From: a virus | DNA length: 64,000 bases | Strand: one strand, 5' to 3' | Virus genome (UHGV): UHGV-0214148 | Part shown: piece after piece, positions 1-64,000 of the stretch | Layout of the letters: the number at the start of each line of letters is the position of its first letter | Numbering within the stretch: position 1 is the first letter of the stretch | Notes under the pieces: model-generated | Databases searched by the model: none | What the model saw: the letters and a program-made list of their open reading frames with translations, nothing else | What the model was told of the DNA's origin: nothing | Made by a program: the position numbers and the translations under genes

Positions 1-171
1 GCTTTCCTCTTTTAACGTCTCTAAATGCGCCTCAACGCGTTTTACGTGGAGCTCAAGTGCTTGTGGGTCTGTTACGAAAGTATAGAATCTGTCATCACGA
101 CGTAAGCTACACAGAATCCATAAGGTGAAGGGGTCACGACAGACTTTGATAAGTTCTTTTGGCCATTCCAT
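1..171 (-). CDS. hypothetical protein, partial (N-terminal 57 codons; gene continues beyond window start)
   Basis: Open frame from ATG at 171 to window edge with no stop; in-frame stop just upstream; start abuts stop of gene 173..562. Not in ORF track because truncated. Confidence 0.35.
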   Translation of the reverse strand, partial: MEWPKELIKVCRDPFTLWILCSLRRDDRFYTFVTDPQALELHVKRVEAHLETLKEES

Positions 172-172
172 C

Positions 173-562
173 TTAGCTACCTACGCTAGAGAGTATCCAA
201 TTGCTTTTGATAGCGTTAATTTGTTTAACTGATTCCCGAATGCCTTCAAACATTTTGATGCGCTCTGGCGTAGTAAGACATTGTTTAAGGTCTTTATCGA
301 GAGAGAACAACATTGCCAGTTTTGCAAGCGAAACACTCAAGATATCAGACAATTCGTTGTTTCTACGCCACTCTGGGTTATGGACGATAGTCACTAGAGG
401 ACCGATATCTTCACAAGAACATTCTTTGTTCAGTAGTTTGTCACGTTGCTCGCACAGATAAGTTTCATCTGTAATTAATCGTTCCAGGTCATCTTGACGT
501 GTGATAGCACGAGTAGAAATCATTAATACAACAAACGGGTCTTTAAATAATTCGTTTTTCAT
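173..562 (-). CDS. hypothetical protein; paralog of 58680..59051
   Basis: 129-aa ORF; N-terminus MKNELFKDPFVVLMI is identical to that of ORF 58680..59051; strong SD (AAAGGAG) upstream. Confidence 0.7.
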   Translation of the reverse strand: MKNELFKDPFVVLMISTRAITRQDDLERLITDETYLCEQRDKLLNKECSCEDIGPLVTIVHNPEWRRNNELSDILSVSLAKLAMLFSLDKDLKQCLTTPERIKMFEGIRESVKQINAIKSNWILSSVGS

Positions 563-615
563 TCTTAATACTCCTTTAGGTTAAACAGTCGAATAGCGTG
601 TAATTCTACAACGCT

Positions 616-640
616 CACCTAAGTAAAATATATCTAAGAT
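616..640. promoter_or_regulatory. AT-rich promoter-like motif CACCTAAGTAAAATATATCTAAGAT
   Basis: Near-identical copies at 59101 and 63484; lies between a terminator hairpin and the start of gene 173..562. Orientation unresolved. Confidence 0.4.
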
Positions 641-668
641 AATTTTCAATAGGGTTAAAATAAAGGTG

Positions 669-697
669 GGCTAGTCTATTCGATGAATAGACTAGCC
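669..697 (-). terminator. stem-loop terminator (GGCTAGTCTA / TAGACTAGCC)
   Basis: 10-bp perfect stem; A-rich tract on plus side gives a U-run on the minus transcript; downstream of gene 706..1257. Confidence 0.55.
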
Positions 698-705
698 GAA
701 TGGTT

Positions 706-1257
706 TTACTGCACGCACAAAATCTGACCTGAGTATTCGAAGGGATTTTCTGCGAATGTTCTGAGTTGTCGGCAAATGGCGTCAACGTCAGGCTCATCCG
801 TCCGCGTATAGATCGCGGTCCCGTTCTTTAACACCCACTCACGGCAATTCCGGCCATAGTCATCCACTAACAATCTCCCCTTATCAGCGTAAGTCGCTTT
901 TTCTGCAGAGCTTGTGGTTACGATAACTTTGTGACCAGGCACACCAAAGTGTTTCTCGAAGAATAATTTTTTACACTCAACAACACGGTCGTGATCGAAA
1001 TGGTCTTCCGAACCCGACGTTAATATCGCCCAGCATTCCCCCAGACTTTCTACCGTTTCGAGGATTTTTGCAGCCTCGGGTATAGGGTCTAGTTTATAGA
1101 AAAGATCCGGGTCCTTTAAATACATTTCCCGGACCAGTGCACGGCGGTGCAATTCCGGCATTCCATGAAATTCTTGTATGGACATTCCTTGAAAGTGGTG
1201 GGTCAACACGTATTTACGCCAACTCGCGAACACGCCGTCACTATCTAAATTGAACAT
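706..1257 (-). CDS. HAD-superfamily 5'(3')-deoxyribonucleotidase-like protein
   Basis: 183-aa ORF; N-terminal DSDGV (HAD motif I, DxDx[TV]); size and layout resemble the NT5C-type nucleotidase family. Motif-level only. Confidence 0.5.
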   Translation of the reverse strand: MFNLDSDGVFASWRKYVLTHHFQGMSIQEFHGMPELHRRALVREMYLKDPDLFYKLDPIPEAAKILETVESLGECWAILTSGSEDHFDHDRVVECKKLFFEKHFGVPGHKVIVTTSSAEKATYADKGRLLVDDYGRNCREWVLKNGTAIYTRTDEPDVDAICRQLRTFAENPFEYSGQILCVQ

Positions 1258-1323
1258 TTTTGATTATCCTTTTTGTAGAAGTTCCTCCGACACAATAACG
1301 GTAGAAATTGTAAAATAAAAAAA

Positions 1324-1623
1324 TTAGGACTGCTTAATCGAAAGAATGAACCGAAACGGTTCAGTTAACAAGAGGTAAGTACGTGTAAAGTCGATTTCGG
1401 TACCGGCTTGACGCACATCGCAATAAAATTTCGCGATATCTTGTTGTGAAATACCTGCGACAATGTTGTTGACTTTACGTTTGGTGTCAAAACGTTCAGC
1501 GAGTATCGAAGAAAGCACTTCCTTTCCAGCATGCTCTTGAACGGCATAGATTGTTAGTGCTTTCAATTCCTCAGGCGTTAAAGTTTGCAAAGTCGGAGGT
1601 ATGGCAATGTTAACCACTTTCAT
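1324..1623 (-). CDS. hypothetical protein
   Basis: 99-aa ORF in minus-strand gene train. Confidence 0.45.
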   Translation of the reverse strand: MKVVNIAIPPTLQTLTPEELKALTIYAVQEHAGKEVLSSILAERFDTKRKVNNIVAGISQQDIAKFYCDVRQAGTEIDFTRTYLLLTEPFRFILSIKQS

Positions 1624-1672
1624 GCTTCCCTCACAATCGACAAATTCGGGTTGCAGACCATGAACTGGGCGA

Positions 1673-2311
1673 TTATGGAGTTACAGTGTATTCGTTTAAC
1701 GCAGCGTCAAAAATACCCCGAGAGATTTCTTTTGCATCAGAAATCGTAATCTGAGGTTCCCGTTCACTACACGCTACAGTAAGCTCGTAGAATGAACCAC
1801 CCTTTAATAGCTGGTTAGCATTCAAACGAACGTCTTGGTTAAGCGCTACTGCTAACGTGTGAGTGTATCCGTTGTTTGCCAGTCGAACTAAACGCAGTTC
1901 ACCGACCATACTGGGTTTAATTTCCCAGTTCGATAAGCGGTGAGGAACAATCCACACTTCATTAGCGCGGTAGGGTTCAGCCGACAGTTCTATCGAGGGC
2001 TGGACAACATCACGTTCGTCGAACCCATACAGATAAAAACGTGGCACAGCGGTTGTGGTTTCCGCAGGTGTAAAGTAGCGACGGACACCACGCAGGCAAC
2101 GTTCTAAATCGACAGAGCAGCAAATACGGGGTACCGTTTTGTCTTCGTCTCTGTAAACGCTATAAGGAATCCGAGGTGTGAAAACCGAAATCTTTCGATC
2201 GCTGATATGCAACGGGGCGCTATCTAACTTTTTCAAAGAAACTTTCTTTGCGGTGCGCGGCAGTTGTTGCTCTAACCACTTCACCAACGAAGGTTCAATA
2301 GTATCAGCCAT
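1673..2311 (-). CDS. hypothetical protein
   Basis: 212-aa ORF; stop immediately followed by start of the next downstream gene. Confidence 0.55.
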   Translation of the reverse strand: MADTIEPSLVKWLEQQLPRTAKKVSLKKLDSAPLHISDRKISVFTPRIPYSVYRDEDKTVPRICCSVDLERCLRGVRRYFTPAETTTAVPRFYLYGFDERDVVQPSIELSAEPYRANEVWIVPHRLSNWEIKPSMVGELRLVRLANNGYTHTLAVALNQDVRLNANQLLKGGSFYELTVACSEREPQITISDAKEISRGIFDAALNEYTVTP

Positions 2312-3115
2312 TTACCACTTCCCGTTACCTAAACCCATAACACGCAGGTTAGTTTTCTTATTAGCGATGGCCAGGTACTCCTGCGCTAACGCACGAACTT
2401 CACCACGACGAGATTCTGTCGCGATAGTAGACGTAGTGTTAGGATTTCGCAGAATGTCCTCCAGCGCCTGGAGGGAGACGCGACGGTCCAGCAGAACGCG
2501 TGTGGATTCTTGAGCCACCTTACTACCGCGTTGAATCGCAGAGTATTTGTTACAAATCTGCAACCCGTCTTCGATAACCCAGTCAAACGTTACCAGGCGA
2601 TCCAGGCGACGTGTTTTCACACCACCTACATAACCTTCACGTACGATTGCACGCAGAGAGAAACATACATTCTGGTGTGGGTTTTCGAGCGCTTCTGCTA
2701 AGTACGGACCACGTTCACGGTTCGGCTTAATCCAGCCCCAGATTTCCATAACTGGTAACCCGTTACAGGTTTGGTCGGTTGGAATCACTTCAACTTCACG
2801 AATGTGCATACAGACGTTTTTCGTCTCAATCCATTCGTTGCGATCGATCCATTGCGCTTCGGTCATACCGGGTTCTGGTGCCGGGTGATCTTCTTCCCCG
2901 AACAGATTCCCTGCTTTCACTTTACGCATAAAGATGTTCGAGCGTTCGAATACGTGCTTAGACTCGTTATAGGCGTAAAAAATCCCTTCCGAGTTAAAGA
3001 TATTCAAAGCACCCAATAGTACGCGGTAATAACCATCCGCGTCTTTCTCCAGTGTGGCTGGAGCGTTAACACCGGCTAACGCTACGCAGTTGTAACGCAG
3101 TGTTAAATTGTCCAT
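2312..3115 (-). CDS. hypothetical protein
   Basis: 267-aa ORF, directly abutting downstream gene (operon-like). Confidence 0.6.
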   Translation of the reverse strand: MDNLTLRYNCVALAGVNAPATLEKDADGYYRVLLGALNIFNSEGIFYAYNESKHVFERSNIFMRKVKAGNLFGEEDHPAPEPGMTEAQWIDRNEWIETKNVCMHIREVEVIPTDQTCNGLPVMEIWGWIKPNRERGPYLAEALENPHQNVCFSLRAIVREGYVGGVKTRRLDRLVTFDWVIEDGLQICNKYSAIQRGSKVAQESTRVLLDRRVSLQALEDILRNPNTTSTIATESRRGEVRALAQEYLAIANKKTNLRVMGLGNGKW

Positions 3116-3146
3116 TGTTTTCCCCGAGTAAAAGTAAAAGGTAAGA

Positions 3147-3881
3147 TTACCTCATAAACAAATCTTCGAGCGGTTCGGCACGCACCGGGTCAACCTGTAG
3201 CGCAGAACGAATACCACGTTTAAGTTCCACGTCCGCAAGCTTCGCCAGTCTCGACGTTTTGTTAAGTGAACCACTGCGCAATGGAATAAACTGCACAGGG
3301 TTGTTAAGATCGCTATCTTTCTTCAGCGTGTAACGGAAGAACGTTCTCGGATCACCCACTTTACGCTGCGTGTGCGCTGCGTAAACGTCAGCGGTAATCT
3401 GATCGGCAAATACAGTAAAACCGTTCCATTTCTTGACTTTATCAGGTGCCAAGAGTTCAGCATCATCCGCTGCAGTAAACCAGAAAGGACGATTACCAAA
3501 GTCGTAAATATACGACGCAATGTTGTAAATAGGGTGAGACAACACCTGTAAATTGCGGTTGGGGAAAACCACTGTACCGGGATCAAAACGAAATTCGTAA
3601 TAAGGAACACCAAAGACGTCGATCTCTTCAAACGCCGTTGGGGTAATCTCCATAAGCGTTGTCACGCTGGACACCCCATATGTTTTACGGTCGGTAGAAA
3701 TCGCAAAGATCCCTACAATTGTTACCGTAGAAGAAATAACCGCCAACTCTTTCGCCACAAACCCAACGGGGATGTAAATGTAACACCCCCCTTTGGTAGT
3801 GGTGACCGTGCCGTTATTTACCAAGTCCGCATGAACCTTAGTAGGGTCACGACGGGCTGTTTCAATCGCACTCACGATCAC
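3147..3881 (-). CDS. hypothetical protein
   Basis: 244-aa ORF. Confidence 0.55.
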   Translation of the reverse strand: MIVSAIETARRDPTKVHADLVNNGTVTTTKGGCYIYIPVGFVAKELAVISSTVTIVGIFAISTDRKTYGVSSVTTLMEITPTAFEEIDVFGVPYYEFRFDPGTVVFPNRNLQVLSHPIYNIASYIYDFGNRPFWFTAADDAELLAPDKVKKWNGFTVFADQITADVYAAHTQRKVGDPRTFFRYTLKKDSDLNNPVQFIPLRSGSLNKTSRLAKLADVELKRGIRSALQVDPVRAEPLEDLFMR

Positions 3882-3893
3882 CTCCTAAGCGCG

Positions 3894-5354
3894 TTAAAGT
3901 TTATCGACAAATACTGAACCTGCAATCCAGTTCAGTACATAGTCAATCATCCAACTGGTTGCGGCTTCTGCCGGGTCGGTGTTCTCAATCATCGCGGTAT
4001 GAATCGCACGCATCAGCGGATCAATTTCGTAGGCGCAGAATACGGCGTTACATGCAGTCCGGATGATAAACAACGTAATGTCTTCGTCTGCGTTGACAAA
4101 GAAATCATCACAAATCCCCATAACAACCTGTTTGACTTCTTCGCGAGTGCGCGTCAGTTCACCAACAGTCAGGTAGCCCTGGTCGAGCTGGTCGATTGCA
4201 ATCGAGAACGCAGTTTTCAGTGCCTGGCGGTTACGACTTACCCAGTCGAGTTCATTTCGTTTCTGAACGATAATTGCACGACGATTGTAAGCTTCAACGT
4301 AGGCTTTCTGGTTTTCCAGCAGAGACGCGACACGTGCGGAAACGTTATAGTCGCCTTCGTCCATCAGGTAAATGGCACCCAGCAGGGCTTCAACGATACC
4401 GCCTTTTTCCAGGTAGTCATCCATCGTTTCCTGACAGATATAGACGTTTTTCTCGTTGGTATCGTAAGAGTAAACGATGTTACCTGTGGCGACACGGTTA
4501 GCCACTGCTTTTTCAAAGCCGTATACCCAACCGATAGACGTGTAATAGGCACGACCCATTTCCGCTTTCCATTTCAGGGCGTCAACACCTGAGTCAGGCC
4601 ACGGACGTTCAATGAAGAACGAAGACAACAGCAGCACCAGAACACGTTCTTTTACCATTTCCGGTGCTTTATCTGCAACAGGTACGGTGTAGTTACCTGC
4701 CAGCAGCAGTTTTGCTGCATCGTACATGCTGAGGTTCAGGTCGTTCAGTAATTTACGCACCAGCTCATCGTACGCTTTTACACCTGTTTCCGGAATCTCG
4801 ATGTCGGTCGGTACATCGAACTTGATTGGGTCGTAAGTCGTACCGTTACCCATCGGGTTGGCGATTTCTTGAATCAGCGCCTGGACAACTGGGGAATCCA
4901 CACACGGATCGATACCTACCGGAATCAGGTTCCAGTCTTCGACCAACGGTTTGACATCTTCAATCGTGTTATTCTGGATAACCAGCTGCACAAACGGTTG
5001 AACAACGTTACGGGCAAAGTCCAGCATCCCGTTGCAACGCTGAATGGCCATGTTCTTCAGTTCGAATAACGTGGTTTCATGATCGTCAACACGCAGTGCT
5101 TCAACTTCAACAGCACCGTCACGAATAATCGAAGCTTCTGCCGTACCGTCTACAGGACGTTTAAGCTGCGTAATCGCGGGCAGTTCCTGGAAGAACTGTT
5201 CGTCGGTGATTGTGGTATCGAAAACGCGGGTAGGGTCGACCGCACGGTTGAGCAAATCAACCGGAGAGTCAACGTCTGTGCCAAGCTGAACATTATGCTG
5301 TTTGCACAGTTTCATGGCGTTAGTAACCGCATTCAGCGAGTATAAACTGATCAT
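3894..5354 (-). CDS. hypothetical protein (possibly virion-associated)
   Basis: 486-aa ORF; 4-bp overlap with upstream gene start; no recognisable catalytic motif. Structural role is a guess from position beside the RNAP block. Confidence 0.55.
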   Translation of the reverse strand: MISLYSLNAVTNAMKLCKQHNVQLGTDVDSPVDLLNRAVDPTRVFDTTITDEQFFQELPAITQLKRPVDGTAEASIIRDGAVEVEALRVDDHETTLFELKNMAIQRCNGMLDFARNVVQPFVQLVIQNNTIEDVKPLVEDWNLIPVGIDPCVDSPVVQALIQEIANPMGNGTTYDPIKFDVPTDIEIPETGVKAYDELVRKLLNDLNLSMYDAAKLLLAGNYTVPVADKAPEMVKERVLVLLLSSFFIERPWPDSGVDALKWKAEMGRAYYTSIGWVYGFEKAVANRVATGNIVYSYDTNEKNVYICQETMDDYLEKGGIVEALLGAIYLMDEGDYNVSARVASLLENQKAYVEAYNRRAIIVQKRNELDWVSRNRQALKTAFSIAIDQLDQGYLTVGELTRTREEVKQVVMGICDDFFVNADEDITLFIIRTACNAVFCAYEIDPLMRAIHTAMIENTDPAEAATSWMIDYVLNWIAGSVFVDKL

Positions 5355-5644
5355 TGTTTAACCTCTTTATTCGTGCTGATGTTCGCCTGAAGCATCGCGT
5401 ACAAACGCGCGCCCACCAGATCTGCGATATCACGTTTCAGCAGTTTCTGATCACCGATACGGTCAGACATTCCTGAGTTACCGCGAATCAGACCATGCAC
5501 AATCTCCGTTGCTAATTCGACAGTATTACCTAAAGACACGTAGTTGGTACGTTGAATGGGACTGTATCCCTCCACGTTTTGCTGGGTAATATTTTTCCCA
5601 GTCGGAATACCGTGTCGCTGTTTGATTTTATCTAGAATAGACAT
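5351..5644 (-). CDS. hypothetical protein
   Basis: 97-aa ORF, translationally coupled to 3894..5354. Confidence 0.5.
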   Translation of the reverse strand: MSILDKIKQRHGIPTGKNITQQNVEGYSPIQRTNYVSLGNTVELATEIVHGLIRGNSGMSDRIGDQKLLKRDIADLVGARLYAMLQANISTNKEVKQ

Positions 5645-5665
5645 TCTCTTCTCCGGAGTTTACAA

Positions 5666-5684
5666 GGGTGGGAGCGACCCACCC
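5666..5684 (-). terminator. stem-loop (GGGTGGG / CCCACCC) downstream of the RNAP beta-like gene
   Basis: 7-bp GC stem; weak U-run, so may be a stability or attenuating element rather than a full terminator. Confidence 0.3.
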
Positions 5685-5691
5685 CTCGAGA

Positions 5692-8600
5692 TTATTTAAG
5701 TGTCGCGGGTAAATCAGGCACAGCTTCCCCATCGAGTATACGCCCGATGAGAATCCCGGCTTGTTCACCTACAGCATTCGCGGTACCGATACGTTGGATT
5801 GAACCTACGATACGCGCATCGACGGAATCACGACCGAACAACACGTCCAGGTCATCACCATCCTCTGTTTTGTTATCCCCGTACATGACTTCTTGTACGG
5901 TGGTTTTTAGCTGGTTAGCAATAACCATCTTATCCGCAGCGGCCATCTCAACGTCGTGTGTAATAAAGAATCGAACACAAAGTGAGTTAAAGGCCAAGGG
6001 TACACCTTCGACACGGTAGTCGCCGTTTACACTACCTGAAACCGGATCACCGCGTCCGACTGCCAGTGCGGCTTTACGACGAATTCTGTCGTATTTACGC
6101 ACCAGCTCAGCAAGACTTGGCGTCATGTCTTCGGTTTCACCGTGATACACCACTTCGATTTTATCCACGATACCACGTACCCCTGCACGAGGTGCGTACG
6201 AACTTAAACTTTGCAACGTTGCGGCTGCTTCCTGACTAAAGGCACTCATATCGCCCGTCAAGTCGTCAGTAAACGTGCATAGGATTGTATCGACGTCTAC
6301 GTGGTCGCCCTCATTCACGATTTCCAAAAGCATCTGGTTGCTGTTAATCGTCACTTCTTTCAGCTTTGTTACCTGCCCCACCATTTTCTTCGCGAACCGT
6401 TCAGAAATTGCGTTGGAGTCTTCGATAACTTCTTCAGCTTCTAATAAAGCAACGGTGGCCAGCACCCCGTTTTTCCAGGAAACCTGAGTAGGATCGTAAA
6501 TATCAGGTTCAAAGTGTTGCTCGTTGTACGTAATCACTGCCCCGGCCGGGAGCTTGTCACCGGCTTTCCAGCGTGTTACCAAGGTGTGCGGATAGAAGGT
6601 ACCTTCGTGGGGGCCGAACCAGCGCCCTAGAGGAAAGGCTTCTTTACTTCCATCTTCGTACGTAATTTCAATGTGGTCTTTCGACAGACCAGTTATCTTA
6701 CCTGCTTTATCAATAACGCGTGCATGTTTCACCGAAGTACGGTGAGCGACGAATTTCTCCTGTTCAGTACGATACGGGGTTGTGGTTGCCCCATTACAAC
6801 TGGTGGCAGAACCTAACTGAATCCCAACGAAGTTCTGACGTTTTGCATCGTCCATTAACGTATCGGGTACTAACCCGTCAATAAACGAAAGAGTATCGCT
6901 TGGTTTCGGGGTTTTCTCTTCACGCTTAAACGTGGTACCGTCAACGGTGTCAAAACGTGGGTTATTGGTGACGAAAGCAGTAATCCCTACGTCGCCGTTA
7001 TCTACGGTGTTACCCGAGACTATCCCGATATCACTGGGTTGGAACTCACGTGTGTGGTAGACCATCGTTTTACGATTACGACCACCTGTACCCCCCATCG
7101 TAATAACGTCTTTTTCTTTAATTGACTGGATAGGGTTAGCGCCTGGTGCCAAAAGTACCGACGGGTCGGAGTTAATCGCACCCCAAACCATATCTTGCGT
7201 CAGTTCGAACTTACGGTTACTGCCCGGTGCGTTATTGTAGTTACGCATCGCTCTGACCATCGCAGTATAGATGTGGTAGGCAATCCTCTGATTTCCTAAG
7301 AACATCATTTCGTCGCCGTTAATCTCTGGTAAAGAGTGGTCAGTTTGTAACAGTTCGTTAGAACGTTCCAGCAAGCCAATAAAGGTTTCCGGCTCACCCA
7401 TTTTCCTGAGGATACGTGCGTGCATGTCGTCAACAAACGCGGACCGCATCTGTTTCAGCTCGTTGATGTACCGTGGCGTTAGGCCATCTGCTTCACGTAA
7501 TAAGTTCAGGTAAATGTCTTCGCGGTCTGCTTCTGATTCGGTATAAGCAACCAGGTGTTTGAGATAGCGATCCAAACCATGCAGAATCATCCTCTGCTGA
7601 TCGTTATCGCAAGTAACTAAAAGTTTACAGTCTTGTAGTCGAATAATACTGTCGTAGGCATTCTTATCAACACGTTGCCCTGCAGGAACCAACTCGTATT
7701 GGATACCGAAATGTTTCAACATTCCCTGGAGTCCAAGATAGAACGAGAAGATAAAACCAAGCGACAAAGATTTACCCATCAAAGACAGCTCGGTCATTTC
7801 GCGAGGCACTTTCTGGTTATTAAAGCCCAGTACCTCTGCGATAGTTCCCACCGGTTCAACTTTGTTTCCGTTCACACCGTAAAGCATGGATTTGTCATCC
7901 ATTGCCAGGATTGTTTCACTACGCGGACGTTTCGCCACTGGTAAAAGTTTGGCAGCATCGGCGTCTCTGAGTTGCTCGTCGTTAAAGAAGTTAACGGCTT
8001 CTTTGTAGTCGAAGTTCCACATATAGCCATTCGCATTAAAGCTGGCAATACGACGTGCAATCTCCGTATACTGACGAGGCAGATGTTGCGTAGGATCGAA
8101 CACATTTGCTAAACGTGCATCGGTGACTTCGGTGTTTGTCGGGTCAACGGCGCGTGTGATAATCGCGTTGGTTAACCAACGACCGTAATCGTTCGCGACC
8201 TTATCACTACGACGGACAAAGTTTTTACCGTAAGCGGTAGTCAGTGCGACAGTATCCGGTGCAACCTTACGAATCGGTAAGTCCACACGTTGGCGACGCA
8301 TGGTGTATTCGACACCATTAGCGACCCAAGTACCGTCCTCGGTCAAGCCTGGGATAGAGAAGCGAACGGTTGTTGGCTCACCGCCGACTGGCTGAACACG
8401 TAAAGTGTGATGCTCGATAGTTCCTGTAACAGAAACTTCTTTTTCCACCGTGTGGTTGTGAACCGCCAGACCCAAACGTTGTGAACTGGCGACCGCCGCC
8501 AGTACGTCTTTGGTCATCATGGTCTGGTTGTATTGTTTCACCATCTGGTCGGTGACGTTCTCTGCCCACCCTTCATCGGTAACAAGCCGCTGAACTTTTT

Positions 8601-9858
8601 TCGGTTCGGCTTTAACGACAATATCTTTCTCGTGAACAGTCAGTGCTTCCCCGTAGGTTTCTTTCGGGTTATACGGGTTAGGTAGCTGAACGAAACGTTT
8701 AGACGATTCTGACAGGAACTGATATGCTTTAGAACTTAAGCGGCCCGCTTCAGCTAAGCGTTGTGCTTCCTGTTTAATAATCTCGTCATGTGGAATGACT
8801 TTCTCGACGACGATGGTCGTCGGTTTGACGTCTTCCTTCGGTTCTTCAATAACAACGTCTTCTTTTTCATCGAAGGTGTTATCGGACTCCACCACAGCGT
8901 CATTAACAACATCGTCATCGTCGACAACATCAACGGTTTCTTCTTCGACGTCTTTAAGGAAAACACGCTCGTCGCCTTCAGGCGTTAGGAATTCAGCTTC
9001 GTACGCGTTAGACGGTGCTTGTGTCATTACACGCACCAGCGTACGGTAGAACATCCTGGCCATTTGGTCATCACTTAAACGACCGCCGGACGACTTACGC
9101 ATTTTCTCTACAACACCCATGTTCATGGACGTAAAGCCCGTGTTGTGGGTGAAGATAAAGTTCATTCGTGACAGCTGAGTTAAATCCATTCCCGAGAATA
9201 AGGAATCGGATTGTTTTCCATAAGCCCAAGCAAACAACTCCAATAACCACAGCAAGTTAAAGTCCTGGAACTTCTCAATCTTGCTCTTAACGCGGTCGTT
9301 ATAGGTTGTTTGAAACTTCTGGAACGAAGGTAGAGTCGAACCCAGCTCAATAACGAAATAGTTCTGACGCATGTATTCTTGCGTGTCGTATTTGAACTGG
9401 TTAATCATCAACAGTTGGATGTTACGCAGTCTATCGTACCAGGCTAACTGGGTATCAGGATAGTAGTAGTGCGACAACATCGGTGTGTAGTTCTCGACCA
9501 GGAGAACTTTTAAGTCTTTGCGAACCAGATCGTCTGAGGTAAGACGACGCATTGGTCGGTTTGCACGGTGGTAAGCAAAGATAGCACGTTCTTGACCCTG
9601 AACAGGTTTGTTGCGCGGATGACCGCTAATACCGTCTTCCGGTAATTTAAAGTGGTGACGAACCTGTGCAGGTTTTTCTAACGGTTGAATAATCTCGAGT
9701 GTTGCAGGTGGCGCTAATACCACCTGGTCGAGATCAATGACATGGAGTACAGAACCACGTGGTATCTGTAGCTTCTCGAGCGGGATAATCCTCGGATTAC
9801 CAAACTCGTCAGTTTTACGCACCGAGAAGCGTTGGTTAAACTGTTTAATGAGCAGCAT
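5692..9858 (-). CDS. multisubunit RNA polymerase beta-subunit-like protein (N-terminal/central portion)
   Basis: 1388-aa ORF. [19 protein letters not shown] resembles bacterial RpoB [34 protein letters not shown] resembles FLEHDDANRALMGANM (bacterial sequences quoted from memory). Contains an acidic insertion ([12 protein letters not shown]). Adjacent to the beta-prime-like gene. Confidence 0.6.
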   Translation of the reverse strand: [1388 protein letters not shown]

Positions 9859-9867
9859 TGCTTAGCC

Positions 9868-11487
9868 TTATGGGTTCTTTAATAACGCTTGCGTTGCACG
9901 TTTAATCACGTTGTTGATAGGATTGATTTTAAAGTTCCCATCAGAATCGAACCAGTAGTTTTTCGAGTGTATCCAATTTCGGTTTTCCTCGAGCGCTTCC
10001 TGGGACATAGGCGCGTTAAACGACCCGGTATCGCCGTCGTAGTCACCTCCTAAGCCACCTAGACGTGAGGGGTGTGGTGCCATCGACTCAACGAAGGTAG
10101 GAACCGACCGGTCAGGGTAGCTGATAGCCCCTCGGGGTTTTTCAGTTTCCCAGTCATCTTCCAGTTCTTTTAAGTATAAAGATGACGTGGTGGTCTCCAA
10201 TCTTATGGTCGATGAATACGTCGAGCCTCGGCCTGTAACGGGATAACGTGTAACGAAACCGAAATAATCGTTCCAAAGTTCGTAGCCCGACAAATAAAGC
10301 AATTCGACGAGTGTCATACCGTGGACGAATTTTCGGTCAAACGTTTTAGGAAGTTCTTCAATATCGTAGAACACCTTAAAATGTTTGGTGTCTTGGTAAA
10401 CCAACGCAATGTAGTGGGTGTCATCCAACATAATCGGCTGATGGCGAAGCTCGCGAGCTTCCATTCGGTTGATTAAGGATTCAATCCCGTCGTCGGTGGT
10501 AAAGGTGTCGTATACACGACCACCTACTTCCAAGAATTCACGTTTAAGGGTTTTGGTGTTTACGCCGTAAAGGTTGCCATCACCAGCACGGATGTTACCG
10601 AGGTAACGTTCACGTATTTGGTACTGCGCAACAGGGAGTAATGCTTTTAAACCCTGGTATAAACCAATTTTGGTGTCGGTAGGACGAATAGCGTCTTCAC
10701 GACCCATGCACTTAGACCCCGTCGAGAACGAGGACAGTACGTTACGTGTCCCGTTCATTAATTTACGAGACGTAACCTTACGACGTTGGAAACCCCCTTT
10801 ACCGTCTTGGATGTTAAAGAAATACATCCAGATATCGTTGAAGGTTTGTTGCAGCTTCCAGCGCACGGGGTTAGTTAGTTCAACACGGGTTGCTCGGTCA
10901 GGGATCGCCCTGGCGAGTGATACCAACCGACGATACATCCCGCCGATTTCTTCTTCCTGTTCTCTACCATCTTGTCGAATTACTAAATCGCGTAAACCCG
11001 CGGGTAACACGAGAACGTATCGACTAAGACTAACGGGACGGAATTTCAAAAAGAAATCCACGGTTTCGTCACGTTGTAGGGACTCGTTACGCTTAGGTTT
11101 TAAATCGTTATAGTGACTGAGGAAGAAGTTAAAACCGGTATCTGCGCCTGGGTCTCCCGGCAAGGCCGGTTCGAAATCTTTTTCTTTTTCGCTCCAGGTT
11201 GCGTAGCGTTTTCCAGAACAAATTTCTTCGTAGAGTTGTTTGAGTTGGAATAACGCCAAACACACCGTCGGCGAAATGATATCGAGTTTAATATCGATAT
11301 AAGAGAAAGTAGAGTCTCGCGCTTCACTCCCCGTGAGTCCAAATATCTCTGTAGAGTAAAGACCTTCGGGGTGAAAGTTTTTTGTTAACCCCTGGAAAGT
11401 ATCCGTGGTCGTGACGGGTCGTAATCGCGACACAAGAGACTTGTTTACATTGAGCAGATAAAAGTCAACCCAATTAAGTTTATTCAC
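9868..11487 (-). CDS. multisubunit RNA polymerase beta-prime-subunit-like protein (N-terminal portion with catalytic DxDGD)
   Basis: 539-aa ORF, GTG start with AGGAG SD. GGDYDGDTGSFNAPMSQEA resembles NADFDGDQMAVHVPLTLEA; KGGFQRRKVTSRKLMNGTRNV resembles RpoC [21 protein letters not shown] (from memory). Confidence 0.65.
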   Translation of the reverse strand: MNKLNWVDFYLLNVNKSLVSRLRPVTTTDTFQGLTKNFHPEGLYSTEIFGLTGSEARDSTFSYIDIKLDIISPTVCLALFQLKQLYEEICSGKRYATWSEKEKDFEPALPGDPGADTGFNFFLSHYNDLKPKRNESLQRDETVDFFLKFRPVSLSRYVLVLPAGLRDLVIRQDGREQEEEIGGMYRRLVSLARAIPDRATRVELTNPVRWKLQQTFNDIWMYFFNIQDGKGGFQRRKVTSRKLMNGTRNVLSSFSTGSKCMGREDAIRPTDTKIGLYQGLKALLPVAQYQIRERYLGNIRAGDGNLYGVNTKTLKREFLEVGGRVYDTFTTDDGIESLINRMEARELRHQPIMLDDTHYIALVYQDTKHFKVFYDIEELPKTFDRKFVHGMTLVELLYLSGYELWNDYFGFVTRYPVTGRGSTYSSTIRLETTTSSLYLKELEDDWETEKPRGAISYPDRSVPTFVESMAPHPSRLGGLGGDYDGDTGSFNAPMSQEALEENRNWIHSKNYWFDSDGNFKINPINNVIKRATQALLKNP

Positions 11488-11516
11488 GCTAAATCTCCTG
11501 ATACGGATTAAACGTT

Positions 11517-14500
11517 ATGGCTAAAAAAGGTAAAGATGATTTCGATGAAATCGATCTTGATAACATGGACGACTGGGACGATTTTGATGAGCCCCCTCGT
11601 CAACAAGACCAATCGCGTAACCCGGTCATGGACACATTTCGTGCTGCCCGTAAGTCGGCGTTGTCGACTATCTGGCCCGAAAACAAACGTGATCAGGTTA
11701 TTTTAAAAGGGATGCCTAAACCTGCGGCAGAAGCCTACGAAGGCTATCAAAACGTTAAAGCTGCAGGTCAAGACATTCTGGCCCATACGAAAGACGAGAT
11801 TGAAAAGACGTCTCGCGTCGTTAAGATGCAAGCGAGACAGTTAGGCCCAACACTGAAACGGTATTTACCGGAATCCGTAACACGGAAAATCGACAAGTGG
11901 GCACGTAACGATCAAATCGACTATGGGAATTACGATCCTAAACAAGCGATGATGGATCGTGAGCTGGACAGCGTGTTCTCAGGCGCACCGCAGACAGCTG
12001 ACCAGCAACGTGAGATGCAAGAGGGGATGGTTGAAGACCGCTTGCGCGACACGATTAAGGACATGAAGTCCGACGCGCTGTTCCAGACCGTAATCGGTAT
12101 TGCAAAAGACGTCAACTTAACGACTAGCTTAAGTCGTGGCGTATTGTTAAATGTTCAGCGTAAGCAGTTAGAGCTGCAATATCGGACATTGTTTGCTTTG
12201 CAGGATATTGCGAAACTCAAACAAGACGAGTTTGCACGCAACACCCCGGCATTAGAAGCCATCGTTAAGAACACAGCACTACCGGACTACGCGAAGGAAG
12301 AGTTTTCTGAAATTCGTTGGGCTAATGTAAAACGTAAAGCTGCGGAGTGGATGAACCCCTTACACTACGCAGACAATTTCGTCGATCAGATTCGTGAAAA
12401 TGCGAAGAAGAAAATCTCGAACATCTTTAGTGACGGTCGTGGGATTCTAGAACAAGTTCTAGGGATGGCTCAGGAAGATGACTTTGGCATGTCGGACAGC
12501 TCATCGTTGACTCCTGACCGCCGTAACACAAACTCGCGTAATAAAGCGGCAGGCTTTGCAGGTGGTTGGTTAGCAAAACGCCTCTTACAACCCCAGATCG
12601 AGCGTCTCCAAAACTGGACCCGTGGCGAGTTAGAGAAAAACCCAGAAGTAATGAAGCGGTTGGAAAAGCTGAATTACATCGTTAGTAATAAATCGTCACT
12701 TTCTAACTCAGCTATTGCGGGGGAGTCGAGCGGCTGGTTAGCGGACTTTTTCCGCCTGTTGAACGATGTAGGATTGGTTAACCCGCTACGTCGCGAAACC
12801 TTAGCATTAGACGATCGTTCTGCGGAATCTCTTTCTGCCGCGGCGAAATTCGATCGTAAAGCTTACCTTAGTATCACCGAAGTTATTCCGACGTTACTGT
12901 CCGAGATTAACAAATCTATTCGTCGTGGATATGGCGAACACCACGATCAGGTTTATGACCTGACCACGCGCGGTATGGTGGATCGCAAAGTTATTGGTAA
13001 TCGTGTACGTAAGGCCGTTGCTAATGACGATCAGCGCAAACGTTTACAGACGTACATCAACGACACTGTCGACTTTATCGATAAAGATAAAACGCTCGAT
13101 AGGAAAACACGTCAGGCGTTAGCGGACTACATCGAGTCTCGTGCCTCAGAAGGGAAAGCGTTCGATGTAGGGTCTTTATTGAAAGACCCGATGCACATGT
13201 ATCGGTACATGAACGCAAACGCTGTGGAAGCGATTCAGGGTGTTTTAGAAGCCCGTTCTGCGGAACTGGTTGGCGGACACCATGAACTGAGTAATGCGAT
13301 TTCAAACAAAATCGCCGCTATTCAGTCAACGATTCGTGCACGTCAAGACACGGTTGATGCTGCGTCTGTGATTTACGGCGAGAACGCACTTCGCGATTCC
13401 GGTATTTTTAAATACGATGCGAAGAACGACATTTTCGAGGTCGATAAGGACATTAACGATCCCTATACGCTATTTAACGACCTGTCGATGGGTAAGACCC
13501 GTTCTGGCCGTTCGTTAACCCGTGAGCAAGAGATTCAACGTAAGCTGCAAAATGGTTCTGCGTTGGGTGATTACTTGCGTCGGATGGGTGCAGGTGCAGA
13601 GCCGAGCTTTGAAGACAAAGAACTGTCCAACGTACGTGGTGGTGGAAAAGGTGGTCGCGGTCGTGGTTTAAGCGCCCGTCAACTCGCTGCTGTACTTTAT
13701 GGAGAGAAATCCACCAACTTTGTTGAGCTCTTAAGCAGCCGTCCAGATACGAACGCTGGGCTGGAACAACAGTTCGATCGATTGATTGATGCGGTACGTA
13801 AACAGTCCGAATCTAGCACCGTGCAAGATATCCTCAAACACGTTAAGAACATGGATGAGGAAGGTATTCTTCTGGCCAGTTTAGGCGGTAGTCGCGATGA
13901 CGGCGACGAATCTGAAAGTTCGAGTGAATCGGGCCGTAAACGTCGTCGTAAGCGCAAACGTATTGTACTAGGCGAGACAGGTTTGTTACGTCGCTGGGCT
14001 GGGGTGCTTTGGGATACCGGTTCTGGTGTAGGACGGTTTGGTAAGAATCTGTTCCTGCGCGGGAAAGATCGCCTACAAGCATTAGGTGGTTTTATTCGTG
14101 GGAAATTCTCAGGCGGTTCCTCCGAAGGTCCCGGCGTATTTAGCCGACTGAAAGGGTTAGTAACAGGTACATTATCGACGGGTTGGAATTCTGCCGTAGC
14201 TTTCGGTAAAGGTGTTTTAGGCGTTCGCGACATCTACGATGAACGTGGTAACGTCGTATTACAAGGAAGTCGTTTAGAGGCTGGGGAATATTACCAGGCT
14301 GACCCGAAAACTGAGAAGCTGATTCAACTTAAAACTCTCGACGATATTAAACTGGGACGTGACATCGTCGACGAAGCGGGTAATTTAATCTTAGCGGCTG
14401 CTGATTTGGCTGCCGCAGGTAAACTGCGCTTCTACAAAGGCGGTAAAGTTCAAGCGCTTTTCCAGTACATTTCTGGGAAAGCAGGAACGGCGGTAAACAA

Positions 14501-17500
14501 AGCTGTGACCTTACCGAAGAAACTTCTGGGTTTCATTTCGCCTAAAGCGGCTTCGTTGTTCGAGAAAGCACGCGAGTGGTTAAATGAGGTTCCAGAGGGC
14601 GCAGAGAAAACCCGTTTACAAAGCATGATTTCCCGCGTAACGGGGATGCCAGCTCGTCTGTGGAACAATGCAAAACGTGGGTTTGAGAAGCTCAAAGAGT
14701 TGGCTTCTGATAATCCGTTGACACGTTGGTGGCAGAACCGTAAGGAAGGGGGTTCTGGTGGTGGGTTTAGTGTGTTCTCGTGGTCGAATGGCCGCAAAAC
14801 TAACCACATCTTAATCCGTATCTACAAACTCCTTAACCGGAGATTGCCAGGTGAACCTGAAGATGACACCTGGACAGAACAGATGGAGCGGAATACAGGG
14901 GCCAGTTCAGTTAAAGGATTATTCCAACGTGCTAAGGACATACGCGATGGGTTCCGTGAACATTTTCAAGGGTTCCGGGATTGGCGTGGTCGGATGCGTG
15001 ACAGAATGTCCCGTTACCGCAGTGCGGTAGGTGGTCGTCTTTCTCGTTGGGGTGGTGCAGCACGTGATTGGTTTGACCGTTTCCGTGGCCGTGCAAGCGA
15101 TATGGTCGATACCTTCCGTGATCCGCGTTACGACATTGGAACACGTTATCGAATGGAGAGTCGTTTAGCAGGACGCGATGACGACGTTGCTGAGTTTTAT
15201 CGTCAACACATCTACGCAAGAGGCAAGGTGTCTAAAACACGTATCATCGATGCGGCAAAAGAAGACTTGGATACCGTAACGGATAGCGCTGGACGTGTGA
15301 TTAATAAAGGGAAACAGAAAGCCCGTAGCGTTGGGTCAGCTTTACTGGAACGCCTGAACCGAATGGTTAATCTTCAGGAAATGTCGTGGTTTAATACCAT
15401 GCGCGATTCTGCGGAAAAAGCAGGTGCTTCGGATGGTTTGTTAAGAACCATGTTCAGTAAGTTCGGTCAACGTAACAAGCCACCTGCCAGTGATGAAAAA
15501 CGCGATTACTTCCAGTTCTTCCGACGCCGTCGTCGCTCTAAGGAAGAGGAAAAGGCTAAGAAAGAGGCTGAGAAGAAAGGCGGTAAACGTGGGGTAATGG
15601 ATTTCCTTAAAGGACTGCCGTTGGTAGGGCCGATTGTGAGTATTTTAGGCACAGTGGGTTCAATCTTAGGTAAAGTCGCAAAATGGGGAATCTTCAAGCC
15701 TGTTGGGTTTGCAGGTAAAGCGTTGTGGAACGTTGGTAAATTTGCCGTAACCCGTTTGGCTGTCCCTGCGGTGAGTGCTGTCGCGACGGCAGCATCTGCA
15801 GTGGTAACTGCGGTTGGCTGGCCGATTATTGGTTTGGTCGCTGCAGGCGCTGCGCTGTCTTGGTTTGCGTATAAAACGGCAACCCGTGTGAATGCTCAGT
15901 ATCTGGATAACATGCGATTGGCACAGTACGGATTTAGAGATCACGATGAGTGGTCTTCCGACGATGGCGCAAAAGCACGTTATTTAGAAGACAACTTGAA
16001 ACCGTACATCTCTTATACAGAGAATGGTCAAGCACAGTTGCGTGGTTTGTCCGGTGACGACGTGAAGAAACTGGCCGAAGGGTTTGGTACTAACGTAGAA
16101 GACAAAGGCGAAATGCTGGCGTTTACCGCGTTTATGTTACAACGTTTTGTGCCGATCTATTTACGTTGGATTACGGCACTGAAATCCATGGATAATGATA
16201 TCGCGTTAGCAGATGTCGGTAATCCTGCGAAAGTGTCGAAAGCAGACATGCTTACCATCTTTAACAAAATGAAGATGACAAAAGATGCACCTGCTTTTAA
16301 ATCACTGACAGACCCCCGTAAAGTTAACCAAGGTTGGTTCTCTAAAGCGTGGGATTTCGTGACCTTCACACCGGCAGAATTTTTGTCAGGTGAAGAAGTT
16401 GTCGAAGCACAAGATCGTGTTTTCCGGTCTATCAACATGCGTCGCGATGATAAGCGTAAGGAAACAACTGGGGCCGGTGGTGTGCCTGAAGGACATAAAG
16501 TTGCTTCTGTGGCAGAATCTTCGCAGGTACTCGCGAAGAACGATACCGAGCGTAACGAAACTGTTGCTAAAGCTGAGGGTTGGGAAGACGGTACTGAACA
16601 GGTTCAAATTCAAGTTGACTGGAGAGCATTACCTGAGAAGAAAGATTTGGACGCGATGGAATCCGTCCGTTGGAAATCTTACGGTGTGAAATCTGTTAAT
16701 GAGACAACACGTACCCTCTTTAGGTTGCTTGAGAAAGAAGTGTTGAAAGACACGGATATCAAAAATTGCATTTATAAGGGCGATTGGAAGAAAGCAATTT
16801 CTGCGATTGCGCCTGATGCAATTGGCGGTCCAAAAGAGGAACGTTACAAGAACTGGTTCTATAATCGATTCTTACCTGTATTCATGACCTACGTTTATGG
16901 TGTAAAACGTTACGTGCCTCATGCCGATCCGTTGGATTTGAAACTCACAGGGGGGTTCCTCTATGAGCTGGCACTGATGATGCGTGGTGCTTACAACATG
17001 AAAGGGGGTATCCGACAGTCTGTGTGGGAAATCGCATTTAACCCGTTAGGAGGCGATGCGAATACCGATGCAGGTTCAGTGAGGGAAGAATTAGCAACGC
17101 TGAAAGAGTTGTCTAAAGAACCCGATCTGGCTGTAAGGAATATGCTCAAAGAAACACCGAGCACGCCTAAGCGTATGACATGGAAATCACCAGCGACAAA
17201 CTCCAGTGTCCATCAGACGAATGAAGATAGCAAAGAGCGTTATAAGGGAATTAACAGCTACGGCGAAGCTTCAAACGATGGCTACTTACCGAAAGGTGGT
17301 CAGTCCTACGGTACGCCAGGTGACTTATCACAAGTTGTCGGCGATATGGGTATAGGGAACTATGCGAAGTATTCCACTGGACAATCGGGTATCACCCTCG
17401 GTGAGTTACAAGACGGTGATTACAAGTCGTTAGTGACTAAATACCCAAGGGAAATGCTCGGTAAACCGATGCAGTCAAATACTGAAGCCATCAAGTCATT

Positions 17501-18683
17501 GATTATTGACGCGGCAAACATGGTGGGTATTCCGCCATCTGTTGCGATTGCGATGGCACAAGCAGAATCTGGCTTGCAGTATGGCAACTATCCTGGCGCA
17601 TCCTCTGGCAGACCGAGAAGTAATAAGATGACTGCCGCTGGCCTGTTCCAATTCACCAACGGTACTTGGAACGGGGTTATGAAGCAATACGCCCGAAGAT
17701 ACGGTATCCCACAAACCGATCAGTTCGACCCGTGGGCTAACGCAATCTTAGGTGTTAACTTCATTAGAGACAACATCAAGACCGCACAAAAGGATTTGGG
17801 TGGGATTGCCCCGCCACCGGCAGTAGCGTACCTGTACCACTTCTTAGGTCCAGGTGGCGGTGCTGAGTTCCTTAAAGCCTGGAAAACCAATCCTAACGGC
17901 TCGCCCGACAAAGTGAAGTATATTACACCTGCCGTTCTTAACGGTAACGAAGGTGTTTTCTACATCATGAACGGGAAGAAACGTGTTAGGATGCGTACGG
18001 TCGGCGAGGTTGTCGAGGAGCTGAACCGCCGTATGGGTGCGGTTGGAACTAACGAGATTGCAGCAAATCCTGCGTCTGCGAAAAACATGACAAAAGGGTT
18101 ATCTCCAGTTCCATCGTCTCCTGCAATTGCTGCGGGCGCTGCTAACGATCCGTCTATTGCTGGTCCGGCAGATAACCTACCAGCCGCGAACGAGGCGAAT
18201 CGTGACACCGCTTTAGCAGACAAAGGCGCGATGGGTGCTGAAGATATTAAAGCTGCAACGGGTGGTGGTCCGGCTGTGCCGAGTCCTGGCGGCGACGTTA
18301 CGCCGAGTGATGCGTCTGTCGTTGTAGAAACGGTGGGTAAAAATGCGCGTGCCGACGGCCTGGCCGAAGAGGAAGTTGCCAAAGTAAAAGAAGGTGCTAG
18401 ACAGCAAATGGAGAAATCCGCACGTCCTGCACCAACGGTAACGTCTGATGCACAGACTGCGCCAACAGTGAACAGCGGTGATCCGATTAGCGTACAACAG
18501 CTGGCGGTTGCAAAAGAGTCTGCGGGATATCTGAGGGAGATTGTTACAATTCTTCGTCAGCGGCCACAGGCTATGCAGCCATCCCCAGCGACCTCGGCAG
18601 CTTCTGCTCCGGGATCAGCATCACGTAACATCGCGGTTGAACAACCTGCCCGCCAACTCGATGTTGGTCGTAAACGGGCGTAA
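11517..18683 (+). CDS. giant virion-type protein with C-terminal lytic transglycosylase (SLT) domain
   Basis: 2388-aa ORF. SLT motifs AMAQAESGLQYG and AAGLFQFTNGTWNG near the C-terminus; acidic N-terminus; Arg/Lys-rich stretch; Gly/Ala-rich hydrophobic segment (LPLVGPIVSILGTVGSILG...); Ala/Pro-rich C-terminal tail. Confidence 0.8.
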   Translation: MAKKGKDDFDEIDLDNMDDWDDFDEPPRQQDQSRNPVMDTFRAARKSALSTIWPENKRDQVILKGMPKPAAEAYEGYQNVKAAGQDILAHTKDEIEKTSRVVKMQARQLGPTLKRYLPESVTRKIDKWARNDQIDYGNYDPKQAMMDRELDSVFSGAPQTADQQREMQEGMVEDRLRDTIKDMKSDALFQTVIGIAKDVNLTTSLSRGVLLNVQRKQLELQYRTLFALQDIAKLKQDEFARNTPALEAIVKNTALPDYAKEEFSEIRWANVKRKAAEWMNPLHYADNFVDQIRENAKKKISNIFSDGRGILEQVLGMAQEDDFGMSDSSSLTPDRRNTNSRNKAAGFAGGWLAKRLLQPQIERLQNWTRGELEKNPEVMKRLEKLNYIVSNKSSLSNSAIAGESSGWLADFFRLLNDVGLVNPLRRETLALDDRSAESLSAAAKFDRKAYLSITEVIPTLLSEINKSIRRGYGEHHDQVYDLTTRGMVDRKVIGNRVRKAVANDDQRKRLQTYINDTVDFIDKDKTLDRKTRQALADYIESRASEGKAFDVGSLLKDPMHMYRYMNANAVEAIQGVLEARSAELVGGHHELSNAISNKIAAIQSTIRARQDTVDAASVIYGENALRDSGIFKYDAKNDIFEVDKDINDPYTLFNDLSMGKTRSGRSLTREQEIQRKLQNGSALGDYLRRMGAGAEPSFEDKELSNVRGGGKGGRGRGLSARQLAAVLYGEKSTNFVELLSSRPDTNAGLEQQFDRLIDAVRKQSESSTVQDILKHVKNMDEEGILLASLGGSRDDGDESESSSESGRKRRRKRKRIVLGETGLLRRWAGVLWDTGSGVGRFGKNLFLRGKDRLQALGGFIRGKFSGGSSEGPGVFSRLKGLVTGTLSTGWNSAVAFGKGVLGVRDIYDERGNVVLQGSRLEAGEYYQADPKTEKLIQLKTLDDIKLGRDIVDEAGNLILAAADLAAAGKLRFYKGGKVQALFQYISGKAGTAVNKAVTLPKKLLGFISPKAASLFEKAREWLNEVPEGAEKTRLQSMISRVTGMPARLWNNAKRGFEKLKELASDNPLTRWWQNRKEGGSGGGFSVFSWSNGRKTNHILIRIYKLLNRRLPGEPEDDTWTEQMERNTGASSVKGLFQRAKDIRDGFREHFQGFRDWRGRMRDRMSRYRSAVGGRLSRWGGAARDWFDRFRGRASDMVDTFRDPRYDIGTRYRMESRLAGRDDDVAEFYRQHIYARGKVSKTRIIDAAKEDLDTVTDSAGRVINKGKQKARSVGSALLERLNRMVNLQEMSWFNTMRDSAEKAGASDGLLRTMFSKFGQRNKPPASDEKRDYFQFFRRRRRSKEEEKAKKEAEKKGGKRGVMDFLKGLPLVGPIVSILGTVGSILGKVAKWGIFKPVGFAGKALWNVGKFAVTRLAVPAVSAVATAASAVVTAVGWPIIGLVAAGAALSWFAYKTATRVNAQYLDNMRLAQYGFRDHDEWSSDDGAKARYLEDNLKPYISYTENGQAQLRGLSGDDVKKLAEGFGTNVEDKGEMLAFTAFMLQRFVPIYLRWITALKSMDNDIALADVGNPAKVSKADMLTIFNKMKMTKDAPAFKSLTDPRKVNQGWFSKAWDFVTFTPAEFLSGEEVVEAQDRVFRSINMRRDDKRKETTGAGGVPEGHKVASVAESSQVLAKNDTERNETVAKAEGWEDGTEQVQIQVDWRALPEKKDLDAMESVRWKSYGVKSVNETTRTLFRLLEKEVLKDTDIKNCIYKGDWKKAISAIAPDAIGGPKEERYKNWFYNRFLPVFMTYVYGVKRYVPHADPLDLKLTGGFLYELALMMRGAYNMKGGIRQSVWEIAFNPLGGDANTDAGSVREELATLKELSKEPDLAVRNMLKETPSTPKRMTWKSPATNSSVHQTNEDSKERYKGINSYGEASNDGYLPKGGQSYGTPGDLSQVVGDMGIGNYAKYSTGQSGITLGELQDGDYKSLVTKYPREMLGKPMQSNTEAIKSLIIDAANMVGIPPSVAIAMAQAESGLQYGNYPGASSGRPRSNKMTAAGLFQFTNGTWNGVMKQYARRYGIPQTDQFDPWANAILGVNFIRDNIKTAQKDLGGIAPPPAVAYLYHFLGPGGGAEFLKAWKTNPNGSPDKVKYITPAVLNGNEGVFYIMNGKKRVRMRTVGEVVEELNRRMGAVGTNEIAANPASAKNMTKGLSPVPSSPAIAAGAANDPSIAGPADNLPAANEANRDTALADKGAMGAEDIKAATGGGPAVPSPGGDVTPSDASVVVETVGKNARADGLAEEEVAKVKEGARQQMEKSARPAPTVTSDAQTAPTVNSGDPISVQQLAVAKESAGYLREIVTILRQRPQAMQPSPATSAASAPGSASRNIAVEQPARQLDVGRKRA

Positions 18684-18691
18684 CAGTAATC

Positions 18692-18720
18692 GGGGGTAGG
18701 TAACTACCCCCTACTTTTTT
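18692..18720 (+). terminator. intrinsic terminator after giant protein gene
   Basis: GGGGGTAG / CTACCCCC stem followed by TTTTTT. Confidence 0.6.
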
Positions 18721-18731
18721 AGAGGTATAAA

Positions 18732-20903
18732 GTGGACGCTAGAACAGCTAACGACTCAAGCTGGGTCAAAAGCCTCTTTAACGGCGTGTTGGATGGCCGA
18801 GATGAACGTTTCCTGGCCTTGCGACGCTACTCCAACGGTATGTTATCGTTCGAGGACACCACGTTAGGTGGCAGTAAAGCGATTAACACACCACCCCAAT
18901 TTACATGGTTTGCAGATCCGCCCTCGACTGGCGCATTTGCACAACCTGACAACCCGAGGGCCGAAACCAAAACATTCTCCAATAATCGAGAAACAGGTTC
19001 GTATAAACTCGGTACTTATTTCTACGAAAGCATTAATCAGAATTCGTTTTATGTTCACTGTCGGTTCGGTAAACCGAAATATCTGGGTATGGCCGCATTC
19101 TTTGCGAACATGTACGACTCCAACCTAGCGTACTTGGCCCGTACTGGTGACTATCCAGGTATGATGAGAACGATGGTTTCGTATTTAGGTGCAGCCGCAA
19201 TATGGGCCACTGTAGGTACCGTTGCTTTTGCGGTTATTCTCATCACGCCACGAATTCTAAAAGCGGTGTTGAACAAACAAACATCGCGTTACTATTACGT
19301 CAAGCCAACGATGCATTTGTATTTGCGTGCTGTGCAAAACATTCTAAATACGCAACTTATTTATCGTCGTTTGGTTCCCACAGGCGTGCTCGGTAATTTC
19401 AAACTACAAGAAAATACCGACGATGGCACAAATTCATACAGTAATGATAAACAAGACTGGTATGCTTCGTTGCCTACTATCTGGAAAGATAACGGGGAGT
19501 TTGACGTTTATCGAATGATAAACCGCTATCAAACGTTAGCGAATTATCAGACCAAAGCCATAGAGCAAATGCGTGTTGAAAGCGGTGGAGATGAAGAAGC
19601 ATTTGCAAGAAAACTACGTGCGTTTTATAACGAAGGGATGTACTCCAAACGTGTTATCAATGATGCGGGTAGTTTCGAAGTTTCGTTGCATGACTTAGAA
19701 ATGGTCGCTCAAAAAGACAACGCTTATAAAGCGCCTTTTGAAGATATTAACGATCAAGAGTCTATGTTGGTTGAAGGGATCACTGGCACACTAACCGCTG
19801 GCGGTACCGCAGATGAAATTGATGCGAACACAAAGAAACTTCGAGAATCAATGGCAGCAAACATGGCTGCTGCGGAAAAAGCTGAAAGCGAAATCGGCGG
19901 TGAGGAAGTCCCTGATATAGCCAAGATACAAGAATGGGCAGATGCGGGTTCTAAAGAAAATGTAGGTACCTTCTTTAAAGATTTCGTCGAAATGGGTAAA
20001 AACTATATCGACGGTATTAAGGAAAATGCGCTTTCTGAAATCCGTAATGGTTCGCAATGGGTATCGTGGCGTATCGATGCTAAAGACACGGTTTCTCGTT
20101 CGTTCTCTAACTCCACTAAAGAGCCAGAGATTTCTGGTACCGTTAACTCGTTAACCGCGAAAGCACGTTCGTTAGAAGTCAACTTATCCGGTGGTCAAAC
20201 GGGTTTCAGCGCTGTAGATGCTTTAGTTTCCGGGATTAAGTCCGCGATGCGTGGCGTTGCCGACACCTTACATTTGACAGGGATCATGTCGTTGTACAAT
20301 TCTTCGGTAATTGACTTTCCAGAAGTGTGGGACAGTTCGGATGCGTCGGGTGATGACATTACGTTAACGATACCGTTACGCTGTTGGTCTGGCAACGATT
20401 TGGATATCTTCCAAGACTTGCTCGTTCCACTGTCATTCTGGATCGCTGCGGTTTGTCCGCTGGCTACAGGTAAACAATCTTTTACTCACCCGTTCTATTT
20501 AGAGTGTTACTCACAAGGACGCTTTTCTTTCCGTAATGCGATGGTGACGTCAATGTCATTGCAATTCGGTGTGGGTGGTTTAGGTTGGCGGCCAGGTGAT
20601 TCCGTTCCGCTGTCTTGCGATATCTCTGTTACTATTCGTGATTTGACTCGCGTTATGTACATGCCCATTGTTACCGACACAGGTGTGTGGGATGACGATA
20701 ATAAATTCAGTGAATTTATGGCGTGTTTAGGTGGTGCTACGTTGTACGAGCGTACTAACGGTATTGCGCGTGCCAAGATTAATGCGAGCATCTGGGCACA
20801 AAACTGGGCATCCGCGTGGTCACAGGGTAGTTTTATTAACTCTGCACTGGATGTTATCCCAGCACGCCAGATCGCGAACATCTTCTTGCCGCAAGCACGT
20901 TAA
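18732..20903 (+). CDS. hypothetical protein (possibly virion-associated)
   Basis: 723-aa ORF directly downstream of the giant gene on the same strand; one hydrophobic segment (AIWATVGTVAFAVILI). Confidence 0.6.
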   Translation: MDARTANDSSWVKSLFNGVLDGRDERFLALRRYSNGMLSFEDTTLGGSKAINTPPQFTWFADPPSTGAFAQPDNPRAETKTFSNNRETGSYKLGTYFYESINQNSFYVHCRFGKPKYLGMAAFFANMYDSNLAYLARTGDYPGMMRTMVSYLGAAAIWATVGTVAFAVILITPRILKAVLNKQTSRYYYVKPTMHLYLRAVQNILNTQLIYRRLVPTGVLGNFKLQENTDDGTNSYSNDKQDWYASLPTIWKDNGEFDVYRMINRYQTLANYQTKAIEQMRVESGGDEEAFARKLRAFYNEGMYSKRVINDAGSFEVSLHDLEMVAQKDNAYKAPFEDINDQESMLVEGITGTLTAGGTADEIDANTKKLRESMAANMAAAEKAESEIGGEEVPDIAKIQEWADAGSKENVGTFFKDFVEMGKNYIDGIKENALSEIRNGSQWVSWRIDAKDTVSRSFSNSTKEPEISGTVNSLTAKARSLEVNLSGGQTGFSAVDALVSGIKSAMRGVADTLHLTGIMSLYNSSVIDFPEVWDSSDASGDDITLTIPLRCWSGNDLDIFQDLLVPLSFWIAAVCPLATGKQSFTHPFYLECYSQGRFSFRNAMVTSMSLQFGVGGLGWRPGDSVPLSCDISVTIRDLTRVMYMPIVTDTGVWDDDNKFSEFMACLGGATLYERTNGIARAKINASIWAQNWASAWSQGSFINSALDVIPARQIANIFLPQAR

Positions 20904-20919
20904 TGTTTGAGAGGAAATA

Positions 20920-21483
20920 ATGGCTAATACGCTATTAGGTAAATCAGGAAAACAACTGGTTTATGAGTTATTAGTAAAAAAGAATCCTGGTTTGGTAGAG
21001 AAAGGTATTACAATCGATAAGTTGAATTTTGGTACACCGTCACATATTCCTGCGGTAGAAACACCAGAAACTCAATTTACACGATTAAATACCCAACTTA
21101 GCGTCCAGGGAATTATTGAACAGAAAACGTTTGGTAAAATTGACGTTATTTATCGTCGTTTGGATTTAGAGCACCTCTTAGGTGATTTTGTAGTTTCTGT
21201 TGCGGGTGTTAATGCGGCTACGGTATCTGAGGTACTACAGCTTTTCCGCAATAAGTACAATTTACAGATTACTGACGACGAAGTTGAGAACCCAACAGCT
21301 GCACCAGACAGCAAAGATAAAACCATCATTACCATGAATGGGACGTCTTTGGCGTGGACAGGGCGGCTGGAAGTGTACTTAACAGAGCTGCCGTCCGACG
21401 GTAAGGATATTTCGAAGTTGATTAAAGTCACTGAACTTGACGGCTTGACGTATATCTCTTCTGGAATTGTTCCAGGCGCTTAA
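20920..21483 (+). CDS. hypothetical protein
   Basis: 187-aa ORF with AGGAAA-type SD; followed by a bidirectional terminator. Confidence 0.55.
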   Translation: MANTLLGKSGKQLVYELLVKKNPGLVEKGITIDKLNFGTPSHIPAVETPETQFTRLNTQLSVQGIIEQKTFGKIDVIYRRLDLEHLLGDFVVSVAGVNAATVSEVLQLFRNKYNLQITDDEVENPTAAPDSKDKTIITMNGTSLAWTGRLEVYLTELPSDGKDISKLIKVTELDGLTYISSGIVPGA

Positions 21484-21507
21484 AAAAGAAAAAAAAATAA
21501 GAAAGTC

Positions 21508-21533
21508 TACCTACCTCCTTTCGGAGGTAGGTA
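21508..21533. terminator. bidirectional terminator between convergent genes
   Basis: TACCTACCTCC / GGAGGTAGGTA stem with long A-run before and T-run after. Confidence 0.65.
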
Positions 21534-21540
21534 CTTTTAT

Positions 21541-22374
21541 TTATTTCGCCAGGTCTGCTTCTTTTACAAAGATACCGTCGGCGTTCAGATAACCTTTACG
21601 GTCTTTGATTTCGTGCCAGGCCAAAGAGAAACAATGGCGAATATCCAGTTTGTAATACAAGGCGATGCGGGCAAGATGGGCTAAACCCAGGCTAACGAAA
21701 TCGAAACCATGATCTTTGCCTTCCATAAAGGTTGTGGCAAAACTTTCAATAGCGTGAAGGTATTGTTGATGTGGGTATCCAGCGTTGTTTAAATTTTCTT
21801 CAACTTCAGCTACGTCTTCAACGTTTAAGCGTAGACCAGACTCGATGCAGTCTTCTGCCACTGTAAGGTGACCAGAATACGCATCCCCTAATTCGATGAT
21901 GTTTACCAGAACCACCAACGCATCACCAATGCCATCCATGATCAGTTCAGGTTTGTTTTTACTGATACCCGCCGCAATTTCACCTAACTCTTCAAAGAAC
22001 TTCGTGATTTGGGTTTCCAGTTTACCGTTATCGAGAATACCACGTTCTTTAGACCAACCTTTAACGAGTTTTACACATTTTGCGATCGTGCAAACTAGAA
22101 CAGATTCTGTATGCATTACCGTGCCGTTGTAAACAGCATCGGTAAGCTTAATAGGCGCTACAATCGTTTCAATATCCAGTTCTTGATTACCGGTGTGGCG
22201 TTTACCTTCTACACGAATACGGTTGGTACCAGGGTTTACACCAATTGTGTAAATGGCATCGAACTGTACTGCATTCTCATTCAGCGCGCGCAGTTGTGCG
22301 TTAACTTCTTCCAGGTGCTGACCAGGATTAACCACGATGTTGTAAATAGTGTTGATGTCAAAACGTTCGCCCAT
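21541..22374 (-). CDS. MazG-like nucleoside triphosphate pyrophosphohydrolase domain protein
   Basis: 277-aa ORF; EELGEIAAG...DGIGDALVVLVNI matches the MazG/HisE all-alpha NTP-PPase signature; extra N-terminal domain of about 120 aa. Confidence 0.5.
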   Translation of the reverse strand: MGERFDINTIYNIVVNPGQHLEEVNAQLRALNENAVQFDAIYTIGVNPGTNRIRVEGKRHTGNQELDIETIVAPIKLTDAVYNGTVMHTESVLVCTIAKCVKLVKGWSKERGILDNGKLETQITKFFEELGEIAAGISKNKPELIMDGIGDALVVLVNIIELGDAYSGHLTVAEDCIESGLRLNVEDVAEVEENLNNAGYPHQQYLHAIESFATTFMEGKDHGFDFVSLGLAHLARIALYYKLDIRHCFSLAWHEIKDRKGYLNADGIFVKEADLAK

Positions 22375-22414
22375 TTTAAAACTCCATTAGTTCAAACAAA
22401 AAGAATAAGGATTA

Positions 22415-22435
22415 GGGGTGCTACATAAGCACCCC
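22415..22435 (-). terminator. stem-loop terminator (GGGGTGCT / AGCACCCC)
   Basis: 8-bp stem preceded on plus by an A-rich tract. Confidence 0.45.
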
Positions 22436-22443
22436 AGGAACTG

Positions 22444-22587
22444 TTAAATTTTGCAAGCCCCGCCTGAGCAGTTATCGTCTTCCGTAGTTGGGTCAGCACC
22501 CTTCTCTACGGTAGCTTCCGGGTCTAACCCAGGGATTGCAAATTCATCAGTTTCTTTAACGGCTTCTACTTTAACTTCTTCAGTCAT
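22444..22587 (-). CDS. small acidic hypothetical protein (start uncertain)
   Basis: Internal ATG of track ORF 22444..22758 chosen because the longer form overlaps 22631..22813; weak SD. Confidence 0.25.
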   Translation of the reverse strand: MTEEVKVEAVKETDEFAIPGLDPEATVEKGADPTTEDDNCSGGACKI

Positions 22588-22630
22588 TTTAGTTCCCAAA
22601 TTTCTTACAAAGGGGTTAACAGTTTTGATT

Positions 22631-22813
22631 TTAAGGTTGGCGAATGTGAGACAGAAGCAGGCCCATCCGTAATGGAACTGACGCGGCCATTGCCCTTTTA
22701 TATTGCACAGTGCGTACTTTCGATTTACCAGGTCCCTTACGTACACGGTTGTAGCCAATAAAATATAGAGTACCTGTAAAGAATCTGAGGTTATGAAAAT
22801 ATGGCTTCTTCAT
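22631..22813 (-). CDS. small hypothetical protein
   Basis: 60-aa ORF; strong SD (AAGGAGGAA); ATGA overlap with stop of upstream ORF. Confidence 0.45.
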   Translation of the reverse strand: MKKPYFHNLRFFTGTLYFIGYNRVRKGPGKSKVRTVQYKRAMAASVPLRMGLLLSHIRQP

Positions 22814-22995
22814 TGTTCCTCCTTCTCGAATGGGTTAGATTCAAGGAACTTGGAATAATCAAATTGGATTACTTGGAAACGTTTACGTCCTTTACGTGGC
22901 CCTTTGCACCAGCGTGTAACAATGGTACGGAACTTCTTCGGCTCGAAATACGTTATCGTGAAATTAAGAACATCGTCTAACATATTAGCCCCCAT
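22810..22995 (-). CDS. small hypothetical protein
   Basis: 61-aa ORF with AAGGTGAA SD. Confidence 0.4.
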   Translation of the reverse strand: MGANMLDDVLNFTITYFEPKKFRTIVTRWCKGPRKGRKRFQVIQFDYSKFLESNPFEKEEQ

Positions 22996-23003
22996 AGTTC
23001 ACC

Positions 23004-23393
23004 TTAATCGGTGTGCAAAGTGAGATAATTGCTTTCAAAATCGAAAGTTTCGATTAGTTTTTGCAATTCTTCCAACGCGCGCTGTTTCCATTCATCGCGT
23101 GGAATGAGCTGATCCAATTCTTCAATATATTGTTTAAAAGCGGTGAGTTGTTCTTTATTGATTGCGAACTCACTGCTACCGCATACCGTCGTTATATTGA
23201 ATTCGGATTTAAGTTTGTTAAATGCGTTCCAACAAAACGACAGCCTTTCCGCCCACATTAATTCACCCTGATCGAATATTTCTCCGAGTATGTCGTCAAC
23301 ATGATCGACGTAATATTGGTGCTCCCAAGCCTGACGCACGGATTCTTTTACAGCGGATTTTGAGTATGAATAAACGTAGATATCGATTGACAT
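23004..23393 (-). CDS. hypothetical protein
   Basis: 129-aa ORF preceded by a 216-bp intergenic region carrying inverted repeats. Confidence 0.55.
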   Translation of the reverse strand: MSIDIYVYSYSKSAVKESVRQAWEHQYYVDHVDDILGEIFDQGELMWAERLSFCWNAFNKLKSEFNITTVCGSSEFAINKEQLTAFKQYIEELDQLIPRDEWKQRALEELQKLIETFDFESNYLTLHTD

Positions 23394-23609
23394 AACGAAT
23401 TTACTCCCTGAGTTAATTTAATCAGTAAGGTCGGATTAGAACCTTTTCGAAGTATTTATAAATAAATACCTTCTTGGTTTGATGTTTTCTTGGACCTTTC
23501 TTGATACGAGAGATCAAGATACGATCGATGTAACATTCTCTTATAACACGTCTTCTAGGAATGTAACAGGGAACCGCCTCTAATTCTTCCATACAACTAA
23601 CCCCACTGA

Positions 23610-24056
23610 TTAACCCATTAAATGTATTACGACGTCTTTAGTTACTGAGTTTGCCAGTAAGCGAAAGAACTTCATGTAACGGAAAATGCTAAAGAAAACC
23701 CCAGCGTTATCTACAATAACAAGGCTGTATTTTTCTTTTTCTGTACCCATTTGGTAACCGATGATTTGCGTGATATTCTCCGGCAAGTCTTCGAGACCCA
23801 AACGGAACAGCACATCGTCCTCTAAGAACCCTTTCGGATTAACGAATAATACCTTCCCTTTATGGTTCTTAGCTAACTCGACAGCAAAGTCTGTAAGTCC
23901 TGTCTGTCTGCCTGTACCGTAGCGGATAGTACGGAACTCAGATAAAGCTTTGGCTCCATAACGATCAGTAAACGGATTATCTTTAGAATCCAGATCAGTT
24001 AAACCTTTTGATAATTCTTCTACTACGATGTTATAGTTAACATGAGTTTTAGACAT
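23610..24056 (-). CDS. hypothetical protein
   Basis: 148-aa ORF; weak degenerate P-loop-like pattern (YGTGRQTG ... LVIVDNAG), not sufficient for a call. Confidence 0.5.
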   Translation of the reverse strand: MSKTHVNYNIVVEELSKGLTDLDSKDNPFTDRYGAKALSEFRTIRYGTGRQTGLTDFAVELAKNHKGKVLFVNPKGFLEDDVLFRLGLEDLPENITQIIGYQMGTEKEKYSLVIVDNAGVFFSIFRYMKFFRLLANSVTKDVVIHLMG

Positions 24057-24113
24057 TTTATCGTTCCTTTTAGTTTCGAGGTGGTTCAGATATAGATTGC
24101 GTGTGAAATAACT

Positions 24114-24410
24114 TTATTGAAAATCTCGTTTGGCCTTGCTGATGATTTGAGAAATTCGGCTTGGTGTCACTCCGTGTATTTCGGCCAATTTCTTGTTACT
24201 TAGGCCACCCAATTTACCAACAAGAATATTCAATACACGTAAGTCTTTTAACGTTGCCGAAATCTTCTCTAAGATTTCGATATCAGCTTGATCAAACTTA
24301 CCTTTGGCCTGCAATGCTATTCCGGCACGTTCGGTGATAGTTTTTAGTTCAGCTAATCGACTAATACCGAAAGAAGTTAACTCTGCGTACGATTTCTCAT
24401 TAATCATCAT
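24114..24410 (-). CDS. small helix-turn-helix protein (sigma region-4-like)
   Basis: 98-aa ORF; C-terminal LSNKKLAEIHGVTPSRISQIISKAKR is a typical HTH. Confidence 0.5.
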   Translation of the reverse strand: MMINEKSYAELTSFGISRLAELKTITERAGIALQAKGKFDQADIEILEKISATLKDLRVLNILVGKLGGLSNKKLAEIHGVTPSRISQIISKAKRDFQ

Positions 24411-24417
24411 GTACTCC

Positions 24418-25452
24418 TTAGACAGCTATGGGAGCTTTAATTGTGTCGTGCGATTGATATCCAATCAATTCGAAGTCTTCGTATTTGTAATCGAAGATAG
24501 AATCAGGTTTACGTTTGATAACCAGTTTAGGTAGCGGGTAAGGTTCGCGAGTAAGTTGTAGTTTTGCCTGCTCCAGATGGTTAGAATAAAGATGAACATC
24601 TACGCCACTATAAACCAACTCGTCTGGAACCATATTGAGTTGTTGAGCAATCATGTGGGTTAACAATGCGTAAGAAGCGACGTTAAACGGCGCGCCAAGT
24701 AGGTAATCGTTGCTCCGCATCATGTAAAAACACGAAAGTTTACGGCGTGGAATGCCCTCTCGATCTAAAGTTTCATGAAGTCGTTCTTCGTCATCAATAT
24801 CTTCGTGATTAATAAGTGGCGCGTTCGCAAATTTTTCCGGTTCATTTGCTTCGTACCAATCCAGTCGCTCAAGCAGTGTCATTTCCGTTGTGTAGAATTG
24901 GAAATAGTTGTGACATGGATTAAGTGCCATATCGTCCAGGTCACCTACATTCCAGGCACTAACAATAATACGACGGGAGTCAGGGTCTTCACGAAGTTGT
25001 TGGATAACTTTGCTGATCTGGTCATGTGCTTTTTCATAAACCAAATACGTTGTACCATCTTCCTTCATATTCCCAATATACTTGTAACCCCGTTGCATTA
25101 GTTGTTGTGTACGTCTTACGTCATGACACTCCACAACTTTACAGTCGCGCCATTCGCGCCATTGTTTACCATAAACTGGCCCTAAGTTCCCCTCTTCATC
25201 ACTCCATGCATTCCAAATTTTTACCCCGTTCTCTTGCAGGTACTTCACGTTAGTGTCACCGTTTAAGAACCACAACAGTTCATGAATGATACTTTTCAGG
25301 TGAACCTTTTTCGTAGTAACTAATGGAAAACCTTCTTTCAGGTCAAAACGTAGTTGACGGCCAAATACAGAAAGTGTCCCTACGCCTGTACGGTCTTTCT
25401 TGACAACACCGTTATCCAGAATGTCTTGCATTAACGCTAAATACTGTTTCAT
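24418..25452 (-). CDS. thyA: thymidylate synthase (ThyA family) with insertions
   Basis: 344-aa [27 protein letters not shown], catalytic-Cys motif [23 protein letters not shown] and C-terminal IKAPIAV closely match enterobacterial ThyA; two insertions make it about 80 aa longer. Confidence 0.9.
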
Positions 25453-25769
25453 TTGTTATTATTCCCCATTCGTTTCGTTAAAATATCTAAATTACGTTGC
25501 GCTTGTTCAGGACTAAATATAATGTTTTCCTGACTATACGTTACATGGAAATGTTTTTTGTTAACAATGTCAACCTTAAGGCCACGAACTTCGAATTGCC
25601 GTTTAGCCTCTTCAACCTTTTTTGGTGAGATTCTAAGAAGACCTGGAAATAGTTCGTCTGCAGGAACGTAATATTTGATCTCCTTAGTTTCGGGAATTAA
25701 TTCGATTCTATCTAAACTGACGCTTATAATTTCGTCAATCTTTTTCTTGATATTGTCGTTCGTAACCAT
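25449..25769 (-). CDS. hypothetical protein
   Basis: 106-aa ORF; ATGA stop/start overlap with thyA. Confidence 0.55.
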
Positions 25770-26077
25770 CAGATTTTGTCCTTTTCGAGTTCAGTTAAAA
25801 TTTCAAATAGGTCTGCGTTGGATTGCAGTACGATTTCACTGCCTTCTGCTACAACGGTAATTGTTGGCTTCTTACCACGTAGCAAGAACTCCCAACGCAT
25901 TGTTCTTACGTGGCTGTCGAGTAACTGCTTTAATTTGTGGTTAACTTCGACTTCCAATTTGCCCAGTAACTGCGGTGTAATAGCTTCGCCTGAGTTTTTG
26001 TTATAAAGTGTACGCACTAAAGAACGTAAAGAATAACCAATGCACTGCGAAATTGCCCAACCCGAATAGTTTTCCAT
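25769..26077 (-). CDS. hypothetical protein
   Basis: 102-aa ORF, coupled. Confidence 0.5.
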   Translation of the reverse strand: MENYSGWAISQCIGYSLRSLVRTLYNKNSGEAITPQLLGKLEVEVNHKLKQLLDSHVRTMRWEFLLRGKKPTITVVAEGSEIVLQSNADLFEILTELEKDKI

Positions 26078-26078
26078 G

Positions 26079-26624
26079 TTAATCCTTCAAAATGTCTTTA
26101 AGCTTTAGTTTTGTATAGAACGGAGAACTGCTTAGTTCTTCTGTCCAACTTATACGTCCGTTTTGTAGAACCCGGTCGAAGATTAGGCCGTTCATCTTTA
26201 CAATTCTAGCCAACTGATAAAAGAGCGTCGTGAGGTGTAGTCGACGCTCCATTTGTGCGCGTGCGGTACAACTGCGTACCGCTTTGATAGTAAGTACCGC
26301 TTCCGGCATCAACGTCGCCGCGATTGTCTCAGGATGTTCGTTTTTCCATTTCTTAATGGCTAGTAGTCTGTGTAACGATTTTTCAAGGGGACGTAAATCC
26401 CCGTTATTCATCACGTAAACCAAGGCAGCAAGATCCCACAAGGCAATACCTACTGCTTTAGCAACAAACAACCCATCGTGTGTTGTCGTGGATTCACAGA
26501 CTTTGCCAATACTTCCATAAACACGTGCAGTCCATGCGTCTGTCTGTTCGCCAGGTTTTATACCCGCGTTATCCAGAAAGTGTTTAAACGCATTAACGTG
26601 ATCAGTTAACTGTATTTGTTTCAT
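26079..26624 (-). CDS. hypothetical protein
   Basis: 181-aa ORF. Confidence 0.55.
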   Translation of the reverse strand: MKQIQLTDHVNAFKHFLDNAGIKPGEQTDAWTARVYGSIGKVCESTTTHDGLFVAKAVGIALWDLAALVYVMNNGDLRPLEKSLHRLLAIKKWKNEHPETIAATLMPEAVLTIKAVRSCTARAQMERRLHLTTLFYQLARIVKMNGLIFDRVLQNGRISWTEELSSSPFYTKLKLKDILKD

Positions 26625-26638
26625 TTCCGATACCCGAT

Positions 26639-27238
26639 TTAGTCACGAGACTTTATTTTAAGGTACGCAACCGCAGCTCCCATGATTGCAATACCGGCAC
26701 CCCAACCTATCTTTTCTATCACAGTCAAATCAGACCATTTCTTCTCTTCCGTAGTAGACGGGCCTGTATTCGATGTGGAGGTTTGCGTTCTCATGCGTTC
26801 TGTTTCAACACTGTTACGTTCGATTTCGTCTTCTACCTGTTTCAACAACGCTTCGCGGTCTAGGTATTTGGCGTTTATCTCCGCTGTTCTGGCATTCATT
26901 TCTGCAGCCCTTTGACGTTTCCGTTCTTCAATTTTCCTAATCAGATCTTCTAAATAGAGCCTGGTTTCTTCCACAGCTTGTTCATAGACGTCTATGCGAT
27001 CAGGAAGAATTCTCCTGTGGTTGGATTTGTTGCGAACGGAGGCAATCATGTGTAATTTCCGTTCGTATTTTGGTTCGAGAAGATGAGCTATGCTTTCGGT
27101 CTTCTCATGAAGCCCACGACCAGTACCGCCGAGTTTTTCCACAAGTTCTTCTACAGAAATTGCAAGATCGAGAATATATCCACGCATAATTGTTTCTCCG
27201 CTTAAACGCAGTCTTGGGAGACATAAGTCTGTTCCCAA
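26639..27238 (-). CDS. membrane-anchored coiled-coil protein
   Basis: 199-aa ORF; charged helical region (EERKRQRAAEMNARTAEINAKYLDREALLKQVEDE) and C-terminal hydrophobic segment (IGWGAGIAIMGAAVAYL). Confidence 0.5.
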   Translation of the reverse strand: MGTDLCLPRLRLSGETIMRGYILDLAISVEELVEKLGGTGRGLHEKTESIAHLLEPKYERKLHMIASVRNKSNHRRILPDRIDVYEQAVEETRLYLEDLIRKIEERKRQRAAEMNARTAEINAKYLDREALLKQVEDEIERNSVETERMRTQTSTSNTGPSTTEEKKWSDLTVIEKIGWGAGIAIMGAAVAYLKIKSRD

Positions 27239-27247
27239 CTGTAAAAA

Positions 27248-27616
27248 TCATTTCAACAAAACAAGATGAATTTGGTATTCGTCATCCGCAGGAGAAGAAT
27301 AATCGCCAGTTACAGGTAACGTTATATCTTCCAGTAGAGCGTGGAAGGGTAATCCACGAGCAGCCTCAACTGTTCGTACAAGCGGAAAACCTGTTCTTTT
27401 AATCCAATTGTAATCAACAAACATAACACCGCCAGGAGTTCCCGAACCTTCCCACACACGAAATTCCACAGTCTTTCCCGAAAAGTTGGCAAGTACAGTG
27501 CGCAGTCCTAATTGCACATAACGGGGGAAGGGTACTTCAATAACTTGTTTTGGTAAAACAAATTCAGGGAATTTAAAACCGAAACCTTTGGGTGTACTAA
27601 AAAACTGAGCTTGCAT
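27248..27616 (-). CDS. hypothetical protein
   Basis: 122-aa ORF with the conserved SD context CCTAAAGGAG. Confidence 0.55.
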   Translation of the reverse strand: MQAQFFSTPKGFGFKFPEFVLPKQVIEVPFPRYVQLGLRTVLANFSGKTVEFRVWEGSGTPGGVMFVDYNWIKRTGFPLVRTVEAARGLPFHALLEDITLPVTGDYSSPADDEYQIHLVLLK

Positions 27617-27648
27617 GGTAATTCTCCTTTAGGGTAAAAAATGAAAAT

Positions 27649-27674
27649 ACCCTACTCCTAGTCAGGAGTAGGGT
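27649..27674 (-). terminator. stem-loop terminator, CCCTACTCC/GGAGTAGGG stem family
   Basis: ACCCTACTCC / GGAGTAGGGT stem; same stem as hairpins at 46993 and 47611; A-rich plus-side flank. Confidence 0.55.
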
Positions 27675-27679
27675 AGGTG

Positions 27680-28339
27680 TTACATACGGGTAACTGAATC
27701 CCAGTAATCACGAAGATATTCTTGGTCTTCAGGATCTTTTGGCGTAGCCGGAATATGGCCGTCAAACTCAAACGGAATCACAGACAGAACATCCGCAATC
27801 TCGTAACGCTCGACTTCCAGTTCAACTTTCACCCAGTCACCGACGCTGGTACCGCTACGCATCTCAGTGAGGAGATCGTTAAAGTCACCCGAAACTTCAA
27901 TTGCGGGGTGTCCGGTGGTGATACTGAAAATATCAATATCCCAATGCTTAGCACCTTTATCGGCTAATTCACCCGGTTCTAAGTGAATACGTTTCACCAG
28001 GTGCGCCAAATAACCGTCCTTGTAAAAAGAGAGTGCAGAACTAATACCGATATCCGAATTCTCTTCAACCTTTCCGTCCAGGAATTTACGCTTAAGCGTT
28101 AGCTGTGCTGTACCGTCTTCTTTAATACGGATACGGCGACGCCCACCTTCTATCGGCATGAGAATGTCCATGAACATCTTAGCAGATTGTGCGTGGAGCC
28201 AATCCCATCCCGCTTGCGTAGGTTTAACCCAGACGCAATATTCCTTTTCCACTTCGCGTTTAATGGATTCGCCCGCAACGCGAATAACCTCTTCTTCCTG
28301 CGCTTTTTCCAATTGCGCAAGGGTATCGAATAATCCCAT
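27680..28339 (-). CDS. hypothetical protein
   Basis: 219-aa ORF followed by a terminator hairpin. Confidence 0.55.
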   Translation of the reverse strand: MGLFDTLAQLEKAQEEEVIRVAGESIKREVEKEYCVWVKPTQAGWDWLHAQSAKMFMDILMPIEGGRRRIRIKEDGTAQLTLKRKFLDGKVEENSDIGISSALSFYKDGYLAHLVKRIHLEPGELADKGAKHWDIDIFSITTGHPAIEVSGDFNDLLTEMRSGTSVGDWVKVELEVERYEIADVLSVIPFEFDGHIPATPKDPEDQEYLRDYWDSVTRM

Positions 28340-29181
28340 TAGATTAATCCCATACTTTCACTGACGCTCGTAATGTCGAACGTTGTGTCGTTAAAGTCGA
28401 TGTTTTCTACAATAGAAACCACCAGATTAGGAAGCCATTCTGAATGGGGTGGTGTAATAACCCGACCGTTCATAACGTAGTAATGCAAGAACGGTAATCC
28501 CATCGAATGACAGTACGATAACACATTACCTAAGCAGCTTCCGTCAAACTTCAAGAGTTGGAGTTTACGCAATAATGCGTTTTGAAATGCGCCGCTCGCG
28601 TAATTGCTAAACTCGCCAGGCCGATAATCCGTGCCCCCGTAAATACTCGCCTTTAATCGCCGACCGCGTTGTATACATTCAGCCCCAGTCAGGGTGCGTA
28701 ATAAACGGATGTCAGGATATTCAGTTTCCAAACGACCCAAAGCGTTTATTCCGTAACCCTTGTAGAACAGATAGTCTACGATCCTTAAATAATGATAGTA
28801 GCCTTCTAACGTTAAAAACTGACCGTGAATTGTGTCGAATTTCGCACCGTTAGGTTGCGCGTAGAAGTTACTGATCATTTTCCCTACGGTAGTACGACCG
28901 TTAGAATAAAGGTTAAGATGGTTGATACCATCAGTAAAAGGGAGTTTTTCGGGTAACGCACAAACGTAGCCTAAACGACGAAGGTATAGGACATAAACAA
29001 AGCGCTCATCAGGAGTAAGCACGATGTTTGACGCGTTAACGTATCCATTAGGATTATTTTGGCCAGGTTGATAACCCAACGTTAATGCCAGAGCGTGATT
29101 GTCTTCGCCCTGACTTTTGATCTTCTTTAATACGGAACGCAGTAATTGTGGTTCGGACATAACCGGCCTCTTAAATTGCAA
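28339..29181 (-). CDS. hypothetical protein
   Basis: 280-aa ORF, coupled to neighbours. Confidence 0.55.
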   Translation of the reverse strand: MQFKRPVMSEPQLLRSVLKKIKSQGEDNHALALTLGYQPGQNNPNGYVNASNIVLTPDERFVYVLYLRRLGYVCALPEKLPFTDGINHLNLYSNGRTTVGKMISNFYAQPNGAKFDTIHGQFLTLEGYYHYLRIVDYLFYKGYGINALGRLETEYPDIRLLRTLTGAECIQRGRRLKASIYGGTDYRPGEFSNYASGAFQNALLRKLQLLKFDGSCLGNVLSYCHSMGLPFLHYYVMNGRVITPPHSEWLPNLVVSIVENIDFNDTTFDITSVSESMGLI

Positions 29182-30445
29182 AATAGTCTTCCACGATTTT
29201 ATCGGTAGACTGGTAACTTACACTACCTGCAGCAATCACGTAATTACGTTTCTCGGTGGTCAGTAGCGCCTGAATCGCATTTACGCCTGCATAGGTGTAA
29301 AGTTTAAGTTCAGTCATTTCTGGCGTGATGTTTTTCGCTTTGTCCCATTTTGCATCTAATCCTTTAAATAACGTTAATAGACGAGTGCCATACGTTTTGA
29401 AACTAACACCGGGTTCAACCCGAAGGTTAGCCATAAGGTTCTGGATAACGGTGGTTGCGATCTGAGTCCCTTGCCCCGGTTGCAGTTTATCCAGATAGTA
29501 TTCCGTTGAATCCAGATTACCTGTCGCTGCTGCCTGAATCATCAGCTCGCCGTACAGTACCTCTTTCGCTTGCGCATCGGTAATCGCTTGAAGCATCGGT
29601 TCGATTTTAGCCGGTAAACCATAACTGTTCAGTTTGGTAGACAGGCCATAAATCAGCGCTGAAGAGGTATTAATGTCTAACGTGGAGAAACTGTTGCTGC
29701 CTTTAAAGCTGTTAATCAGGTTATCGATGGCTAGGAAGTCGTCCAAGTCTTTGTAGCTGTCGAAAGTATGCTGTACGTCATCAACGATCGAGGTGATTTG
29801 ATAACGCATACTGTTGACTTCGGACATAAACCCGTTGACTTCTTGGCTAACTTCCGAGGGGAGTTTAGCCAGTTGCCCAGCAATGTTCATCGTCCCTTCG
29901 AGACGTTTTTTCACCGAGTTAAAGTCAGTACCGATACCTGATAAAACAGAGTCGGTTAAGCTGCCGATGCTGTCCCACCCTTTATTTAACAGTTTCCCCA
30001 TTCCACCCGGACTTAGGTAGTCTAACGCTTTTAGGCCATCTTCATCCTTTTTCTTAAAAGGTTCAGAAACGTCACGCTTTTGTGGGTCGAGGACAGGAAG
30101 CGTTTCTTTGGTATTAGATGCAAAACCGGGAACCTTTTGTCCTGGAGATACACCGGAAGCCGAACTCCCCGCAGTCTTACTTCCCCCAACACTGGCGGTA
30201 TCGCTACCGCCAAAAAGGTTACCAATTTTGCTGGTCAGTTCGTTGCCGCCGCTAATCAGTTTGTTGAATGTTTCACCCGCACGTTCTGATAATCGGTTGA
30301 CGCTATCGACCGTGCTTTTAATACCACGCTCCGCATTCTCCACCGTCGATTGTACGCGGTTTGCGGCGTTCTTTGCCGTATTAACGGAATTATCGATTGC
30401 TGACTGACCTTTATTTATCTGACTGGTTATTTGGTCGATTTTCAT
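29171..30445 (-). CDS. hypothetical protein
   Basis: Track ORF 29171..30472 begins at a TTG; the internal ATG at 30445 has a GGAG SD and is preferred. Low-complexity Ser/Gly/Thr-rich N-terminal half. Confidence 0.5.
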   Translation of the reverse strand: MKIDQITSQINKGQSAIDNSVNTAKNAANRVQSTVENAERGIKSTVDSVNRLSERAGETFNKLISGGNELTSKIGNLFGGSDTASVGGSKTAGSSASGVSPGQKVPGFASNTKETLPVLDPQKRDVSEPFKKKDEDGLKALDYLSPGGMGKLLNKGWDSIGSLTDSVLSGIGTDFNSVKKRLEGTMNIAGQLAKLPSEVSQEVNGFMSEVNSMRYQITSIVDDVQHTFDSYKDLDDFLAIDNLINSFKGSNSFSTLDINTSSALIYGLSTKLNSYGLPAKIEPMLQAITDAQAKEVLYGELMIQAAATGNLDSTEYYLDKLQPGQGTQIATTVIQNLMANLRVEPGVSFKTYGTRLLTLFKGLDAKWDKAKNITPEMTELKLYTYAGVNAIQALLTTEKRNYVIAAGSVSYQSTDKIVEDYFAI

Positions 30446-31256
30446 TCTGGTCTCCAATTTGGTATTCGTCAAGGTTTACCGTGACCTGAACTTCGTAGAT
30501 TTTATTGTCTTTCTGACGCCTTAAGGTCAGAAGGATTTCGAAACTACGAACATCAATTGCCTTGAGTACCCTCATAAACCATTTCCAGGAAAACTTCTTT
30601 TTTAACCTTAGATTGTGCTGCATGTTGTGCCGCAAATCATTTCGTTTCGACGGCGTCTGCTCACAGTTAGCAGGATCGTTAACGAAGTTTGTGGAAAGAC
30701 GGTACCACCAGTCCGCATTCATTTTCATGTTTGCGAAGATAGTCCAAGTTAGCCGAGATAACGGATGTACCATCATCTTTGCGGTCTCACCACAGTTCTG
30801 GAAATAACGGTTCAATTGCGCAGTTGCAGACTCTTTAGGTCGTTCGTCGTTATCTTCGAACAAATCCCGAGCGAGATCTTCACGCACGCGTGTGGTAATT
30901 TCAGATACGGTTTTTGTTTTGAAGTGTCCTCGGTAAGTGGTTACACAAATCCGCAGTGTCTCCACTCCGGTAATCACCAACCCTTCTGTAAAACCTCGCC
31001 AGGTAAGATCGACAGGTAGTGCAGGGATGTTACCTGAACTCAGCTTCGTGGAGATACGTTGTATTCGATCGTCCATCGTTGCTTTTGAACGTGTTTTAAA
31101 TTCTGGAGACAGAATATGTTTGGCGACGGCGAGTTTATAATCCGAAGGCTTCCATCCGATCAATTCTTTATAATTCCAATATAGTGTTTGAAGTGGTCCG
31201 CCTGCACGTTCGTCTTCAGCGTCCACGACCACACTTACTTTTTTGCTATCCATCAC
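30411..31256 (-). CDS. hypothetical protein
   Basis: 281-aa ORF. Confidence 0.55.
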   Translation of the reverse strand: MMDSKKVSVVVDAEDERAGGPLQTLYWNYKELIGWKPSDYKLAVAKHILSPEFKTRSKATMDDRIQRISTKLSSGNIPALPVDLTWRGFTEGLVITGVETLRICVTTYRGHFKTKTVSEITTRVREDLARDLFEDNDERPKESATAQLNRYFQNCGETAKMMVHPLSRLTWTIFANMKMNADWWYRLSTNFVNDPANCEQTPSKRNDLRHNMQHNLRLKKKFSWKWFMRVLKAIDVRSFEILLTLRRQKDNKIYEVQVTVNLDEYQIGDQNENRPNNQSDK

Positions 31257-31286
31257 ATCACCTTGTTACAAGGGGTTACTGGTTTA

Positions 31287-31835
31287 TTAAATAGGACGTT
31301 CTAAAAGGTAGTGTTCAATCAACGTTTCCAACTCCCGGAATAAATGCGCAGTTTGATTTACCAGCGCTTTGTCTTCGTCGGACTCCGGTTTAAGGAACGC
31401 TGATTCATAGGGTTGAATTAGCGCGAGTAATTTACCCAGCTTATAAGCGGCAACCTCAGGACTGGACGTCCCAAAATAAGTGTCTAGCCATCGGTATTCC
31501 GCCAAGTCGTTTCGTTTATTTAAAGCGTCAGGTAATGGTAGCCATTCGATTGAACTCCTGTTAATTGCTCGTTGGTATTCATTAATGAGAAATGCCAAAC
31601 GTTGATAAACGAGGTCAATGTTATTAATACGCAATTCGAGGAAACCGCGAAGGCTGGGACGAAAAGGTTCTTCATTTATGTTTAAAGGCAACGTAAGCAA
31701 TTGTAAGCCGGTAAAGACTCTGACATAGGGGTTGTGGGTGTTCTTATGGAACTCCTGCTTCAGAGACTCTCTGAGGGCTTTTAAACGATTATTCTCTAAC
31801 CGTTGTTTAAAACGAGTTATTATTCCTGTTAACAT
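31287..31835 (-). CDS. hypothetical protein
   Basis: 182-aa ORF; AT-rich motif 26-45 bp upstream of start. Confidence 0.55.
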   Translation of the reverse strand: MLTGIITRFKQRLENNRLKALRESLKQEFHKNTHNPYVRVFTGLQLLTLPLNINEEPFRPSLRGFLELRINNIDLVYQRLAFLINEYQRAINRSSIEWLPLPDALNKRNDLAEYRWLDTYFGTSSPEVAAYKLGKLLALIQPYESAFLKPESDEDKALVNQTAHLFRELETLIEHYLLERPI

Positions 31836-31860
31836 AATTCACTCCTAAAGAATGTCTCAC

Positions 31861-31880
31861 GTAGATAATATCTGTCTGAC
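31861..31880. promoter_or_regulatory. AT-rich promoter-like motif (GATAATATCTGT variant) in divergent intergenic region
   Basis: Shares the ATAATATCT core; equidistant from divergent starts at 31835 and 31907. Confidence 0.3.
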
Positions 31881-31906
31881 TTCTTTTTGAAATTGAGGTA
31901 GTAAGA

Positions 31907-32371
31907 ATGGCTGACGAAGAAGTGAAATATCAGGCGTTTGATGGAGATGTGGACGACGAAGAATCGCTTCTCCGCCAAACGCAACAAGCCCGTGTACGGA
32001 TTGTGAATCTCATCTTAGACGATCCTCAAGCACACAAAGACTTGAAAACGGTAGACCGGCTGGGGTCTTTGCTTAACGACGTTGATAAACAAATCATTTC
32101 CAAACGTCGCGTCGCTGCTGCACAGAAAAACAGCGAAGCTAACCAAGATTTGGCGAATGCACTTAATAGCATCCTCATGCAACGTGGCAATATCAAAATA
32201 CGTCGTCACGATGAGGAAATCGAAGAAACCCAGGGCTACCAGCCCCCCGTTCCTGTTATTCCTGATGTTGAAGTAACAGAAGGGGAGCTGGCACCAGTAG
32301 GTGAACAAATCGACGTTAAGTCCATTATGACGGCGGCGTTTGCACGTCCTGAACAGGGCGAGCAAGACTAA
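31907..32371 (+). CDS. acidic hypothetical protein
   Basis: 154-aa plus-strand ORF, divergent from 31287..31835; Asp/Glu-rich. Confidence 0.5.
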   Translation: MADEEVKYQAFDGDVDDEESLLRQTQQARVRIVNLILDDPQAHKDLKTVDRLGSLLNDVDKQIISKRRVAAAQKNSEANQDLANALNSILMQRGNIKIRRHDEEIEETQGYQPPVPVIPDVEVTEGELAPVGEQIDVKSIMTAAFARPEQGEQD

Positions 32372-33047
32372 ATAAAGCGGCATCTCGTGGGTCGACACCG
32401 ACCCACTCTGCCATAAACCGGATATGTTCCTTAAACGGGTTAACGCCGTCTTGTTTGATTTGTTCAACCAACACTCCGGTCAGTTCTGGTGTGAGCATGG
32501 CAGGGTGTGTGATGGTAAAGCTCGGAATCGGTTTTTTCAAGTGTGTGGCGTTAAGCTTAATCCACTCGAACCAATCGTACATTATCCAGCAATCCCACGC
32601 CAATGACAATCTCCCCGGTGTGAGATCTTCTAACGACCAAGACACCAATTCAACTTGTACGTTATTGTAGTACATCCGAAACAGATTCAAAAAGGCTTGA
32701 AGTTCTTCGCCTGTTAAATCCGTATAAGGCCACGTATTAATGGTAAGTGTGGGTTTTTCAATTGGCGAATGCATTTCGATTTCAAGCAACATACACTCGA
32801 ATTCGTTTTTCATTGTTGCCAATAATTCAGTAGGCTGCGCATTAATCAACGCGCGCTTATCCCGCTTCCGCCACTCTTCATCCCATTTTTCAAATCCGAG
32901 TACGCCAGCCCAAGCTTCTGTATAGCGACGACGATAAACGTCGTAGTCTAGCAATGCTAAGCTTTCAGGCTTAACGGCTTTTACCCAACCTAAACGCGTA
33001 TCAAATAACGTATCAATATCGATTAAGAAACGCCGAGATAATCTCAT
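32325..33047 (-). CDS. hypothetical protein
   Basis: 240-aa ORF; 3' end overlaps the convergent gene 31907..32371 by 47 bp. Confidence 0.5.
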   Translation of the reverse strand: MRLSRRFLIDIDTLFDTRLGWVKAVKPESLALLDYDVYRRRYTEAWAGVLGFEKWDEEWRKRDKRALINAQPTELLATMKNEFECMLLEIEMHSPIEKPTLTINTWPYTDLTGEELQAFLNLFRMYYNNVQVELVSWSLEDLTPGRLSLAWDCWIMYDWFEWIKLNATHLKKPIPSFTITHPAMLTPELTGVLVEQIKQDGVNPFKEHIRFMAEWVGVDPRDAALFSLARPVQDVQTPPS

Positions 33048-33712
33048 GACGGATGGCCTATGTTGTTACCGATATGCATCGCTTTTAGGTACGCCGACCA
33101 CGTACGTGTTGCTTTAGAACTCGTTCGCTCCGCTCCAGGCAAATCAATACGCCCTTTACCGGTTTGGCGCAGTGATTGATAGAAAGCACGTTGTAGTGCG
33201 TCGTTACCACCACGCGCCCACAAGAACTCTTTCAGTGTCCAGTCGTGACCATCGGAATACATGATGTATGCTTCTGGGAAGGACACCCCGGATGCTTTGG
33301 AAGGTCCGACGACTTGACCGGAGAGTTTATCGCGAACTTTGTCGTTTTTCGCAACCGCCATTTTCTTTTCTTGCATCTGTGTCTGACGACGGACAGGCAA
33401 GCGTAAGACTAAGTGAGGGTAACGAGTACGGTGATAGACACCCGTTTTTGGTTCTGTTAACCAGAGTCGTTGCTCCAGGTTTACCCCGAGAATTTTGCAC
33501 ACCTCGATATTGCGCAGGTGGTCAATTTCGACTTTACTTCCCACCGGGTTGTAAATAGGCAAACCGTTACGAAGTCGGTTAAACTGTTCGTCGGTCATTC
33601 GCGCGAAGGCTTTCTTCGCGGCTTCGGCATTAATGCCAGAAGGGTCTACCAACTTTAAGATTTGTAAGGCGTAGGCTTCCGCCTTTTTACGCCGCGCTGG
33701 TTCGAGTTTCAT
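33044..33712 (-). CDS. hypothetical protein
   Basis: 222-aa ORF, coupled. Confidence 0.55.
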   Translation of the reverse strand: MKLEPARRKKAEAYALQILKLVDPSGINAEAAKKAFARMTDEQFNRLRNGLPIYNPVGSKVEIDHLRNIEVCKILGVNLEQRLWLTEPKTGVYHRTRYPHLVLRLPVRRQTQMQEKKMAVAKNDKVRDKLSGQVVGPSKASGVSFPEAYIMYSDGHDWTLKEFLWARGGNDALQRAFYQSLRQTGKGRIDLPGAERTSSKATRTWSAYLKAMHIGNNIGHPS

Positions 33713-33986
33713 TGTCTACCGCCTTACGTAAATTGGATAACGTTTCTGCTTCAAGCAGGTCAATCCAGTAGCTGATAGCTTCCGTGTTTTCAGGAAGTTC
33801 GGAACGTACTGGCGCATACCCGTAACGTACTAATAGATTCGAGTAATACTCAGCGACCTTTAAACAAAAGGATTCCAGATCGGGAAACGGGTGAGTGAAG
33901 GCTTCACGAAATTCGGCCGCTGTTTCTAAATTAACACTTGCCAATCCTTCACTTAAGCGTTCCACAATCTCCGTTTGATAACGCAT
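33687..33986 (-). CDS. hypothetical protein
   Basis: 99-aa ORF with AAGGAGT SD right after a hairpin. Confidence 0.5.
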   Translation of the reverse strand: MRYQTEIVERLSEGLASVNLETAAEFREAFTHPFPDLESFCLKVAEYYSNLLVRYGYAPVRSELPENTEAISYWIDLLEAETLSNLRKAVDNETRTSAA

Positions 33987-34000
33987 GATGACTCCTTAGG

Positions 34001-34024
34001 TCGGGTAGGGTAAACCCTACCCGA
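34001..34024. terminator. stem-loop (TCGGGTAGGG / CCCTACCCGA) with T-run
   Basis: 10-bp perfect stem followed on plus by TTTATTTCTTTTT; sits just upstream of the SD of gene 33687..33986. Confidence 0.4.
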
Positions 34025-34030
34025 GCCTAT

Positions 34031-35527
34031 TTATTTCTTTTTCGTCAGGAACTTCGGTTCTAGTCCATCGACAGCCATACCCAGAATAGTACGTGCAGTC
34101 AGTGTACGTTTACCACCTTTAGTTTCCTGGTCTTTAAACATCCAGTATTCTACCGTGTTGTCCAGAATTTCATTCCAGTCCCACTTCTCGTCAATCAGTT
34201 TGTAAATCTCACCCATGCTGAGATGATACTTCATTTCAAGACGATGGTAGTTGTTTTGCATATACGCAATTGCCGCAGTGATTTCTAAAGCGCGACGTAA
34301 GCGTGCGTTATCAGAAATCATGTCGCGGATTGTCGTGCGTTGGAATTTCACACCAGGTAGAATGTCCAGTTCTTTGATGGAGCCGCCACTACCGCTTGAT
34401 GTGAAACCAAAGTCTGACTTCTTCAGCGTGTCACTTAAATAGTGCCACAGGCTCAGGTGATATAACAGACCCATTTCCTGAGAGAAGATCATCTGAAATT
34501 TCACACCGGTGTGACCACCCTTCGCACGATACTGGGTAAAGGTGATAATCTTCAAGTCGTTTACCGACGCATTCATCGCTTTAGAACGTGACGTCGGATA
34601 AAGTTCTTCGTTAACACCGGTCTGTGCGTTATAGCTCTGGTCTTTCTTCAGTTCCCCTGATTTCGTCGCGACAATAAAAGAGTTTGTTAAGAAGCTAAGC
34701 TGACGGCGAGGAATACCTGCGAATTTTAGATCGTCGTTGGCGTCGTCGAGAATTTTCGCATTTGCTTTTTGTGCCTGTCGACCACCCGCCATCGCTTTCC
34801 CAGAGTCATCGGCCATCTGTGCCACGAAGCCCATGTAAAAACCGCCGCGTGCAAACGCAGACGGCCAGCGGCTCATCATATTCGATTTTTGCAGCGCATC
34901 GTGGGCGTTCAGGATGTTCTGATCAGAATCCCCGATATCCGTTTTTGCGTGCTTGTCTTCCAGCGAACTGGAATGCCATTCTGACAGGGAGTCGATAGAA
35001 TAAAGCCAGGGGTCCAGGATTTCTTTTAACTTGCGACGAACCGGATCGGGGAACGGTGTTACACGGGTTTTACCAGACATATACTGTTTGAAGCGTTTTT
35101 CAACTTCATCACGAATATAATCACTGTAATACTGTTCCCCAGGCATTACGTCAGAACCGACCAGGTTATAACGACCTTCGTGGATAAGCTCCAGTACAGA
35201 TGTTCCGTCGTCGATACCGTTGGCGTTCATGGCAGAGATGTACCCAGTTTCTAAACGATCGAGGGCAGCGGACACTTCTGTATCGTACTTAGAACCCCAC
35301 TCTGCTTTATAACGTTGCAGGATTTGGAAGATACAGAAATCTAACAAGGTGGATTTAAAAGTGTTACCGCGACCTGCGAAACCCATGATGTGGGCAAAAC
35401 CACCGTTAAGGTAGTACAAACCATCTTCACCTTTTTCGTAGTTACCTAAGGCATGATCCATGATGGTGTAAACGTTAAAACGTGGACGAATTACTTCACC
35501 GATAACTTGCTTAGTTGGGCCTGCCAT
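34031..35527 (-). CDS. P-loop protein, possible RecA/UvsX-like recombinase
   Basis: 498-aa ORF; GGFAHIMGFAGRGNTFKSTLLDF...RYKAEWGSKYDTE resembles the Walker A region of phage UvsX (GG..LAGPSKSFKS...RQY...YDSE, from memory). Single-motif evidence. Confidence 0.4.
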   Translation of the reverse strand: MAGPTKQVIGEVIRPRFNVYTIMDHALGNYEKGEDGLYYLNGGFAHIMGFAGRGNTFKSTLLDFCIFQILQRYKAEWGSKYDTEVSAALDRLETGYISAMNANGIDDGTSVLELIHEGRYNLVGSDVMPGEQYYSDYIRDEVEKRFKQYMSGKTRVTPFPDPVRRKLKEILDPWLYSIDSLSEWHSSSLEDKHAKTDIGDSDQNILNAHDALQKSNMMSRWPSAFARGGFYMGFVAQMADDSGKAMAGGRQAQKANAKILDDANDDLKFAGIPRRQLSFLTNSFIVATKSGELKKDQSYNAQTGVNEELYPTSRSKAMNASVNDLKIITFTQYRAKGGHTGVKFQMIFSQEMGLLYHLSLWHYLSDTLKKSDFGFTSSGSGGSIKELDILPGVKFQRTTIRDMISDNARLRRALEITAAIAYMQNNYHRLEMKYHLSMGEIYKLIDEKWDWNEILDNTVEYWMFKDQETKGGKRTLTARTILGMAVDGLEPKFLTKKK

Positions 35528-35542
35528 TTAGCGCTCCGATAA

Positions 35543-35842
35543 TTAACGATTCTTGGTCGGAAGAAGAAGACGGCGGTTGTGCCAGAATTCAAAGTAGGTC
35601 TCTACCCACTCAGTAACTTCTTCCGCATTTTCAGGATAAGGGTTTTCAATAGACTCGAAACGGCGTTTATTACGCTCGTCAATTTCCAGTTCCATAACAC
35701 GTTTACCGCTCGGGCACGACGTTACGCTCAAGACTTTTCCAACTTGAATAGGTTTACCGTTCTGACCTTTTTTAACAGGCGTCAGATAAATTTCCGGTTC
35801 TAAACGCGGTGTGGTGTTTCGAGTCAGTAATTTGATTTTCAT
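35543..35842 (-). CDS. hypothetical protein
   Basis: 99-aa ORF. Confidence 0.5.
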   Translation of the reverse strand: MKIKLLTRNTTPRLEPEIYLTPVKKGQNGKPIQVGKVLSVTSCPSGKRVMELEIDERNKRRFESIENPYPENAEEVTEWVETYFEFWHNRRLLLPTKNR

Positions 35843-35940
35843 CGAGCTTTACCTTTATGGAAGAGTCTCGGTCATAAGGTTTGGGTGAACTGTAAAAAGA
35901 CTTTACTATGTAACCCTGACTTATAATCCGAGGTTTTAGA

Positions 35941-36696
35941 ATGAATGTAAATCCACTTGCAGCGTTATCTAGCTTCGCCGCTAAAGCGTCTGCAATCTTA
36001 CCGAAAGGGTTTAGCGGCCCTCAACAAGAGATTGCATTAACCACTTATGACGAGATGTCGGACGTTTCCAAGTGGATGCAACAAGAAAAATTCCTACACT
36101 TTGCGGGAATGTTGGTTATCGTTCCACCTGGGTTTAATACCTACGTGATGGATCATTTGAACCGCTTAGAATCCGTATGGAGTTCACTACAAAACATCTA
36201 TACGGGTATTCTGCTGCCGGTCGATAAACAACTTTCGGCCCTTACACATGATGTGGGGGTACTGTCATTACCGATTGGTTTCCGTTACAAAAACGTTAAT
36301 TTGCCGTTACGTAATGTTAACCCGAAAGACCTGGTTAACTTATTAGCGAAATCGTACACTAATAACGTTATTGACCAGCGACCAATTGAGAAGACGTACC
36401 ACAGCGCGTCTGAGATTGACGTTGCGTTCAATCGTGCTAAAGCCCTGAACGTTGAAATTACGAAACGTTTACGGACGAACATCGACAAGTCAATCGAGTC
36501 CATTCGCACTACGTCGGAAATCTTGTCTGAACAAAACATTCATCCGAATGTAGCAAAAGAACTGACGATGATGTTAGATTTTGCGTCCGATTGGGTGGAG
36601 CTGTTTGGTCTGTTCATGAAACAGGTTAACGAGTTAATCGAATGCCTGAACGTTACTGCCGAACGCTTAAAAGCGCTTAAGGCAAACAAAAAATAA
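35941..36696 (+). CDS. hypothetical protein
   Basis: 251-aa plus-strand ORF bounded by divergent intergenic region and bidirectional terminator. Confidence 0.55.
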   Translation: MNVNPLAALSSFAAKASAILPKGFSGPQQEIALTTYDEMSDVSKWMQQEKFLHFAGMLVIVPPGFNTYVMDHLNRLESVWSSLQNIYTGILLPVDKQLSALTHDVGVLSLPIGFRYKNVNLPLRNVNPKDLVNLLAKSYTNNVIDQRPIEKTYHSASEIDVAFNRAKALNVEITKRLRTNIDKSIESIRTTSEILSEQNIHPNVAKELTMMLDFASDWVELFGLFMKQVNELIECLNVTAERLKALKANKK

Positions 36697-36706
36697 AAAA
36701 GTAAAG

Positions 36707-36736
36707 TTACCCCTAGACCACACGGTCTAGGGGTAA
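36707..36736. terminator. bidirectional terminator between convergent genes
   Basis: 13-bp stem TTACCCCTAGACC / GGTCTAGGGGTAA with A-run before and T-run after. Confidence 0.65.
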
Positions 36737-36741
36737 ACTAT

Positions 36742-37641
36742 TTATTTCCCACGATAAAATCCAGAGATGTAACTCGGCGCTATCCATCGCCATTCGCGCC
36801 AGCGCATTTCTGACATTTTACCACACCATACACGCTTCCAATGCGCACGACGGATATGTGCGGCGCAATAAATCGCCAAACAAACCTCGTGTCCTTCCTT
36901 GCGTTGCTGCTCTATATCTTCCCATTGTACCGGACTTACATCTAAAACGACTGCTTCACTACGTGGGCGAATTTCTGTATCAGGAACATAACGAATGGAC
37001 CTTCCGCGAAATTCTTTCTTCTCGCGCTCAGTTCGTTTAATTCGTGACGAAAGATATAGCCCGATGTAGACCGCGTCGAGTAGTCGCTGATTCTCCTTAA
37101 CCGAAGTAAGGAGCGGCTTTAACTCCACGAAATCATCATTACTTTTATCGATCGTGTAAATCTCAAACTCCATGTATACCGACTCGCCATGTTCTTCGCA
37201 TGACATCACAAAGAGAACTTCTTCACCTTCGTAAAGACGTCTTCCGATAAATAACGTGATTGGACTTTCGTCGAGATTTACATTAACCGAGAAAGTAAAT
37301 GAAGGGATGGTTTCTATCCAGAAGTACGGGATATTTTTTAGTCTCTCAGTTTTTGCTAAGAGCGCCATCAGTTCTTCATCCGAGATGATTTCAACAGCAG
37401 CGTATTGCCATCCTAGTCCCAGAGACTGCTTAATCAGTCTGGGAATCTGTTCGGTAACACCATACTCACGATAGGTCGGATCTTTAACTGGCATAAACGT
37501 TACGGGTATTTGACGTTTATGCTCGTTAATGAACCGAATAAAACGACACTGATCTAATCCGTGAATTGTTTGGTGTGCCTTTTCTATTTGTTCACTCATG
37601 CGTCTTAGCGCTTTCCCGTAAAGTCTATTATTCGTTGTCAT
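36742..37641 (-). CDS. hypothetical protein, paralog of 37667..38593 (Trp/Arg-rich C-terminus)
   Basis: Start moved to internal ATG at 37641 (AGGAG SD; avoids 131-bp overlap). C-terminus AAHIRRAHWKRVW... parallels AAHIRRAHWRRYW... in the neighbour. Confidence 0.6.
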   Translation of the reverse strand: MTTNNRLYGKALRRMSEQIEKAHQTIHGLDQCRFIRFINEHKRQIPVTFMPVKDPTYREYGVTEQIPRLIKQSLGLGWQYAAVEIISDEELMALLAKTERLKNIPYFWIETIPSFTFSVNVNLDESPITLFIGRRLYEGEEVLFVMSCEEHGESVYMEFEIYTIDKSNDDFVELKPLLTSVKENQRLLDAVYIGLYLSSRIKRTEREKKEFRGRSIRYVPDTEIRPRSEAVVLDVSPVQWEDIEQQRKEGHEVCLAIYCAAHIRRAHWKRVWCGKMSEMRWREWRWIAPSYISGFYRGK

Positions 37642-37666
37642 TTTAATACTCCTAAACACTTTTAGC

Positions 37667-38593
37667 TTAATTGTGGGGTACGTAGCCACGGACAAATGTA
37701 GGTGGAATCCAACAAAGTTTTCTCTTTCTTTCACCATTTCTAGGGCCGACCCAATATCTGCGCCAGTGTGCGCGACGGATGTGGGCAGCCTTAGCATGTT
37801 TGATACCTTGCATGGTTTTCAAGTCAGTGTTAAACCCTTTTAGATAATTCACTTGTCCTGGCGTGATATCTATCTTAACATCGCGTTCACGAGGTTTAAC
37901 GTCGTAACTAATACTACCGTTCTTTTTGATTTCCTTGAACTTAATATCATTAAAAGACTCCCTGTAATTGGGCGGGATTAGCGTACACAGAAATATCATC
38001 GAAGTAGCGGCTTTGGCCAGAGATAACCATAGCATCTTTTCTTGTTCGGTCCGTACGCCAGTTGTATAATCGATTTCAACAAGCCCGTTTCCAACACTAC
38101 ATATCTCTAACGAGCAGGTGGCGATTGTGGTAACGCCTTCTGTTAACCCGTAATCAGTATTTGTAGCGATTATAATAAACCTTCTTTTCCCATTTTTTCG
38201 ATAGCCGAGAAAGAAAGTCTCATCCTCTTTACCTACGTCGATTGCTACAGTCCATGTGGGTATAAAGTCCAACCATTCTTCAGGGAATTTACTGGGCATC
38301 TCAGTCTCGAAAACAAGTTCTCTAAGTGCTTGGTTGGATATTAAGGAAGCACCACCGTATAGCCATCCAATTGCCAATGTTTGAGCGTGAAGGGAACGGG
38401 GATCTTTGAGACCTAACTCAGCGTCGTAAGGTATAAAGGCATTGGTTAAATGGTTACGATTCTTTTTTATCCATTTCGAGACAGGATTTTCCTTTATTCG
38501 GTTTTCTTCCATGACATTTTCAAGATGCTGAGACCCCATTTGTCTAAGGCAGTCTTTAATACCTTTTACTTTTTTACTTTTGTACAAATACAT
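37667..38593 (-). CDS. hypothetical protein, paralog of 36742..37641
   Basis: 308-aa ORF; shared internal blocks (LGLGWQYAA / LAIGWLYGG) and C-terminal AAHIRRAHW motif. Confidence 0.6.
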   Translation of the reverse strand: MYLYKSKKVKGIKDCLRQMGSQHLENVMEENRIKENPVSKWIKKNRNHLTNAFIPYDAELGLKDPRSLHAQTLAIGWLYGGASLISNQALRELVFETEMPSKFPEEWLDFIPTWTVAIDVGKEDETFFLGYRKNGKRRFIIIATNTDYGLTEGVTTIATCSLEICSVGNGLVEIDYTTGVRTEQEKMLWLSLAKAATSMIFLCTLIPPNYRESFNDIKFKEIKKNGSISYDVKPRERDVKIDITPGQVNYLKGFNTDLKTMQGIKHAKAAHIRRAHWRRYWVGPRNGERKRKLCWIPPTFVRGYVPHN

Positions 38594-38627
38594 GGTTTAT
38601 TCTCCTAAAATGGTTAAAAACAAAGTA

Positions 38628-38647
38628 ACCCTAGCCGAAGCTAGGGT
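38628..38647 (-). terminator. stem-loop terminator (ACCCTAGC / GCTAGGGT)
   Basis: 8-bp stem, CGAA loop, A-rich plus-side flank. Confidence 0.5.
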
Positions 38648-38652
38648 GTCTA

Positions 38653-39141
38653 TTAGTCGATTTTGACGTAATCAGGATAATTAGCTTTTAGCCACTCCCA
38701 TAGTTGCAGAGCAAGTTGGTTTTCGTTACGCTTGATGATTTCTACGATTTCGTTCAAGAGAGAGTCTTCAACCCAAATCCGGGTATAAAATTTTTCCCAT
38801 TCCGGTTCTGTATAAGGGACTAGCGGAGTAGGGAATCGACCCATGTGGTACGCATCAGAAACTTTCTTTAAGAACTCGTTGCGACCATGGCGTAGACGTT
38901 GCCGAACGTCTGTTTCTGTCATGCGCTTGCTTGATGGATCGAAGAAGTCAAGTATGATAAATATGTATCCAAATAAGCTCTGAGAAGAAAAGTAGGACGC
39001 GGCGTAGTCCGCCATCCAGGGAGTGTCTACAACCAACGGAGTCAACTTTTCTTCAATTTCTTTTCTTACACGTGTTCCGTTATTGAGAAATTCATGTACG
39101 AAATCGGTGTCACGAATATCGAAGTTATGATTTAAGTTCAT
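38653..39141 (-). CDS. hypothetical protein
   Basis: 162-aa ORF. Confidence 0.55.
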   Translation of the reverse strand: MNLNHNFDIRDTDFVHEFLNNGTRVRKEIEEKLTPLVVDTPWMADYAASYFSSQSLFGYIFIILDFFDPSSKRMTETDVRQRLRHGRNEFLKKVSDAYHMGRFPTPLVPYTEPEWEKFYTRIWVEDSLLNEIVEIIKRNENQLALQLWEWLKANYPDYVKID

Positions 39142-39142
39142 T

Positions 39143-39667
39143 TTATTGTCCTAAAATTGGGGAGAGTTTGTCTGCGGTGTTTAACAACGCTTTTGTAATT
39201 TCGTGGTTGGTCTCTTTTAGGATGACGCAGCAGAGAGTGGTATAAACCTCGATTGCTAACGTGATTTCTTGTTCAGTCAGACACGGTTCGGTACCGCCAA
39301 CCCCATAACGTTGCGCCGCATACTCAATTTCAAGTTTCAAACGTTTTCGTAGTGCCTCGTCATCAGTTAAACGCGTACACGCCCGATCGAAACGTCTATT
39401 GTAAGCCTCGATCTTGTGGACAATTTCGCGTCGCAGTTGGTCGACATTTACGTTATCATCAAGAGTGATGGTGACGTTGTCAACTAAACAGTAATGCACT
39501 GTGTGTCGTAAGTTGTGCAATGTGGCGACAGTAACGACCCGCTCCTGATGGTCGCTAAAGCCGTGAGCACCACAGAGCTTGCGTGCAACTGCGCCGGAGA
39601 TTTTCTCCTCTAGCGCTATCGGTGTGGCAATGGTTGTTTTCTTACGAAGCTGAATTAAAATATCCAC
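39143..39667 (-). CDS. hypothetical protein
   Basis: 174-aa ORF, coupled. Confidence 0.55.
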   Translation of the reverse strand: MDILIQLRKKTTIATPIALEEKISGAVARKLCGAHGFSDHQERVVTVATLHNLRHTVHYCLVDNVTITLDDNVNVDQLRREIVHKIEAYNRRFDRACTRLTDDEALRKRLKLEIEYAAQRYGVGGTEPCLTEQEITLAIEVYTTLCCVILKETNHEITKALLNTADKLSPILGQ

Positions 39668-39669
39668 GA

Positions 39670-40212
39670 TTATACTCCTTTAGGTTGACCGTATTTTGAT
39701 GACAGGTAGATGAGCTCAGCATGGCAGATTTTCTCAACTAACCCGAGTGTCTCAAGGAAAATATCCCGGATACGGGACATTGTTTCGTTGGTAAGAATAT
39801 CGCTCCAACACGTTGTGTCTATTATATCCGTCGTTGAAGATTGTCGCTGCAGTATGGCGACATACACTTCGTCGAGGGTATCTGGAGCATTATTCTGTAA
39901 GTAATGCGCGGCATGTAGAAAGGCTTTCTCAAGAATCAGGTGAATATCCGTATCGGGATCAGTTACCCGCACCAAATGTGGGTATGTCATGGCCGAATGG
40001 ATTTTTCGCTCTAACTGTTCAATGAGATTATTCACCATCGCTTCTGAATCCAGGATAGTAATTTCGACCCCACTGTGTTCTTCAGAAATCTTGTTCTCAT
40101 GTACTGCTATCGCGTCGTGCAGTTCAAACGCAACGCGGCTACGCATCCCACTTAACAGTTTGTTTAATTTGCCCCGTGACTCGCTGAGTGAGAAATCGAT
40201 AAGTATTTTCAT
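39670..40212 (-). CDS. hypothetical protein
   Basis: 180-aa ORF, coupled. Confidence 0.55.
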   Translation of the reverse strand: MKILIDFSLSESRGKLNKLLSGMRSRVAFELHDAIAVHENKISEEHSGVEITILDSEAMVNNLIEQLERKIHSAMTYPHLVRVTDPDTDIHLILEKAFLHAAHYLQNNAPDTLDEVYVAILQRQSSTTDIIDTTCWSDILTNETMSRIRDIFLETLGLVEKICHAELIYLSSKYGQPKGV

Positions 40213-40213
40213 G

Positions 40214-40951
40214 TTAATAGCCCTGATAAATGATGTCGTCGCGGTCTTTACGTAACTGGCAGTATGTTACGTCAGCACCGTTAGGGATTTGTACGCCAGC
40301 GTCTTCAAGATAAATAACACCAGTCTGATTACAGAAATAAAAAGACCACAAGTACGGATTGCCTTGACAACTGTTTTCACGATGATCGAAGGGCCAATAG
40401 CCTCGATACAATTCGTCGTAATCACCGCGCTCGATACCAAAAGCAATCATTTCTTTTTCCCACAATCTGCTTTCGGCGTCGTAAATCGAAAACCAGAAAC
40501 CGACGAGGTTCTTTGTCCGTTTAACGTTCATTAAGTCGTTATAAATGGGGTAGAGTGCTTTATTGAAACTTTCTAACAACTCTGGAGAGAGTAGAAAGTT
40601 CACGTAGTATTCTAGCCATTGATAAACGGCTTCCCAGACATCTTCAGAAGAGAAATGCTCGAATACGGCGTCATCACAATCGTAGTTATCGAAGACCCCT
40701 GAGAGATCTATTATGACGTCGCGAAGGTCAAAGTTTCGGTTGGTATTGACAGCCTCAATAACTTCGGAGATAAGGCGAGTAAAGACGTTTGTGCAGGCAG
40801 TCTGTGCGGTATAAAAGAATTCTCCTTGTACGGTTGACCACTTCGGGTCCTTCAAATGTTCATTGAAGTATTGTGGCCAAATTTTATAAAAGATTCCCTC
40901 GAACAACGAGGGGTTGATACGTTGTAATTGAGGGACATAAACTTTTAGCAT
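40214..40951 (-). CDS. hypothetical protein
   Basis: 245-aa ORF; GGAG SD; AT-rich motif just upstream. Confidence 0.55.
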   Translation of the reverse strand: MLKVYVPQLQRINPSLFEGIFYKIWPQYFNEHLKDPKWSTVQGEFFYTAQTACTNVFTRLISEVIEAVNTNRNFDLRDVIIDLSGVFDNYDCDDAVFEHFSSEDVWEAVYQWLEYYVNFLLSPELLESFNKALYPIYNDLMNVKRTKNLVGFWFSIYDAESRLWEKEMIAFGIERGDYDELYRGYWPFDHRENSCQGNPYLWSFYFCNQTGVIYLEDAGVQIPNGADVTYCQLRKDRDDIIYQGY

Positions 40952-40973
40952 TTTAATAACTCCAATGGTGTTA

Positions 40974-40999
40974 CACCTGGATAATATCTATCTAAGAAT
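40974..40999. promoter_or_regulatory. AT-rich promoter-like motif CACCTGGATAATATCTATCTAAGAAT
   Basis: Related to the 616/59101/63484 copies; upstream of gene 40214..40951, overlapping the stop of 40988..41656. Confidence 0.35.
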
Positions 41000-41656
41000 A
41001 TTTTTAGCGAAAAAAGGATCGACTATAAACTCCTTCACCTGTGAGTCATAACCCGAATGTATTTGATCGCTACTGAGCAAATACCCGTCTAAATCGTGTG
41101 GAAGAATCCAAGAATCCCCCTGTTTAAAAATACCATAATCTGTTGTTCCAGAGGAAAAAACGATTTCCTCTGGAGAGGAATAGATGTGGCGTAAGGCAAG
41201 ATCGGACGGCTTTAACACGATTAATCGAACGGGATGTTGACTGACTGCCTCTTTAATAAACTGTTCACGATTAAAGCAAATTATTTTTTCGGGGTAAGTT
41301 TCGAATTCAGCCCATGTCCGCCTGATAACTAATTTGGAAATCTTTCTCAATTCTTCAGAATGCTCTGCGTAGCCGATACACTCCTTGCGTACTTCATGAT
41401 TTTCTACCGATGCTGCGAATTTTTGGAATAGGTGTTGTTGGAAAAAGCCGTTCTCCGGGATATCACAACCTGCGTTGTATAGTGCAATGATCTCCCACAA
41501 CAACGAAAGAGAAAACACAAATGCTAACTTTTCCACCACTTCCCAATCTTCGGAGTAAGGGGCTTTAAAGCCCCAATACTGCCGTGCGTTATACATAAAG
41601 TGAGTTTGTAAAAACCGAGGGGCTTTTGACAAGACCTCACTATAAACGATCAGCAT
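40988..41656 (-). CDS. hypothetical protein
   Basis: 222-aa ORF. Confidence 0.55.
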   Translation of the reverse strand: MLIVYSEVLSKAPRFLQTHFMYNARQYWGFKAPYSEDWEVVEKLAFVFSLSLLWEIIALYNAGCDIPENGFFQQHLFQKFAASVENHEVRKECIGYAEHSEELRKISKLVIRRTWAEFETYPEKIICFNREQFIKEAVSQHPVRLIVLKPSDLALRHIYSSPEEIVFSSGTTDYGIFKQGDSWILPHDLDGYLLSSDQIHSGYDSQVKEFIVDPFFAKNILR

Positions 41657-43170
41657 TCAAGCTCCTTATCCGTCAATATTCGTTTGTTTGAATAATAGCC
41701 GCACCACAACCCATGATATTTTTCCCCGATATAAACCAACGCATATTCGATATACTGCCGTTCTGGACGCCGTACCGCCACGTAGAATCGTCCTTCTGGT
41801 TCTTTCATACGGTTGATTTCCGTACGCGTCGGTATGTCGATACCTCGAGTAAGGATAGTTTTAACCTTGTTTTTGCTACCAGGGATATGGATGGTTACGT
41901 CAAAACCTTTATCTACGTTACGATAAAAGTCTTTCTTCGGCTTACCTTTCTCATCGTAAAGCAGGTCAGTAATGTCGTTCATTACGACTGAGTTTTTCCC
42001 CTCCATGGCATCGCGTAACCAACCTGCAAGCTCATCACGAATCGTAATGCAGCGATAAGACAATAACGCGGGACGAAGAATTCGTGTAATCGAAAGATCT
42101 TCAAACATCCACAGGTTTTTGTCTTCGCTAAAATGCATCCGATCGATAGGAATACCGTTAGCTGCGGCTTCTGCGAACTTTTTACGCTTTACGAATAAGT
42201 TAAATACAACGGCGATGGGATCAAATTGACGTAAACGGGGCACCCCTTCCCACGCTTTCGCAGAGTGGGTATTTACTAACTCGTATACGTTATCCCACGG
42301 TTCTTTGGTAAACATTACGCAGAATTGTGCGTCTGGAATGTACTTACCAACGAAGACGATATCGTCCTTCTGTTTTGCATGGTTCCCACCGAACATGTAA
42401 TAAAGTTTATTACCGTTAACCGTAACCGTGGGATGGGGTTCGTTCACCATCGGGTAACAGAACTTCGTAACACAGATATCGGGAAAGGCAGACAAATTGA
42501 CACCTTCACCAACAACTTCTGGTTGCTGATCTTCCTCAGGCATCTCGTCTTTTGACCAATACGGTGTATAGTCTAGCCCATCGCCTCGTGCCGAGATACT
42601 TGAACCCTTCCGTGCTAACTCGTCGGCACGTTCGTTTCCATAGCGTCCTGAGTGCCCTTTAATTTTAAGGACACGAACACCTTTCCCTTCTTTCTTTAAC
42701 CGCTGTTTAACCTCCCACATCCGTTGGATTAATTCCAAGTTCGCAATAGGCGTACCGTCAGCACGACGCCAACCGCGTGCAGCCCAACCATCAATCCAAT
42801 CGTTATACGTGTTGACAACGTAAGATGCGTCGATATAGATAACATAGTTTTTGGCAACGAAAGGTGCGTGTTCGAAAACGGTCAGGAGAGCCACGAGTTC
42901 TGCAACGTCGGAGTGTGACATTTTTGGTACAGGCACAACACCGTCAATAAACTCCACGGTTTCAGGTAAAGGTGGAAGTTTTTCATCCTTGTTTATCTGG
43001 CGGTATCCTGACGTCGTAATCCCCTCGGGAATAGAGGGATGGCGATAAACCCGACCATCCTCAATCGCTTCACGATTAAATAAGTATCCATGAATCCCCG
43101 CTCCTGTACCGAGCGGGGAGGTCAAATGGCTACCATCCGTGTAAATTACTGCAACATCAACGTTCTTCAT
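41650..43170 (-). CDS. RNase H (RNase HI-type) domain protein with about 300-aa C-terminal extension
   Basis: 506-aa ORF; VAVIYTDGS ... YVIYIDASYVVN ... KGHSGRYGNERADELARKG match RNase HI catalytic motifs. Confidence 0.8.
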   Translation of the reverse strand: MKNVDVAVIYTDGSHLTSPLGTGAGIHGYLFNREAIEDGRVYRHPSIPEGITTSGYRQINKDEKLPPLPETVEFIDGVVPVPKMSHSDVAELVALLTVFEHAPFVAKNYVIYIDASYVVNTYNDWIDGWAARGWRRADGTPIANLELIQRMWEVKQRLKKEGKGVRVLKIKGHSGRYGNERADELARKGSSISARGDGLDYTPYWSKDEMPEEDQQPEVVGEGVNLSAFPDICVTKFCYPMVNEPHPTVTVNGNKLYYMFGGNHAKQKDDIVFVGKYIPDAQFCVMFTKEPWDNVYELVNTHSAKAWEGVPRLRQFDPIAVVFNLFVKRKKFAEAAANGIPIDRMHFSEDKNLWMFEDLSITRILRPALLSYRCITIRDELAGWLRDAMEGKNSVVMNDITDLLYDEKGKPKKDFYRNVDKGFDVTIHIPGSKNKVKTILTRGIDIPTRTEINRMKEPEGRFYVAVRRPERQYIEYALVYIGEKYHGLWCGYYSNKRILTDKELEC

Positions 43171-43172
43171 TC

Positions 43173-43907
43173 TTAATCCCTGGTTAATTGATCACGAATC
43201 TGCGGCGCAACATACTCGCCCGTTTTCAGTTCTTCGTGACAGGCTTTGGCGCGTTCAAACCCGTATTGGCGAGTGACCAAAGCGAGGTGGTAAATACGTG
43301 CCGTGGTGTAGGCTTCTTTTGCTGCATCCCACATTGCATGGTGCTCAAAAGCGGGCTTACCGCGTGTCCAGTAAATTTGCTCTACGGTTAGGTCAGGCTC
43401 GAACCCAAATGCAAAGGCTAAACGTTCTGCGGTACGATCGCTATCCAGTGCACTGAATTTACGGAACTTCCCTGGCGGAATATCACATTGTGCGAATGCG
43501 TTCATGAAAATCGGCGCATCGAAGTCAGGACCACGCATGGTAATAACAAACTCGTGTTTTGCGGTGATCTCCCCGAGCCATTTTTGCATCGCCCACAGCG
43601 CGTCTGGCAATGCTGTTGTCCCACCCCATGCCTCCGCATAAGCTTCACGAGACGGTGCGTATTCGGGTTCGCCTTTACCTTCCCACCAACCGACGGTTTG
43701 TGGGTCTTCGTGGAAAATGGCTTTTGCTTTAGGATCGTTAGGATCGATCCTGATGTATGAGGAACCGACCATTTTCAATGTAGGGACGTCAAAAGCCACT
43801 AAACCCGCACTTAACAGATAAGCATCGGGACGTAATGATTTGGTTTCAGCATCAGCGCCAATAACCAGCGTCGGAGTGTACGGGGTGACAATTTTTGGGT
43901 AGGTCAT
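43173..43907 (-). CDS. DEDDh-type 3'-5' exonuclease
   Basis: 244-aa ORF; LVIGADAETKS (Exo I D-x-E) and FEHHAMWDAAKEAY (Exo III H-x4-D). Confidence 0.65.
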   Translation of the reverse strand: MTYPKIVTPYTPTLVIGADAETKSLRPDAYLLSAGLVAFDVPTLKMVGSSYIRIDPNDPKAKAIFHEDPQTVGWWEGKGEPEYAPSREAYAEAWGGTTALPDALWAMQKWLGEITAKHEFVITMRGPDFDAPIFMNAFAQCDIPPGKFRKFSALDSDRTAERLAFAFGFEPDLTVEQIYWTRGKPAFEHHAMWDAAKEAYTTARIYHLALVTRQYGFERAKACHEELKTGEYVAPQIRDQLTRD

Positions 43908-43962
43908 GTTGAATTCTCCTGTTAGTCTACATTAAAATAGTTACAAACGTTAAAAAGAAAGA

Positions 43963-43993
43963 CCCTCCTGTACCACGAATGGGTACAGGAGGG
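43963..43993 (-). terminator. stem-loop terminator (CCCTCCTGTACC / GGTACAGGAGGG)
   Basis: 12-bp stem; A-rich plus-side flank; immediately downstream of gene 43998..44456. Confidence 0.55.
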
Positions 43994-43997
43994 GGTG

Positions 43998-44456
43998 TCA
44001 GTACAAACACGATGTCAAGTATTGGTTGTACGAATCGAGTAGTGTCTGACGGTCGGAACGGTAATTCCACAACAAATTATTGAGTTTACGCGATAGGTCA
44101 CGGCTAATCTCCTGGGGCGTTAAAGAGCTTTCGTCAAGAGATAAGCGTTCAGGTACAACATGTAACTTCGGTAACTCATAACGCTCACAAAGTGGAGCCA
44201 GCATTGGTGGGCTCCAGCCACGTTTAACGGCTTGTTGGTTTAAATTTCGGGTGTAGACATAAACGTAGTAAGCATAGGTGTTGACATCCGCAACATACTC
44301 ACGCATTGCATTATTGTCAATTTTCCAATTCACCATTATCGGTGGTGTAGGAGGAAGTTCCAGTGGCCTATAAGCTGGACGTTTAACTTCGTCGCCGTAG
44401 CTATTACTCACCAACCCCATGAACACCATCATGATGAATAACAGCATTTTCATCAA
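43998..44456 (-). CDS. secreted Pro-rich protein (candidate outer spanin-like)
   Basis: 152-aa ORF; N-terminal signal-like peptide MMKMLLFIMMVFMGLVSNSYG then RPAYRPLELPPTPP; no lipobox Cys. Confidence 0.5.
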   Translation of the reverse strand: MMKMLLFIMMVFMGLVSNSYGDEVKRPAYRPLELPPTPPIMVNWKIDNNAMREYVADVNTYAYYVYVYTRNLNQQAVKRGWSPPMLAPLCERYELPKLHVVPERLSLDESSLTPQEISRDLSRKLNNLLWNYRSDRQTLLDSYNQYLTSCLY

Positions 44457-44960
44457 TCACTCCTTAGAAGACGTTAGCGTCTTTATGATCTCCTGTCGAA
44501 AGCTGTTCGCATTTAAATTGCCAACAGGTCTCGCCGAAGCCTCTTTACGTTGTTCTGGTGTTGAAGCTGGATTAACAGGAGTTTCTGGTTTTGTCGAAGA
44601 CAGATCCTTCGCCGTACCGCTCGCTTTCGATGAATTAAACGTGCTTTCATATGGCGGTTTCTGGCCGAGGCAAACGAAGAGCCTGTCGTATAACTTCCCA
44701 TTATCTTCTTTTAGTTTATCTCGATCTTGTTTCATCTCTTGGTAAGACTGCGACATATAAGTGTCATGAGACTGCACTGCAACGAGCGCGTGAAACTGTT
44801 GTACATAGGCGTAGGAGACGAAGCCAGAATACGACAACAAGATCGTGATGATTAAAGTCATTATCTTGCTTGCTCTTGATACGTTTTCTCCTTCTCCTGG
44901 TTTAAATGCTTCCATTAACATCTGAAGGAAGAACGGAAGCACTTTAAAAAATGAACCCAT
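44457..44960 (-). CDS. membrane protein with periplasmic coiled-coil (candidate inner spanin-like)
   Basis: 167-aa ORF; TM segment IMTLIITILLSYSGFVSYAYV then charged helix (EMKQDRDKLKEDNGKLYDRL); stop abuts the next start. Confidence 0.5.
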   Translation of the reverse strand: MGSFFKVLPFFLQMLMEAFKPGEGENVSRASKIMTLIITILLSYSGFVSYAYVQQFHALVAVQSHDTYMSQSYQEMKQDRDKLKEDNGKLYDRLFVCLGQKPPYESTFNSSKASGTAKDLSSTKPETPVNPASTPEQRKEASARPVGNLNANSFRQEIIKTLTSSKE

Positions 44961-44985
44961 TGCTCACCTCGGAGTATTTTTAATT

Positions 44986-46359
44986 ATGTTAGACTTACAA
45001 GGTTTTATTCAGATACCGGCACTGTTTGACAATCAGGACGGCGTCACCGCTCCGGTGGGCGAGCTGTCGGATTTGACACTCTCGTACGCGAAGAGTAAAC
45101 AGACGTTTACTAAAACCAATTTGCAAGTTCAATTGGTGACTTTTACGTCTAAACGAGAAAAACAGACGGTTGTTGTACCAGCCGAATTTTCTGATCATAT
45201 TCTAACCGTTTCTCAATGGATTTACCAGCAAGCCATCTTGGGGAATCTGAGAAATGACGAACTCGAATTCCAGCGCCTGTTATTAGGCCAATTCCAATCA
45301 ACCATTTCTGGTGTTCAGTCTGGTGCGATGATACAGACGAACAGTAACTGGTTCCCACGTTGGGTGAGCTGGAAATATGAAGTAACGGCAGATCAAGTAC
45401 AAGATGACACTGATGTAGATAATCAGATCATTGTTTGGTTCTCGGATGAAGACTTCGATCAAGATTACACAGGGTTCGAAATCGAAGTACAGATGCCGAT
45501 TTCACCAATCGACACATTTTTGTCGACCAAGTCAGTCGTTGAAAAGGCGATGGAAGGGTTTAACCTTACCGAACACCATAAGAAAATCAATGAGTTAATG
45601 GCAGGGTTTCCTTACACCGCTATCCAAACCAACTACTATACTTGGCACGATCAAGAAAACTACGAGTCTACCTTAGTTGTCCCCATGTCGGTTATTATCT
45701 ACGGACGTGCGGGAAAAAACCCAACGAAAATAAAGCAAGCGTTGCGTGAACATATTCTCGCTAATTCCAGCTTTACTGTCCCTATCGGGGTAAAAGTATT
45801 TCCCGAAATTTTCACTACCACGAAATTTACAATTGTCCCTGGATGGAAAATTCGTGGGATACCCAATGAGGAAGATGTGGCGGCGCTTTATTCCCCCATC
45901 CTTCCATATGATTTCTGGGTCAAAGCTATCAGTCGGTTTGGAGAATGGGCAGACCAGACGGTAGCAGAAAGAAATACTAAAACGATCAGTAAACCTACAA
46001 CAGACGTAACTGACTTACCAACAGTTTATAAATCATTAAACTGTGTTGTAATCAGTGGGCCGGAAAACGATACGCGGAAAGCGACCTTACACGAAACTAT
46101 CCCGGATTATGCGTTAATTGCGACGACTAACCCTGATATTGCGCGTATGTCGAAAACAACGACCGAATGGTTGGCGTTATTTTTCCAGGCACTTATTGCT
46201 GCGGAAGAATACCACCCGTATCAAACCAGCTTGGATATTGTAAAACTGGTCGATGAGGCTGACCCTGATAACTACTTCTGGGTGTTTGAATACGACAACG
46301 TAGAATATCGTATCCTGTCTCGGAAAGCGAAATGGTACACCGAGTTAGACGAGGAGTAA
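44986..46359 (+). CDS. hypothetical protein
   Basis: 457-aa plus-strand ORF, divergent from 44457..44960 across 25 bp. Confidence 0.6.
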   Translation: MLDLQGFIQIPALFDNQDGVTAPVGELSDLTLSYAKSKQTFTKTNLQVQLVTFTSKREKQTVVVPAEFSDHILTVSQWIYQQAILGNLRNDELEFQRLLLGQFQSTISGVQSGAMIQTNSNWFPRWVSWKYEVTADQVQDDTDVDNQIIVWFSDEDFDQDYTGFEIEVQMPISPIDTFLSTKSVVEKAMEGFNLTEHHKKINELMAGFPYTAIQTNYYTWHDQENYESTLVVPMSVIIYGRAGKNPTKIKQALREHILANSSFTVPIGVKVFPEIFTTTKFTIVPGWKIRGIPNEEDVAALYSPILPYDFWVKAISRFGEWADQTVAERNTKTISKPTTDVTDLPTVYKSLNCVVISGPENDTRKATLHETIPDYALIATTNPDIARMSKTTTEWLALFFQALIAAEEYHPYQTSLDIVKLVDEADPDNYFWVFEYDNVEYRILSRKAKWYTELDEE

Positions 46360-46362
46360 TGA

Positions 46363-46986
46363 ATGGCTACGCGTTTACCACTCCAGGTACCAGTCAACAC
46401 CACGGGACTGTTCAAAGTAAAAACACCATTTACTTTAGCCGAGACGGTCATTTATACGGTAGAAGCGTCACGTACCTTCCCAGATTTAGTACGTCAGAAT
46501 ATTGACGTTTATAACTCGTATTACCAGCCAGTAGGGCTAGGACGTGAAGAATATTTAGCAGATGCGAATGTTAGTGCGTCGATCCTGACATTTAAATCTC
46601 GGGACGGTCAAGTTGTATACATACCTGACACCTACCTGGAATCATACCCAGGTTTATCCGGGATCACGTATCAACGAAATGTGTTAGTGGTAGATTTGGC
46701 ACTGGTACCGGATTACGTGAAAGTGTCGTCTATAACAAAAGACGTTTCAGATATTCTCACGCATACACTAGGGATTGAGCCGAAAGTTGAAATCACAACG
46801 CTCGAGTATGAAGGGAAGGTAACGGAGGAACAACACTTGCAGATGGAAGCGGCACGAAAAAATAAAATTCGTGAATCTATTCCATTAGGTGAGAAAGTTG
46901 CTGCGTTGACAGAAGAGAACAAAAAATTAAAAGAGTTAAACAACCAAATGTTAGAGATTCTTAAAGCTAACGGGTTAGTTAACTAA
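46363..46986 (+). CDS. hypothetical protein
   Basis: 207-aa ORF, coupled to 44986..46359; followed by bidirectional terminator. Confidence 0.55.
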   Translation: MATRLPLQVPVNTTGLFKVKTPFTLAETVIYTVEASRTFPDLVRQNIDVYNSYYQPVGLGREEYLADANVSASILTFKSRDGQVVYIPDTYLESYPGLSGITYQRNVLVVDLALVPDYVKVSSITKDVSDILTHTLGIEPKVEITTLEYEGKVTEEQHLQMEAARKNKIRESIPLGEKVAALTEENKKLKELNNQMLEILKANGLVN

Positions 46987-46992
46987 AAAGAT

Positions 46993-47018
46993 TACCCTAC
47001 TCCTTCGGGAGTAGGGTA
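46993..47018. terminator. bidirectional terminator, CCCTACTCC/GGAGTAGGG stem family
   Basis: TACCCTACTCC / GGAGTAGGGTA stem, TTCG loop, A-run before and T-run after; between convergent genes. Confidence 0.65.
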
Positions 47019-47027
47019 GCTTTTATT

Positions 47028-47579
47028 TTAAATGTCGACTTCTAGTTTACGGTAATCGATGACGCCTTGAGCAATCATAGCAGCAACATCGTTCCAGGTA
47101 CGAAAAATGAAGTAAACTGTGTCTCCGTTTAAAAAGATGTTAGATTCTTTATCCGGGAAATCATCTTCACTGAGGTAGTAGTAGGGTTTGTCGAATGGGA
47201 AGTCGCGCTCATCAGAGGAACCAAGTACCGCATAACGATTGCCACAATCAAACAGAATCTTCCAACCAGACATTTCACTATTAGCGTCAATACGATCGTC
47301 GATTTCAACGGTAATAGGAGAACGATCAAGAAAGCTGATTGTAACCTCCCCGTTATGCTGTCGTTTAAATCGACGAATATCTGTAGGCACAATTTCAGAT
47401 GCTGCTATAAGGGAATAAAGTTGTGTTACGGTGATCTTTTTGTAAACACTATCGCCATCCCACAAACGATCAAATAAGAAATTAGCCAGGAAATTTATAT
47501 CCTTTAAACGTGTGCGGAAAACAGAACCACGGCGAATACCGTAAGCCAGATGAGTTAAATATTCAGACGATGGAAACAT
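47028..47579 (-). CDS. hypothetical protein, paralog of 47641..48573
   Basis: 183-aa ORF; N-terminus MFPSSEYLTHLAYGIRR parallels MTFPSEVIYELANTLRRR; conserved SD context. Confidence 0.55.
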   Translation of the reverse strand: MFPSSEYLTHLAYGIRRGSVFRTRLKDINFLANFLFDRLWDGDSVYKKITVTQLYSLIAASEIVPTDIRRFKRQHNGEVTISFLDRSPITVEIDDRIDANSEMSGWKILFDCGNRYAVLGSSDERDFPFDKPYYYLSEDDFPDKESNIFLNGDTVYFIFRTWNDVAAMIAQGVIDYRKLEVDI

Positions 47580-47610
47580 TTTAATACTCCTAAGGTGGAA
47601 AAAGAATTAA

Positions 47611-47632
47611 CCCTACTCCCGGAGGAGTAGGG
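47611..47632 (-). terminator. stem-loop terminator, CCCTACTCC/GGAGTAGGG stem family
   Basis: Same 9-bp stem as 27649 and 46993; between the paralogs 47641..48573 and 47028..47579. Confidence 0.55.
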
Positions 47633-47640
47633 GATTTAAA

Positions 47641-48573
47641 TTACTTTTTGGTTTGACCAAGGTTTTCAAGAACCAGTTCACGAATGTACTTCTGAGTACG
47701 TTTTTTCGGCGGTAGAGCCATAAGAGTGTCAACGATTCCCTGGCCGCCGATAACCTTGCTGACGAGTTGTTGAACTTGGAAGAGTTCTGCTTCTTCGTCA
47801 CTGATCTCATTAGCTTGGTCTTTCTGACACAACGCTTCTACCAGGTCAGCTACGGATATTTCATTTTCGTCACCGGGGAAATCCAGGTTTAACGATTCGA
47901 AAACATCACGCTTAACGAGTACAGATTTCAGATCATCGTAGTTTTCACAAACGGCGACTTCTGTGCCAGGTACCGTTTCTTCTTCGTCTTGATCTTCATT
48001 CTCAGAGGCGAAGTAACTTACTTCTGTTGCGTGGAACGTTGCGTCAGCTTTTCTCAGTACGTAGCTCACATGCGACCAATTGCTCAGGATGAAGTAGACA
48101 ACACCCCCAATTAATCCGATGTTGCCCTGGCGAAGTTCGAGAGCAATTTCCAGGCGGCGTGAAATCTCACCCAAACCAAAGAAAGTCTCGTCGCAGGCCG
48201 CAACAACTTCGTACTGATTCACTCCTTGTTCTACAACAACGTACCAGTTATCCGGGAGAGGATACGGGTTGTGCATGAAAGAAAGTTCGTTCCCTGCGCC
48301 TGGGTCAACAGTAACGGATGTATGGCGCATTCCCATGGAGAAGTTGAACGTATCCCCGTTTTGAACCGCAATTGCACCGTCAATCGGAAGAATTTTGGTG
48401 GCACGATCAATAGAGAAAATCGCTTCCTGTGTAATTGAAGACTGATTACTGCCTAGGAAGTGATTACGCAGAAAAGCAGCGGTTTCACCTACAGTGGTTT
48501 GTAGCATATGGTAGTTATAACGACGACGCAGCGTGTTAGCCAGTTCGTAAATTACTTCAGATGGAAAAGTCAT
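47641..48573 (-). CDS. hypothetical protein, paralog of 47028..47579
   Basis: 310-aa ORF; acidic insertion (ENEDQDEEE); followed by a hairpin with the same stem as the one after its paralog. Confidence 0.55.
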   Translation of the reverse strand: MTFPSEVIYELANTLRRRYNYHMLQTTVGETAAFLRNHFLGSNQSSITQEAIFSIDRATKILPIDGAIAVQNGDTFNFSMGMRHTSVTVDPGAGNELSFMHNPYPLPDNWYVVVEQGVNQYEVVAACDETFFGLGEISRRLEIALELRQGNIGLIGGVVYFILSNWSHVSYVLRKADATFHATEVSYFASENEDQDEEETVPGTEVAVCENYDDLKSVLVKRDVFESLNLDFPGDENEISVADLVEALCQKDQANEISDEEAELFQVQQLVSKVIGGQGIVDTLMALPPKKRTQKYIRELVLENLGQTKK

Positions 48574-48626
48574 TTTAATAGTCCTCTTTTAGGTTTGTTC
48601 AAATCAACTAAGGGTTATGTAAAAAG

Positions 48627-49106
48627 TTAAAATAAAGGCAAGTTACGCCATTGTCCTACCGAGTAAAAAGCTTTTGGATGTTTACGGATATACGCTTTCG
48701 CTTCTTCTGGCAACCAACGATCGCCTGCCAGTTTTTGTTGTGCAACAATTACCGCCATCAACAAATAAGGGTTTTTCGCACCGGGGAACTTTGCATTGGT
48801 TTCTAGTGCAATATCCAACATTGACGACCAGCCCAGTAATTTATGTTGCGCCGGTAAACGTTCTTCAATATACATCAGCCATTTCATGATTTGTTTAGGC
48901 TTGTACGGACAGGTATAATTCGCCCAACACACCATGACGAACTTAATAACCTTCGCAATCACCCATACAGGGACAGTCACGAAAAGGCAGAAAATGGCCA
49001 ACTGTGAGGCGGGCGCTTCGACAAAAGTAACCGCTACAAGAACCATACACAGTTCAAGTACCACAAACCAAAAACGCGTTGGATAACGCCAAATGAATTT
49101 TATCAT
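48627..49106 (-). CDS. integral membrane protein
   Basis: 159-aa ORF; several hydrophobic segments (FWFVVLELCMVLVAVTFV, LAIFCLFVTVPVWVIAKVIKFVMV). Confidence 0.55.
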   Translation of the reverse strand: MIKFIWRYPTRFWFVVLELCMVLVAVTFVEAPASQLAIFCLFVTVPVWVIAKVIKFVMVCWANYTCPYKPKQIMKWLMYIEERLPAQHKLLGWSSMLDIALETNAKFPGAKNPYLLMAVIVAQQKLAGDRWLPEEAKAYIRKHPKAFYSVGQWRNLPLF

Positions 49107-49139
49107 AACTCTGTTCCTTTAGGGAATGAAAATAAAAGT

Positions 49140-49167
49140 ACCCCTTACTCCGTATAGGGTAAGGGGT
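49140..49167 (-). terminator. stem-loop terminator (ACCCCTTAC / GTAAGGGGT)
   Basis: 9-bp stem with A-rich plus-side flank; downstream of gene 49173..49682. Confidence 0.45.
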
Positions 49168-49172
49168 AGAAG

Positions 49173-49682
49173 TTAGAAGAACGGCTGATTTGGAATGACA
49201 GCGTACTCTAAAATGAACATATGTTCCGGGGCGTCTTCTTTACGCCAGACTTTGTGTGTCGACACAAGTTTTTCCAGAATCGTTAAGAAACTACGTTGGC
49301 AGTATGTGTTTTCACCAAGCAGTAGATTTTGAAGTTCTACAGTAGCGTCCATATACGCCTGTTTAAAGACTAAACTACGGTTATACTGCCCGGTAAAATT
49401 CCAAAGCAAGACCTTCCCTTCTTCGGTTTCTTTTACCGTTGGCCGTAAACCACAAATCCACAGTAAGGCAAGGTTGACGTTCCAGTCAAACTCTAAACCT
49501 TCTTCTTCGTCAACACCGAATGCTGTGGGTAAAGCATCGTAAAATTCGTGTTTCTCTGCGAATTCTTCATCCGACTTAATCTCGTCTTCGATACTGCTTC
49601 GGACGATACTGTAAACGTCTTTCGCGGTCAATTGTGCGGCTTTTGTAATGCCTTTATACCAATCGGTTACTACGATGCTCAA
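49173..49682 (-). CDS. hypothetical protein
   Basis: 169-aa ORF; 4-bp overlap with upstream gene. Confidence 0.55.
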   Translation of the reverse strand: MSIVVTDWYKGITKAAQLTAKDVYSIVRSSIEDEIKSDEEFAEKHEFYDALPTAFGVDEEEGLEFDWNVNLALLWICGLRPTVKETEEGKVLLWNFTGQYNRSLVFKQAYMDATVELQNLLLGENTYCQRSFLTILEKLVSTHKVWRKEDAPEHMFILEYAVIPNQPFF

Positions 49683-50404
49683 AGGGTAACTCCTCTATTG
49701 ATTGGAAAACTCGTGTTTATCGTATCCCAAATTCTACTAACTTCCGCCAGTTGAATCTGACGTGGTGTTTTCTTCGCAAACGCAAGCTGACGTGGGGCCG
49801 AGCCCACAACAACAGGCACATCGATTTTCGCGCTATAGAACGCGGCGTCTTTCATAAAGCCTGCCATTTCTCGTTGTGCTGCTCGAGATTTGCTTTTGAT
49901 TCGCGTGTGAGCGCCACTTTCACCCCAGTGGTAAGCTAACGCAACTTCAGCCATGGTGGGCTTGCGTTTGAGTCGTTTGGTTAACCCCTTCTCAAGATGT
50001 TTAACATACGCAGTAGCCAGCAAAACAGCGTTACGCGGATTATACAAATCGGCATTCTGACTAAGACCTAATTCTTTTCCATAAAGCTTTAGCAGATTAC
50101 GCTTGGTACTTGGAAGCATCTGTACCAGGCTGTGTGCTCGTGAGCTTTTGTTGTAAGCCTTGGGATCAAAACGCGATTCACGATAAATCAGTGTAATCAT
50201 CAGCTTGGGATCAACGCCCTGCTTTCGTGAGATTTCCACAATTAACGGGCTGACTTTTTCGAACCGATGTTGGATTTGTGCAAACTCTCGCTGATGCTTA
50301 GAATGTGGCGTTGACGTTGACGCCTGTGCGTTAAACGCGAAAAGTGTTACCAGTAAAAGAAAGAAGATACGAAACATTTTGTTTCTCCAGTTGGATTTAT
50401 ACAT
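49679..50404 (-). CDS. secreted lytic transglycosylase (SLT domain)
   Basis: 241-aa ORF; signal peptide MFRIFFLLLVTLFAFNAQAS; LIYRESRFDPKAYN...SLVQMLPST matches family-1 lytic transglycosylase motifs. Start may be the internal Met (MFRIF). Confidence 0.7.
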   Translation of the reverse strand: MYKSNWRNKMFRIFFLLLVTLFAFNAQASTSTPHSKHQREFAQIQHRFEKVSPLIVEISRKQGVDPKLMITLIYRESRFDPKAYNKSSRAHSLVQMLPSTKRNLLKLYGKELGLSQNADLYNPRNAVLLATAYVKHLEKGLTKRLKRKPTMAEVALAYHWGESGAHTRIKSKSRAAQREMAGFMKDAAFYSAKIDVPVVVGSAPRQLAFAKKTPRQIQLAEVSRIWDTINTSFPINRGVTL

Positions 50405-50462
50405 TTCCGTATTCCGTAAGACGAAATGACGGCGCGGACAGCTAATACTCCTTTGTTGTGTG

Positions 50463-50488
50463 CCCTAATGATAATATCTATTTAAAAG
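50463..50488. promoter_or_regulatory. AT-rich promoter-like motif CCCTAATGATAATATCTATTTAAAAG
   Basis: Same core; upstream of the secreted transglycosylase gene, overlapping the stop of the macro-domain gene. Confidence 0.35.
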
Positions 50489-51038
50489 AGTTTGGAATTA
50501 ATGACTCTGCTTCTTGGTACAGCTTATCAGGTAAGTATAACGTGTAGCGCTGCCTCCTCGGTTCAAGTTTTTTGTAAAGCCACAAAAAGATTTCTTGTCT
50601 TTCCCAGGAATCTAACCACCCATTTGCCATTCCCAACGGAGGGATAGCAACGCTGGTATCCAGATCCTCAACACAGTCTGCTAATGCGGTAATGCCCGCA
50701 GTAACATAAGAAACCTGGGATTTTAAACGCCAATGTGTTTTCGTGGGGAGCAAGATACACTTTTCGTCAGAGTAAACGTAAACGCTTCCAATCTTAATTT
50801 CGTCTTCACGACACCGCTTACGATAATCCTGATAAAGGTTGGGGTAGCGTTCACGACACGCGAGTGCAATACCGCGACCCATTGCTCCTACGCAGTTAAT
50901 GGTAACGACTTTATAGTCTTCGGGCGCATTAAAAAGATCGTTACCAATTTCAGATTCTTTACGTACCGTTAACATAACGAAACGCCCGGAGTTGATGTGT
51001 AGTATTAAAACGTGTACCGCCGATTGATAGCTCGACAA
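50478..51038 (-). CDS. macro-domain (ADP-ribose hydrolase-like) protein
   Basis: 186-aa ORF; VVTINCVGAMGRGIALACRERYP ... LLPTKTHW ... VAIPPLGMANGWLDSW follows the pattern remembered for TARG1/DarG-type macro domains. Confidence 0.55.
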   Translation of the reverse strand: MSSYQSAVHVLILHINSGRFVMLTVRKESEIGNDLFNAPEDYKVVTINCVGAMGRGIALACRERYPNLYQDYRKRCREDEIKIGSVYVYSDEKCILLPTKTHWRLKSQVSYVTAGITALADCVEDLDTSVAIPPLGMANGWLDSWERQEIFLWLYKKLEPRRQRYTLYLPDKLYQEAESLIPNSFK

Positions 51039-51062
51039 GTATAGCGATATATGTTTTACCCA

Positions 51063-51431
51063 TTATCGATTTTTCGTAATCCATTGCTTGACCGCCGCTT
51101 CTAAACCTTCGTGTTGTAAGCCCAGGCGCTGCATAGTCAGTGACAAGTTAAGCGTGTGGACGACCTGCTCACGGAACTGATGATCGTTCATACGGTCCCA
51201 GACATTCTCTACTGAAATATTGTGTTTCCAGAGCAAATAAGCTTCACGACACGATGCGCGACGAACTAAACTGGGTTTAACAAAAGGCAACTCGATTTCA
51301 GGCAAGTAACCTAAAAGCTTAACTAACGGCGTTACCTGCGTCTTACCGAAGTCACCACATTGATAACAAATTTGCAGAATATCAATTTCATTCAACGGTA
51401 TGCCGTAAATTGATGGGTTCTCTGTGAACAT
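51063..51431 (-). CDS. hypothetical protein
   Basis: 122-aa ORF; GAGGAGAA SD. Confidence 0.5.
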   Translation of the reverse strand: MFTENPSIYGIPLNEIDILQICYQCGDFGKTQVTPLVKLLGYLPEIELPFVKPSLVRRASCREAYLLWKHNISVENVWDRMNDHQFREQVVHTLNLSLTMQRLGLQHEGLEAAVKQWITKNR

Positions 51432-51633
51432 TCATATTCTCCTCAGGCTCGAAATGTGATTCGGGTGGCAACGTCCCTAAAGCCCCTTGGATACAAGCCG
51501 TCAGTGAAGGTTTGCCGAAACAGACCTTACCTATCGTCCCCACATTGGGATGCTGTAAGAACGCTTTCGCACGTTCGTATTCTTTCCAACAAATACTCGT
51601 ATCCAAACCACCCACTCCGTACGATTTTAACAT
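51388..51633 (-). CDS. hypothetical protein
   Basis: 81-aa ORF with AGGAGAG SD; 3' end overlaps downstream gene by 44 bp. Confidence 0.4.
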   Translation of the reverse strand: MLKSYGVGGLDTSICWKEYERAKAFLQHPNVGTIGKVCFGKPSLTACIQGALGTLPPESHFEPEENMNVHREPINLRHTVE

Positions 51634-51699
51634 AATTAGCTCTCCTGACGTAAATTTCTCACACTCATAGTGAGGTACGCCAAGAGAGCTTTATTGTTT

Positions 51700-52143
51700 T
51701 TAGAATGTTTTGCTAAAATCGACCCACTCACGATCGTGTGAGTAAACCGCTTGATAGCCGCGTCGGATGAAATACTCTTTTGCTTCTTTACATTTCGCAT
51801 ACATGCCAGTAACAATCTCGCCGAAAACTTCATCAGCTGCAATTGCTTTGAAAATCTCTTTCATTACACCCCGTTGACGATAGTCTGGGAGCACGTATAC
51901 CGAACGTATCTTAAGTGAACCGTTACGATTCCGATAACTACAGTATCCTACCGCGACATCATCCTGATACACCAGAACTATGCAGTTACCTTCGATCAGC
52001 TGTCGCGCATTTAACTTCGGCACCGACGTTTTGATTTTCAGTAACGTGGCCTGGTGGTCTAAGTAACGGTAGTGTAGTTTGAGTAAATCGGCAGCTTGAC
52101 GCTCACCGACTTTAGAAGATGCGTTCAACAAATAAATTTCCAT
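51700..52143 (-). CDS. GNAT-family N-acetyltransferase
   Basis: YVLPDYRQRGVMKEIFKAI matches the acetyl-CoA-binding motif. Start set to ATG at 52143 (track ORF begins at a TTG two codons upstream). Confidence 0.6.
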   Translation of the reverse strand: MEIYLLNASSKVGERQAADLLKLHYRYLDHQATLLKIKTSVPKLNARQLIEGNCIVLVYQDDVAVGYCSYRNRNGSLKIRSVYVLPDYRQRGVMKEIFKAIAADEVFGEIVTGMYAKCKEAKEYFIRRGYQAVYSHDREWVDFSKTF

Positions 52144-52174
52144 TTGCAAACCTTAGAGACGCAAAAAAGTAAAA

Positions 52175-52303
52175 TTAAAACCAACGCACGATGACGAATG
52201 CCGCAGCGGCTAATATGGCCGTGGTGATTATCAATCCACCCCATGAAAGTTCCGCGTCGTATAGTGCGGATATCGCTACATTCGTAGTGTTTATCGAGGT
52301 CAT
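52175..52303 (-). CDS. small hydrophobic protein (42 aa)
   Basis: Hand-translated: MTSINTTNVAISALYDAELSWGGLIITTAILAAAAFVIVRWF; AGGAGCAGAAA SD; below ORF-track size cutoff. Confidence 0.35.
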   Translation of the reverse strand: MTSINTTNVAISALYDAELSWGGLIITTAILAAAAFVIVRWF

Positions 52304-52317
52304 TTTCTGCTCCTAGT

Positions 52318-52341
52318 AATACCCTCACGTCGGAGGGTATT
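52318..52341. terminator. stem-loop (AATACCCTC / GAGGGTATT) between small membrane protein genes
   Basis: 9-bp stem followed on plus by TTTT; a second hairpin (GGGCGTTT/AAACGCCC) lies about 15 bp further on. Confidence 0.35.
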
Positions 52342-52360
52342 TTCCGGATTATTTGGGCGT

Positions 52361-52459
52361 TTAATCTTCAAACGCCCATCTGTGTTGTTTAACCAGCAAG
52401 TTTAAACCTTTACCGATTAACCACATCGCACCAAGTGTTAACAGAACCCCTTCAACCAT
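52361..52459 (-). CDS. small hydrophobic protein (32 aa)
   Basis: Hand-translated: MVEGVLLTLGAMWLIGKGLNLLVKQHRWAFED; AGGAGAAGGGAAT SD. Confidence 0.35.
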   Translation of the reverse strand: MVEGVLLTLGAMWLIGKGLNLLVKQHRWAFED

Positions 52460-52470
52460 ATTCCCTTCTC

Positions 52471-52656
52471 CTAATTCCGCCATTCGCATTCGCGTTGACG
52501 CCAAATTGAACCCCACGATAGTTTAATCAGATAAGATGAAACTACCCATAAAATCATCACCACACAAAACATGACATAAAGAACCGCTAGAATGGACATG
52601 AAGCCAAACCCTGCCGCATCCACAATACGACGGAACCAATCAGTTTGCATAAACAA
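52471..52656 (-). CDS. small membrane protein (61 aa)
   Basis: Track ORF; long hydrophobic core FGFMSILAVLYVMFCVVMILWVVSSYLI; GAAGGAG SD. Confidence 0.45.
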   Translation of the reverse strand: MFMQTDWFRRIVDAAGFGFMSILAVLYVMFCVVMILWVVSSYLIKLSWGSIWRQRECEWRN

Positions 52657-55144
52657 TTTTTACTCCTTCGTTATACACCGCAGGCAATGTCACCCCTTCC
52701 GGTTCGATGACACAGTACGATGCTTCATTAAGTTTAGAATGAACCTCGGCTTCGTGGGAGACTACCAACAGTTGGGAAAATTCTCCCGAGTTTGCTAACG
52801 TTTTAATAAAGCCGACCAGGTTGTTACGGTGCTCCTCATCCATGCCTTCCGAAGGCTCATCCAAAAGCAACGGAAACTGATGCAACTTCAGCGCTTTGTA
52901 CGCAGTCAGCCTGAACATCAGATTAAATATCGCACGCTGCGCCTTAGATCCTTTACGCACGTCAGGAACAGGCTCAGGATGCGTTTTTAGCTGGACAGGA
53001 AAAGTATAATCCAAATCGCCGTCAGTGAGGTCACAAGGCATAACGCGCATGGGGTACGTCCAGACTTGTTCGATATAACGCGTCATTAACTCTGTGATTC
53101 TAACGATAGCGTTGTAAAAATACTTTCTAAGTACACCCTTTTCTGGCGAGAAGGCTTGAATCATCAGTTTGTTATTGAACTGCTGGGCTTGTAAGTCAGC
53201 AAGTTCGCGTTCCAAACTGTTGAGCTGATTCAATTCATTTTCCATCTGACGATAACGTTCGCGTGCGGTTGTAAAAGCATCCAGCTTCCCTTCTCGAGCA
53301 CGTAAGAGTTCCTCGACGACTGTATTTGTCAACGTAACCTTAACATCACTCTCTAGCCGTTCGAATAACGCACTGAAATCATCTACAGCACGTTTAACAT
53401 TCACCAGATAGGTAAGTGTCGTGTTAGCCAGTTCGTGCTCTCTACGACGCATTGAGAGCATTTCTGTGGCTTTACCTAATCGCGACTGTTGGAAGGCGAT
53501 TTTCTGTTGTAAAGCGCCATCGACGTTACCAACGGCCGCTACGGCATCCTGCCATTCTTTTTCCGCCTTCACTAACCGTTGTCGGGTTTCATGATACTCA
53601 ATAGCAGAGTACAACTCGCTGTCAAACGCTGCGCATAGACTCCCGAACTGTTCACGTGATTCAGTGAAGACGTTACGTTCTTGCAAACGCTTAAAGAACA
53701 TGCTCAATACCGGGTCCTTTGAATACGTCAGTACAATCTCACGAACCTGCCGCATATAAGTTACATCAGATTCTAATTCAACACGATAGCGTAATAGGGC
53801 CTCTAACTGTGTTTGCAGTTCCGTGCGCTGCTGTTGTTGTCCGCGAATCGAAGACTCAAGTTCAGGTAAAGAACGCGTAACACCGGGCCGAAACTTAAAC
53901 CGACACTGCGGGCAATCCACTTCCGCTGTTTCTAAGTAGTGATTACGCTCGTGATTTAAATTCTGTAAAACGTTCTCCACTCGCTGGAGTCTATCCCGCA
54001 ACCCTGCGGTTTTTTGATCCATCACCAGAAGCCGTTCTTCCAAAACATTGAGTTTTTCGGTTGAATGAATTGCGTCCAGCGTTGTTCCTAACCGTTGCCC
54101 CCAGACACGCGCGTCGGTAGCCGCACGAAGTTGGTCTAAATTGACGTTGTCGTTAAATAGACCCGGAAAGAGATGCTCGGTGTCCCATTTGGTAAGTAAC
54201 TCACGTAAACGCGCCAATGTATTCTTGAGACCTTCGTGATTCCGCATCAGGTAGTCTTGTCGTGTTGACTCATCCATCAATAACGACAAGTCTTTATTCA
54301 ACATCGATACCTCTGTTTCAGTAGACACGACAGCTTCGCGGGCCGTCGCTTCGTTTTGTCGCGCGACCAGTATCTGTTCATCGGTAGGCAGGCCACCACG
54401 ATGTTGTAATATTGCGTCGATGGTTGGGCCCAAGCTGTTTAATAACGCTTGGATTGTTTCGATGGTGACGGCACGATTTAATCCTGGCAACTGTTCGATT
54501 TCTCGGTTCAATTCACGTAAATCCGATTCCAAACCTTTTAATCTCGTCGCTAACTGCTGCCGTTCTTCCTCGTTCTCAATAACACGCGTCCGTAATTCGG
54601 CGATCTTGCGGCTGGTGATTTCAATACCCCCATTTAAGGCAGTAAGGTTTTTACGTAAACGTTGATAAAACCCTAACGCGTAAGTGAGGTCAGAGGTACT
54701 TAAACGGTAAAACCATTTGCGGCGTAATTCGGTTCCCGCATCGGTTAACAACACCTCACCATTTAATAGTTCTTTAATCTCTTTCGTAATACCCGTGATT
54801 TCTTCAACACGGGAGTTGTAGACTTTCGCATTACCTTGCTCGACGATCTTTGTCCCCGTGGTCAGGTTCTCAATATCGCAAACCAAAGAGTTGCCTTTAC
54901 GGGCAACTTTGAATCGATAGCGTTGATCGCCAACTAAACAGTAGTTCGTGTAAGAACCGCCGTCCCTGAATTCAGTTTTAGCTGGTGCTAAGGGTAAGAA
55001 CACAGACAGTAGACTGGTTTTCCCGCAGCCGTTCCCACCCAGGATAATTGTTGTCGGAGACTGGATAGTGAAATCGAAGGTTTCAATTTCATGTAACCCC
55101 ATCCCCGTAAAACCTTTGAGTATAATGCGTTCAACTTTTAGCAT
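52640..55144 (-). CDS. Rad50/SbcC-like SMC-family ATPase
   Basis: Walker A GGNGCGKTS at N-terminus; long coiled-coil centre with CPQC zinc-hook-like motif; C-terminal LLLDEPSEGMDEEH (Walker B) and VVSHEAE. Start set to ATG at 55144 (GGAGGTG SD). Confidence 0.75.
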   Translation of the reverse strand: MLKVERIILKGFTGMGLHEIETFDFTIQSPTTIILGGNGCGKTSLLSVFLPLAPAKTEFRDGGSYTNYCLVGDQRYRFKVARKGNSLVCDIENLTTGTKIVEQGNAKVYNSRVEEITGITKEIKELLNGEVLLTDAGTELRRKWFYRLSTSDLTYALGFYQRLRKNLTALNGGIEITSRKIAELRTRVIENEEERQQLATRLKGLESDLRELNREIEQLPGLNRAVTIETIQALLNSLGPTIDAILQHRGGLPTDEQILVARQNEATAREAVVSTETEVSMLNKDLSLLMDESTRQDYLMRNHEGLKNTLARLRELLTKWDTEHLFPGLFNDNVNLDQLRAATDARVWGQRLGTTLDAIHSTEKLNVLEERLLVMDQKTAGLRDRLQRVENVLQNLNHERNHYLETAEVDCPQCRFKFRPGVTRSLPELESSIRGQQQQRTELQTQLEALLRYRVELESDVTYMRQVREIVLTYSKDPVLSMFFKRLQERNVFTESREQFGSLCAAFDSELYSAIEYHETRQRLVKAEKEWQDAVAAVGNVDGALQQKIAFQQSRLGKATEMLSMRRREHELANTTLTYLVNVKRAVDDFSALFERLESDVKVTLTNTVVEELLRAREGKLDAFTTARERYRQMENELNQLNSLERELADLQAQQFNNKLMIQAFSPEKGVLRKYFYNAIVRITELMTRYIEQVWTYPMRVMPCDLTDGDLDYTFPVQLKTHPEPVPDVRKGSKAQRAIFNLMFRLTAYKALKLHQFPLLLDEPSEGMDEEHRNNLVGFIKTLANSGEFSQLLVVSHEAEVHSKLNEASYCVIEPEGVTLPAVYNEGVKIVYAN

Positions 55145-55194
55145 ACCCACCTCCATAAAGACGGAGTGTGGTGTAAAAAGAAAAAAATAAAGAA

Positions 55195-55218
55195 AGGGAG
55201 AACCCGAAGGTTCTCCCT
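55195..55218 (-). terminator. stem-loop terminator (AGGGAGAACC / GGTTCTCCCT)
   Basis: 10-bp stem, CGAA loop, long A-run on plus side; between gene 55223..55831 and the ATPase gene. Confidence 0.6.
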
Positions 55219-55222
55219 AACG

Positions 55223-55831
55223 TTATTTGGTATACAGCTGATAACCCATTGAAGCCCAATAATCAATGTTCTTCGCGTTTTCTACCCAAACCTGTCCCGC
55301 CTTTGTGGCTAAGACTTCCATTGTCAATGTACAGATCAGATTTGTTACCTGGATACAATTTCCAGGTGTAACATCATCCAGATAAACCGGATATAAAAAC
55401 GGCGATTTAATGGATTGGTACGGGTAAGAATAGTGGCTACCGACTTTCCACCCTTCTTCTACAGGGCAGAGATTATAAGTGCGTGTTTCAGGAACTGCGT
55501 TTTCAGAGATCCAGTTAACAACATCGGCTTTGATTCGATCGTGGTCGATATAGTAGAACACAACACGTTGTGGGATACTTGTGGTACCAGCCGGGTCTAA
55601 AGCCTCCAACGCCTTAAAAGGCGACGTTAACAATGTTGTACTGTTCTCAAGTGCGTAAACCAACTTTTCGTAAGCGGTTGGCGTTTTGCGTTTAAAATAT
55701 TCCCGTAAGCGAGGGTACGCCAGGAAGCCCTCTACTTCTTCTTCCATTAAGTCAATGAATAAAGGCGTATGCGAAAATCGCTCTGCATTTTGCATCGCTT
55801 CAAGAAAACGAACTAATGTAATTTCGTTCAT
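55223..55831 (-). CDS. hypothetical protein
   Basis: 202-aa ORF upstream of the ATPase; no Mre11/SbcD phosphoesterase motifs seen. Confidence 0.55.
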   Translation of the reverse strand: MNEITLVRFLEAMQNAERFSHTPLFIDLMEEEVEGFLAYPRLREYFKRKTPTAYEKLVYALENSTTLLTSPFKALEALDPAGTTSIPQRVVFYYIDHDRIKADVVNWISENAVPETRTYNLCPVEEGWKVGSHYSYPYQSIKSPFLYPVYLDDVTPGNCIQVTNLICTLTMEVLATKAGQVWVENAKNIDYWASMGYQLYTK

Positions 55832-55861
55832 CTGGTCTTTCCTTTTAGATCAAAAAAAGAA

Positions 55862-55879
55862 GCCCCGAGTAAACGGGGC
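55862..55879 (-). terminator. stem-loop terminator (GCCCCG / CGGGGC)
   Basis: GC stem preceded on plus by AAAAAAAGAA. Confidence 0.5.
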
Positions 55880-55887
55880 CGGGCTAA

Positions 55888-56364
55888 TTACAGCCCTAAG
55901 TGCGTGAGTGATAAAATAGGTTGTGTTTCACCTTTAATCGTCGCGAAGGAACGATACATTTCTGCGTTACTTGAAAAAACTTCGTTAGCAACGATACATT
56001 CACCCGTCTCTAAAGAAAGGAGATAAATGTAGTCGCTCCATACGCTTTGTACCAACACCCACTCAAGTGCGGTATCATTTTCGCGTGTTGTTCGCAGGTG
56101 GTGAAAGTAAGGACGGATCGCATCAACTGCCGCATTAAAACGACGGTGATAAATTCGGGTTAAATCAAAGGTCCAGATTGTTTCCAGGTCGACTGGATGT
56201 AATGTGCGCACCGTTTCGATAATCGTCGACTGATCGTTAAGGCGCGAGGCTTCGGCGATACGTAGCAGTTTCCAGGCTACCGTTAAGTTGTGGCGAATTT
56301 GTTCAGGTTTAGCCGACAGGTCATGATGAAATTGCGCAGCTTGGTAAACGTTAGATAATTGCAT
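55888..56364 (-). CDS. hypothetical protein
   Basis: 158-aa ORF with conserved SD context; flanked by terminators. Confidence 0.55.
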   Translation of the reverse strand: MQLSNVYQAAQFHHDLSAKPEQIRHNLTVAWKLLRIAEASRLNDQSTIIETVRTLHPVDLETIWTFDLTRIYHRRFNAAVDAIRPYFHHLRTTRENDTALEWVLVQSVWSDYIYLLSLETGECIVANEVFSSNAEMYRSFATIKGETQPILSLTHLGL

Positions 56365-56401
56365 TTTAATACTCCTTTAGGTAAATATGTCGTAAAAAGG
56401 A

Positions 56402-56418
56402 CCCCGGACGTACCGGGG
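56402..56418 (-). terminator. stem-loop terminator (CCCCGG / CCGGGG)
   Basis: GC stem preceded on plus by an A-rich tract; downstream of the secreted-protein gene block. Confidence 0.5.
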
Positions 56419-56430
56419 CCAAGACTACAC

Positions 56431-56820
56431 TCAAAGATCTAATTCGATAGCACCAGCCATCTTGCCCCGTTCTTCTATAACGATCAGATAACGGTCGCGA
56501 GATTTGCTTTTAGCGAGAGTTAAGACAACGGTAGGGTCGCACGTTTTCGTGGTGATAGGAAGAACCTCTCTTGCGACGGAATCGAGCAGAAAGTAATAAC
56601 CTGCGGGACACATTGTGCCGCCATCAGCTTTTACCAGAATATAGCGCCCGTCTGCGCCGACTTCTTGGCAGATTGTTTCACCGACTTCGCAAACTTCAAA
56701 CCCCGGAGGATTGTACTGGTAATCGGTATTGTTGTTTGGGGTTAGCAGTAAATCGTTAACTTGAGTAGATGCTGCTACACTCAGGGAGAAGAAGAATGCT
56801 AAAACGCAGACGAGACGCAT
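56431..56820 (-). CDS. small secreted Cys-containing protein (paralog of 56831..57241)
   Basis: 129-aa ORF; signal peptide MRLVCVLAFFFSLSVAAS; mature part has CQ...G.RY...GG..C pattern shared with neighbour. Confidence 0.55.
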   Translation of the reverse strand: MRLVCVLAFFFSLSVAASTQVNDLLLTPNNNTDYQYNPPGFEVCEVGETICQEVGADGRYILVKADGGTMCPAGYYFLLDSVAREVLPITTKTCDPTVVLTLAKSKSRDRYLIVIEERGKMAGAIELDL

Positions 56821-56830
56821 GAGTTACTCC

Positions 56831-57241
56831 TTAAATTTTAAGTTTATCCATAGCTACAACGATAGGTTTTTCCGAAGTGTCTAATATCCCTACCATTGGC
56901 ACACCATCTACGACTTCGAAGAATGGTTTGTTATTACCAGAGCATAGACGTTTGTCGTTGTATTCGAGACGCTGAGCCTTCCACGTTTCGAGGTTGAGTA
57001 CGGACATTGGGCTGTCGTAGCACCAGGCACCACCTTGCTCAACGATGAATACGTATCTGCTACCTTTGTATTTAAACAGGCTCTTTGCCTGGCAGTACAA
57101 CCCGTCTATTTCCGTACAATAGAAATCATCGGTGCTATTGACGTACTTAATATTGTCTGGCAACTGTATTGTCTTTGCTGTAGCGTTGACAGAGAACAGA
57201 ACAGCCATTGCAATGAGAAGAGTATTAATGATAGTTTTCAT
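56831..57241 (-). CDS. small secreted Cys-containing protein
   Basis: 136-aa ORF; signal peptide MKTIINTLLIAMAVLFSVNATA; shares Cys pattern with 56431..56820. Confidence 0.55.
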   Translation of the reverse strand: MKTIINTLLIAMAVLFSVNATAKTIQLPDNIKYVNSTDDFYCTEIDGLYCQAKSLFKYKGSRYVFIVEQGGAWCYDSPMSVLNLETWKAQRLEYNDKRLCSGNNKPFFEVVDGVPMVGILDTSEKPIVVAMDKLKI

Positions 57242-57252
57242 GATAAAAGTCC

Positions 57253-57738
57253 TTAGTATTTAGATTGTTCTACGTACTTCTTAACCAGGTAAGCGAATTC
57301 GGCAACACCGATATCACCGAACCAAATCAGGTAACCGGGGTCGATGTTGTAGTAATAACCGACGAGTTTCTTGGTGTGTGGGTTGTATAGCGTTACGATG
57401 TATTCCCAACCACAAGCGTTAGCTTTACAACCGCCACTTTCAATCCAGATTTTGTTGTTGATGTTTACCGGATACATGTTACCGCCAGGGCCATCCATGT
57501 AACCTTTAGAGCCGAACATACCATCCAGTCCCACAGGGTCTAGTGTTTTATCAACAACGGCTTTAAACGACTTATCGGTATCGTACAAGTCGTTGATGTT
57601 TGGGCACGCATTTGGCTGGCCTTCCCAAGCGTTTCCATCACAGGTAAGCAATTCGTCTACGGAGGCCGCATCTACAGTTGGCGTGGCACCGATAAACAAG
57701 AAAACCAGAAAGAACATCAGTGTATGTAAACGTTTCAT
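57253..57738 (-). CDS. small secreted Cys-containing protein
   Basis: 161-aa ORF; signal peptide MKRLHTLMFFLVFLFIGATPTVDA. Confidence 0.55.
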   Translation of the reverse strand: MKRLHTLMFFLVFLFIGATPTVDAASVDELLTCDGNAWEGQPNACPNINDLYDTDKSFKAVVDKTLDPVGLDGMFGSKGYMDGPGGNMYPVNINNKIWIESGGCKANACGWEYIVTLYNPHTKKLVGYYYNIDPGYLIWFGDIGVAEFAYLVKKYVEQSKY

Positions 57739-57756
57739 TGTAACTACTCCTTTAGA

Positions 57757-58149
57757 TTATTCGGCAGGACGATTTAAGGTAACGCGTCCGATTAATTCAG
57801 CGTTGTGAAAGAAGTCCACAGCGGTATAGTTACCAACTGATAGCGGATGGATACTAACTGACATTACTTTTGGTTGTTCGCAGGCGATATCCGTCAGGCG
57901 TTGGTAGACTTGTGCACGAGTGTCAGCAATGAGTAATCCCGTACACGTTTCACCACGCACTAAACGATAAACTTGCAGTTTACCGAAACTGCGCATTAAC
58001 GTAGGCGTCTCATCCGGGTTGATAATCGGTGACTCAGGAGCCGGTTCGTAATAGCGGACATCCGAATCACCGAAAGCATAAGTGCCAGTAATTCCGACCG
58101 CACAGAAAACAATGATAGTATAAAGTATAGTTCTGATATTCATTTTCAC
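57757..58149 (-). CDS. small secreted protein
   Basis: 130-aa ORF; signal peptide MKMNIRTILYTIIVFCAVGITGTYA. Confidence 0.55.
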   Translation of the reverse strand: MKMNIRTILYTIIVFCAVGITGTYAFGDSDVRYYEPAPESPIINPDETPTLMRSFGKLQVYRLVRGETCTGLLIADTRAQVYQRLTDIACEQPKVMSVSIHPLSVGNYTAVDFFHNAELIGRVTLNRPAE

Positions 58150-58171
58150 GCACTCTAAAAAAGATTAATAC

Positions 58172-58633
58172 TTATTTGTTAGGACGGGTGTGTCCACAGT
58201 TCTGGAAGAAAGTTTCAGATAAACGATCGCCTTCTACGGTAAAGTTAGCGGCATCGTTACCATTGATACTCACACTGAAAGTTTTGGCATTACCGATAGC
58301 AATAACGAAAGCAACCCAAGCGTGTTCTGCCTTGTCGCTACCGTCCACGGTAGGGATGTTATAGGTTTTGCCGTTTACGACAATATCCATCGTGTTATCT
58401 TCAGCGTTAGTTGCACCTACGGGTTCCCCGTAATACCAAACCATGCGACCGTAAAATTTGCGATTCACAGTTTCTGTGTCACAGTTGATAGACAGTCCGT
58501 TTCCGGCGGTGTCTTCGATTTCGTAAACTGCCTGGCCAGGGTTTTGTATTTGTTCCCAACTATTGATTGCAGCGTATGCGCTATTGAGGCCGAAAGTTAA
58601 AATGGTTATTAAGAATGTGATAAAGGTTTTCAT
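58172..58633 (-). CDS. small secreted protein
   Basis: 153-aa ORF; signal peptide MKTFITFLITILTFGLNSAYA. Confidence 0.55.
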   Translation of the reverse strand: MKTFITFLITILTFGLNSAYAAINSWEQIQNPGQAVYEIEDTAGNGLSINCDTETVNRKFYGRMVWYYGEPVGATNAEDNTMDIVVNGKTYNIPTVDGSDKAEHAWVAFVIAIGNAKTFSVSINGNDAANFTVEGDRLSETFFQNCGHTRPNK

Positions 58634-58679
58634 TGAAATGCTCCTTCGAGTTATGGGGAAGCTCCCACAAATTATGAAA

Positions 58680-59051
58680 TTAAATAACTGTGTTGGGTAA
58701 TGCTTTAATCTGTGTATAACTATCTCCGATACCTCTTATCATTTCCAGACGCTCTTCTGTAGAAAGGCTTTGGTTAATGTCTTTGTCAAGATTGAACAGT
58801 GTCAAGAGTTTTGCAATTGCAACCGTCAAGTTGTCGGACAGCTCGTTGTTTTTACGCCATTCTTCGTTACGGAAAATAGAGATAAGGTCTTTCGCCTGGC
58901 CTTCAGCGTGCGGTTTGGCTAACTGCGCGTCACGCTGTTCGATAAGGTATGCTTCGTTAGTAAGTAAACGTTTCAGGTTTTCTGGGTTAGTGGCAGCGCG
59001 AGTAACGATCATTAATACAACAAACGGGTCTTTAAATAATTCGTTTTTCAT
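58680..59051 (-). CDS. hypothetical protein; paralog of 173..562
   Basis: 123-aa ORF; N-terminal 15 residues identical to ORF 173..562; homologous upstream region. Confidence 0.7.
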   Translation of the reverse strand: MKNELFKDPFVVLMIVTRAATNPENLKRLLTNEAYLIEQRDAQLAKPHAEGQAKDLISIFRNEEWRKNNELSDNLTVAIAKLLTLFNLDKDINQSLSTEERLEMIRGIGDSYTQIKALPNTVI

Positions 59052-59100
59052 CTTTAGTTCTCCTAAAATGGTTTTCGTTAAGTGAGAGCTTTTGTACTCT

Positions 59101-59125
59101 CACCTAAGTAATATATATCTGAAAT
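59101..59125. promoter_or_regulatory. AT-rich promoter-like motif CACCTAAGTAATATATATCTGAAAT
   Basis: Between terminator hairpin 59158..59177 and the start of gene 58680..59051; preceded by imperfect inverted repeat AGTGAGAG/CTCTCACC. Confidence 0.4.
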
Positions 59126-59157
59126 TATTTTTAATATTAACGAACAAAAAAATAAAA

Positions 59158-59177
59158 GGTGGGGGTAAACCCCCACC
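59158..59177 (-). terminator. stem-loop terminator (GGTGGGGG / CCCCCACC)
   Basis: 8-bp GC stem, TAAA loop, preceded on plus by AAAAAAATAAAA; directly upstream (minus sense) of motif 59101..59125. Confidence 0.6.
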
Positions 59178-59181
59178 GATG

Positions 59182-59760
59182 TTATACATCGAACCGATAC
59201 TGCCGGGAGTTAATGAGGAATTCGGTATTCAGCTCAATCCATTCGAGTAAATCACCCAACGGTAATCGGTTTGGGTTTTCTAACTCAATAGACGCTACCG
59301 GATAAGAGTTTACTAATTCCGTAATTGTATCAATACCCTCTTGCGTTCCATCGTCTTCTAAGGTGATTGTAAACGGCATATCGGTACGATCCGCATTAGG
59401 ATTGTACAAACTGACTTTTGTTGCTTGGACAAACGCAGACAGGTCGTCACGTATAATGCGTGTATCAGGCGATAGAACTACCCAGAGATGCTGCCCTGGC
59501 TGGAGTTTACGTTTTGCGTAGTTTAAGAAAGGACTTGCCATCAAGTTTTCCAAACCACAACAGATGCTACGTAACTGTATTCCGCGCGGATCTCGGTAAT
59601 CCACATCGAAAATTCCCACAGGTTCATTCGCTGCCTGTTTTATCAGAAAGGCCAATACCGTGTCCGCTCTTTCTGGTAAGGAAAGCTCTATTCCCTCAAG
59701 CTCCCCATCGACGAGATTTTCTAACCAAACGTCTTTTCGCATTTCTATTAATCGGTACAC
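59182..59760 (-). CDS. hypothetical protein
   Basis: 192-aa ORF. Confidence 0.55.
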   Translation of the reverse strand: MYRLIEMRKDVWLENLVDGELEGIELSLPERADTVLAFLIKQAANEPVGIFDVDYRDPRGIQLRSICCGLENLMASPFLNYAKRKLQPGQHLWVVLSPDTRIIRDDLSAFVQATKVSLYNPNADRTDMPFTITLEDDGTQEGIDTITELVNSYPVASIELENPNRLPLGDLLEWIELNTEFLINSRQYRFDV

Positions 59761-59772
59761 GGTTCCACCTCA

Positions 59773-60546
59773 CTAATAATTAAGTTTTACATCGGCAATA
59801 AACAGCAATTGTTTACCATGTTGCTGCACTTCTTTCCAACCTAGTTTCATAGCAGCGTCAACAACATCTAACATGCTGTAACGGGACATCAAAGATTCTG
59901 ATTTTGTTCCTGACATTAAGTAAAGTGGCTCATTAGGGCTACGGTCACGTGCGTCAGGAAGTTCCCGAGAGACTGCTGATCCTTCGGGTACGGTAACAAC
60001 ATGAATCACGGTAAATGGTCTCTTGTGCGTCAGATAGATACGAAACCCAACGTGTTCAGATTCATGAAAGACTTTCTTCACAACCACATCTTTTAGTGTC
60101 GTCTGAACATCAGCCCCAGGTAATATCGTGGTTTCACGTGAAACGAAACAACGGCTATTTTCAATCGTGGAGAAATAATTACGTATCGGCAAACTAGCGT
60201 TATGATCGCGCAGTTTTTTGCTCAGTAGATCGAAGTTCAGTTCTTTAACCTTTTCTAGCCATTCTTTGGCTTGTTGAATGTAATAACTACCAACAGCGCG
60301 ATAAGTTAATACCTTACCTGTGCTCACTTGCCAGAGCTTGATGCTTAGTGAATTTGGCTTATAGCGACGATACTCACCACGCGTATAGTTGATGCGCTCG
60401 TAACGCTCTACACCGTCAACGGGTGCAGTTTCGACCGATTGTAATTGCAGCGTACGATCTAATCTATCGGCAAATAGTAGTGATGTTAGCGGGCCTTCGA
60501 TCATATACGGTTCGGTTTTAAAGATATCGTCTAAATGGACTTTCAT
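59773..60546 (-). CDS. hypothetical protein, GW/QLLF C-terminal motif family (member 1)
   Basis: 257-aa ORF ending ...AAMKLGWKEVQQHGKQLLFIADVKLNY. Confidence 0.6.
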   Translation of the reverse strand: MKVHLDDIFKTEPYMIEGPLTSLLFADRLDRTLQLQSVETAPVDGVERYERINYTRGEYRRYKPNSLSIKLWQVSTGKVLTYRAVGSYYIQQAKEWLEKVKELNFDLLSKKLRDHNASLPIRNYFSTIENSRCFVSRETTILPGADVQTTLKDVVVKKVFHESEHVGFRIYLTHKRPFTVIHVVTVPEGSAVSRELPDARDRSPNEPLYLMSGTKSESLMSRYSMLDVVDAAMKLGWKEVQQHGKQLLFIADVKLNY

Positions 60547-60568
60547 TTCTATTTCCTTCTTAACAAAA

Positions 60569-60587
60569 GCCGCGACTAAAGCGCGGC
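60569..60587 (-). terminator. stem-loop (GCCGCG / CGCGGC) between paralog family members
   Basis: 6-bp GC stem with A-rich plus-side flank. Confidence 0.4.
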
Positions 60588-60613
60588 AGTTAGAGAAAGT
60601 GTATTTTCACTTA

Positions 60614-61765
60614 TTAGAGGTCAGCAACAAACAACAGCTGACTGCCGTATTTTTGCACGTCAGCCCAACCGTAGTCTTTCCCGATTATAGGTAGATGTAA
60701 AATATCCAGCTTCTCGTCTTTCGCTTTTAGTTTCGCCATTAACGCATTGGACTCCTCAGCACTGAGGAGTAATGCTGGCTCTTTTTCAGTACGTCCTTCT
60801 GCGGTTGGGAAGAAATTGTAATAGCTGCGAGTAGGTAAATCGACAGAAAAACTACGATTGCCTATTCTGGCGATGAACGCAACTCCTTCACAGTTAGCAT
60901 CTACACTGCACGACCATCCCGCCTCCGTTAAAAGACCTTTTAACAGACACCACACTTTAAGTTGGTTCTTAGAAACTGTACGGTAAATAGCAAGATGTTC
61001 AGGAAGTAAATGTACGCCCATAACCACGTTTTCAGATTTCTCGTCAAGCAACTCTGGATGCTGTATCGGGAACAATAATTCAGTGATACCCACGTTATCA
61101 ATTTTGTTAACAAAATCAGTTAATTCATCTTTTAAGGTAGACACTTGATTTTCTCCTTTGTCTTCAATAATCAGGTGGGGTTCGCCGCTAATTAAAATGT
61201 GGTAAACGAGATCGTCAGTAGAACGGTAAGTGAGCTTGATTGCTTTATCACTTAATATTTCGTAGCGGAAGAAACTTTCGTACCAACTTGAGCCGAAATC
61301 GTTTTGTGTAAGCTCCTGCTCAACTTTGATGGTTTTTGCTTCAAAGCCGATTAACTCGCTTAATAACGCGAGTTCTTGTTTAGTTAAAATAGCTACACCG
61401 TGAAAGGGCACTTGTTCAAGCTGAAAACATAACTTAGTGACTTCACCATTTGGGAAGACCTTAAACATAATCTTCCGGTTGCTACTCTTTTCCCTAACAA
61501 CGAGTTTACGGTAATTTAGTCCACAATTTGTGTAAGCCGCGAACTGGTAACCTTCAATTTCTTCATCGGAAGTACAGACATCGACAGGCGCGATAATCTC
61601 ATCGTATTCACTAAGTACACAGCAGCCCAATTTATAACCAAACAACGTATGTTGTAAAAAATAGTCGAGGGTTAAGCTTGGTAGTGGCCAAGCCCGATTA
61701 TAGCATCTGTCCATCAGTTCTTTTAGGTACTTGGCATGTCTTGGTTTAGAAATAATATTTCGCAT
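60614..61765 (-). CDS. hypothetical protein, GW/QLLF C-terminal motif family (member 2)
   Basis: 383-aa ORF ending ...GKDYGWADVQKYGSQLLFVADL; FFPTAEGRTEKEPALLLSAEESNALMAKLKA parallels member 3. Confidence 0.6.
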   Translation of the reverse strand: MRNIISKPRHAKYLKELMDRCYNRAWPLPSLTLDYFLQHTLFGYKLGCCVLSEYDEIIAPVDVCTSDEEIEGYQFAAYTNCGLNYRKLVVREKSSNRKIMFKVFPNGEVTKLCFQLEQVPFHGVAILTKQELALLSELIGFEAKTIKVEQELTQNDFGSSWYESFFRYEILSDKAIKLTYRSTDDLVYHILISGEPHLIIEDKGENQVSTLKDELTDFVNKIDNVGITELLFPIQHPELLDEKSENVVMGVHLLPEHLAIYRTVSKNQLKVWCLLKGLLTEAGWSCSVDANCEGVAFIARIGNRSFSVDLPTRSYYNFFPTAEGRTEKEPALLLSAEESNALMAKLKAKDEKLDILHLPIIGKDYGWADVQKYGSQLLFVADL

Positions 61766-61796
61766 TTTTACTCTCCTTTAGGGGTTTTTTCGTTAC

Positions 61797-62351
61797 TTAA
61801 GCAGGGCAAGCTAAGAACAACAACTGCTGACCGATTTTACGTACGGTATACCAACCGTGGGCTTTAGCGACCGCGATCAACGTTTCCCAGTCATCAACAT
61901 CACATTGCTCGTTCCGAAGTTTTGTAAAGAGTGCTTCGGCTTCGTCTTGGTTTAATAACTTACCTGGATTATCAGGGGTGGTGCCAGAAGGGGTTGGAAA
62001 GAAATCGTATTGACACGCTAAGAGAAAATCAACCAGATACTTGGTGTTCTCTTTATAAACCAGCGTGGAAGTCTTCCCTTCGTGGAAGAAGCTGCCTGTT
62101 TTCCAAACGCTATCTTTCAGTAAGCTCTGAAGGTAATCTGTAAAGCCCGTTCTAAATGGGATATGCGTTTTACGCGTGATGTTGCGACGCAGCGGGGTTT
62201 CCTCTACAGCTTGTACACTTACCCCTACTATCATCGCACCTGGCTGGATAATGGTATTGGTCAGTACGGTATAAGGACGGACAAAGAAATGTTCGCCTAC
62301 GCCTTTTTCAAGGGTTTGGATAATTTCATTTTTCAGTTCAGTTTGAAACAT
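61797..62351 (-). CDS. hypothetical protein, GW/QLLF C-terminal motif family (member 3)
   Basis: 184-aa ORF ending ...AKAHGWYTVRKIGQQLLFLACPA; FFPTPSGTTPDNPGKLLNQDEAEALFTKLRN block. Confidence 0.6.
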   Translation of the reverse strand: MFQTELKNEIIQTLEKGVGEHFFVRPYTVLTNTIIQPGAMIVGVSVQAVEETPLRRNITRKTHIPFRTGFTDYLQSLLKDSVWKTGSFFHEGKTSTLVYKENTKYLVDFLLACQYDFFPTPSGTTPDNPGKLLNQDEAEALFTKLRNEQCDVDDWETLIAVAKAHGWYTVRKIGQQLLFLACPA

Positions 62352-62377
62352 GGTATATTCTCCTTTTAGGTTTTTAC

Positions 62378-63112
62378 TTACGCGGTTTTAATTAGCAGCA
62401 GATAGCCCTTCGTAATCTCAGCACAACTCCACCCTTTTACGGCAGCGACACCACGAAGGTAATTTTCTGTGTGATACTGTAAAAACGGATCGTCTGGATT
62501 AATCTCAACTAGGTGAGTGGCTTTAGAAATCGTTTCCGCCTCTGGGATTTGTTTTGTTAAGCCTGATGCAATCAGTTCAATAACGCGGTATCCCTCTAAC
62601 CAAGAAACATAGATACGTAAACCGTATAACTTACCGTTATCTTTTAAGGGATAAAGACTGATGCCCCGGCCGAGCAACGTTAATTCTACATCAGTGGGAA
62701 GGTTTTCTACATGCTTGATTAACCCTACCCCATGTCTAAACAGTGGGAAGTAAGAGTATAGCGTCAGCATACTGCTTCCTCCAATAAACGTAACATCGGA
62801 AACGGTAGGCGTGCTGGCAATGAGGCGAACATGTTCCGCTACGACTTCAAGTTCGGCGTCACTGATCAATTTATAGAATAAAATGACGCTGGTTTCGGTA
62901 TTAAGAACAAAGAAGAACCGGTTGGCGTGACTGCTTATCGTGTATTCGTCAACCATGCTGTCGATAACGTCACTGTCTGGATAATCTTCGGGTTTAATTG
63001 TTTCAGCAGAGACTAACTTAGCAGGTTGGGATTGCCCTATTAGTTCATTAACCACCGTAGAAGAAAGTTCTAAACTGGTGTTAGTAAAGATATCGTCTAA
63101 TAATTCACTCAT
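62378..63112 (-). CDS. hypothetical protein, probable divergent member of the GW/QLLF family
   Basis: 244-aa ORF ending ...AAVKGWSCAEITKGYLLLIKTA (weaker match). Confidence 0.5.
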   Translation of the reverse strand: MSELLDDIFTNTSLELSSTVVNELIGQSQPAKLVSAETIKPEDYPDSDVIDSMVDEYTISSHANRFFFVLNTETSVILFYKLISDAELEVVAEHVRLIASTPTVSDVTFIGGSSMLTLYSYFPLFRHGVGLIKHVENLPTDVELTLLGRGISLYPLKDNGKLYGLRIYVSWLEGYRVIELIASGLTKQIPEAETISKATHLVEINPDDPFLQYHTENYLRGVAAVKGWSCAEITKGYLLLIKTA

Positions 63113-63453
63113 GATTTACTCGCTAATCTCAATAAAGGGGAGTCTATTATTATGGATTGTAAAAGAGGTATAAGGAAGTCACTACGTTCCTCTGGGAAGA
63201 GTATGTCGGTATACTACGTATACCTCCGCTATTTATATCCGTATACATAATGCCCCCTACCCCCTACCGGTATCCCGAGTAGCAGAATAAAGGGGCAGAC
63301 TGTAAAATTTTAGTACCTGTTATCGGAAGGTACTAAATGGAGTGTAGTCTTTAAGCCGTTTGAGCAGCTCATTGAGACTTTCTTTCTTTTTAGTAGACAT
63401 GATCTGTCTCCCCAAATGGTTTAATCAATCCGTTTCGAATGAAACGTGTCCGT

Positions 63454-63480
63454 AGGGGCTGAACTGGCACTTCAGCCCCT
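63454..63480. terminator. stem-loop (AGGGGCTGAA / TTCAGCCCCT) adjacent to promoter-like motif
   Basis: 10-bp perfect stem; flanks are not strongly U-rich in either direction, so function is uncertain. Confidence 0.35.
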
Positions 63481-63483
63481 ATT

Positions 63484-63508
63484 CACTTAAGTAATATATA
63501 TCTGAAAT
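63484..63508. promoter_or_regulatory. AT-rich promoter-like motif CACTTAAGTAATATATATCTGAAAT
   Basis: 24/25 identical to the 59101 copy; directly after hairpin 63454..63480 and about 25 bp upstream of the plus-strand start at 63534. Confidence 0.4.
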
Positions 63509-63533
63509 CAATTCCGATCTAAGGAACGTCCCG

Positions 63534-64000
63534 ATGGAGAAATCCAGTGTTGATTTTTTCTCAATTGGTATCGTCGCGGAAGACAAACCCCGTGGTACAG
63601 ATCGGGTAAAAGTGATACCAATTGAAACCAACTTTGCTAACCCTACCGTGGTGCAATCTGTTTCTTCAGCAACTGAAAAGACGCATGAAACGTCTGGCGC
63701 AACAGATAACCTAACCATTAAGACGGGTAACACGATAACAGCAAAGTGGTGGAAGTTTAACTCCAACCGAATTAATTCCCCTGACGTTAAACGAGAAGAC
63801 TACGTTATCTTGTTACGTTTGGGGAAAACCGATATTTATTTTTGGATTGATCTGAACTTCGCTAACGTTAAGCGATTAGAAGATGCGGTTTATGCGTGGT
63901 CGGCTGACCCTGAAAACCAAATGGCGGATGACTTGTCCAATGCGTATGTGTTGAACGTTTCGACGATTGACAAACATATCACGCTAAGAACAAGTATGGT
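63534..64000 (+). CDS. hypothetical protein, partial (continues beyond window end)
   Basis: ATG at 63534 with AAGGA SD 8 nt upstream; open to window edge (155 codons, hand-translated). Preferred over the antisense track ORF 63479..63766. Confidence 0.5.
   Translation, partial: MEKSSVDFFSIGIVAEDKPRGTDRVKVIPIETNFANPTVVQSVSSATEKTHETSGATDNLTIKTGNTITAKWWKFNSNRINSPDVKREDYVILLRLGKTDIYFWIDLNFANVKRLEDAVYAWSADPENQMADDLSNAYVLNVSTIDKHITLRTSM

Follow-up and report, generated by a model that had tools for sequence, protein, structure and literature searches.

A conserved cassette of small single-helix proteins behind the SbcC-like gene of an SPN3US-like jumbo phage

Closest described systems and layout of the locus

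In the part of Thomas et al. (2016; PMC5105663) covered here, gp187 of Salmonella phage SPN3US is described as a small transmembrane protein encoded after SbcC. It is mentioned there only once, in the context of gp47.1 of phage T4, and this single-sentence remark was all the literature found on any member of the trio analysed here. The same part of that paper cites the proposal of Miller et al. that gp47.1 (46 aa), together with gp46/gp47, serves to anchor or localise the nuclease at a membrane. T4 also encodes Imm (83 aa, two transmembrane segments, superinfection immunity), likewise a small phage inner-membrane protein, whose gene lies between replication genes 42 and 43, i.e. inside a replication-gene cluster. 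As for lysis, the cassette of phiKZ comprises the spanins gp141/141.1, the class III holin gp142, the regulator gp143 and the endolysin gp144 (PMC12894885); phiKZ belongs to the same phage family as the phage studied here, and its cassette similarly combines a single-transmembrane protein with a transglycosylase-type endolysin.

The stretch of DNA analysed (hereafter the window; 64,000 nt of the UHGV virus genome UHGV-0214148) belongs to a jumbo phage related to SPN3US and to Erwinia phage Asesino (Chimalliviridae). Three minus-strand mini-ORFs, designated A, B and D, are flanked by an SbcC/SMC-like gene on one side and a GNAT acetyltransferase gene on the other (table 1), the latter bounding the cassette downstream in all relatives. 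The C-terminal 286 aa of the SbcC-like protein share 65–81% amino-acid identity with the SMC proteins of Asesino and SPN3US, and the gene is the orthologue of SPN3US gp186, which is given as essential in the part of PMC5105663 covered here. A megablast search with the region found nothing in phages, plasmids or complete E. coli genomes, and relatives were detected solely by distant blastn and tblastn; the window's own clade is common in metagenomes.

To locate comparable ORFs, both strands of the 64 kb were scanned for an SD sequence, a start codon, a length of 28–75 aa and a hydrophobic 17-mer. Three ORFs passed in total, two of them members of the trio, with B just below the cutoff, and shuffled sequence yielded 1.55 passing ORFs per window in the same scan. 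The clustering of hydrophobic mini-ORFs exceeds chance. A scan for sigma-70 promoters returned fewer sites than in shuffled sequence, and no promoter was found for the unit.

Table 1. Positions of the genes, SD sequences and hairpins of the cassette and of its two flanking genes in the window.
Feature	Coordinates	Strand	Remarks
SbcC/SMC (Rad50-like) ATPase, 838 aa	52640..55156	-	Pfam SMC_N
SD of A, GAAGGAG	52663..52669	-	within SbcC coding sequence, codons N-E-G-V
Gene A, 61 aa (TTG 52656) or 59 aa (ATG 52650), stop 52471	52471..52656	-	phrog_16515 match
SD of B, AGGAGAAGG	52464..52472	-	overlaps the TAG stop of A (52471-52473)
Gene B, 32 aa, ATG 52459 to TAA 52361	52361..52459	-	phrog_13448 match
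Hairpin 1, TGGGCGTTT...AAACGCCCA, 11 bp in fold	52354..52378	-	covers the last codons and stop of B
Hairpin 2, AATACCCTC-CGACGT-GAGGGTATT	52318..52341	-	3 nt upstream of the SD of D
SD of D, AGGAG	52310..52314	-	seen in the sequence
Gene D, 42 aa, ATG 52303 to TAA 52175	52175..52303	-	orthologue of SPN3US gp189
GNAT acetyltransferase, 147 aa from ATG 52143	51700..52143	-	Pfam Acetyltransf_1/7/10 and phrog_3810

Conservation of the reading frames

The three ORFs, with their start codons and SD sequences, were found exactly where an earlier note on this DNA had placed them. Its description of the products as single-transmembrane-type peptides agrees with the one hydrophobic stretch detected in each (Kyte–Doolittle) and with the single helices predicted by AlphaFold2 for A (continuous, residues 2–57, pLDDT 83) and D (residues 3–41, pLDDT 85).

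A, B and D are genuine conserved protein-coding genes under purifying selection, and the conservation in related genomes by which the note proposed to judge them is indeed observed. All three frames are intact in 12 related metagenomic contigs, and synteny and frames hold together in 12 close contigs and six annotated phages. The dN/dS values range from 0.10 to 0.31 for A, from 0.28 to 0.38 for B and from 0.08 to 0.24 for D, while variable sites at codon positions 1, 2 and 3 number 19, 16 and 31 in A, 12, 6 and 15 in B, and 15, 8 and 26 in D.

That at least one of these ORFs is untranslated, or that the overlapping 67-aa frame at 52125–52328 is the real gene, is hardly credible. Gene callers omitted B and D in all eight contigs listed, and a word-limited search of a 5.8-billion-protein collection, queried with a 42-aa window sequence (B plus upstream residues), returned only two clusters for B, two observations that would suit a chance ORF. 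However, all 13 of 13 haplotypes keep the frames open, orthologues occur in genera where DNA identity of the flanking SbcC gene drops to ~69%, dN/dS stays below 0.4 with variation skewed to the third codon position, and a strong SD precedes each ORF. As for the 67-aa frame, which the earlier note had held out as the competing translation, it has no SD, crosses hairpin 2, extends into the GNAT gene and, in two related contigs (L006 and L007), is broken by stop codons into pieces of 28–32 aa; it is very unlikely to be the translated frame.

Genes and hairpins of the cassette

Gene A overlaps the SbcC-like gene by 17 nt (from TTG) or 11 nt (from ATG), because the SbcC stop lies at 52640 and the start of A at 52656 or 52650; the same overlap with the SbcC stop exists in SPN3US, Asesino, phiEaH2 and SPAsTU. 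The SD of A is retained in contigs L004–L006 and reads GAGGGAG in L007. A is the orthologue of SPN3US gp187, Asesino gp208 and phiEaH2 AFQ96656, with which it shares a length class (59–66 aa). Like the SPN3US gp187-like proteins it consists of one long hydrophobic helix with a Y..FC core and ends in a C-terminal R-x-CEWR motif (CEWR being the shared part), although identity to them is just 22–34% and the N-terminus MQTDWFRR is particular to the window's clade. The phrog_16515 profile HMM matches residues 2–59 of the 59-aa form (E = 1.2e-4). A profile search with A gave approximately 30 clusters, all from SPN3US-like phages or 220–250 kb contigs, and recovered the gp187-like proteins of SPAsTU and phiEaH2 as well as SPN3US-like 63-aa proteins; among 1.84 billion representatives, the family forms only four clusters at 50% identity. 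Basic residues flank the helix on both sides, leaving its membrane topology ambiguous. Since both ends are basic, a two-helix hairpin topology was considered; it is disfavoured by the continuous AlphaFold2 helix, which does not by itself settle the topology.

Gene B lies 11 nt from A in the window, and in relatives the stop of A and the start of B overlap by 1–4 nt. In its product, the hydrophobic helix is N-terminal and carries a single conserved K/R at mid-helix, and a W-A-F motif is conserved close to the C-terminus. It matches the phrog_13448 profile HMM (E = 1.4e-8), whose members occupy the same place directly after A or the gp187-like gene and share with B the motif M-[IVE]-x-G-[IV]-x-L...W-[LI]-I-[GR]-[KG]...W-A-F; they are 34–38 aa long against 32 aa for B, which is shorter because it lacks their G-[KS]-T tail. 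B is the orthologue of pEa_SNUABM_29 gp245, Machina gp199, Kwan gp210 and phiEaH2 AFQ96657, and also of ORFs left unannotated in SPN3US (JN641803.1, 171588-171692) and Asesino. It is unannotated in most related contigs too; tblastn found syntenic matches in nine phage records, and local tblastn found matches at 11 of 12 loci.

Gene D is the orthologue of SPN3US gp189, pEa_SNUABM_29 gp244 and SPAsTU MLDJOKPK_00250 (43 aa), which have the same architecture and 37–41% identity. This architecture combines a conserved polar/amphipathic N-terminal half (MTxxNxxN...Y...W) with a C-terminal transmembrane helix and a W-[LF]-F end; full-length alignment shows eight invariant columns (M1, T2, N5, N8, Y15, W21, A35 and F42). 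Profile searching gave 12 clusters, all from this phage group, with E-values from 1e-13 to 1e-19. No PHROG matched D, tblastn with D alone gave no match, and its orthologues, which are located upstream of the GNAT gene, were retrieved via synteny and local low-stringency tblastn. Pfam searches were negative for all three peptides. A proposed paralogy between D and a peptide of the relatives ending in '...ALTQGWF' (E), which would have made A, B and D/E a universal core, was unsupported by hhalign, and its sole support was a weak BLASTP match within a five-sequence set.

The trio is an already-known conserved cassette, corresponding to gp187, an unannotated ORF and gp189 of SPN3US, and represents the smallest version of a larger, tightly overlapping cassette of small membrane proteins. 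It recurs at the equivalent position in Seoulvirus, and A and B also do so in Erskinevirus, Machinavirus and Wellingtonvirus. A and B were found in every SPN3US-like genus examined, including those of Machina and Kwan, and genes C, D, E and F come and go; D is absent from Erskinevirus, Machinavirus and Wellingtonvirus, and among the annotated phages it is missing from Asesino, phiEaH2 and Kwan. Start and stop codons overlap all along the cassette in the relatives. In Seoulvirus, gp189 follows and overlaps gene C (gp188-like, two transmembrane segments), whereas the window's clade lacks C and has a hairpin-bearing spacer ahead of D.

The two hairpins reported in the earlier note are real, the 90-nt stretch that holds them folding at -31.2 kcal/mol (z = -5.2), but they do not separate all three genes as it had suggested: both are found between B and D, with no hairpin separating A from B. 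Hairpin 1 is strong only in the window and in contig L004; it is weakened in most close relatives and absent in L006 and L007. Unlike hairpin 1, hairpin 2 is conserved as a structure. Indeed, the sole stem change among close relatives is an A-to-G substitution at 52341 that keeps a G-U pair, the remaining changes fall in the loop, and L006 and L007 carry a different 9-bp hairpin followed by TGTTTTA at the same site. Hairpin 2 resembles the hairpin plus T-run elements of other intergenic gaps in this genome, but has no T-run. Rfam returned nothing relevant for positions 50000–55000, so neither hairpin falls into a known RNA family.

Possible roles of the peptides

On present evidence, A, B and D are ordinary uncharacterised phage micro-membrane proteins, for which we infer membrane insertion, complex formation, expression timing and function as follows. 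In SPN3US-like nucleus-forming jumbo phages, a cassette of presumptive small inner-membrane proteins directly follows the SbcC/Rad50-like gene, each product being essentially one predicted alpha-helix with one membrane-spanning stretch. As the start of A overlaps the SbcC stop and the SD of B overlaps the stop of A, both would be translated from the SbcC message, probably by translational coupling. The terminator-like hairpin sets this apparently obligate pair apart from D, an apparent lineage-specific third partner with its own strong SD. The peptides may lodge in the cytoplasmic membrane of the host and cooperate there, serving as small modulators either of that membrane or of some larger protein within it at the time when genes for replication and recombination are expressed. 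Their role could then be of the host takeover or exclusion type, analogous in kind to T4 Imm, rather than that of a lysis holin. An inner-membrane peptide set made with SbcC and acting on the host membrane is the explanation that we favour, if tentatively.

Inside the hydrophobic helices, polar or aromatic residues are conserved (Y25/F28/C29 in A, K/R16-17 in B, T27 in D), a pattern that suggests specific helix packing rather than simple anchoring. The topology of Imm differs from that of the trio, in which each peptide is a single helix. Moreover, neither T4 Imm nor any characterised small membrane protein resembles A, B or D in sequence, and the functional analogy with Imm is therefore weak. 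A housekeeping partner of SbcC would account for the low dN/dS and for the constancy of A and B beside that gene no less well than a host-interaction factor would.

A core partner of this kind could be a tether, A together with B anchoring or localising the phage SbcC–SbcD nuclease at the inner membrane or at the early-infection vesicle, a role that we consider quite unlikely. Low dN/dS and universal A and B would suit it, as would the position of A, whose start overlaps the SbcC stop in the window's clade, Seoulvirus, Erskinevirus and Machinavirus; in Wellingtonvirus the two are a few nucleotides apart at most. In phage CR5, the product encoded directly after SbcC is a membrane protein other than A, of 113 aa and with two to three hydrophobic segments, and in T4 the gene for a predicted membrane protein, 47.1, overlaps gene 47. 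SPN3US infection was also seen to feature lipid vesicles similar to the early-infection vesicle (PMC10541120). However, SPN3US and Asesino replicate their DNA in a protein-shelled nucleus without a lipid membrane (PMC13282480), and the distant chimalliviruses phiKZ, Miami, Deimos-Minion and Xoo-sp14, which have the same SbcC, carry no membrane peptide after it; in phiKZ, no homologue of A, B or D was found after the SbcC gene gp165. The T4 precedent is itself a proposal only. Both gp47.1 and A are tiny membrane-peptide genes overlapping a phage SbcCD gene, but this is a positional analogy only: no sequence similarity was found (the best BLASTP match, in a five-sequence set, covers 17 residues at E = 0.06), 47.1 lies upstream of SbcD whereas A lies downstream of SbcC, and T4, unlike the SPN3US-like phages, forms no phage nucleus.

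The functions listed in the earlier note, namely those of holin/antiholin-like factors, membrane-protein inhibitors or injection-associated peptides, are guesses. An injection or virion role finds no support, gp187 not being named in the virion-protein passages of PMC5105663 that were searched. A lysis role would make the trio holin-, antiholin- or pinholin-like, depolarising or permeabilising the inner membrane to activate or release the SLT transglycosylase, a putative endolysin orthologous to the 'putative endolysin' gp198 of SPN3US. The trio shares its strand and co-directional block with the SLT gene (49679-50404), whose product has an N-terminus resembling a signal peptide (MFRIFFLLLVTLFAFNAQA|S). 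In Klebsiella phage Miami, a distant one, SLT lies two genes after SbcC, so that the SbcC-to-SLT interval appears to be an old neighbourhood. Lysis cassettes typically contain overlapping small membrane genes, which also speaks for a lysis role, and no holin assignment for SPN3US-like phages was found in the literature searched.

Several observations nevertheless make this role unlikely, and less likely than host-membrane action with SbcC. Each peptide does have one hydrophobic helix, in keeping with the minimum of one transmembrane domain expected of holins, but the genes are neither in nor next to a lysis cassette. Indeed, the SLT gene lies 1.8 kb downstream, beyond five unrelated genes (GNAT, 81 aa, 122 aa, 34 aa and macro domain) and a terminator-like hairpin, and a 159-aa protein with two N-terminal transmembrane segments (48627-49106) is encoded closer to it. 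The coupling of A and B is with a DNA-metabolism gene, not with late genes. To our knowledge, peptides of 32 and 42 aa would be smaller than any known holin. The proven phiKZ holin gp142, in contrast, is encoded beside the endolysin gp144 and carries a cytoplasmic domain (PMC12894885) that is large, ~80 aa, as against the bare helices of the trio. The features of spanins are likewise missing from the A, B and D sequences, which have no extramembrane domain longer than ~20 aa and no lipobox; none of the three is therefore an o-spanin.

A more novel reading, and a very unlikely one, would take A/B (plus D) either as a hitherto overlooked membrane module, tied in function to the SbcCD nuclease across a large branch of the nucleus-forming jumbo phages, or as a new class of ultra-small (32–61 aa) lysis-timing factors for a Sec-secreted endolysin. 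In its SbcCD version, the nuclease would be held at the inner membrane or early-infection vesicle and could attack the DNA of the host or incoming DNA while the protein nucleus has yet to form. Either version, if true, would be a mechanism without characterised precedent.

In a family otherwise known for its protein-shelled nucleus and lipid early-infection vesicle, membrane proteins encoded by the phage are few; A and B would count among them, and are good candidates for knock-down studies. As the cassette also shows, conserved micro-proteins are omitted from the gene counts of jumbo phages: B, E and F are missing or mis-annotated in the SPN3US reference genome.

Coding status of the three mini-ORFs

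The earlier note described three consecutive mini-ORFs, each preceded by a strong Shine–Dalgarno (SD) sequence, and minus-strand reading together with the ORF listing recovers all three (A, B and D) with these SDs. A overlaps the SbcC stop codon region by 17 nt if TTG is the start, or by 11 nt if ATG is.

Features of the window discussed in the text
Feature	Position	Strand	Remarks
SMC/SbcC-type ATPase gene	52640-55156	-	838-aa ORF, directly upstream of the trio
SD of A	52663-52669	-	GAAGGAG, within SbcC coding sequence
A	52471-52656	-	61 aa with TTG as start; 59 aa with ATG at 52650
SD of B	52464-52472	-	AGGAGAAGG, overlaps stop codon of A
B	52361-52459	-	32 aa
Two-hairpin segment	52296-52385		-31.2 kcal/mol, z = -5.2
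Hairpin 1	52354-52378		overlaps last codons of B
Hairpin 2	52318-52341		conserved
67-aa ORF	52125-52328		crosses hairpin 2 and GNAT start
SD of D	52310-52314	-	AGGAG, precedes D
D	52175-52303	-	42 aa
GNAT acetyltransferase gene	51700-52143	-	other boundary of the trio interval
34-aa ORF	50959-51063	-	MGKTYIAILVELSIGG..., between 122-aa gene and macro-domain gene
SLT transglycosylase gene	49679-50404	-	about 1.8 kb further along from the trio
159-aa protein gene	48627-49106	-	two genes downstream of SLT
Hairpin + T-run gaps	27617-27679, 38594-38652, 43908-43997, 46987-47027, 47580-47640, 49107-49172, 55157-55222, 55832-55887, 56365-56430, 59052-59181
AT-rich motif copies	614-635, 59099-59120, 63482-63503	-

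The proposal that these are single-transmembrane (TM) peptides held up: each contains one hydrophobic stretch, and in AlphaFold2 predictions based on orthologue alignments, A (residues 2-57, pLDDT 83) and D (residues 3-41, pLDDT 85) each form a single unbroken helix. Neither a lipobox nor an extramembrane domain was found in A, B or D. When the whole window (128 kb of strand) was scanned for an SD and start followed by 28-75 aa including a strongly hydrophobic 17-mer, three ORFs were returned, two of them A and D, against 1.55 per window in shuffled sequence.

For comparison, four IMG/VR loci were retrieved via the GNAT protein and eight contigs via the exact A protein, alongside the annotated regions of SPN3US, Asesino, phiEaH2, SPAsTU, SaP7, pEa_SNUABM_29, Kwan, Machina and CR5. 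The frames of A, B and D are open in 13/13 window-clade haplotypes, with 58-67% amino-acid identity to the two diverged clade members (L006 and L007). Nei–Gojobori dN/dS values are low (A: 0.10-0.31; B: 0.28-0.38; D: 0.08-0.24), and variable sites at codon positions 1/2/3 number 19/16/31 in A, 12/6/15 in B and 15/8/26 in D. The overlapping 67-aa ORF, regarded in the earlier note as a possible competing frame, lacks an SD and is split into fragments of 28-32 aa in L006 and L007. Because the mini-ORF frames are kept, dN/dS is low and the 67-aa ORF is broken, the refuting conditions that the note had named on conservation and on the translated frame come out on the side of the mini-ORFs. A, B and D are very probably genuine membrane-peptide genes, and it is highly improbable that they are non-coding or read in the wrong frame.

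Gene callers report A but miss B and D in 8/8 related contigs, and a 42-aa window sequence containing B matched just two clusters in a word-limited search of the whole protein collection. The 34-aa ORF at 50959-51063, which has no clear TM segment, is called in 7/8 of the related contigs.

The cassette downstream of SbcC in related phages

By distant blastn, the SbcC-like gene shares approximately 69% DNA identity with those of Erwinia phages Asesino and phiEaH2 and Salmonella phage SPN3US. All three are jumbo phages, Seoulvirus being placed in Chimalliviridae, and a nucleus-like compartment has been demonstrated experimentally for SPN3US and Asesino (PMC13282480). Collections of phages, plasmids and complete E. 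coli genomes yielded no record near-identical to the window; many 220-225 kb contigs of the same clade occur in IMG/VR, ENA, Logan and NCBI draft assemblies. The clade (fetched loci L014-L021; proteins P0010, P0011, P0016, P0022 and P0043) is frequent in metagenome assemblies, with contigs of about 223-225 kb, and some drafts that bear the names E. coli, Shigella flexneri and Salmonella Chester contain it too. Exact copies of protein A occur in 289 indexed blocks of the protein collection.

All three peptides are additions to existing uncharacterised families (gp187-like, phrog_13448 and gp189-like, respectively), for which searches of a 5.8-billion-protein collection and of 1.84 billion representatives gave matches only in SPN3US-like phages and matching large contigs. 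A matches phrog_16515 and aligns with SPN3US gp187, Asesino gp208 and phiEaH2 AFQ96656; all four have Y..FC as helix core and CEWR as C-terminal motif. B matches phrog_13448 (E = 1.4e-8) and is conserved in synteny across all SPN3US-like genera examined, being annotated in pEa_SNUABM_29 (gp245), phiEaH2, SPAsTU, Machina (gp199) and Kwan (gp210), and present but unannotated in SPN3US (JN641803.1 171588-171692) and Asesino. D, for which PHROG and Pfam hold no family, aligns at 37-41% identity with SPN3US gp189, pEa_SNUABM_29 gp244 and SPAsTU MLDJOKPK_00250, with eight invariant residues, most of them within its polar N-terminal half.

At this place, relatives carry extra members. C is gp188-like, has two TM segments in 67-70 aa and belongs to phrog_18173; E, of 34-39 aa, has ALTQGWF at its end; and F (phrog_15402), of 83-92 aa, has a very basic C-terminus. 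Seoulvirus has A, B, C, D, E and F (pEa_SNUABM_29 without C); Erskinevirus A, B, C, E and F; Machinavirus A, B, a 2-TM protein and F; Wellingtonvirus (Kwan) diverged A and B, three other genes, E and an F-like protein; and the window clade A, B and D only. Only A and B are shared by all of these lineages, and start/stop overlaps throughout the cassette suggest translational coupling. Any relatedness of D and E was not demonstrable. No such peptides lie 3' of the same SbcC in the more distant chimalliviruses phiKZ, Miami, Deimos-Minion and Xoo-sp14; in CR5 this position is taken by a 113-aa membrane protein unrelated to the cassette.

The trio represents this conserved, SbcC-coupled cassette in its minimal form (the core plus one member), a point newly recognized here, as is the wide lack of annotation of B, and of E and F in SPN3US. 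The cassette is useful for annotation and a reasonable knock-down target, and will not surprise specialists. The unannotated conserved ORFs of SPN3US (L002/L022) are B (34 aa), E (171985-172092, 35 aa, ...ALTQGWF) and F (172111-172389, 92 aa); the annotated 40-aa gp190 (172338-172460) overlaps F in a different frame and is probably a mis-call. In Salmonella phages SPFM12, SPFM6 and SPFM8 (P0039, P0040 and P0042), the annotated gp187-like proteins appear to carry the same peptide blocks reordered, suggesting local assembly or consensus artefacts in these records.

Possible roles of the membrane peptides

The sole literature mention found of any cassette member, Thomas et al. 2016 (PMC5105663), describes gp187 as a 63-aa transmembrane protein after the essential SbcC gene gp186, and recalls that T4 gp47.1 has been proposed as a membrane anchor of gp46/47. 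A comparable tethering of SbcCD by A and B would agree with the strict A-SbcC coupling and with lipid vesicles observed in SPN3US infection (PMC10541120), but fits poorly with the nucleus-forming lifestyle of these phages, and we consider it improbable. T4 47.1 is a 46-aa predicted membrane protein whose gene overlaps gene 47; gp47.1 resembles none of the three peptides in sequence.

The holin/antiholin-like role raised in the earlier note, i.e. lysis control, draws on the same-strand SLT transglycosylase, an orthologue of SPN3US gp198 ‘putative endolysin’, whose strongly hydrophobic, signal-peptide-like N-terminus with an AQA|S site indicates probable Sec export. In the distant Klebsiella phage Miami, the SLT gene stands two genes after SbcC. 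However, the trio and the SLT gene are five unrelated genes apart, the 159-aa protein with two TM segments is encoded nearer to it, and the proven phiKZ holin adjoins its endolysin and is much larger (PMC12894885); lysis control is thus unlikely. Both TM segments of the 159-aa protein, a candidate holin, are N-terminal. In Miami (L026, 599-4121), the genes that come after SbcC encode first a 94-aa soluble protein and next a signal-peptide SLT transglycosylase, an order implying that the SbcC-to-SLT neighbourhood predates the SPN3US-like group, in which this interval contains the small-membrane-protein cassette together with the GNAT and macro-domain genes.

We tentatively favour, as plausible though far from assured, a role in which A and B, joined by D in some lineages, would be inner-membrane peptides produced together with SbcC and acting on the host membrane or a membrane protein in the replication phase. 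In kind, the nearest parallel is the small T4 membrane protein Imm, encoded between replication genes 42 and 43.

Hairpins and promoter-like motifs

Both hairpins reported to separate the three genes do fold, yet both lie between B and D rather than between each gene pair. Hairpin 1 is strong in the window and the related IMG/VR locus L004 only, and decays in other haplotypes. Hairpin 2 is a conserved element, newly described here: among close relatives the sole stem change is A-to-G at 52341, which keeps a G-U pair, the remaining changes falling in the loop, and L006 and L007 have at its position another hairpin, of 9 bp, with TGTTTTA after it. In the window, GC-rich hairpins with a T-run behind them stand in many intergenic gaps, one of them directly upstream of SbcC, and their stems are often of a similar ACCCT.../...AGGGT type. 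Hairpin 2 resembles an element of this class whose T-run has been lost, and is read here as a weak terminator, attenuator or RNA-end element that would set D and the genes after it apart from SbcC-A-B.

Such GC-rich, intrinsic-terminator-like hairpins with T-runs occupy most gaps between minus-strand genes, many with related stems (ACCCTACTCC / GGAGTAGGGT), and transcription of this block of genes is apparently punctuated at intervals of one to three genes. An AT-rich motif, AGATATAT[AT]TTACTTAGGTGAG, occurs in three copies where none is expected by chance. Its core, TATATTAC, resembles the phiKZ early-promoter consensus, and the three copies may serve the virion RNA polymerase as early promoters.

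Follow-up and report, generated by a model that had tools for sequence, protein, structure and literature searches.

Gene organization and genomic placement of the locus

The locus is centred on a gene encoding a Rad50/SbcC-type ATPase, with a 202-aa gene upstream and three small hydrophobic ORFs downstream, all on the minus strand of the window (the whole 64-kb stretch of DNA that was analysed). The coordinates of these genes, of the sequence motifs of the ATPase, and of a recombinase gene located elsewhere in the window are collected in Table 1. The ORFs of 838 and 202 aa reported in a preliminary description, prepared from the sequence alone, both exist as described. The former length is counted from the first ATG; however, translation probably starts at the second ATG (55144), giving a protein of 834 aa, because GGAGG sits 5 nt before this codon and close homologs of the ATPase measure 834 aa. 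This probable start is a minor new point of the present analysis.

Table 1. Positions, in the window, of the genes and sequence features discussed in the text.
Feature	Position	Strand	Remarks
Rad50/SbcC-type ATPase gene	52640..55156	-	838 aa counted from the first ATG; identified by motifs, homology and fold
Walker A / P-loop, GGNGCGKTS	55013..55039	-	Residues 40-48
Zinc-hook motif, CPQC	53903..53914	-	Residues 415-418, at 0.50 of the protein length
Relaxed ABC signature motif, GSKAQRA	52931..52951	-	Residues 736-742
Walker B and D-loop, LLLDEPSEGMD	52838..52870	-	Residues 763-773
H-loop / His switch, VVSHE	52751..52765	-	Residues 798-802
202-aa gene	55223..55831	-	PHROG 9964 (function-unknown family), clade-restricted; not a nuclease
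Terminator-like hairpin	55195..55218	-	10-bp stem followed by a T-run, from a pattern scan only; between the 202-aa and ATPase genes
61-aa ORF, predicted single-pass TM protein	52471..52656	-	Kyte-Doolittle mean 2.82 over residues 22-40; PHROG 16515, E=9e-5
Small hydrophobic ORF	52361..52459	-	51 aa from GTG at 52516 by ORF finder; Kyte-Doolittle mean 1.74
42-aa ORF, predicted single-pass TM protein	52175..52303	-	Kyte-Doolittle mean 2.25 over residues 21-39; AGGAG before the ATG
UvsX-like recombinase gene	34031..35527	-	PHROG 97 'UvsX-like recombinase', E=1.1e-55

The window derives from a phiKZ-like jumbo phage of the nucleus-forming Chimalliviridae. Positions 50000-58000 gave no match to phages by megablast, and the placement came from a protein-level search, in which the nearest named relatives by the ATPase were Erwinia phage Asesino (gp207, 71% aa identity) and Salmonella phage SPN3US (gp186, 58%, full length). 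The closest genomes are two contigs of ~221-225 kb, which share 94-95% DNA identity with the window (~95% ANI) and encode an ATPase that is 99% identical in amino acids. Searches for the ATPase protein itself and for a 60-mer probe in IMG/VR gave no exact match. Synteny around the ATPase gene is conserved with both Asesino and SPN3US, and the SPN3US-like order common to the window comprises the 202-aa gene, SbcC, small ORFs, an acetyltransferase, a macro domain protein, and a transglycosylase. The ATPase is an ortholog of SPN3US gp186, phiKZ gp165, Asesino gp207, and T4 gp46; the SPN3US and phiKZ proteins belong to the same PHROG and differ from it by sequence divergence only.

Architecture of the ATPase and its likeness to Rad50/SbcC

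The N-terminal Walker A, central CPQC, and C-terminal Walker B that had been read in this protein could all be mapped to residues and coordinates, and they form part of a bipartite ABC head in which Walker A is N-terminal, while the signature motif, Walker B, D-loop, and H-loop are C-terminal. In an alignment of 10 divergent chimallivirus homologs, residues N42, G43, G45, and K46 of Walker A, C415, P416, and C418 of the hook, D766 and E767 of Walker B, and S800 and H801 of the H-loop are invariant, and D773 of the D-loop is nearly so. The same Walker A and Walker B residues, together with D773, are invariant in a 25-sequence set including archaeal Rad50. The signature motif had been described as degenerate, and it does depart from SGG[EQ]; however, the term overstated the difference, as S737 is invariant across the family and GSKAQRA pairs in alignment with the CSAGQKV signature of C. 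thermophilum Rad50. Other genera carry CSGGE (the canonical form), GSSSQ, or TSEGQ at this position, and the relaxed S-x-x-[QE] signature across the family is a further minor point that is new here.

The AF2 model of the ATPase (pLDDT 84) runs from head through helical arm, hook turn, and second helical arm back to head. Near-continuous helices extend over residues 158-409 and 430-669, with scarce prolines (4 and 2 per arm, respectively), and the CPQC motif falls in the only non-helical break between them, residues 410-429. The model thereby predicts a long coiled-coil insertion between the two halves of the ATPase head, with a CxxC zinc hook, predicted to bind Zn, at the apex of the coiled coil and no SMC hinge domain.

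Significant similarity to bona fide Rad50/SbcC proteins was observed by several routes. The ATPase matches PHROG 77 'SbcC-like' (E=1.4e-91); phmmer against the PDB retrieves the Rad50 heads 5da9 (E=1.3e-5) and 3qkt (E=1e-3); and the family profile reaches Thermococcus Rad50 (E=4.7e-15), an archaeal protein that bears Pfam Rad50_zn_hook. Foldseek with the AF2 model returned C. thermophilum Rad50 (7zr1) as the best match (E=9.5e-19), with human Rad50 and E. coli SbcC among the other matches. With Pfam, SMC_N scored 34.5 bits, under its gathering threshold of 40. The initial reading of the protein as a Rad50/SbcC-like ATPase with a zinc hook is therefore backed by motifs, PHROG assignment, and sequence and fold matches alike.

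Weak Pfam matches to AAA_15 and AAA_21, along with Lamassu and JetABC chains in the fold-search list, could point to an SMC-family ATPase that the phage carries for defence or anti-defence (resembling Lamassu LmuB, Wadjet JetC, or AAA_15/AbiEii) and not for replication or repair. However, the gene is conserved in the family, with 290 records, and this reading was rejected as extremely improbable, since the two Pfam matches are sub-threshold and confined to the P-loop, the ortholog is essential for phage growth (PMC5105663), Rad50 tops both the sequence and the fold searches, and no LmuA- or JetD-type effector was detected with Pfam or PHROGs among the ~30 window ORFs scanned.

Genes flanking the ATPase gene

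The 202-aa protein, whose SPN3US homolog is gp185, has no match in a Pfam scan and matches no solved structure, and ~16 full-length homologs of it were found among 5.8 billion proteins. The invariant columns of its family alignments include no Asp and no His, and a family-specific SbcD HMM scored 1.1 bits on the ORF. All of this agrees with the earlier remark that this neighbour lacks phosphoesterase motifs; an SbcD hidden in the 202-aa gene, which had been named beforehand as the finding that would overturn the preliminary description, was looked for by profile and none was found. By motif and profile, the protein is not a Mre11/SbcD calcineurin-like phosphoesterase, and this non-nuclease status, together with the lack of a solved-structure match, is likewise a minor new point.

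Downstream of the ATPase gene, each of the three small ORFs (61, 51, and 42 aa) contains one hydrophobic segment of ~19 residues, with Kyte-Doolittle means of 1.7-2.8. [quoted passage not shown] The 61-aa ORF and the ATPase stop codon overlap by 17 nt, and AAGGAG precedes the ORF inside the 3' end of the ATPase gene. An overlap of the same length is annotated in Asesino, whose ORF also encodes a TM protein; by position, the 61-aa ORF corresponds to Asesino gp208 and SPN3US gp187. For the second ORF, which matches PHROG 13448 (E=1.5e-8, covering residues 19-50), a start at the internal ATG at 52459, giving 32 aa, is more likely than the GTG proposed by the ORF finder, because this ATG is preceded by GGAGAAGGG and the PHROG match is confined to residues 19-50. 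The 42-aa ORF had no family match in the PHROG search.

The constancy of these neighbours raises the question of whether the 202-aa protein, the 61-aa TM protein, or both could be clade-specific accessory subunits or regulators of a Mre11-Rad50 complex (analogues of Nbs1, Sae2, or T4 gp47.1) or localisation factors. Wherever the two positions can be compared among the listed genomes, ~100 nt separate the end of the 202-aa gene from the downstream SbcC gene; the 61-aa ORF overlaps the ATPase gene, as in Asesino, and has an internal SD sequence; and the idea of a membrane anchor has been raised before (PMC5105663). However, only 35 of the 290 phage records that bear SbcC have a member of the 202-aa family, and all six SbcC loci read from other genera have a divergent upstream gene in its place, annotated in two of them as a baseplate assembly protein. 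The phiKZ-type genera lack the 202-aa gene, and the phiKZ-like phage 9-Ps-8B has the gene annotated as baseplate assembly protein there. The predicted terminator-like hairpin suggests, moreover, that the 202-aa and ATPase genes need not be co-transcribed, and at 40-70% identity a gene order shared within a clade would be expected from descent alone. Nucleus-forming phages carry out their DNA transactions inside a protein shell (PMC10299810), where the action of a TM partner is hard to see. An accessory role is therefore considered unlikely, and the 202-aa gene and the small downstream TM ORFs are clade-level neighbours of the ATPase gene, not the nuclease.

The distal SbcD-like partner and the proposed role of the ATPase

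No Mre11/SbcD gene adjoins the ATPase gene or was found elsewhere in the window, as had been noted at the outset. A tblastn search of the 64 kb with SPN3US SbcD gave a best E of 0.18, no window ORF of at least 150 aa has two or more Mre11 motif patterns, and the family-specific SbcD HMM reached a maximum of 7 bits on 423 six-frame ORF segments of the window; as a control, a leave-out HMM detected the SbcD of a close relative at E=7e-62. The proposed search for a Mre11 homolog beyond the window was answered in the genomes of two close relatives: in both contigs with 94-95% identity, the ATPase gene is ~89 kb away from an SbcD-like gene in which all Mre11 motifs are present. The source genome itself probably encodes SbcD as well, judging from these relatives at ~95% ANI and from family-wide co-occurrence, and, given a collinear gene order, the gene would be expected ~34 kb outside the window, past its left end. 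SbcC-like and SbcD-like genes are found in 290 phage records each, with almost the same host distribution. The surroundings of SbcC were read in nine chimallivirus genomes, and SbcD was not among the flanking genes in any of them. In SPN3US, the record coordinates place the SbcD-like gene 148 kb from SbcC; as in the lineage of the window, SbcD is far from SbcC and small hydrophobic ORFs lie directly downstream of the latter.

Because Pfam gave no match for SPN3US SbcD (the Metallophos model misses the phage protein), the SbcD label of this family, typified by SPN3US gp27 and phiKZ gp065, was re-tested by motif conservation, PHROG assignment, and a profile search of the PDB. Mre11 motifs I-V (D-x-H, G-D, G-T-x-x-H-D, H-G, and H-x-H) are invariant across 10 divergent SbcD-like sequences, and the SPN3US protein matches PHROG 100 (E=8.5e-64). 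A single SbcD-like sequence retrieved nothing relevant from the PDB by phmmer; with the alignment profile, the best 11 matches were all SbcD or Mre11, individually weak at E 0.003-0.1, with E. coli SbcD giving the best of them. The conserved motifs and the similarity to solved SbcD/Mre11 structures argue that the distal protein is a Mre11/SbcD-type nuclease.

These data bear on the suggestion, implied by the preliminary description, of a partnerless and atypical Rad50. An orphan Rad50-like ATPase without Mre11/SbcD could act, for example, as an SMC-like DNA tether or compaction factor for a very large genome; in line with this, the 64-kb window holds no nuclease gene, the fold search lists SMC5/6, condensin, and MukB after Rad50, and the signature motif of the ATPase is non-canonical. 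However, both closest genomes have an SbcD-like gene in which the Mre11 catalytic motifs are invariant, the phage records with such genes are as numerous as those with the ATPase, the protein bears a CxxC hook instead of an SMC hinge domain, and its best sequence and fold matches are Rad50. The orphan reading is unsupported, the partner being probably encoded distally, and it was rejected as very improbable on the distal SbcD of the close relatives, the CxxC hook, and Rad50 as the best match. PhiKZ-like genomes routinely scatter genes that work together (SbcC/SbcD, RNA polymerase subunits, head genes) across distances of tens to hundreds of kb, a trait of the whole family; a partner missing from the neighbourhood is therefore not evidence of an orphan system in such genomes, a caution for scans made window by window. 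The split arrangement had itself already been published by Thomas et al. 2016 (PMC5105663), who call the SbcC and SbcD genes of phiKZ-like phages 'drastically separated', and neither this separation nor the likewise published identity of the ATPase is new biology.

We are thus confident that the ATPase serves the jumbo phage as the Rad50/SbcC subunit of a Mre11-Rad50 (SbcCD) complex of its own, with the nuclease encoded distally. Physical complex formation, enzymatic activity, and a role in replication are expected by homology to Rad50, SbcC, and gp46. Two ATPase heads would dimerise around ATP, and their antiparallel coiled-coil arms, of ~250 residues each, would meet at a Cys4-Zn hook; the heads would clamp DNA ends and license the dimeric Mre11/SbcD nuclease for end resection and hairpin opening. 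The resulting 3' single strands could then feed the phage UvsX-like recombinase encoded in the window, for strand exchange after end resection, and would be used in recombination-dependent replication and in repairing the genome of ~225-245 kb. The ATPase gene would accordingly be one that nucleus-forming jumbo phages need for recombination and repair, and an essential one. Previous studies are consistent with this: amber mutants of SPN3US gp186 are lethal (Thomas et al. 2016, PMC5105663), phiKZ orf165 is intolerant of transposon insertions (Tn-seq; bioRxiv 10.1101/2025.11.23.690004), and an antisense (ASO) knockdown phenotype is reported for phiKZ gene 165, listed only as '+', and for 'nuclease 065' (PMC12571901). 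SbcC and SbcD are not mentioned in the main text of the chimallivirus core-genome paper (PMC10299810), and their core status rests on the co-occurrence counts and on the wording 'conserved non-virion genes' (bioRxiv 10.1101/2025.11.23.690004).

The proposed system resembles T4 gp46/gp47 in its bipartite ABC head, coiled coil, CxxC hook, Mre11-type nuclease partner, and requirement for growth, and also in the small ORFs associated with the locus (PMC5105663) and in the UvsX recombinase presumably fed downstream, a UvsX-like recombinase being encoded in the window as well. However, T4 genes 46 and 47 are clustered, with two small ORFs between them, whereas the two genes are ~89 kb apart in the lineage of the window; the split ATPase domains are ~300 residues farther apart than those of gp46, and no similarity to the T4 proteins was detected by BLASTP (PMC5105663). 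E. coli SbcCD and the archaeal and eukaryotic Mre11-Rad50 complexes share the ATPase motifs, hook, and architecture, and motifs I-V are common to the phage partner. The phage genes are dispersed, whereas those of cells are organised as an operon, sbcDC or mre11-rad50, and unlike the cellular proteins, both phage proteins fall under Pfam thresholds. The sequences also differ at two motifs, with S-K-A-Q in the phage signature versus S-G-G-[EQ] in the cellular one, and G-T-P-S-H-D in motif III of the phage partner versus G-N-H-[DE] in its cellular counterparts.

Identity of the ATPase

The ATPase encoded in this region is a genuine Rad50/SbcC. It matches PHROG 77 ('SbcC-like', E=1.4e-91), and a phmmer search of the PDB returned the Rad50 proteins of C. 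thermophilum (E=1.3e-5) and P. furiosus. The 838-aa and 202-aa ORFs of the preliminary description, together with the ATPase motifs quoted there, were all located at the positions in the table. When ten homologs sharing 18-71% identity with the window protein were aligned across divergent genera, the columns without variation were N-G-x-G-K in Walker A, C-P-x-C at the hook, the Ser of the signature, D-E in Walker B, and S-H in the H-loop. The signature had been considered degenerate; GSKAQRA does depart from the canon, but it pairs with the CSAGQKV signature of eukaryotic Rad50 in the phmmer PDB alignment and keeps the invariant Ser. The canonical CSGGE is retained in some chimallivirus genera of the ten-homolog alignment.

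A profile built from the family sequences reaches an archaeal Rad50 carrying Pfam Rad50_zn_hook (E=4.7e-15). The MSA-based AF2 model (pLDDT 84) runs from an N-lobe through helices 158-409, a turn, and helices 430-669 to a C-lobe, with both hook cysteines in a single 20-residue non-helical turn. In the PDB the model comes closest to the Rad50 subunit of C. thermophilum MRN (E=9.5e-19), after which come other SMC-class ATPases and then human Rad50 and E. coli SbcC. The hook in place of a hinge domain sets the protein apart from true SMCs. Since the second ATG, at 55144, is preceded by GGAGG at a 5-nt spacing and the nearest homologs have 834 aa, the true product is probably 834 aa from this codon, and the mechanical start at ATG 55156 (window 55144-55156, (-)) is probably not used.

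By homology to Rad50-Mre11, SbcCD, and T4 gp46/47, ATP would drive dimerisation of the heads, and the dimer, its coiled coils joined by the Zn hook, would clamp DNA ends and control access to the SbcD nuclease. Ends resected in this way would pass to the UvsX-like recombinase of the phage, which would use them in repair and recombination-dependent replication.

Features of the ATPase region and related genes in the window
Feature	Position	Strand	Remarks
ATPase ORF	52640..55156	(-)	838 aa from first ATG
Walker A GGNGCGKTS	residues 40-48 of ATPase
CPQC zinc-hook motif	residues 415-418 of ATPase		0.50 of length, exact middle
Signature GSKAQRA	residues 736-742 of ATPase
LLLDEPSEGMD	residues 763-773 of ATPase
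VVSHE	residues 798-802 of ATPase
202-aa gene	55223..55831	(-)	PHROG 9964, function unknown
Macro-domain (Appr-1-p processing-like) protein	50478-51038	(-)	just downstream of SbcC
GNAT acetyltransferase	51700-52149	(-)	just downstream of SbcC
SLT lytic transglycosylase	49679-50404	(-)	just downstream of SbcC
UvsX-like recombinase	34031-35527	(-)	PHROG 97, E=1e-55; 17-20 kb from SbcC
RNase H-like ribonuclease	41650-43170	(-)	PHROG 3265; ~10 kb from SbcC

The nuclease partner, probably distal

The lack of an Mre11/SbcD gene in the window, as first described, was borne out: tblastn with the SbcD of Salmonella phage SPN3US gave a best E of 0.18, no ORF combined the Mre11 motifs, and none of the 423 six-frame segments exceeded 7 bits with a family SbcD HMM. 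A control HMM built from distant genera alone did detect a close relative's SbcD, at E=7e-62. In SPN3US, the SbcD-like gene lies at 21.0-22.2 kb, 148 kb from SbcC in record coordinates; its product has no Pfam match and matches PHROG 100 (E=8.5e-64). The five Mre11 motifs (D-x-H, G-D, G-T-x-x-H-D, H-G, and H-x-H) do not vary in the family alignment, which spans SPN3US-like, Erskinevirus, phiKZ, RAY, and Vibrio-phage sequences, and each of the top 11 PDB matches to the family profile is an SbcD or an Mre11. Motif III of chimallivirus SbcD reads G-T-P-S-H-D vs G-N-H-[DE] (family alignment A3; sequence record L021:3896-5140), and motif V in the lineage nearest the window reads H-H-D-H vs G-H-x-H.

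The search for a homolog outside the window succeeded in two IMG/VR contigs (221 and 225 kb; DNA 94-95% and ATPase 99% aa identical to the window), both of which carry the SbcD-like gene ~89 kb from the ATPase by the shorter path, allowing for circular permutation. Collinearity would place the SbcD of the window's phage ~34 kb beyond window coordinate 1. SbcD was absent from the genes flanking SbcC in all nine chimallivirus neighbourhoods inspected. SbcD-like and ATPase genes are each represented in 290 phage records, and their host distributions nearly coincide; a Rad50 that is unpaired or atypical, as initially implied, is thus unsupported.

SPN3US gp186 was identified as the SbcC subunit, a homolog of phiKZ ORF165, and is essential (two amber mutants); gp27 was named the SbcD subunit, the SbcC and SbcD genes of phiKZ-like phages were called 'drastically separated', and the small TM gene directly downstream of SbcC was remarked on and likened to T4 gp47.1 (Thomas et al. 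2016, PMC5105663). Later work found zero transposon insertions in phiKZ orf165 (bioRxiv 10.1101/2025.11.23.690004), and antisense-knockdown phenotypes are on record for phiKZ genes 165 and 065 (PMC12571901). Given these studies, every element of the initial puzzle has already been described, and the ATPase finding is already known: the gene is essential and family-conserved, with its partner probably encoded distally.

Genes flanking the ATPase

The 202-aa gene occurs in just 35 phage records, which belong to the SPN3US-like, Erskinevirus, and Wellingtonvirus clades, and a set of 5.8 billion proteins contains ~16 homologs of full length. Wherever both positions are comparable in a listed genome, the gene ends ~100 nt before SbcC, on its upstream side. 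Its product was considered as the missing nuclease and rejected, having no Pfam domain and no Asp or His among the invariant columns of its family; with the narrow spread, this makes it a clade-specific protein without a recognisable fold, not the nuclease. AF2 models the protein with confidence (pLDDT 86, pTM 0.83) as a helical bundle at the N-terminus, a small beta-sheet, and further helices at the C-terminus. On present evidence a functional tie to SbcC is unlikely. A hairpin with a 10-bp stem and a trailing T-run separates the two genes, and a divergently transcribed gene replaces the 202-aa gene at all six SbcC loci inspected in other genera, annotated as a baseplate assembly protein in two. 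GC-rich hairpins with T-runs occupy each intergenic gap upstream of the ATPase (55195-55218, 55861-55880, and 56400-56420, (-)); the layout here resembles successive transcription units of one gene each more than an operon.

Downstream, the three tiny ORFs reported as membrane proteins each indeed contain one strongly hydrophobic 19-residue segment. The 61-aa TM ORF and the ATPase gene share 17 nt at the ATPase stop codon (52640-52656, (-)), with the Shine-Dalgarno AAGGAG of the TM ORF inside the ATPase 3' end, and an identical overlap with a similar TM protein is annotated in Erwinia phage Asesino gp207/gp208. This arrangement is compatible with conserved translational coupling; the overlap is kept only where overall synteny is also kept. 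Because DNA transactions of these phages take place within a protein-shelled nucleus (PMC10299810), a membrane partner for SbcCD is not an obvious fit.

Phage lineage and other genes

The ATPase matches come entirely from phiKZ-like jumbo phages, the best being Asesino gp207 (71%) and SPN3US gp186 (58%); DNA near-identical to positions 50000-58000 was not found among phage records. Around the ATPase, the succession 202-aa gene, ATPase, tiny ORFs, acetyltransferase, macro-domain protein, and transglycosylase agrees with that of Asesino and of SPLA5c, an SPN3US-like phage; the order of the last three is shared with Asesino and SPN3US-like phages. The window encodes further chimallivirus hallmarks: virion RNA polymerase beta subunits in split form, a UvsX-like recombinase, an RNase H-like protein, and a giant tail-fibre/transglycosylase protein. 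Salmonella is the likely host, as assemblies of Salmonella enterica contain ~222-kb contigs that encode close homologs of the 202-aa protein.

The genes for recombination and replication are scattered, not clustered, in the window. Five small tandem ORFs at 56431-58633 (-) (129, 136, 161, 130, and 153 aa), syntenic with Asesino gp201-205, all bear a signal-peptide-like N-terminal hydrophobic segment and share very weak mutual similarity (best pair E=0.006); they may form a cassette for phage proteins that are secreted or periplasmic.

Follow-up and report, generated by a model that had tools for sequence, protein, structure and literature searches.

The window analysed here is a 64,000-nucleotide stretch of the virus genome UHGV-0214148, and the locus under study lies towards its end, where five consecutive genes on the minus strand, designated A to E, encode proteins of 128 to 161 amino acids. 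In the direction of transcription, the features of the locus are as follows.

59158-59177, minus strand: upstream intrinsic terminator, GGTGGGGGTTTACCCCCACC followed by a T-run, with an 8-bp stem that includes 7 GC pairs; it closes the preceding transcription unit.
59100-59124, minus strand: promoter-like 25-mer TTTCAGATATATATTACTTAGGTGA, within a stretch of 88% A+T.
58680-59051, minus strand: leader ORF of 123 aa, without a signal peptide (phrog_27024), between the promoter-like motif and gene A.
58172-58633, minus strand: gene A, 153 aa, exported-type protein assigned to the YfjT family (PF27224), with predicted cleavage between AYA and AI and with C51 and C146 invariant.
57757-58143, minus strand: gene B, 128 aa (130 aa from the GTG at 58149), orthologue of SPN3US gp180 (phrog_9424).
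57253-57738, minus strand: gene C, 161 aa, divergent Ivy-superfamily protein, with a signal peptide ending between VDA and AS, the Cys pair C33/C45 and the loop C104-KANA-C109.
56806-57749, minus strand: two-gene cassette of C and D, collinear at the DNA level with cargo of an E. coli CP4-type island.
56831-57241, minus strand: gene D, 136 aa, exported-type protein with four Cys, of the D/E/gp181 superfamily (phrog_8968).
56431-56820, minus strand: gene E, 129 aa, exported-type protein with four Cys, orthologue of SPN3US gp183 (phrog_5248) and paralogue of D.
56400-56420, minus strand: downstream intrinsic terminator, 11 nt past the stop codon of E, with an 8-bp stem that includes 7 GC pairs and a T-tail; it marks the end of the operon.

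All five ORFs lie at the coordinates that the first-pass annotation had given. Genes A to E form a single short operon, in which a promoter-like motif and an optional leader ORF precede the five genes and a terminator follows them. The leader ORF is an optional insertion; two sister contigs, L067 and L068, do not have it, and their promoter region adjoins gene A. Shine-Dalgarno sequences of the type AGGAG or AAGGA are present before four of the five genes, and because orthologues of B align from residue 3 onward, translation of B probably starts at the ATG at 58143 to give the 128-residue product. Comparison with the sister phage yields dN/dS ratios of 0.07 to 0.19 for all five genes, indicating that A to E are real genes under purifying selection. 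At the level of entire genes, the same comparison does not point to positive selection. Any argument for an arms race has to draw on allele turnover only.

The promoter-like 25-mer is present in three copies in the window, against 0 expected, and all three lie on the minus strand. Its 21-mer core is found in 39 exact copies in IMG/VR, every one of them on a contig of jumbo-phage size (35 to 246 kb, mostly longer than 100 kb). SPN3US, phiEaH2 and Huxley are among these contigs, and within any contig the copies always occupy one strand. One copy of the motif stands directly upstream of the orthologous gene cluster in all five of the relatives checked (SPN3US, SPAsTU, Machina, phiEaH2 and Asesino), taking the form AGATATATATTAC(C/T)TAGGTGA upstream of gp180 in SPN3US. 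Because the motif is confined to this group of jumbo phages and precedes the cluster in five relatives, the 25-mer is probably the early promoter of the operon, read by the phage virion RNA polymerase (vRNAP). According to a review, early vRNAP promoters carry a conserved AT-rich element of about 10 nt near position -10 (PMC7598289), and the motif agrees with this description. Only the extended form of 21 to 25 nt is informative; the 8-mer TATATTAC alone is not enriched, with 3 copies against 2.2 expected. Matches to sigma-70-like promoters number 4, fewer than the 8.7 in shuffled sequences, and therefore provide no evidence for host-type promoters. For phages of the SPN3US-like group, the extended motif thus gives a candidate early promoter with well-marked limits.

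A four-gene version of the cluster is conserved and syntenic across the jumbo-phage group of SPN3US, phiEaH2 and Machina. Genes gp180 to gp183 of SPN3US and their counterparts in phiEaH2, Asesino, Machina and related phages include orthologues of B, D and E with the same synteny, and in these phages, as in the window, the cluster lies behind the same promoter-like motif and upstream of genes for a protein of about 160 aa, a protein of about 205 aa and an SbcC-like protein. The clusters differ in content, however, as the phages of the SPN3US group possess a gp181-type gene in place of the Ivy-like gene C and have no gene A. Moreover, the D gene of the window is an island-type allele, whose product is about 30% identical to D of the SPN3US group and 80% identical to the E. 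coli allele. A structural role in the virion, which the first-pass annotation had named among the findings that would refute its reading, finds no support in SPN3US, where gp180 to gp183 are absent from the 83 virion proteins detected by mass spectrometry. A search of the literature on SPN3US signal peptides or on gp180 to gp183 returned nothing relevant.

Export of the five proteins was called with a rule-based scan for a basic n-region, a hydrophobic h-region of 7 to 15 residues and a small-x-small c-region at positions -3 and -1, with no later transmembrane segment. Each of A to E begins with one or two basic residues and an uncharged hydrophobic stretch of 12 to 21 residues, followed by a small-x-small site, and the scan found no later segment of transmembrane grade in any of them. 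A, C, D and E pass the rules for a type I Sec signal peptide. B is a borderline case, for its h-region is long and its c-region varies; its N-terminus, the least clear of the five, could serve as an uncleaved signal anchor. None of the five has a lipobox with a Cys at +1. The n/h/c architecture, rather than the sequence itself, is kept in every orthologue from eight related phages and is absent from all of the flanking genes. Phage A and bacterial YfjT align at their N-termini, with invariant AxA columns, and bacterial members of the A and C families are likewise exported or possess the same Sec-type N-terminus, Ivy being periplasmic. The mature portions contain two Cys residues in A and B and four in C, D and E, and these residues are conserved in the family alignments. 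Collectively, A to E look like disulfide-bonded proteins exported to the periplasm, and two proposals of the first-pass annotation are borne out, namely that five tandem genes share Sec-type N-termini, for which the scan and the conservation among orthologues speak, and that the mature proteins contain several Cys residues, which occur in conserved, even numbers.

How exceptional such a cluster is can be gauged from the window itself, where the same filter is passed by 7 of the 77 non-overlapping ORFs and five of the seven are consecutive; a run of at least five has a chance probability of about 7e-5. The initial description of the cluster as an unusual block in a lytic phage has to be qualified, for the four-gene version is a regular component of the whole SPN3US/phiEaH2/Machina group. 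It is also conceivable that the N-termini are not export signals, or that the proteins are structural, with the clustering arising from tandem duplication only. This explanation draws on the fact that the export call is made by rules alone, and on the hydrophobic segment of B, which is long (21 residues) and has no clean cleavage site in some orthologues. It is nonetheless extremely improbable, given that the architecture is conserved over five unrelated or barely related families, that there is homology to periplasmic Ivy and to YfjT, that K-12 YfjS is annotated as a lipoprotein, and that the SPN3US virion proteome is devoid of gp180 to gp183.

The five proteins can be placed in families with varying degrees of confidence. 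PF27224 (YfjT) is annotated on the close homologues of A in precomputed Pfam assignments, and A itself matches K-12 YfjT in BLASTP with an E-value of 3e-13 over 133 aa and in hhalign at 97%, with 17 invariant columns in the alignment that include both Cys residues; these matches argue for membership of A in the YfjT family. Profiles of YfjT and of A retrieved nothing meaningful from the PDB. B possesses two invariant mature Cys residues and has a weak match to the family profile of E (20%, E-value of 1e-3), in which the Cys pair of B aligns with Cys3 and Cys4 of E. A scan of one genome per bacterial species found no bacterial relative of B, which is phage-only so far, and a bacterial match for E in a scan of the same scope was spurious, extending over 14 residues. 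With neither B nor E-type proteins turning up in these scans, sharing with bacterial islands is not claimed for all five families.

D and E were suspected from the outset to be paralogues, and hhalign with the signal peptides removed agrees (85%, E-value of 6e-6). Under the same conditions, D and E each match the gp181-type family at 95-97%, and the three families (phrog_5248, phrog_8968 and the gp181 type) also show mutual PHROG cross-matches. In an alignment of 20 sequences their four Cys columns coincide, three of them invariant and one at least 90% conserved, so that D, E and gp181 have a signal peptide, four Cys residues and profile similarity in common and constitute a superfamily. YfjS shows a marginal similarity to the E family (hhalign 13-20%, E-values of 1-2e-3, 90 columns, two Cys aligned), and PF20494 (YfjS/YafY), which recovers K-12 YfjS itself at 1e-68, has no match in B, D or E at E<=1. 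Searches of the PDB and Pfam returned no fold for B, D or E, and an AF2 model of E built on a 15-sequence alignment of the superfamily has a pLDDT of 43, too poor for a fold search. The one PDB match of the D/E/gp181 profile, to the designed protein ThreeFoil, was rejected, as its score is inflated by three identical repeats with an i-E of 8-13 each, and the AlgF, ATP-grasp_5 and DUF5114 matches from a direct Pfam scan of A to E were discarded as sub-threshold noise.

Gene C encodes a divergent protein of the Ivy superfamily, which has the fold of lysozyme and lytic-transglycosylase inhibitors and is represented by E. coli YkfE and by Ivyp1 and Ivyp2 of P. aeruginosa (PF08816; PDB 1GPQ, 1XS0, 1UUZ and 4PS6). 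Direct searches stay below threshold: C has no Pfam match at E<=1 and scores 18.6 bits against the NCBIfam Ivy model (NF007443), under the cutoff of 180, and an E. coli homologue of C (P0002) scores 16.8 bits against Pfam Ivy (PF08816), under the cutoff of 21. The homology is established because intermediate sequences match both Pfam Ivy and the Ivy chains of the PDB. A profile of the C family gathered 53 representatives at E<=1e-3 from 1.84 billion proteins searched, and 23 of the 26 aligned full-length members match Pfam Ivy, the best of them at 8e-12; the widened profile retrieves Ivy chains, and only these, from the PDB (3.5e-12 to 1e-8). C has the antiparallel sheet flanked by helices that defines the Ivy fold, and its AF2 model is of moderate quality only (pLDDT 67.5). 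C differs from Ivy in possessing an extra conserved N-terminal Cys pair and a helical segment, and also in its genomic setting, for it is found in a lytic jumbo phage and in mobile islands, whereas Ivy is a core chromosomal gene. None of 50,697 catalogued phage genomes carries a C-like gene, and the viral structure library holds no Ivy-like fold resembling C; no Ivy-type protein would thus have been assigned to a phage before C.

Canonical Ivy has a protruding, disulfide-clamped loop, CKPHDC, whose key central His enters the active site of lysozyme, and C does not have this arrangement. Its loop instead reads CKANAC, in which the Cys-x4-Cys clamp and the Lys are kept, His is replaced by Asn, and Asp is replaced by Ala. 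The consensus of the C family is C[EKQ]xH[NA]C, and E. coli alleles read CKAHAC, CKANAC or CKANTC, with CKANTC present in the family members P0012 and P0015. The missing cleft His of C is one reason to consider other envelope functions for the operon, such as the masking or inactivation of receptors or porins from within the periplasm, interference with Tol/Ton or with secretion machines, or envelope remodelling to the benefit of the phage, in which case C would be an Ivy fold that has lost inhibitor activity; another is that nothing connects A, B, D and E with inhibitors. Phages do encode periplasmic or lipoprotein exclusion factors that act on receptors, as exemplified by T5 Llp and by Cor. 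Such functions are nevertheless rather improbable here, for the clamp is kept across the wider C family, and most relatives, as well as some E. coli alleles (CKAHAC), still have the His, as would be expected if a cleft-binding loop had been retained.

A connection between Ivy-like proteins of this type and phage infection comes from E. coli O121, where knockdown of hypo_04657 is reported to improve the plaquing of T7 significantly (PHAGEPACK preprint, 10.1101/2024.04.20.590424). This chromosomal gene, which has hypothetical neighbours, encodes a protein with an Ivy-like domain, the loop CKANTC and an additional helical C-terminal domain (10.1101/2024.04.20.590424). Its loop is one residue off the CKANAC of window C and the same as that of P0012 and P0015. 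What ties hypo_04657 to the C family is its loop motif, its Ivy-like fold and the occurrence of a C-family gene in the genome of O121 RM8352, not sequence identity; the RM8352 gene has an internal stop.

Above all, the first-pass annotation overlooked the mobility of part of the cluster, a cassette that enterobacterial CP4-type islands carry as well. The cassette of C and D matches E. coli O121 RM8352 (L026:3490-4433) in blastn with 73.6% identity over 952 nt (E-value of 3e-161), and the match spans both genes and the spacer between them. D is 80% identical to the O121 island protein WP_000848829.1, and the D gene of the sister phage (L068) has 91% DNA identity to the O121 gene; the two phage alleles of D are nearer to the E. 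coli allele (80% and 85% at the amino acid level) than to one another (76%). Judged from such alignments, phage and islands exchange alleles.

In the defence-rich islands of E. coli, the homologues of C and D lie between dynamin/YjcZ/patatin genes and a DUF932-antirestriction-RadC-CbeA/CbtA block, and in Yersinia and Pantoea the equivalent slot is occupied by a gp181-type paralogue together with yfjT. There, the gp181-type gene takes the position of yfjS, directly upstream of yfjT and downstream of a gene for a YfjR-like WYL regulator. YfjS and YfjT, as well as YafY, are proteins of the K-12 cryptic prophages CP4-57 and CP4-6 (PF20494 and PF27224), with A as a homologue of YfjT, and in CP4-57 the yfjS-yfjT pair lies near the anti-phage genes abpAB and rnlAB. 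YfjS is a lipoprotein with the lipobox LSAC, in contrast to the phage proteins, which have none. No function of yfjS or yfjT was reported in the literature searched.

The reading favoured here, tentatively and at a little less than an even chance, is that the operon supplies, early in infection, a set of periplasmic proteins directed against muralytic or entry enzymes, chiefly those of rival phages, and so provides superinfection exclusion. That it acts early, in the periplasm, by inhibition and on these targets is what we infer from the evidence above. Exported by the Sec pathway and not built into virions, A to E would fold with disulfide bonds in the periplasm of the infected cell, and would there bind and neutralise enzymes that cleave or traverse the cell wall. 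The likeliest targets would be lytic transglycosylases and lysozymes carried in the tails or virions of other phages that try to infect the same cell, and the outcome would be superinfection exclusion along with protection from lysis from without. T7 gp16, for one, carries a lytic transglycosylase domain. C, through its Ivy inhibitor fold and disulfide-clamped loop, would occlude the active-site cleft of a glycosidase acting on peptidoglycan, and the other four proteins would add binders of different specificity; for B, D and E, an inhibitor role is suggested through guilt by association. The island copies in E. coli, Yersinia and Pantoea CP4-type elements would protect the bacterium from phages. 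Enzyme inhibition and superinfection exclusion had been among the periplasmic functions initially put forward for the cluster, and both gain substance from the Ivy-superfamily membership of C and from the T7 phenotype, but this lead extends to one of the five proteins only. PADLOC-DB 2.0 gave no match at E<=0.1 for the leader ORF, for A to E or for the two downstream genes.

Early periplasmic or membrane proteins of superinfection exclusion are known from phage T4, which encodes Spackle (Sp, gp61.3) and Imm. The logic proposed for the operon is the same as for Spackle, in that a small inhibitor is exported early by the Sec pathway and acts on the wall-digesting enzyme of an incoming tail, and C would be a functional analogue of Spackle on a different fold. 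Spackle is helical and has no sequence or fold relation to C, and none of the PDB fold or sequence matches for C is a Spackle chain. The window also differs from the Spackle system in that its battery counts five genes, drawn from four families or more, and in that bacterial islands share it.

Inhibitors of this kind could also be directed at the phage's own enzymes, such that the exported proteins, above all C, would restrain its exported SLT lytic transglycosylase, or those of the host, until lysis is triggered; like an antiholin or an inhibitor, they would preserve the wall during the long cycle of a jumbo phage. The window does contain an SLT gene (49679-50404), whose 241-aa product begins with a segment of the export or SAR type and matches the SLT domain of Pfam, and proteins of the Ivy family inhibit some lytic transglycosylases in vitro, although E. 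coli Ivy is weak on them; an inhibitor made early and a lysin made late would make sense. The SLT gene is, however, 6 kb away in a separate transcription unit, bacterial islands keep the cassette without an adjacent endolysin, and relatives that combine the SLT-type context with a gp181-type gene in place of C have no Ivy-like gene at all. Self-control of lysis also sits poorly with the phenotype reported for the E. coli knockdown, which is anti-phage and does not concern lysis timing, and it is unlikely, if the least so of the alternatives to superinfection exclusion.

The classical role of Ivy is lysozyme tolerance, and the genes might on that basis be immunity-like morons that guard the infected cell, or the bacterium in the case of islands, against attack from sources other than phages, including animal lysozymes and periplasm-acting toxins of competitors such as T6SS peptidoglycan hydrolases and muramidase bacteriocins. 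Alleles at the locus are variable, and clusters of orphan immunity genes look much like arrays of unrelated small, exported, Cys-stabilised proteins carried by mobile elements. Yet no effector genes lie nearby, and within one infection cycle a strictly lytic phage would gain little from protection against animal lysozymes. Phage-phage conflict is indicated instead by the T7 phenotype and by the likely early promoter, and a defence of the infected cell against non-phage attack is less probable still than the other envelope functions considered above.

Superinfection exclusion by the operon may also be viewed more broadly, and it is possible, if doubtful, that the cluster represents an undescribed class of modular, mobile periplasmic shield. 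The components of such a shield (Ivy-like, YfjT, D/E/gp181/YfjS-like and B) would block wall penetration or entry by competitors and would circulate between CP4-type islands and jumbo phages of the nucleus-forming type. If so, new inhibitor folds would be represented by YfjT and by the D/E superfamily, and the long-uncharacterised yfjS, yfjT and yafY would be anti-phage genes. The comparisons made here join three unstudied groups of genes in a single periplasmic module open to exchange, namely gp180 to gp183 of SPN3US, the yfjS/yfjT/yafY genes of the E. coli y-ome, and the island Ivy-like gene with a reported anti-T7 effect, and each of these groups gains a testable hypothesis. The exchange with islands bears in addition on the biology of the uncultivated 225-kb phage that carries the operon, because DNA-level traffic with host islands, at 91% identity for one allele, suggests that E. 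coli or a close relative is the likely host.

Five consecutive genes on the minus strand, designated A to E, form a candidate operon of exported proteins, and they are listed here with the elements around them in the order in which the unit runs.

59177-59158, minus strand: strong terminator of the upstream unit
59124-59100, minus strand: 25-mer TTTCAGATATATATTACTTAGGTGA, which ends a stretch of 88% A+T
58680-59051, minus strand: leader ORF of 123 aa, phrog_27024, lacking a signal peptide
58172-58633, minus strand: gene A, 153 aa
57757-58149, minus strand: gene B, 130 aa counted from a GTG
57253-57738, minus strand: gene C, 161 aa
56831-57241, minus strand: gene D, 136 aa
56431-56820, minus strand: gene E, 129 aa
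56420-56400, minus strand: terminator, 11 nt past E

The five tandem genes lie exactly where the first-pass annotation had placed them, separated by gaps of 10-22 nt, and an AGGAG/AAGGA ribosome-binding site is present in four of the five. Because all B orthologues align from the third residue of B, its true start is most likely the ATG at 58143, which would give a protein of 128 aa. A rule-based scan likewise recovered the signal-peptide-like N-termini and mature cysteines claimed for all five: one or two basic residues precede an uncharged hydrophobic stretch of 12-21 residues and a small-x-small motif, no second transmembrane-grade segment follows in any of the proteins, and the mature portions hold two cysteines in A and B and four in C, D and E. 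These cysteines are kept in family alignments, whereas the occasional cysteine within a signal peptide is not. Cleavage itself is predicted from rules, conservation and homology; B could instead be a signal-anchored protein, and it is very unlikely that none of the five is exported. Seven of 77 non-overlapping ORFs in the entire window pass a filter for export and cysteines, five of them being the neighbours A to E, and a run of at least five such ORFs has a chance of about 7e-5. Comparison with a sister phage gives a dN/dS of 0.07-0.19 across all five genes.

By protein similarity, the window groups with the SPN3US, phiEaH2 and Machina jumbo phages, and it is identical or nearly so to an uncultivated 225-kb contig (IMGVR_UViG_3300029126_000001); a search of 50,697 phage records found no DNA-level relative, except for one 60-nt non-coding element. 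In each of eight relatives inspected, small secreted genes are followed by genes for proteins of ~160 and ~205 aa and then by an SbcC/SMC-like gene, and an export-type N-terminus of the same kind is found in every orthologue and in none of the flanking genes. The SPN3US orthologues of B, D and E are gp180, gp182 and gp183, respectively. A and C have no counterparts in the eight relatives, and the slot of C is filled by a gp181-type gene (named after SPN3US gp181) in those that have one. The A-B-C-D-E order, whole or partial, recurs on at least four further uncultivated jumbo-phage-sized contigs. That these might be ordinary structural components, an outcome the first-pass annotation had left to virion proteomics, is not borne out, as the proteins detected in purified SPN3US particles (Table S4 of the SPN3US essential-gene paper, by gene number) jump from gp173 to gp193, with gp180-183 absent. 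The SbcC-like gene of the window (52640-55156) is orthologous to the essential SPN3US gene gp186, and a perfect 10-bp-stem hairpin at 55195-55218, scoring as a terminator on both strands, separates it from a 202-aa gene.

The paralogy noticed between D and E is correct, and it reaches a third family. With signal peptides removed, profile comparison matched D with E at 85%, and gp181-type proteins with D at 97% and with E at 95%; the joint alignment has four cysteine columns, three invariant and one conserved at 90% or more. The similarity of B to E is marginal (20%, E 1e-3), with the two cysteines of B lining up with Cys3 and Cys4 of E, and neither A nor C has sequence kinship to other cluster members.

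The closest relatives of C are ~65%-identical proteins encoded on E. coli chromosomes. A profile of this close family, compared with PDB sequences, placed Ivy (inhibitor of vertebrate lysozyme; 1GPQ/1XS0) among its top three matches, not significantly, in an alignment that spans the Cys-x4-Cys loop. With an AF2 model of C (pLDDT 67.5, pTM 0.64), the top eight Foldseek matches were all Ivy (probability 0.85-1.0, TM ~0.5), and matches below these reached a probability of only 0.1-0.2. Searched exhaustively with a profile, 1.84 billion representatives yielded 53 relatives of C; Pfam recognises Ivy in 23 of the 26 aligned full-length relatives, and the PDB chains matched by the widened profile were all Ivy (3.5e-12 to 1e-8). 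Ivy is also the sole NCBIfam/Pfam match, sub-threshold, for C or its E. coli homologue, one copy of which PGAP labels 'Ivy family c-type lysozyme inhibitor'. Where Ivy has the loop CKPHDC, the wider C family has the consensus C[EKQ]xH[NA]C, E. coli alleles have CKAHAC, CKANAC or CKANTC, and C itself has CKANAC. Because the fold and the cysteine clamp are kept but the canonical histidine is missing, C is a divergent member of the Ivy superfamily rather than an Ivy orthologue. No C-like gene was found in catalogued phages (tblastn, E<=1), nor a C-like fold in a viral structure library; an Ivy-type gene in a phage is thus new, Ivy itself, signal peptides and periplasmic superinfection exclusion being already known.

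The E. coli homologue of C, chromosomal in every one of the 138 of 5,426 complete E. coli genomes that carry it, occupies a variable cargo slot of CP4-type integrative islands, between dynamin-like GTPase, YjcZ/RdcB and patatin genes on one flank and a DUF932-antirestriction-RadC-DUF987-CbeA/CbtA block on the other. The gene adjoining it in E. coli O121 RM8352 encodes a secreted protein of 136 aa that shares 80% identity with D, against only ~30% between D and the D of related phages. The C-D block of the window matches this island at 73.6% identity over 952 contiguous nt, and that of a sister phage, L068, matches at 82.6% (91% for its D gene). The two phage alleles share 77% identity in DNA and 76% in protein. 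Because L068 is thus closer to the island than to the window allele, these alignments indicate that phage and island have exchanged genes more than once, and they suggest that the host is E. coli or a close relative. A is a YfjT-family protein (PF27224), and the K-12 island CP4-57 has the order yfjR-ypjK-yfjS-yfjT; YfjS, a lipoprotein (PF20494), has a marginal profile resemblance to E. A literature search turned up no study of function for yfjS or yfjT, and neither B nor close E-type proteins were found in bacterial genomes. Members of the gp181-type family occur on the chromosomes of Yersinia rohdei and Pantoea ananatis, between a YfjR-like WYL regulator and a PF27224 'YfjT' gene, the Y. rohdei protein being 73% identical to gp105 of Erwinia phage phiEaH2; this case (islands L015 and L018) is a second, independent recent exchange of secreted-protein genes between a jumbo phage and a CP4-type island. 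Island Ivy-like genes are often damaged or rearranged (L026:3306-3983; L023:6001-6642; proteins P0007, P0012, P0013, P0014, P0015), by an internal stop in O121 RM8352, by IS1 truncation, or by fusion with the N-terminal part of the preceding secreted gene or with dynamin/YjcZ fragments, which suggests that the locus turns over often. Immediately upstream of the Ivy-like gene in one E. coli island, a gene (L010:7098-7640) encodes a secreted protein of 180 aa with an E/YfjS-like motif, C..YFYILD...P......C, whose profile match to the E family (~2% probability) is too weak for homology.

The 25-mer is present three times in the window (615-639, 59100-59124 and 63483-63507; none expected), always on the minus strand. 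Its 21-mer core has 39 copies in IMG/VR, all on contigs of the SPN3US-like jumbo-phage group, with up to six per genome and a single strand within each contig. In SPN3US, SPAsTU, Machina, phiEaH2 and Asesino, the orthologous cluster is immediately preceded by one copy, and the motif is the sole DNA conserved between the window phage and catalogued relatives. Since a conserved ~10-nt AT-rich element near -10 is described upstream of early operons in RNAP-encoding jumbo phages, and was confirmed in every case with mapped transcripts (PMC7598289), the 25-mer is a putative early virion-RNAP promoter of A to E. The 123-aa leader ORF is found in the window phage and in L066 and is missing from sister contigs L067 and L068, where the promoter region abuts A; on this distribution, it represents a recent insertion or deletion within the operon leader. 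Further upstream, adjacent minus-strand genes (59773-60546 and 60614-61765) encode proteins of 257 and 383 aa with a common C-terminal domain, both C-termini matching phrog_26772 and phrog_33648 and ending ...QLLF(I/V)AD...; the two are probably paralogues, and their unit, upstream of the cluster, would have the same motif as its promoter.

Ivy is a periplasmic inhibitor of C-type lysozymes; Ivyp1/p2 of P. aeruginosa block the lytic transglycosylase MltB in vitro, and the effect of E. coli Ivy on both MltA and MltB is only weakly inhibitory (PMC10139938). Immunity against non-phage muramidases is an improbable role for A to E. According to a preprint, CRISPRi knockdown of hypo_04657 in E. coli O121, which has an Ivy-like domain with the loop CKANTC, gave significantly better T7 plaquing, and its authors proposed phage-lysozyme inhibition (10.1101/2024.04.20.590424). 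That loop is matched exactly in C-family members and the family is present in an O121 genome, so that hypo_04657 may belong with the C family. T7 gp16 has a lytic transglycosylase domain active at the entry step, and the tail lysozyme of T4, gp5, is inhibited by Spackle, an early periplasmic protein; both cases make a periplasmic inhibitor plausible as an exclusion device. Taken together, the probable early promoter, non-virion orthologues, defence-rich islands and allele turnover lead us to favour, tentatively, A to E as a periplasmic battery that would neutralise enzymes with which competing phages attack the wall or enter the cell. The periplasmic role suggested by the first-pass annotation is partly supported, C being the clearest case; A, B, D and E, with no PDB, Pfam or PADLOC matches and no usable AF2 model of E, would be inhibitors through guilt by association, and envelope functions unrelated to inhibition are rather unlikely. 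The battery, a multi-family secreted set kept throughout a jumbo-phage group, is new, and so are its partial identity with cargo of CP4-type islands (yfjS/yfjT-type and Ivy-like) and the accompanying exchange at DNA level.

The main rival, itself unlikely, is that A to E control the phage's own exported enzyme. A 241-aa protein (49679-50404, minus strand) starts with a hydrophobic segment of signal or SAR type and matches the SLT lytic transglycosylase domain in Pfam (E 5e-15) as well as phrog_4067, a transglycosylase; this probable exported endolysin is a candidate partner or target of C. The only other window ORF with a signal-peptide-like N-terminus (43998-44456, minus strand) encodes a 152-aa protein matching phrog_8165, of unknown function, with a Pro-rich stretch past the hydrophobic segment and two mature cysteines.
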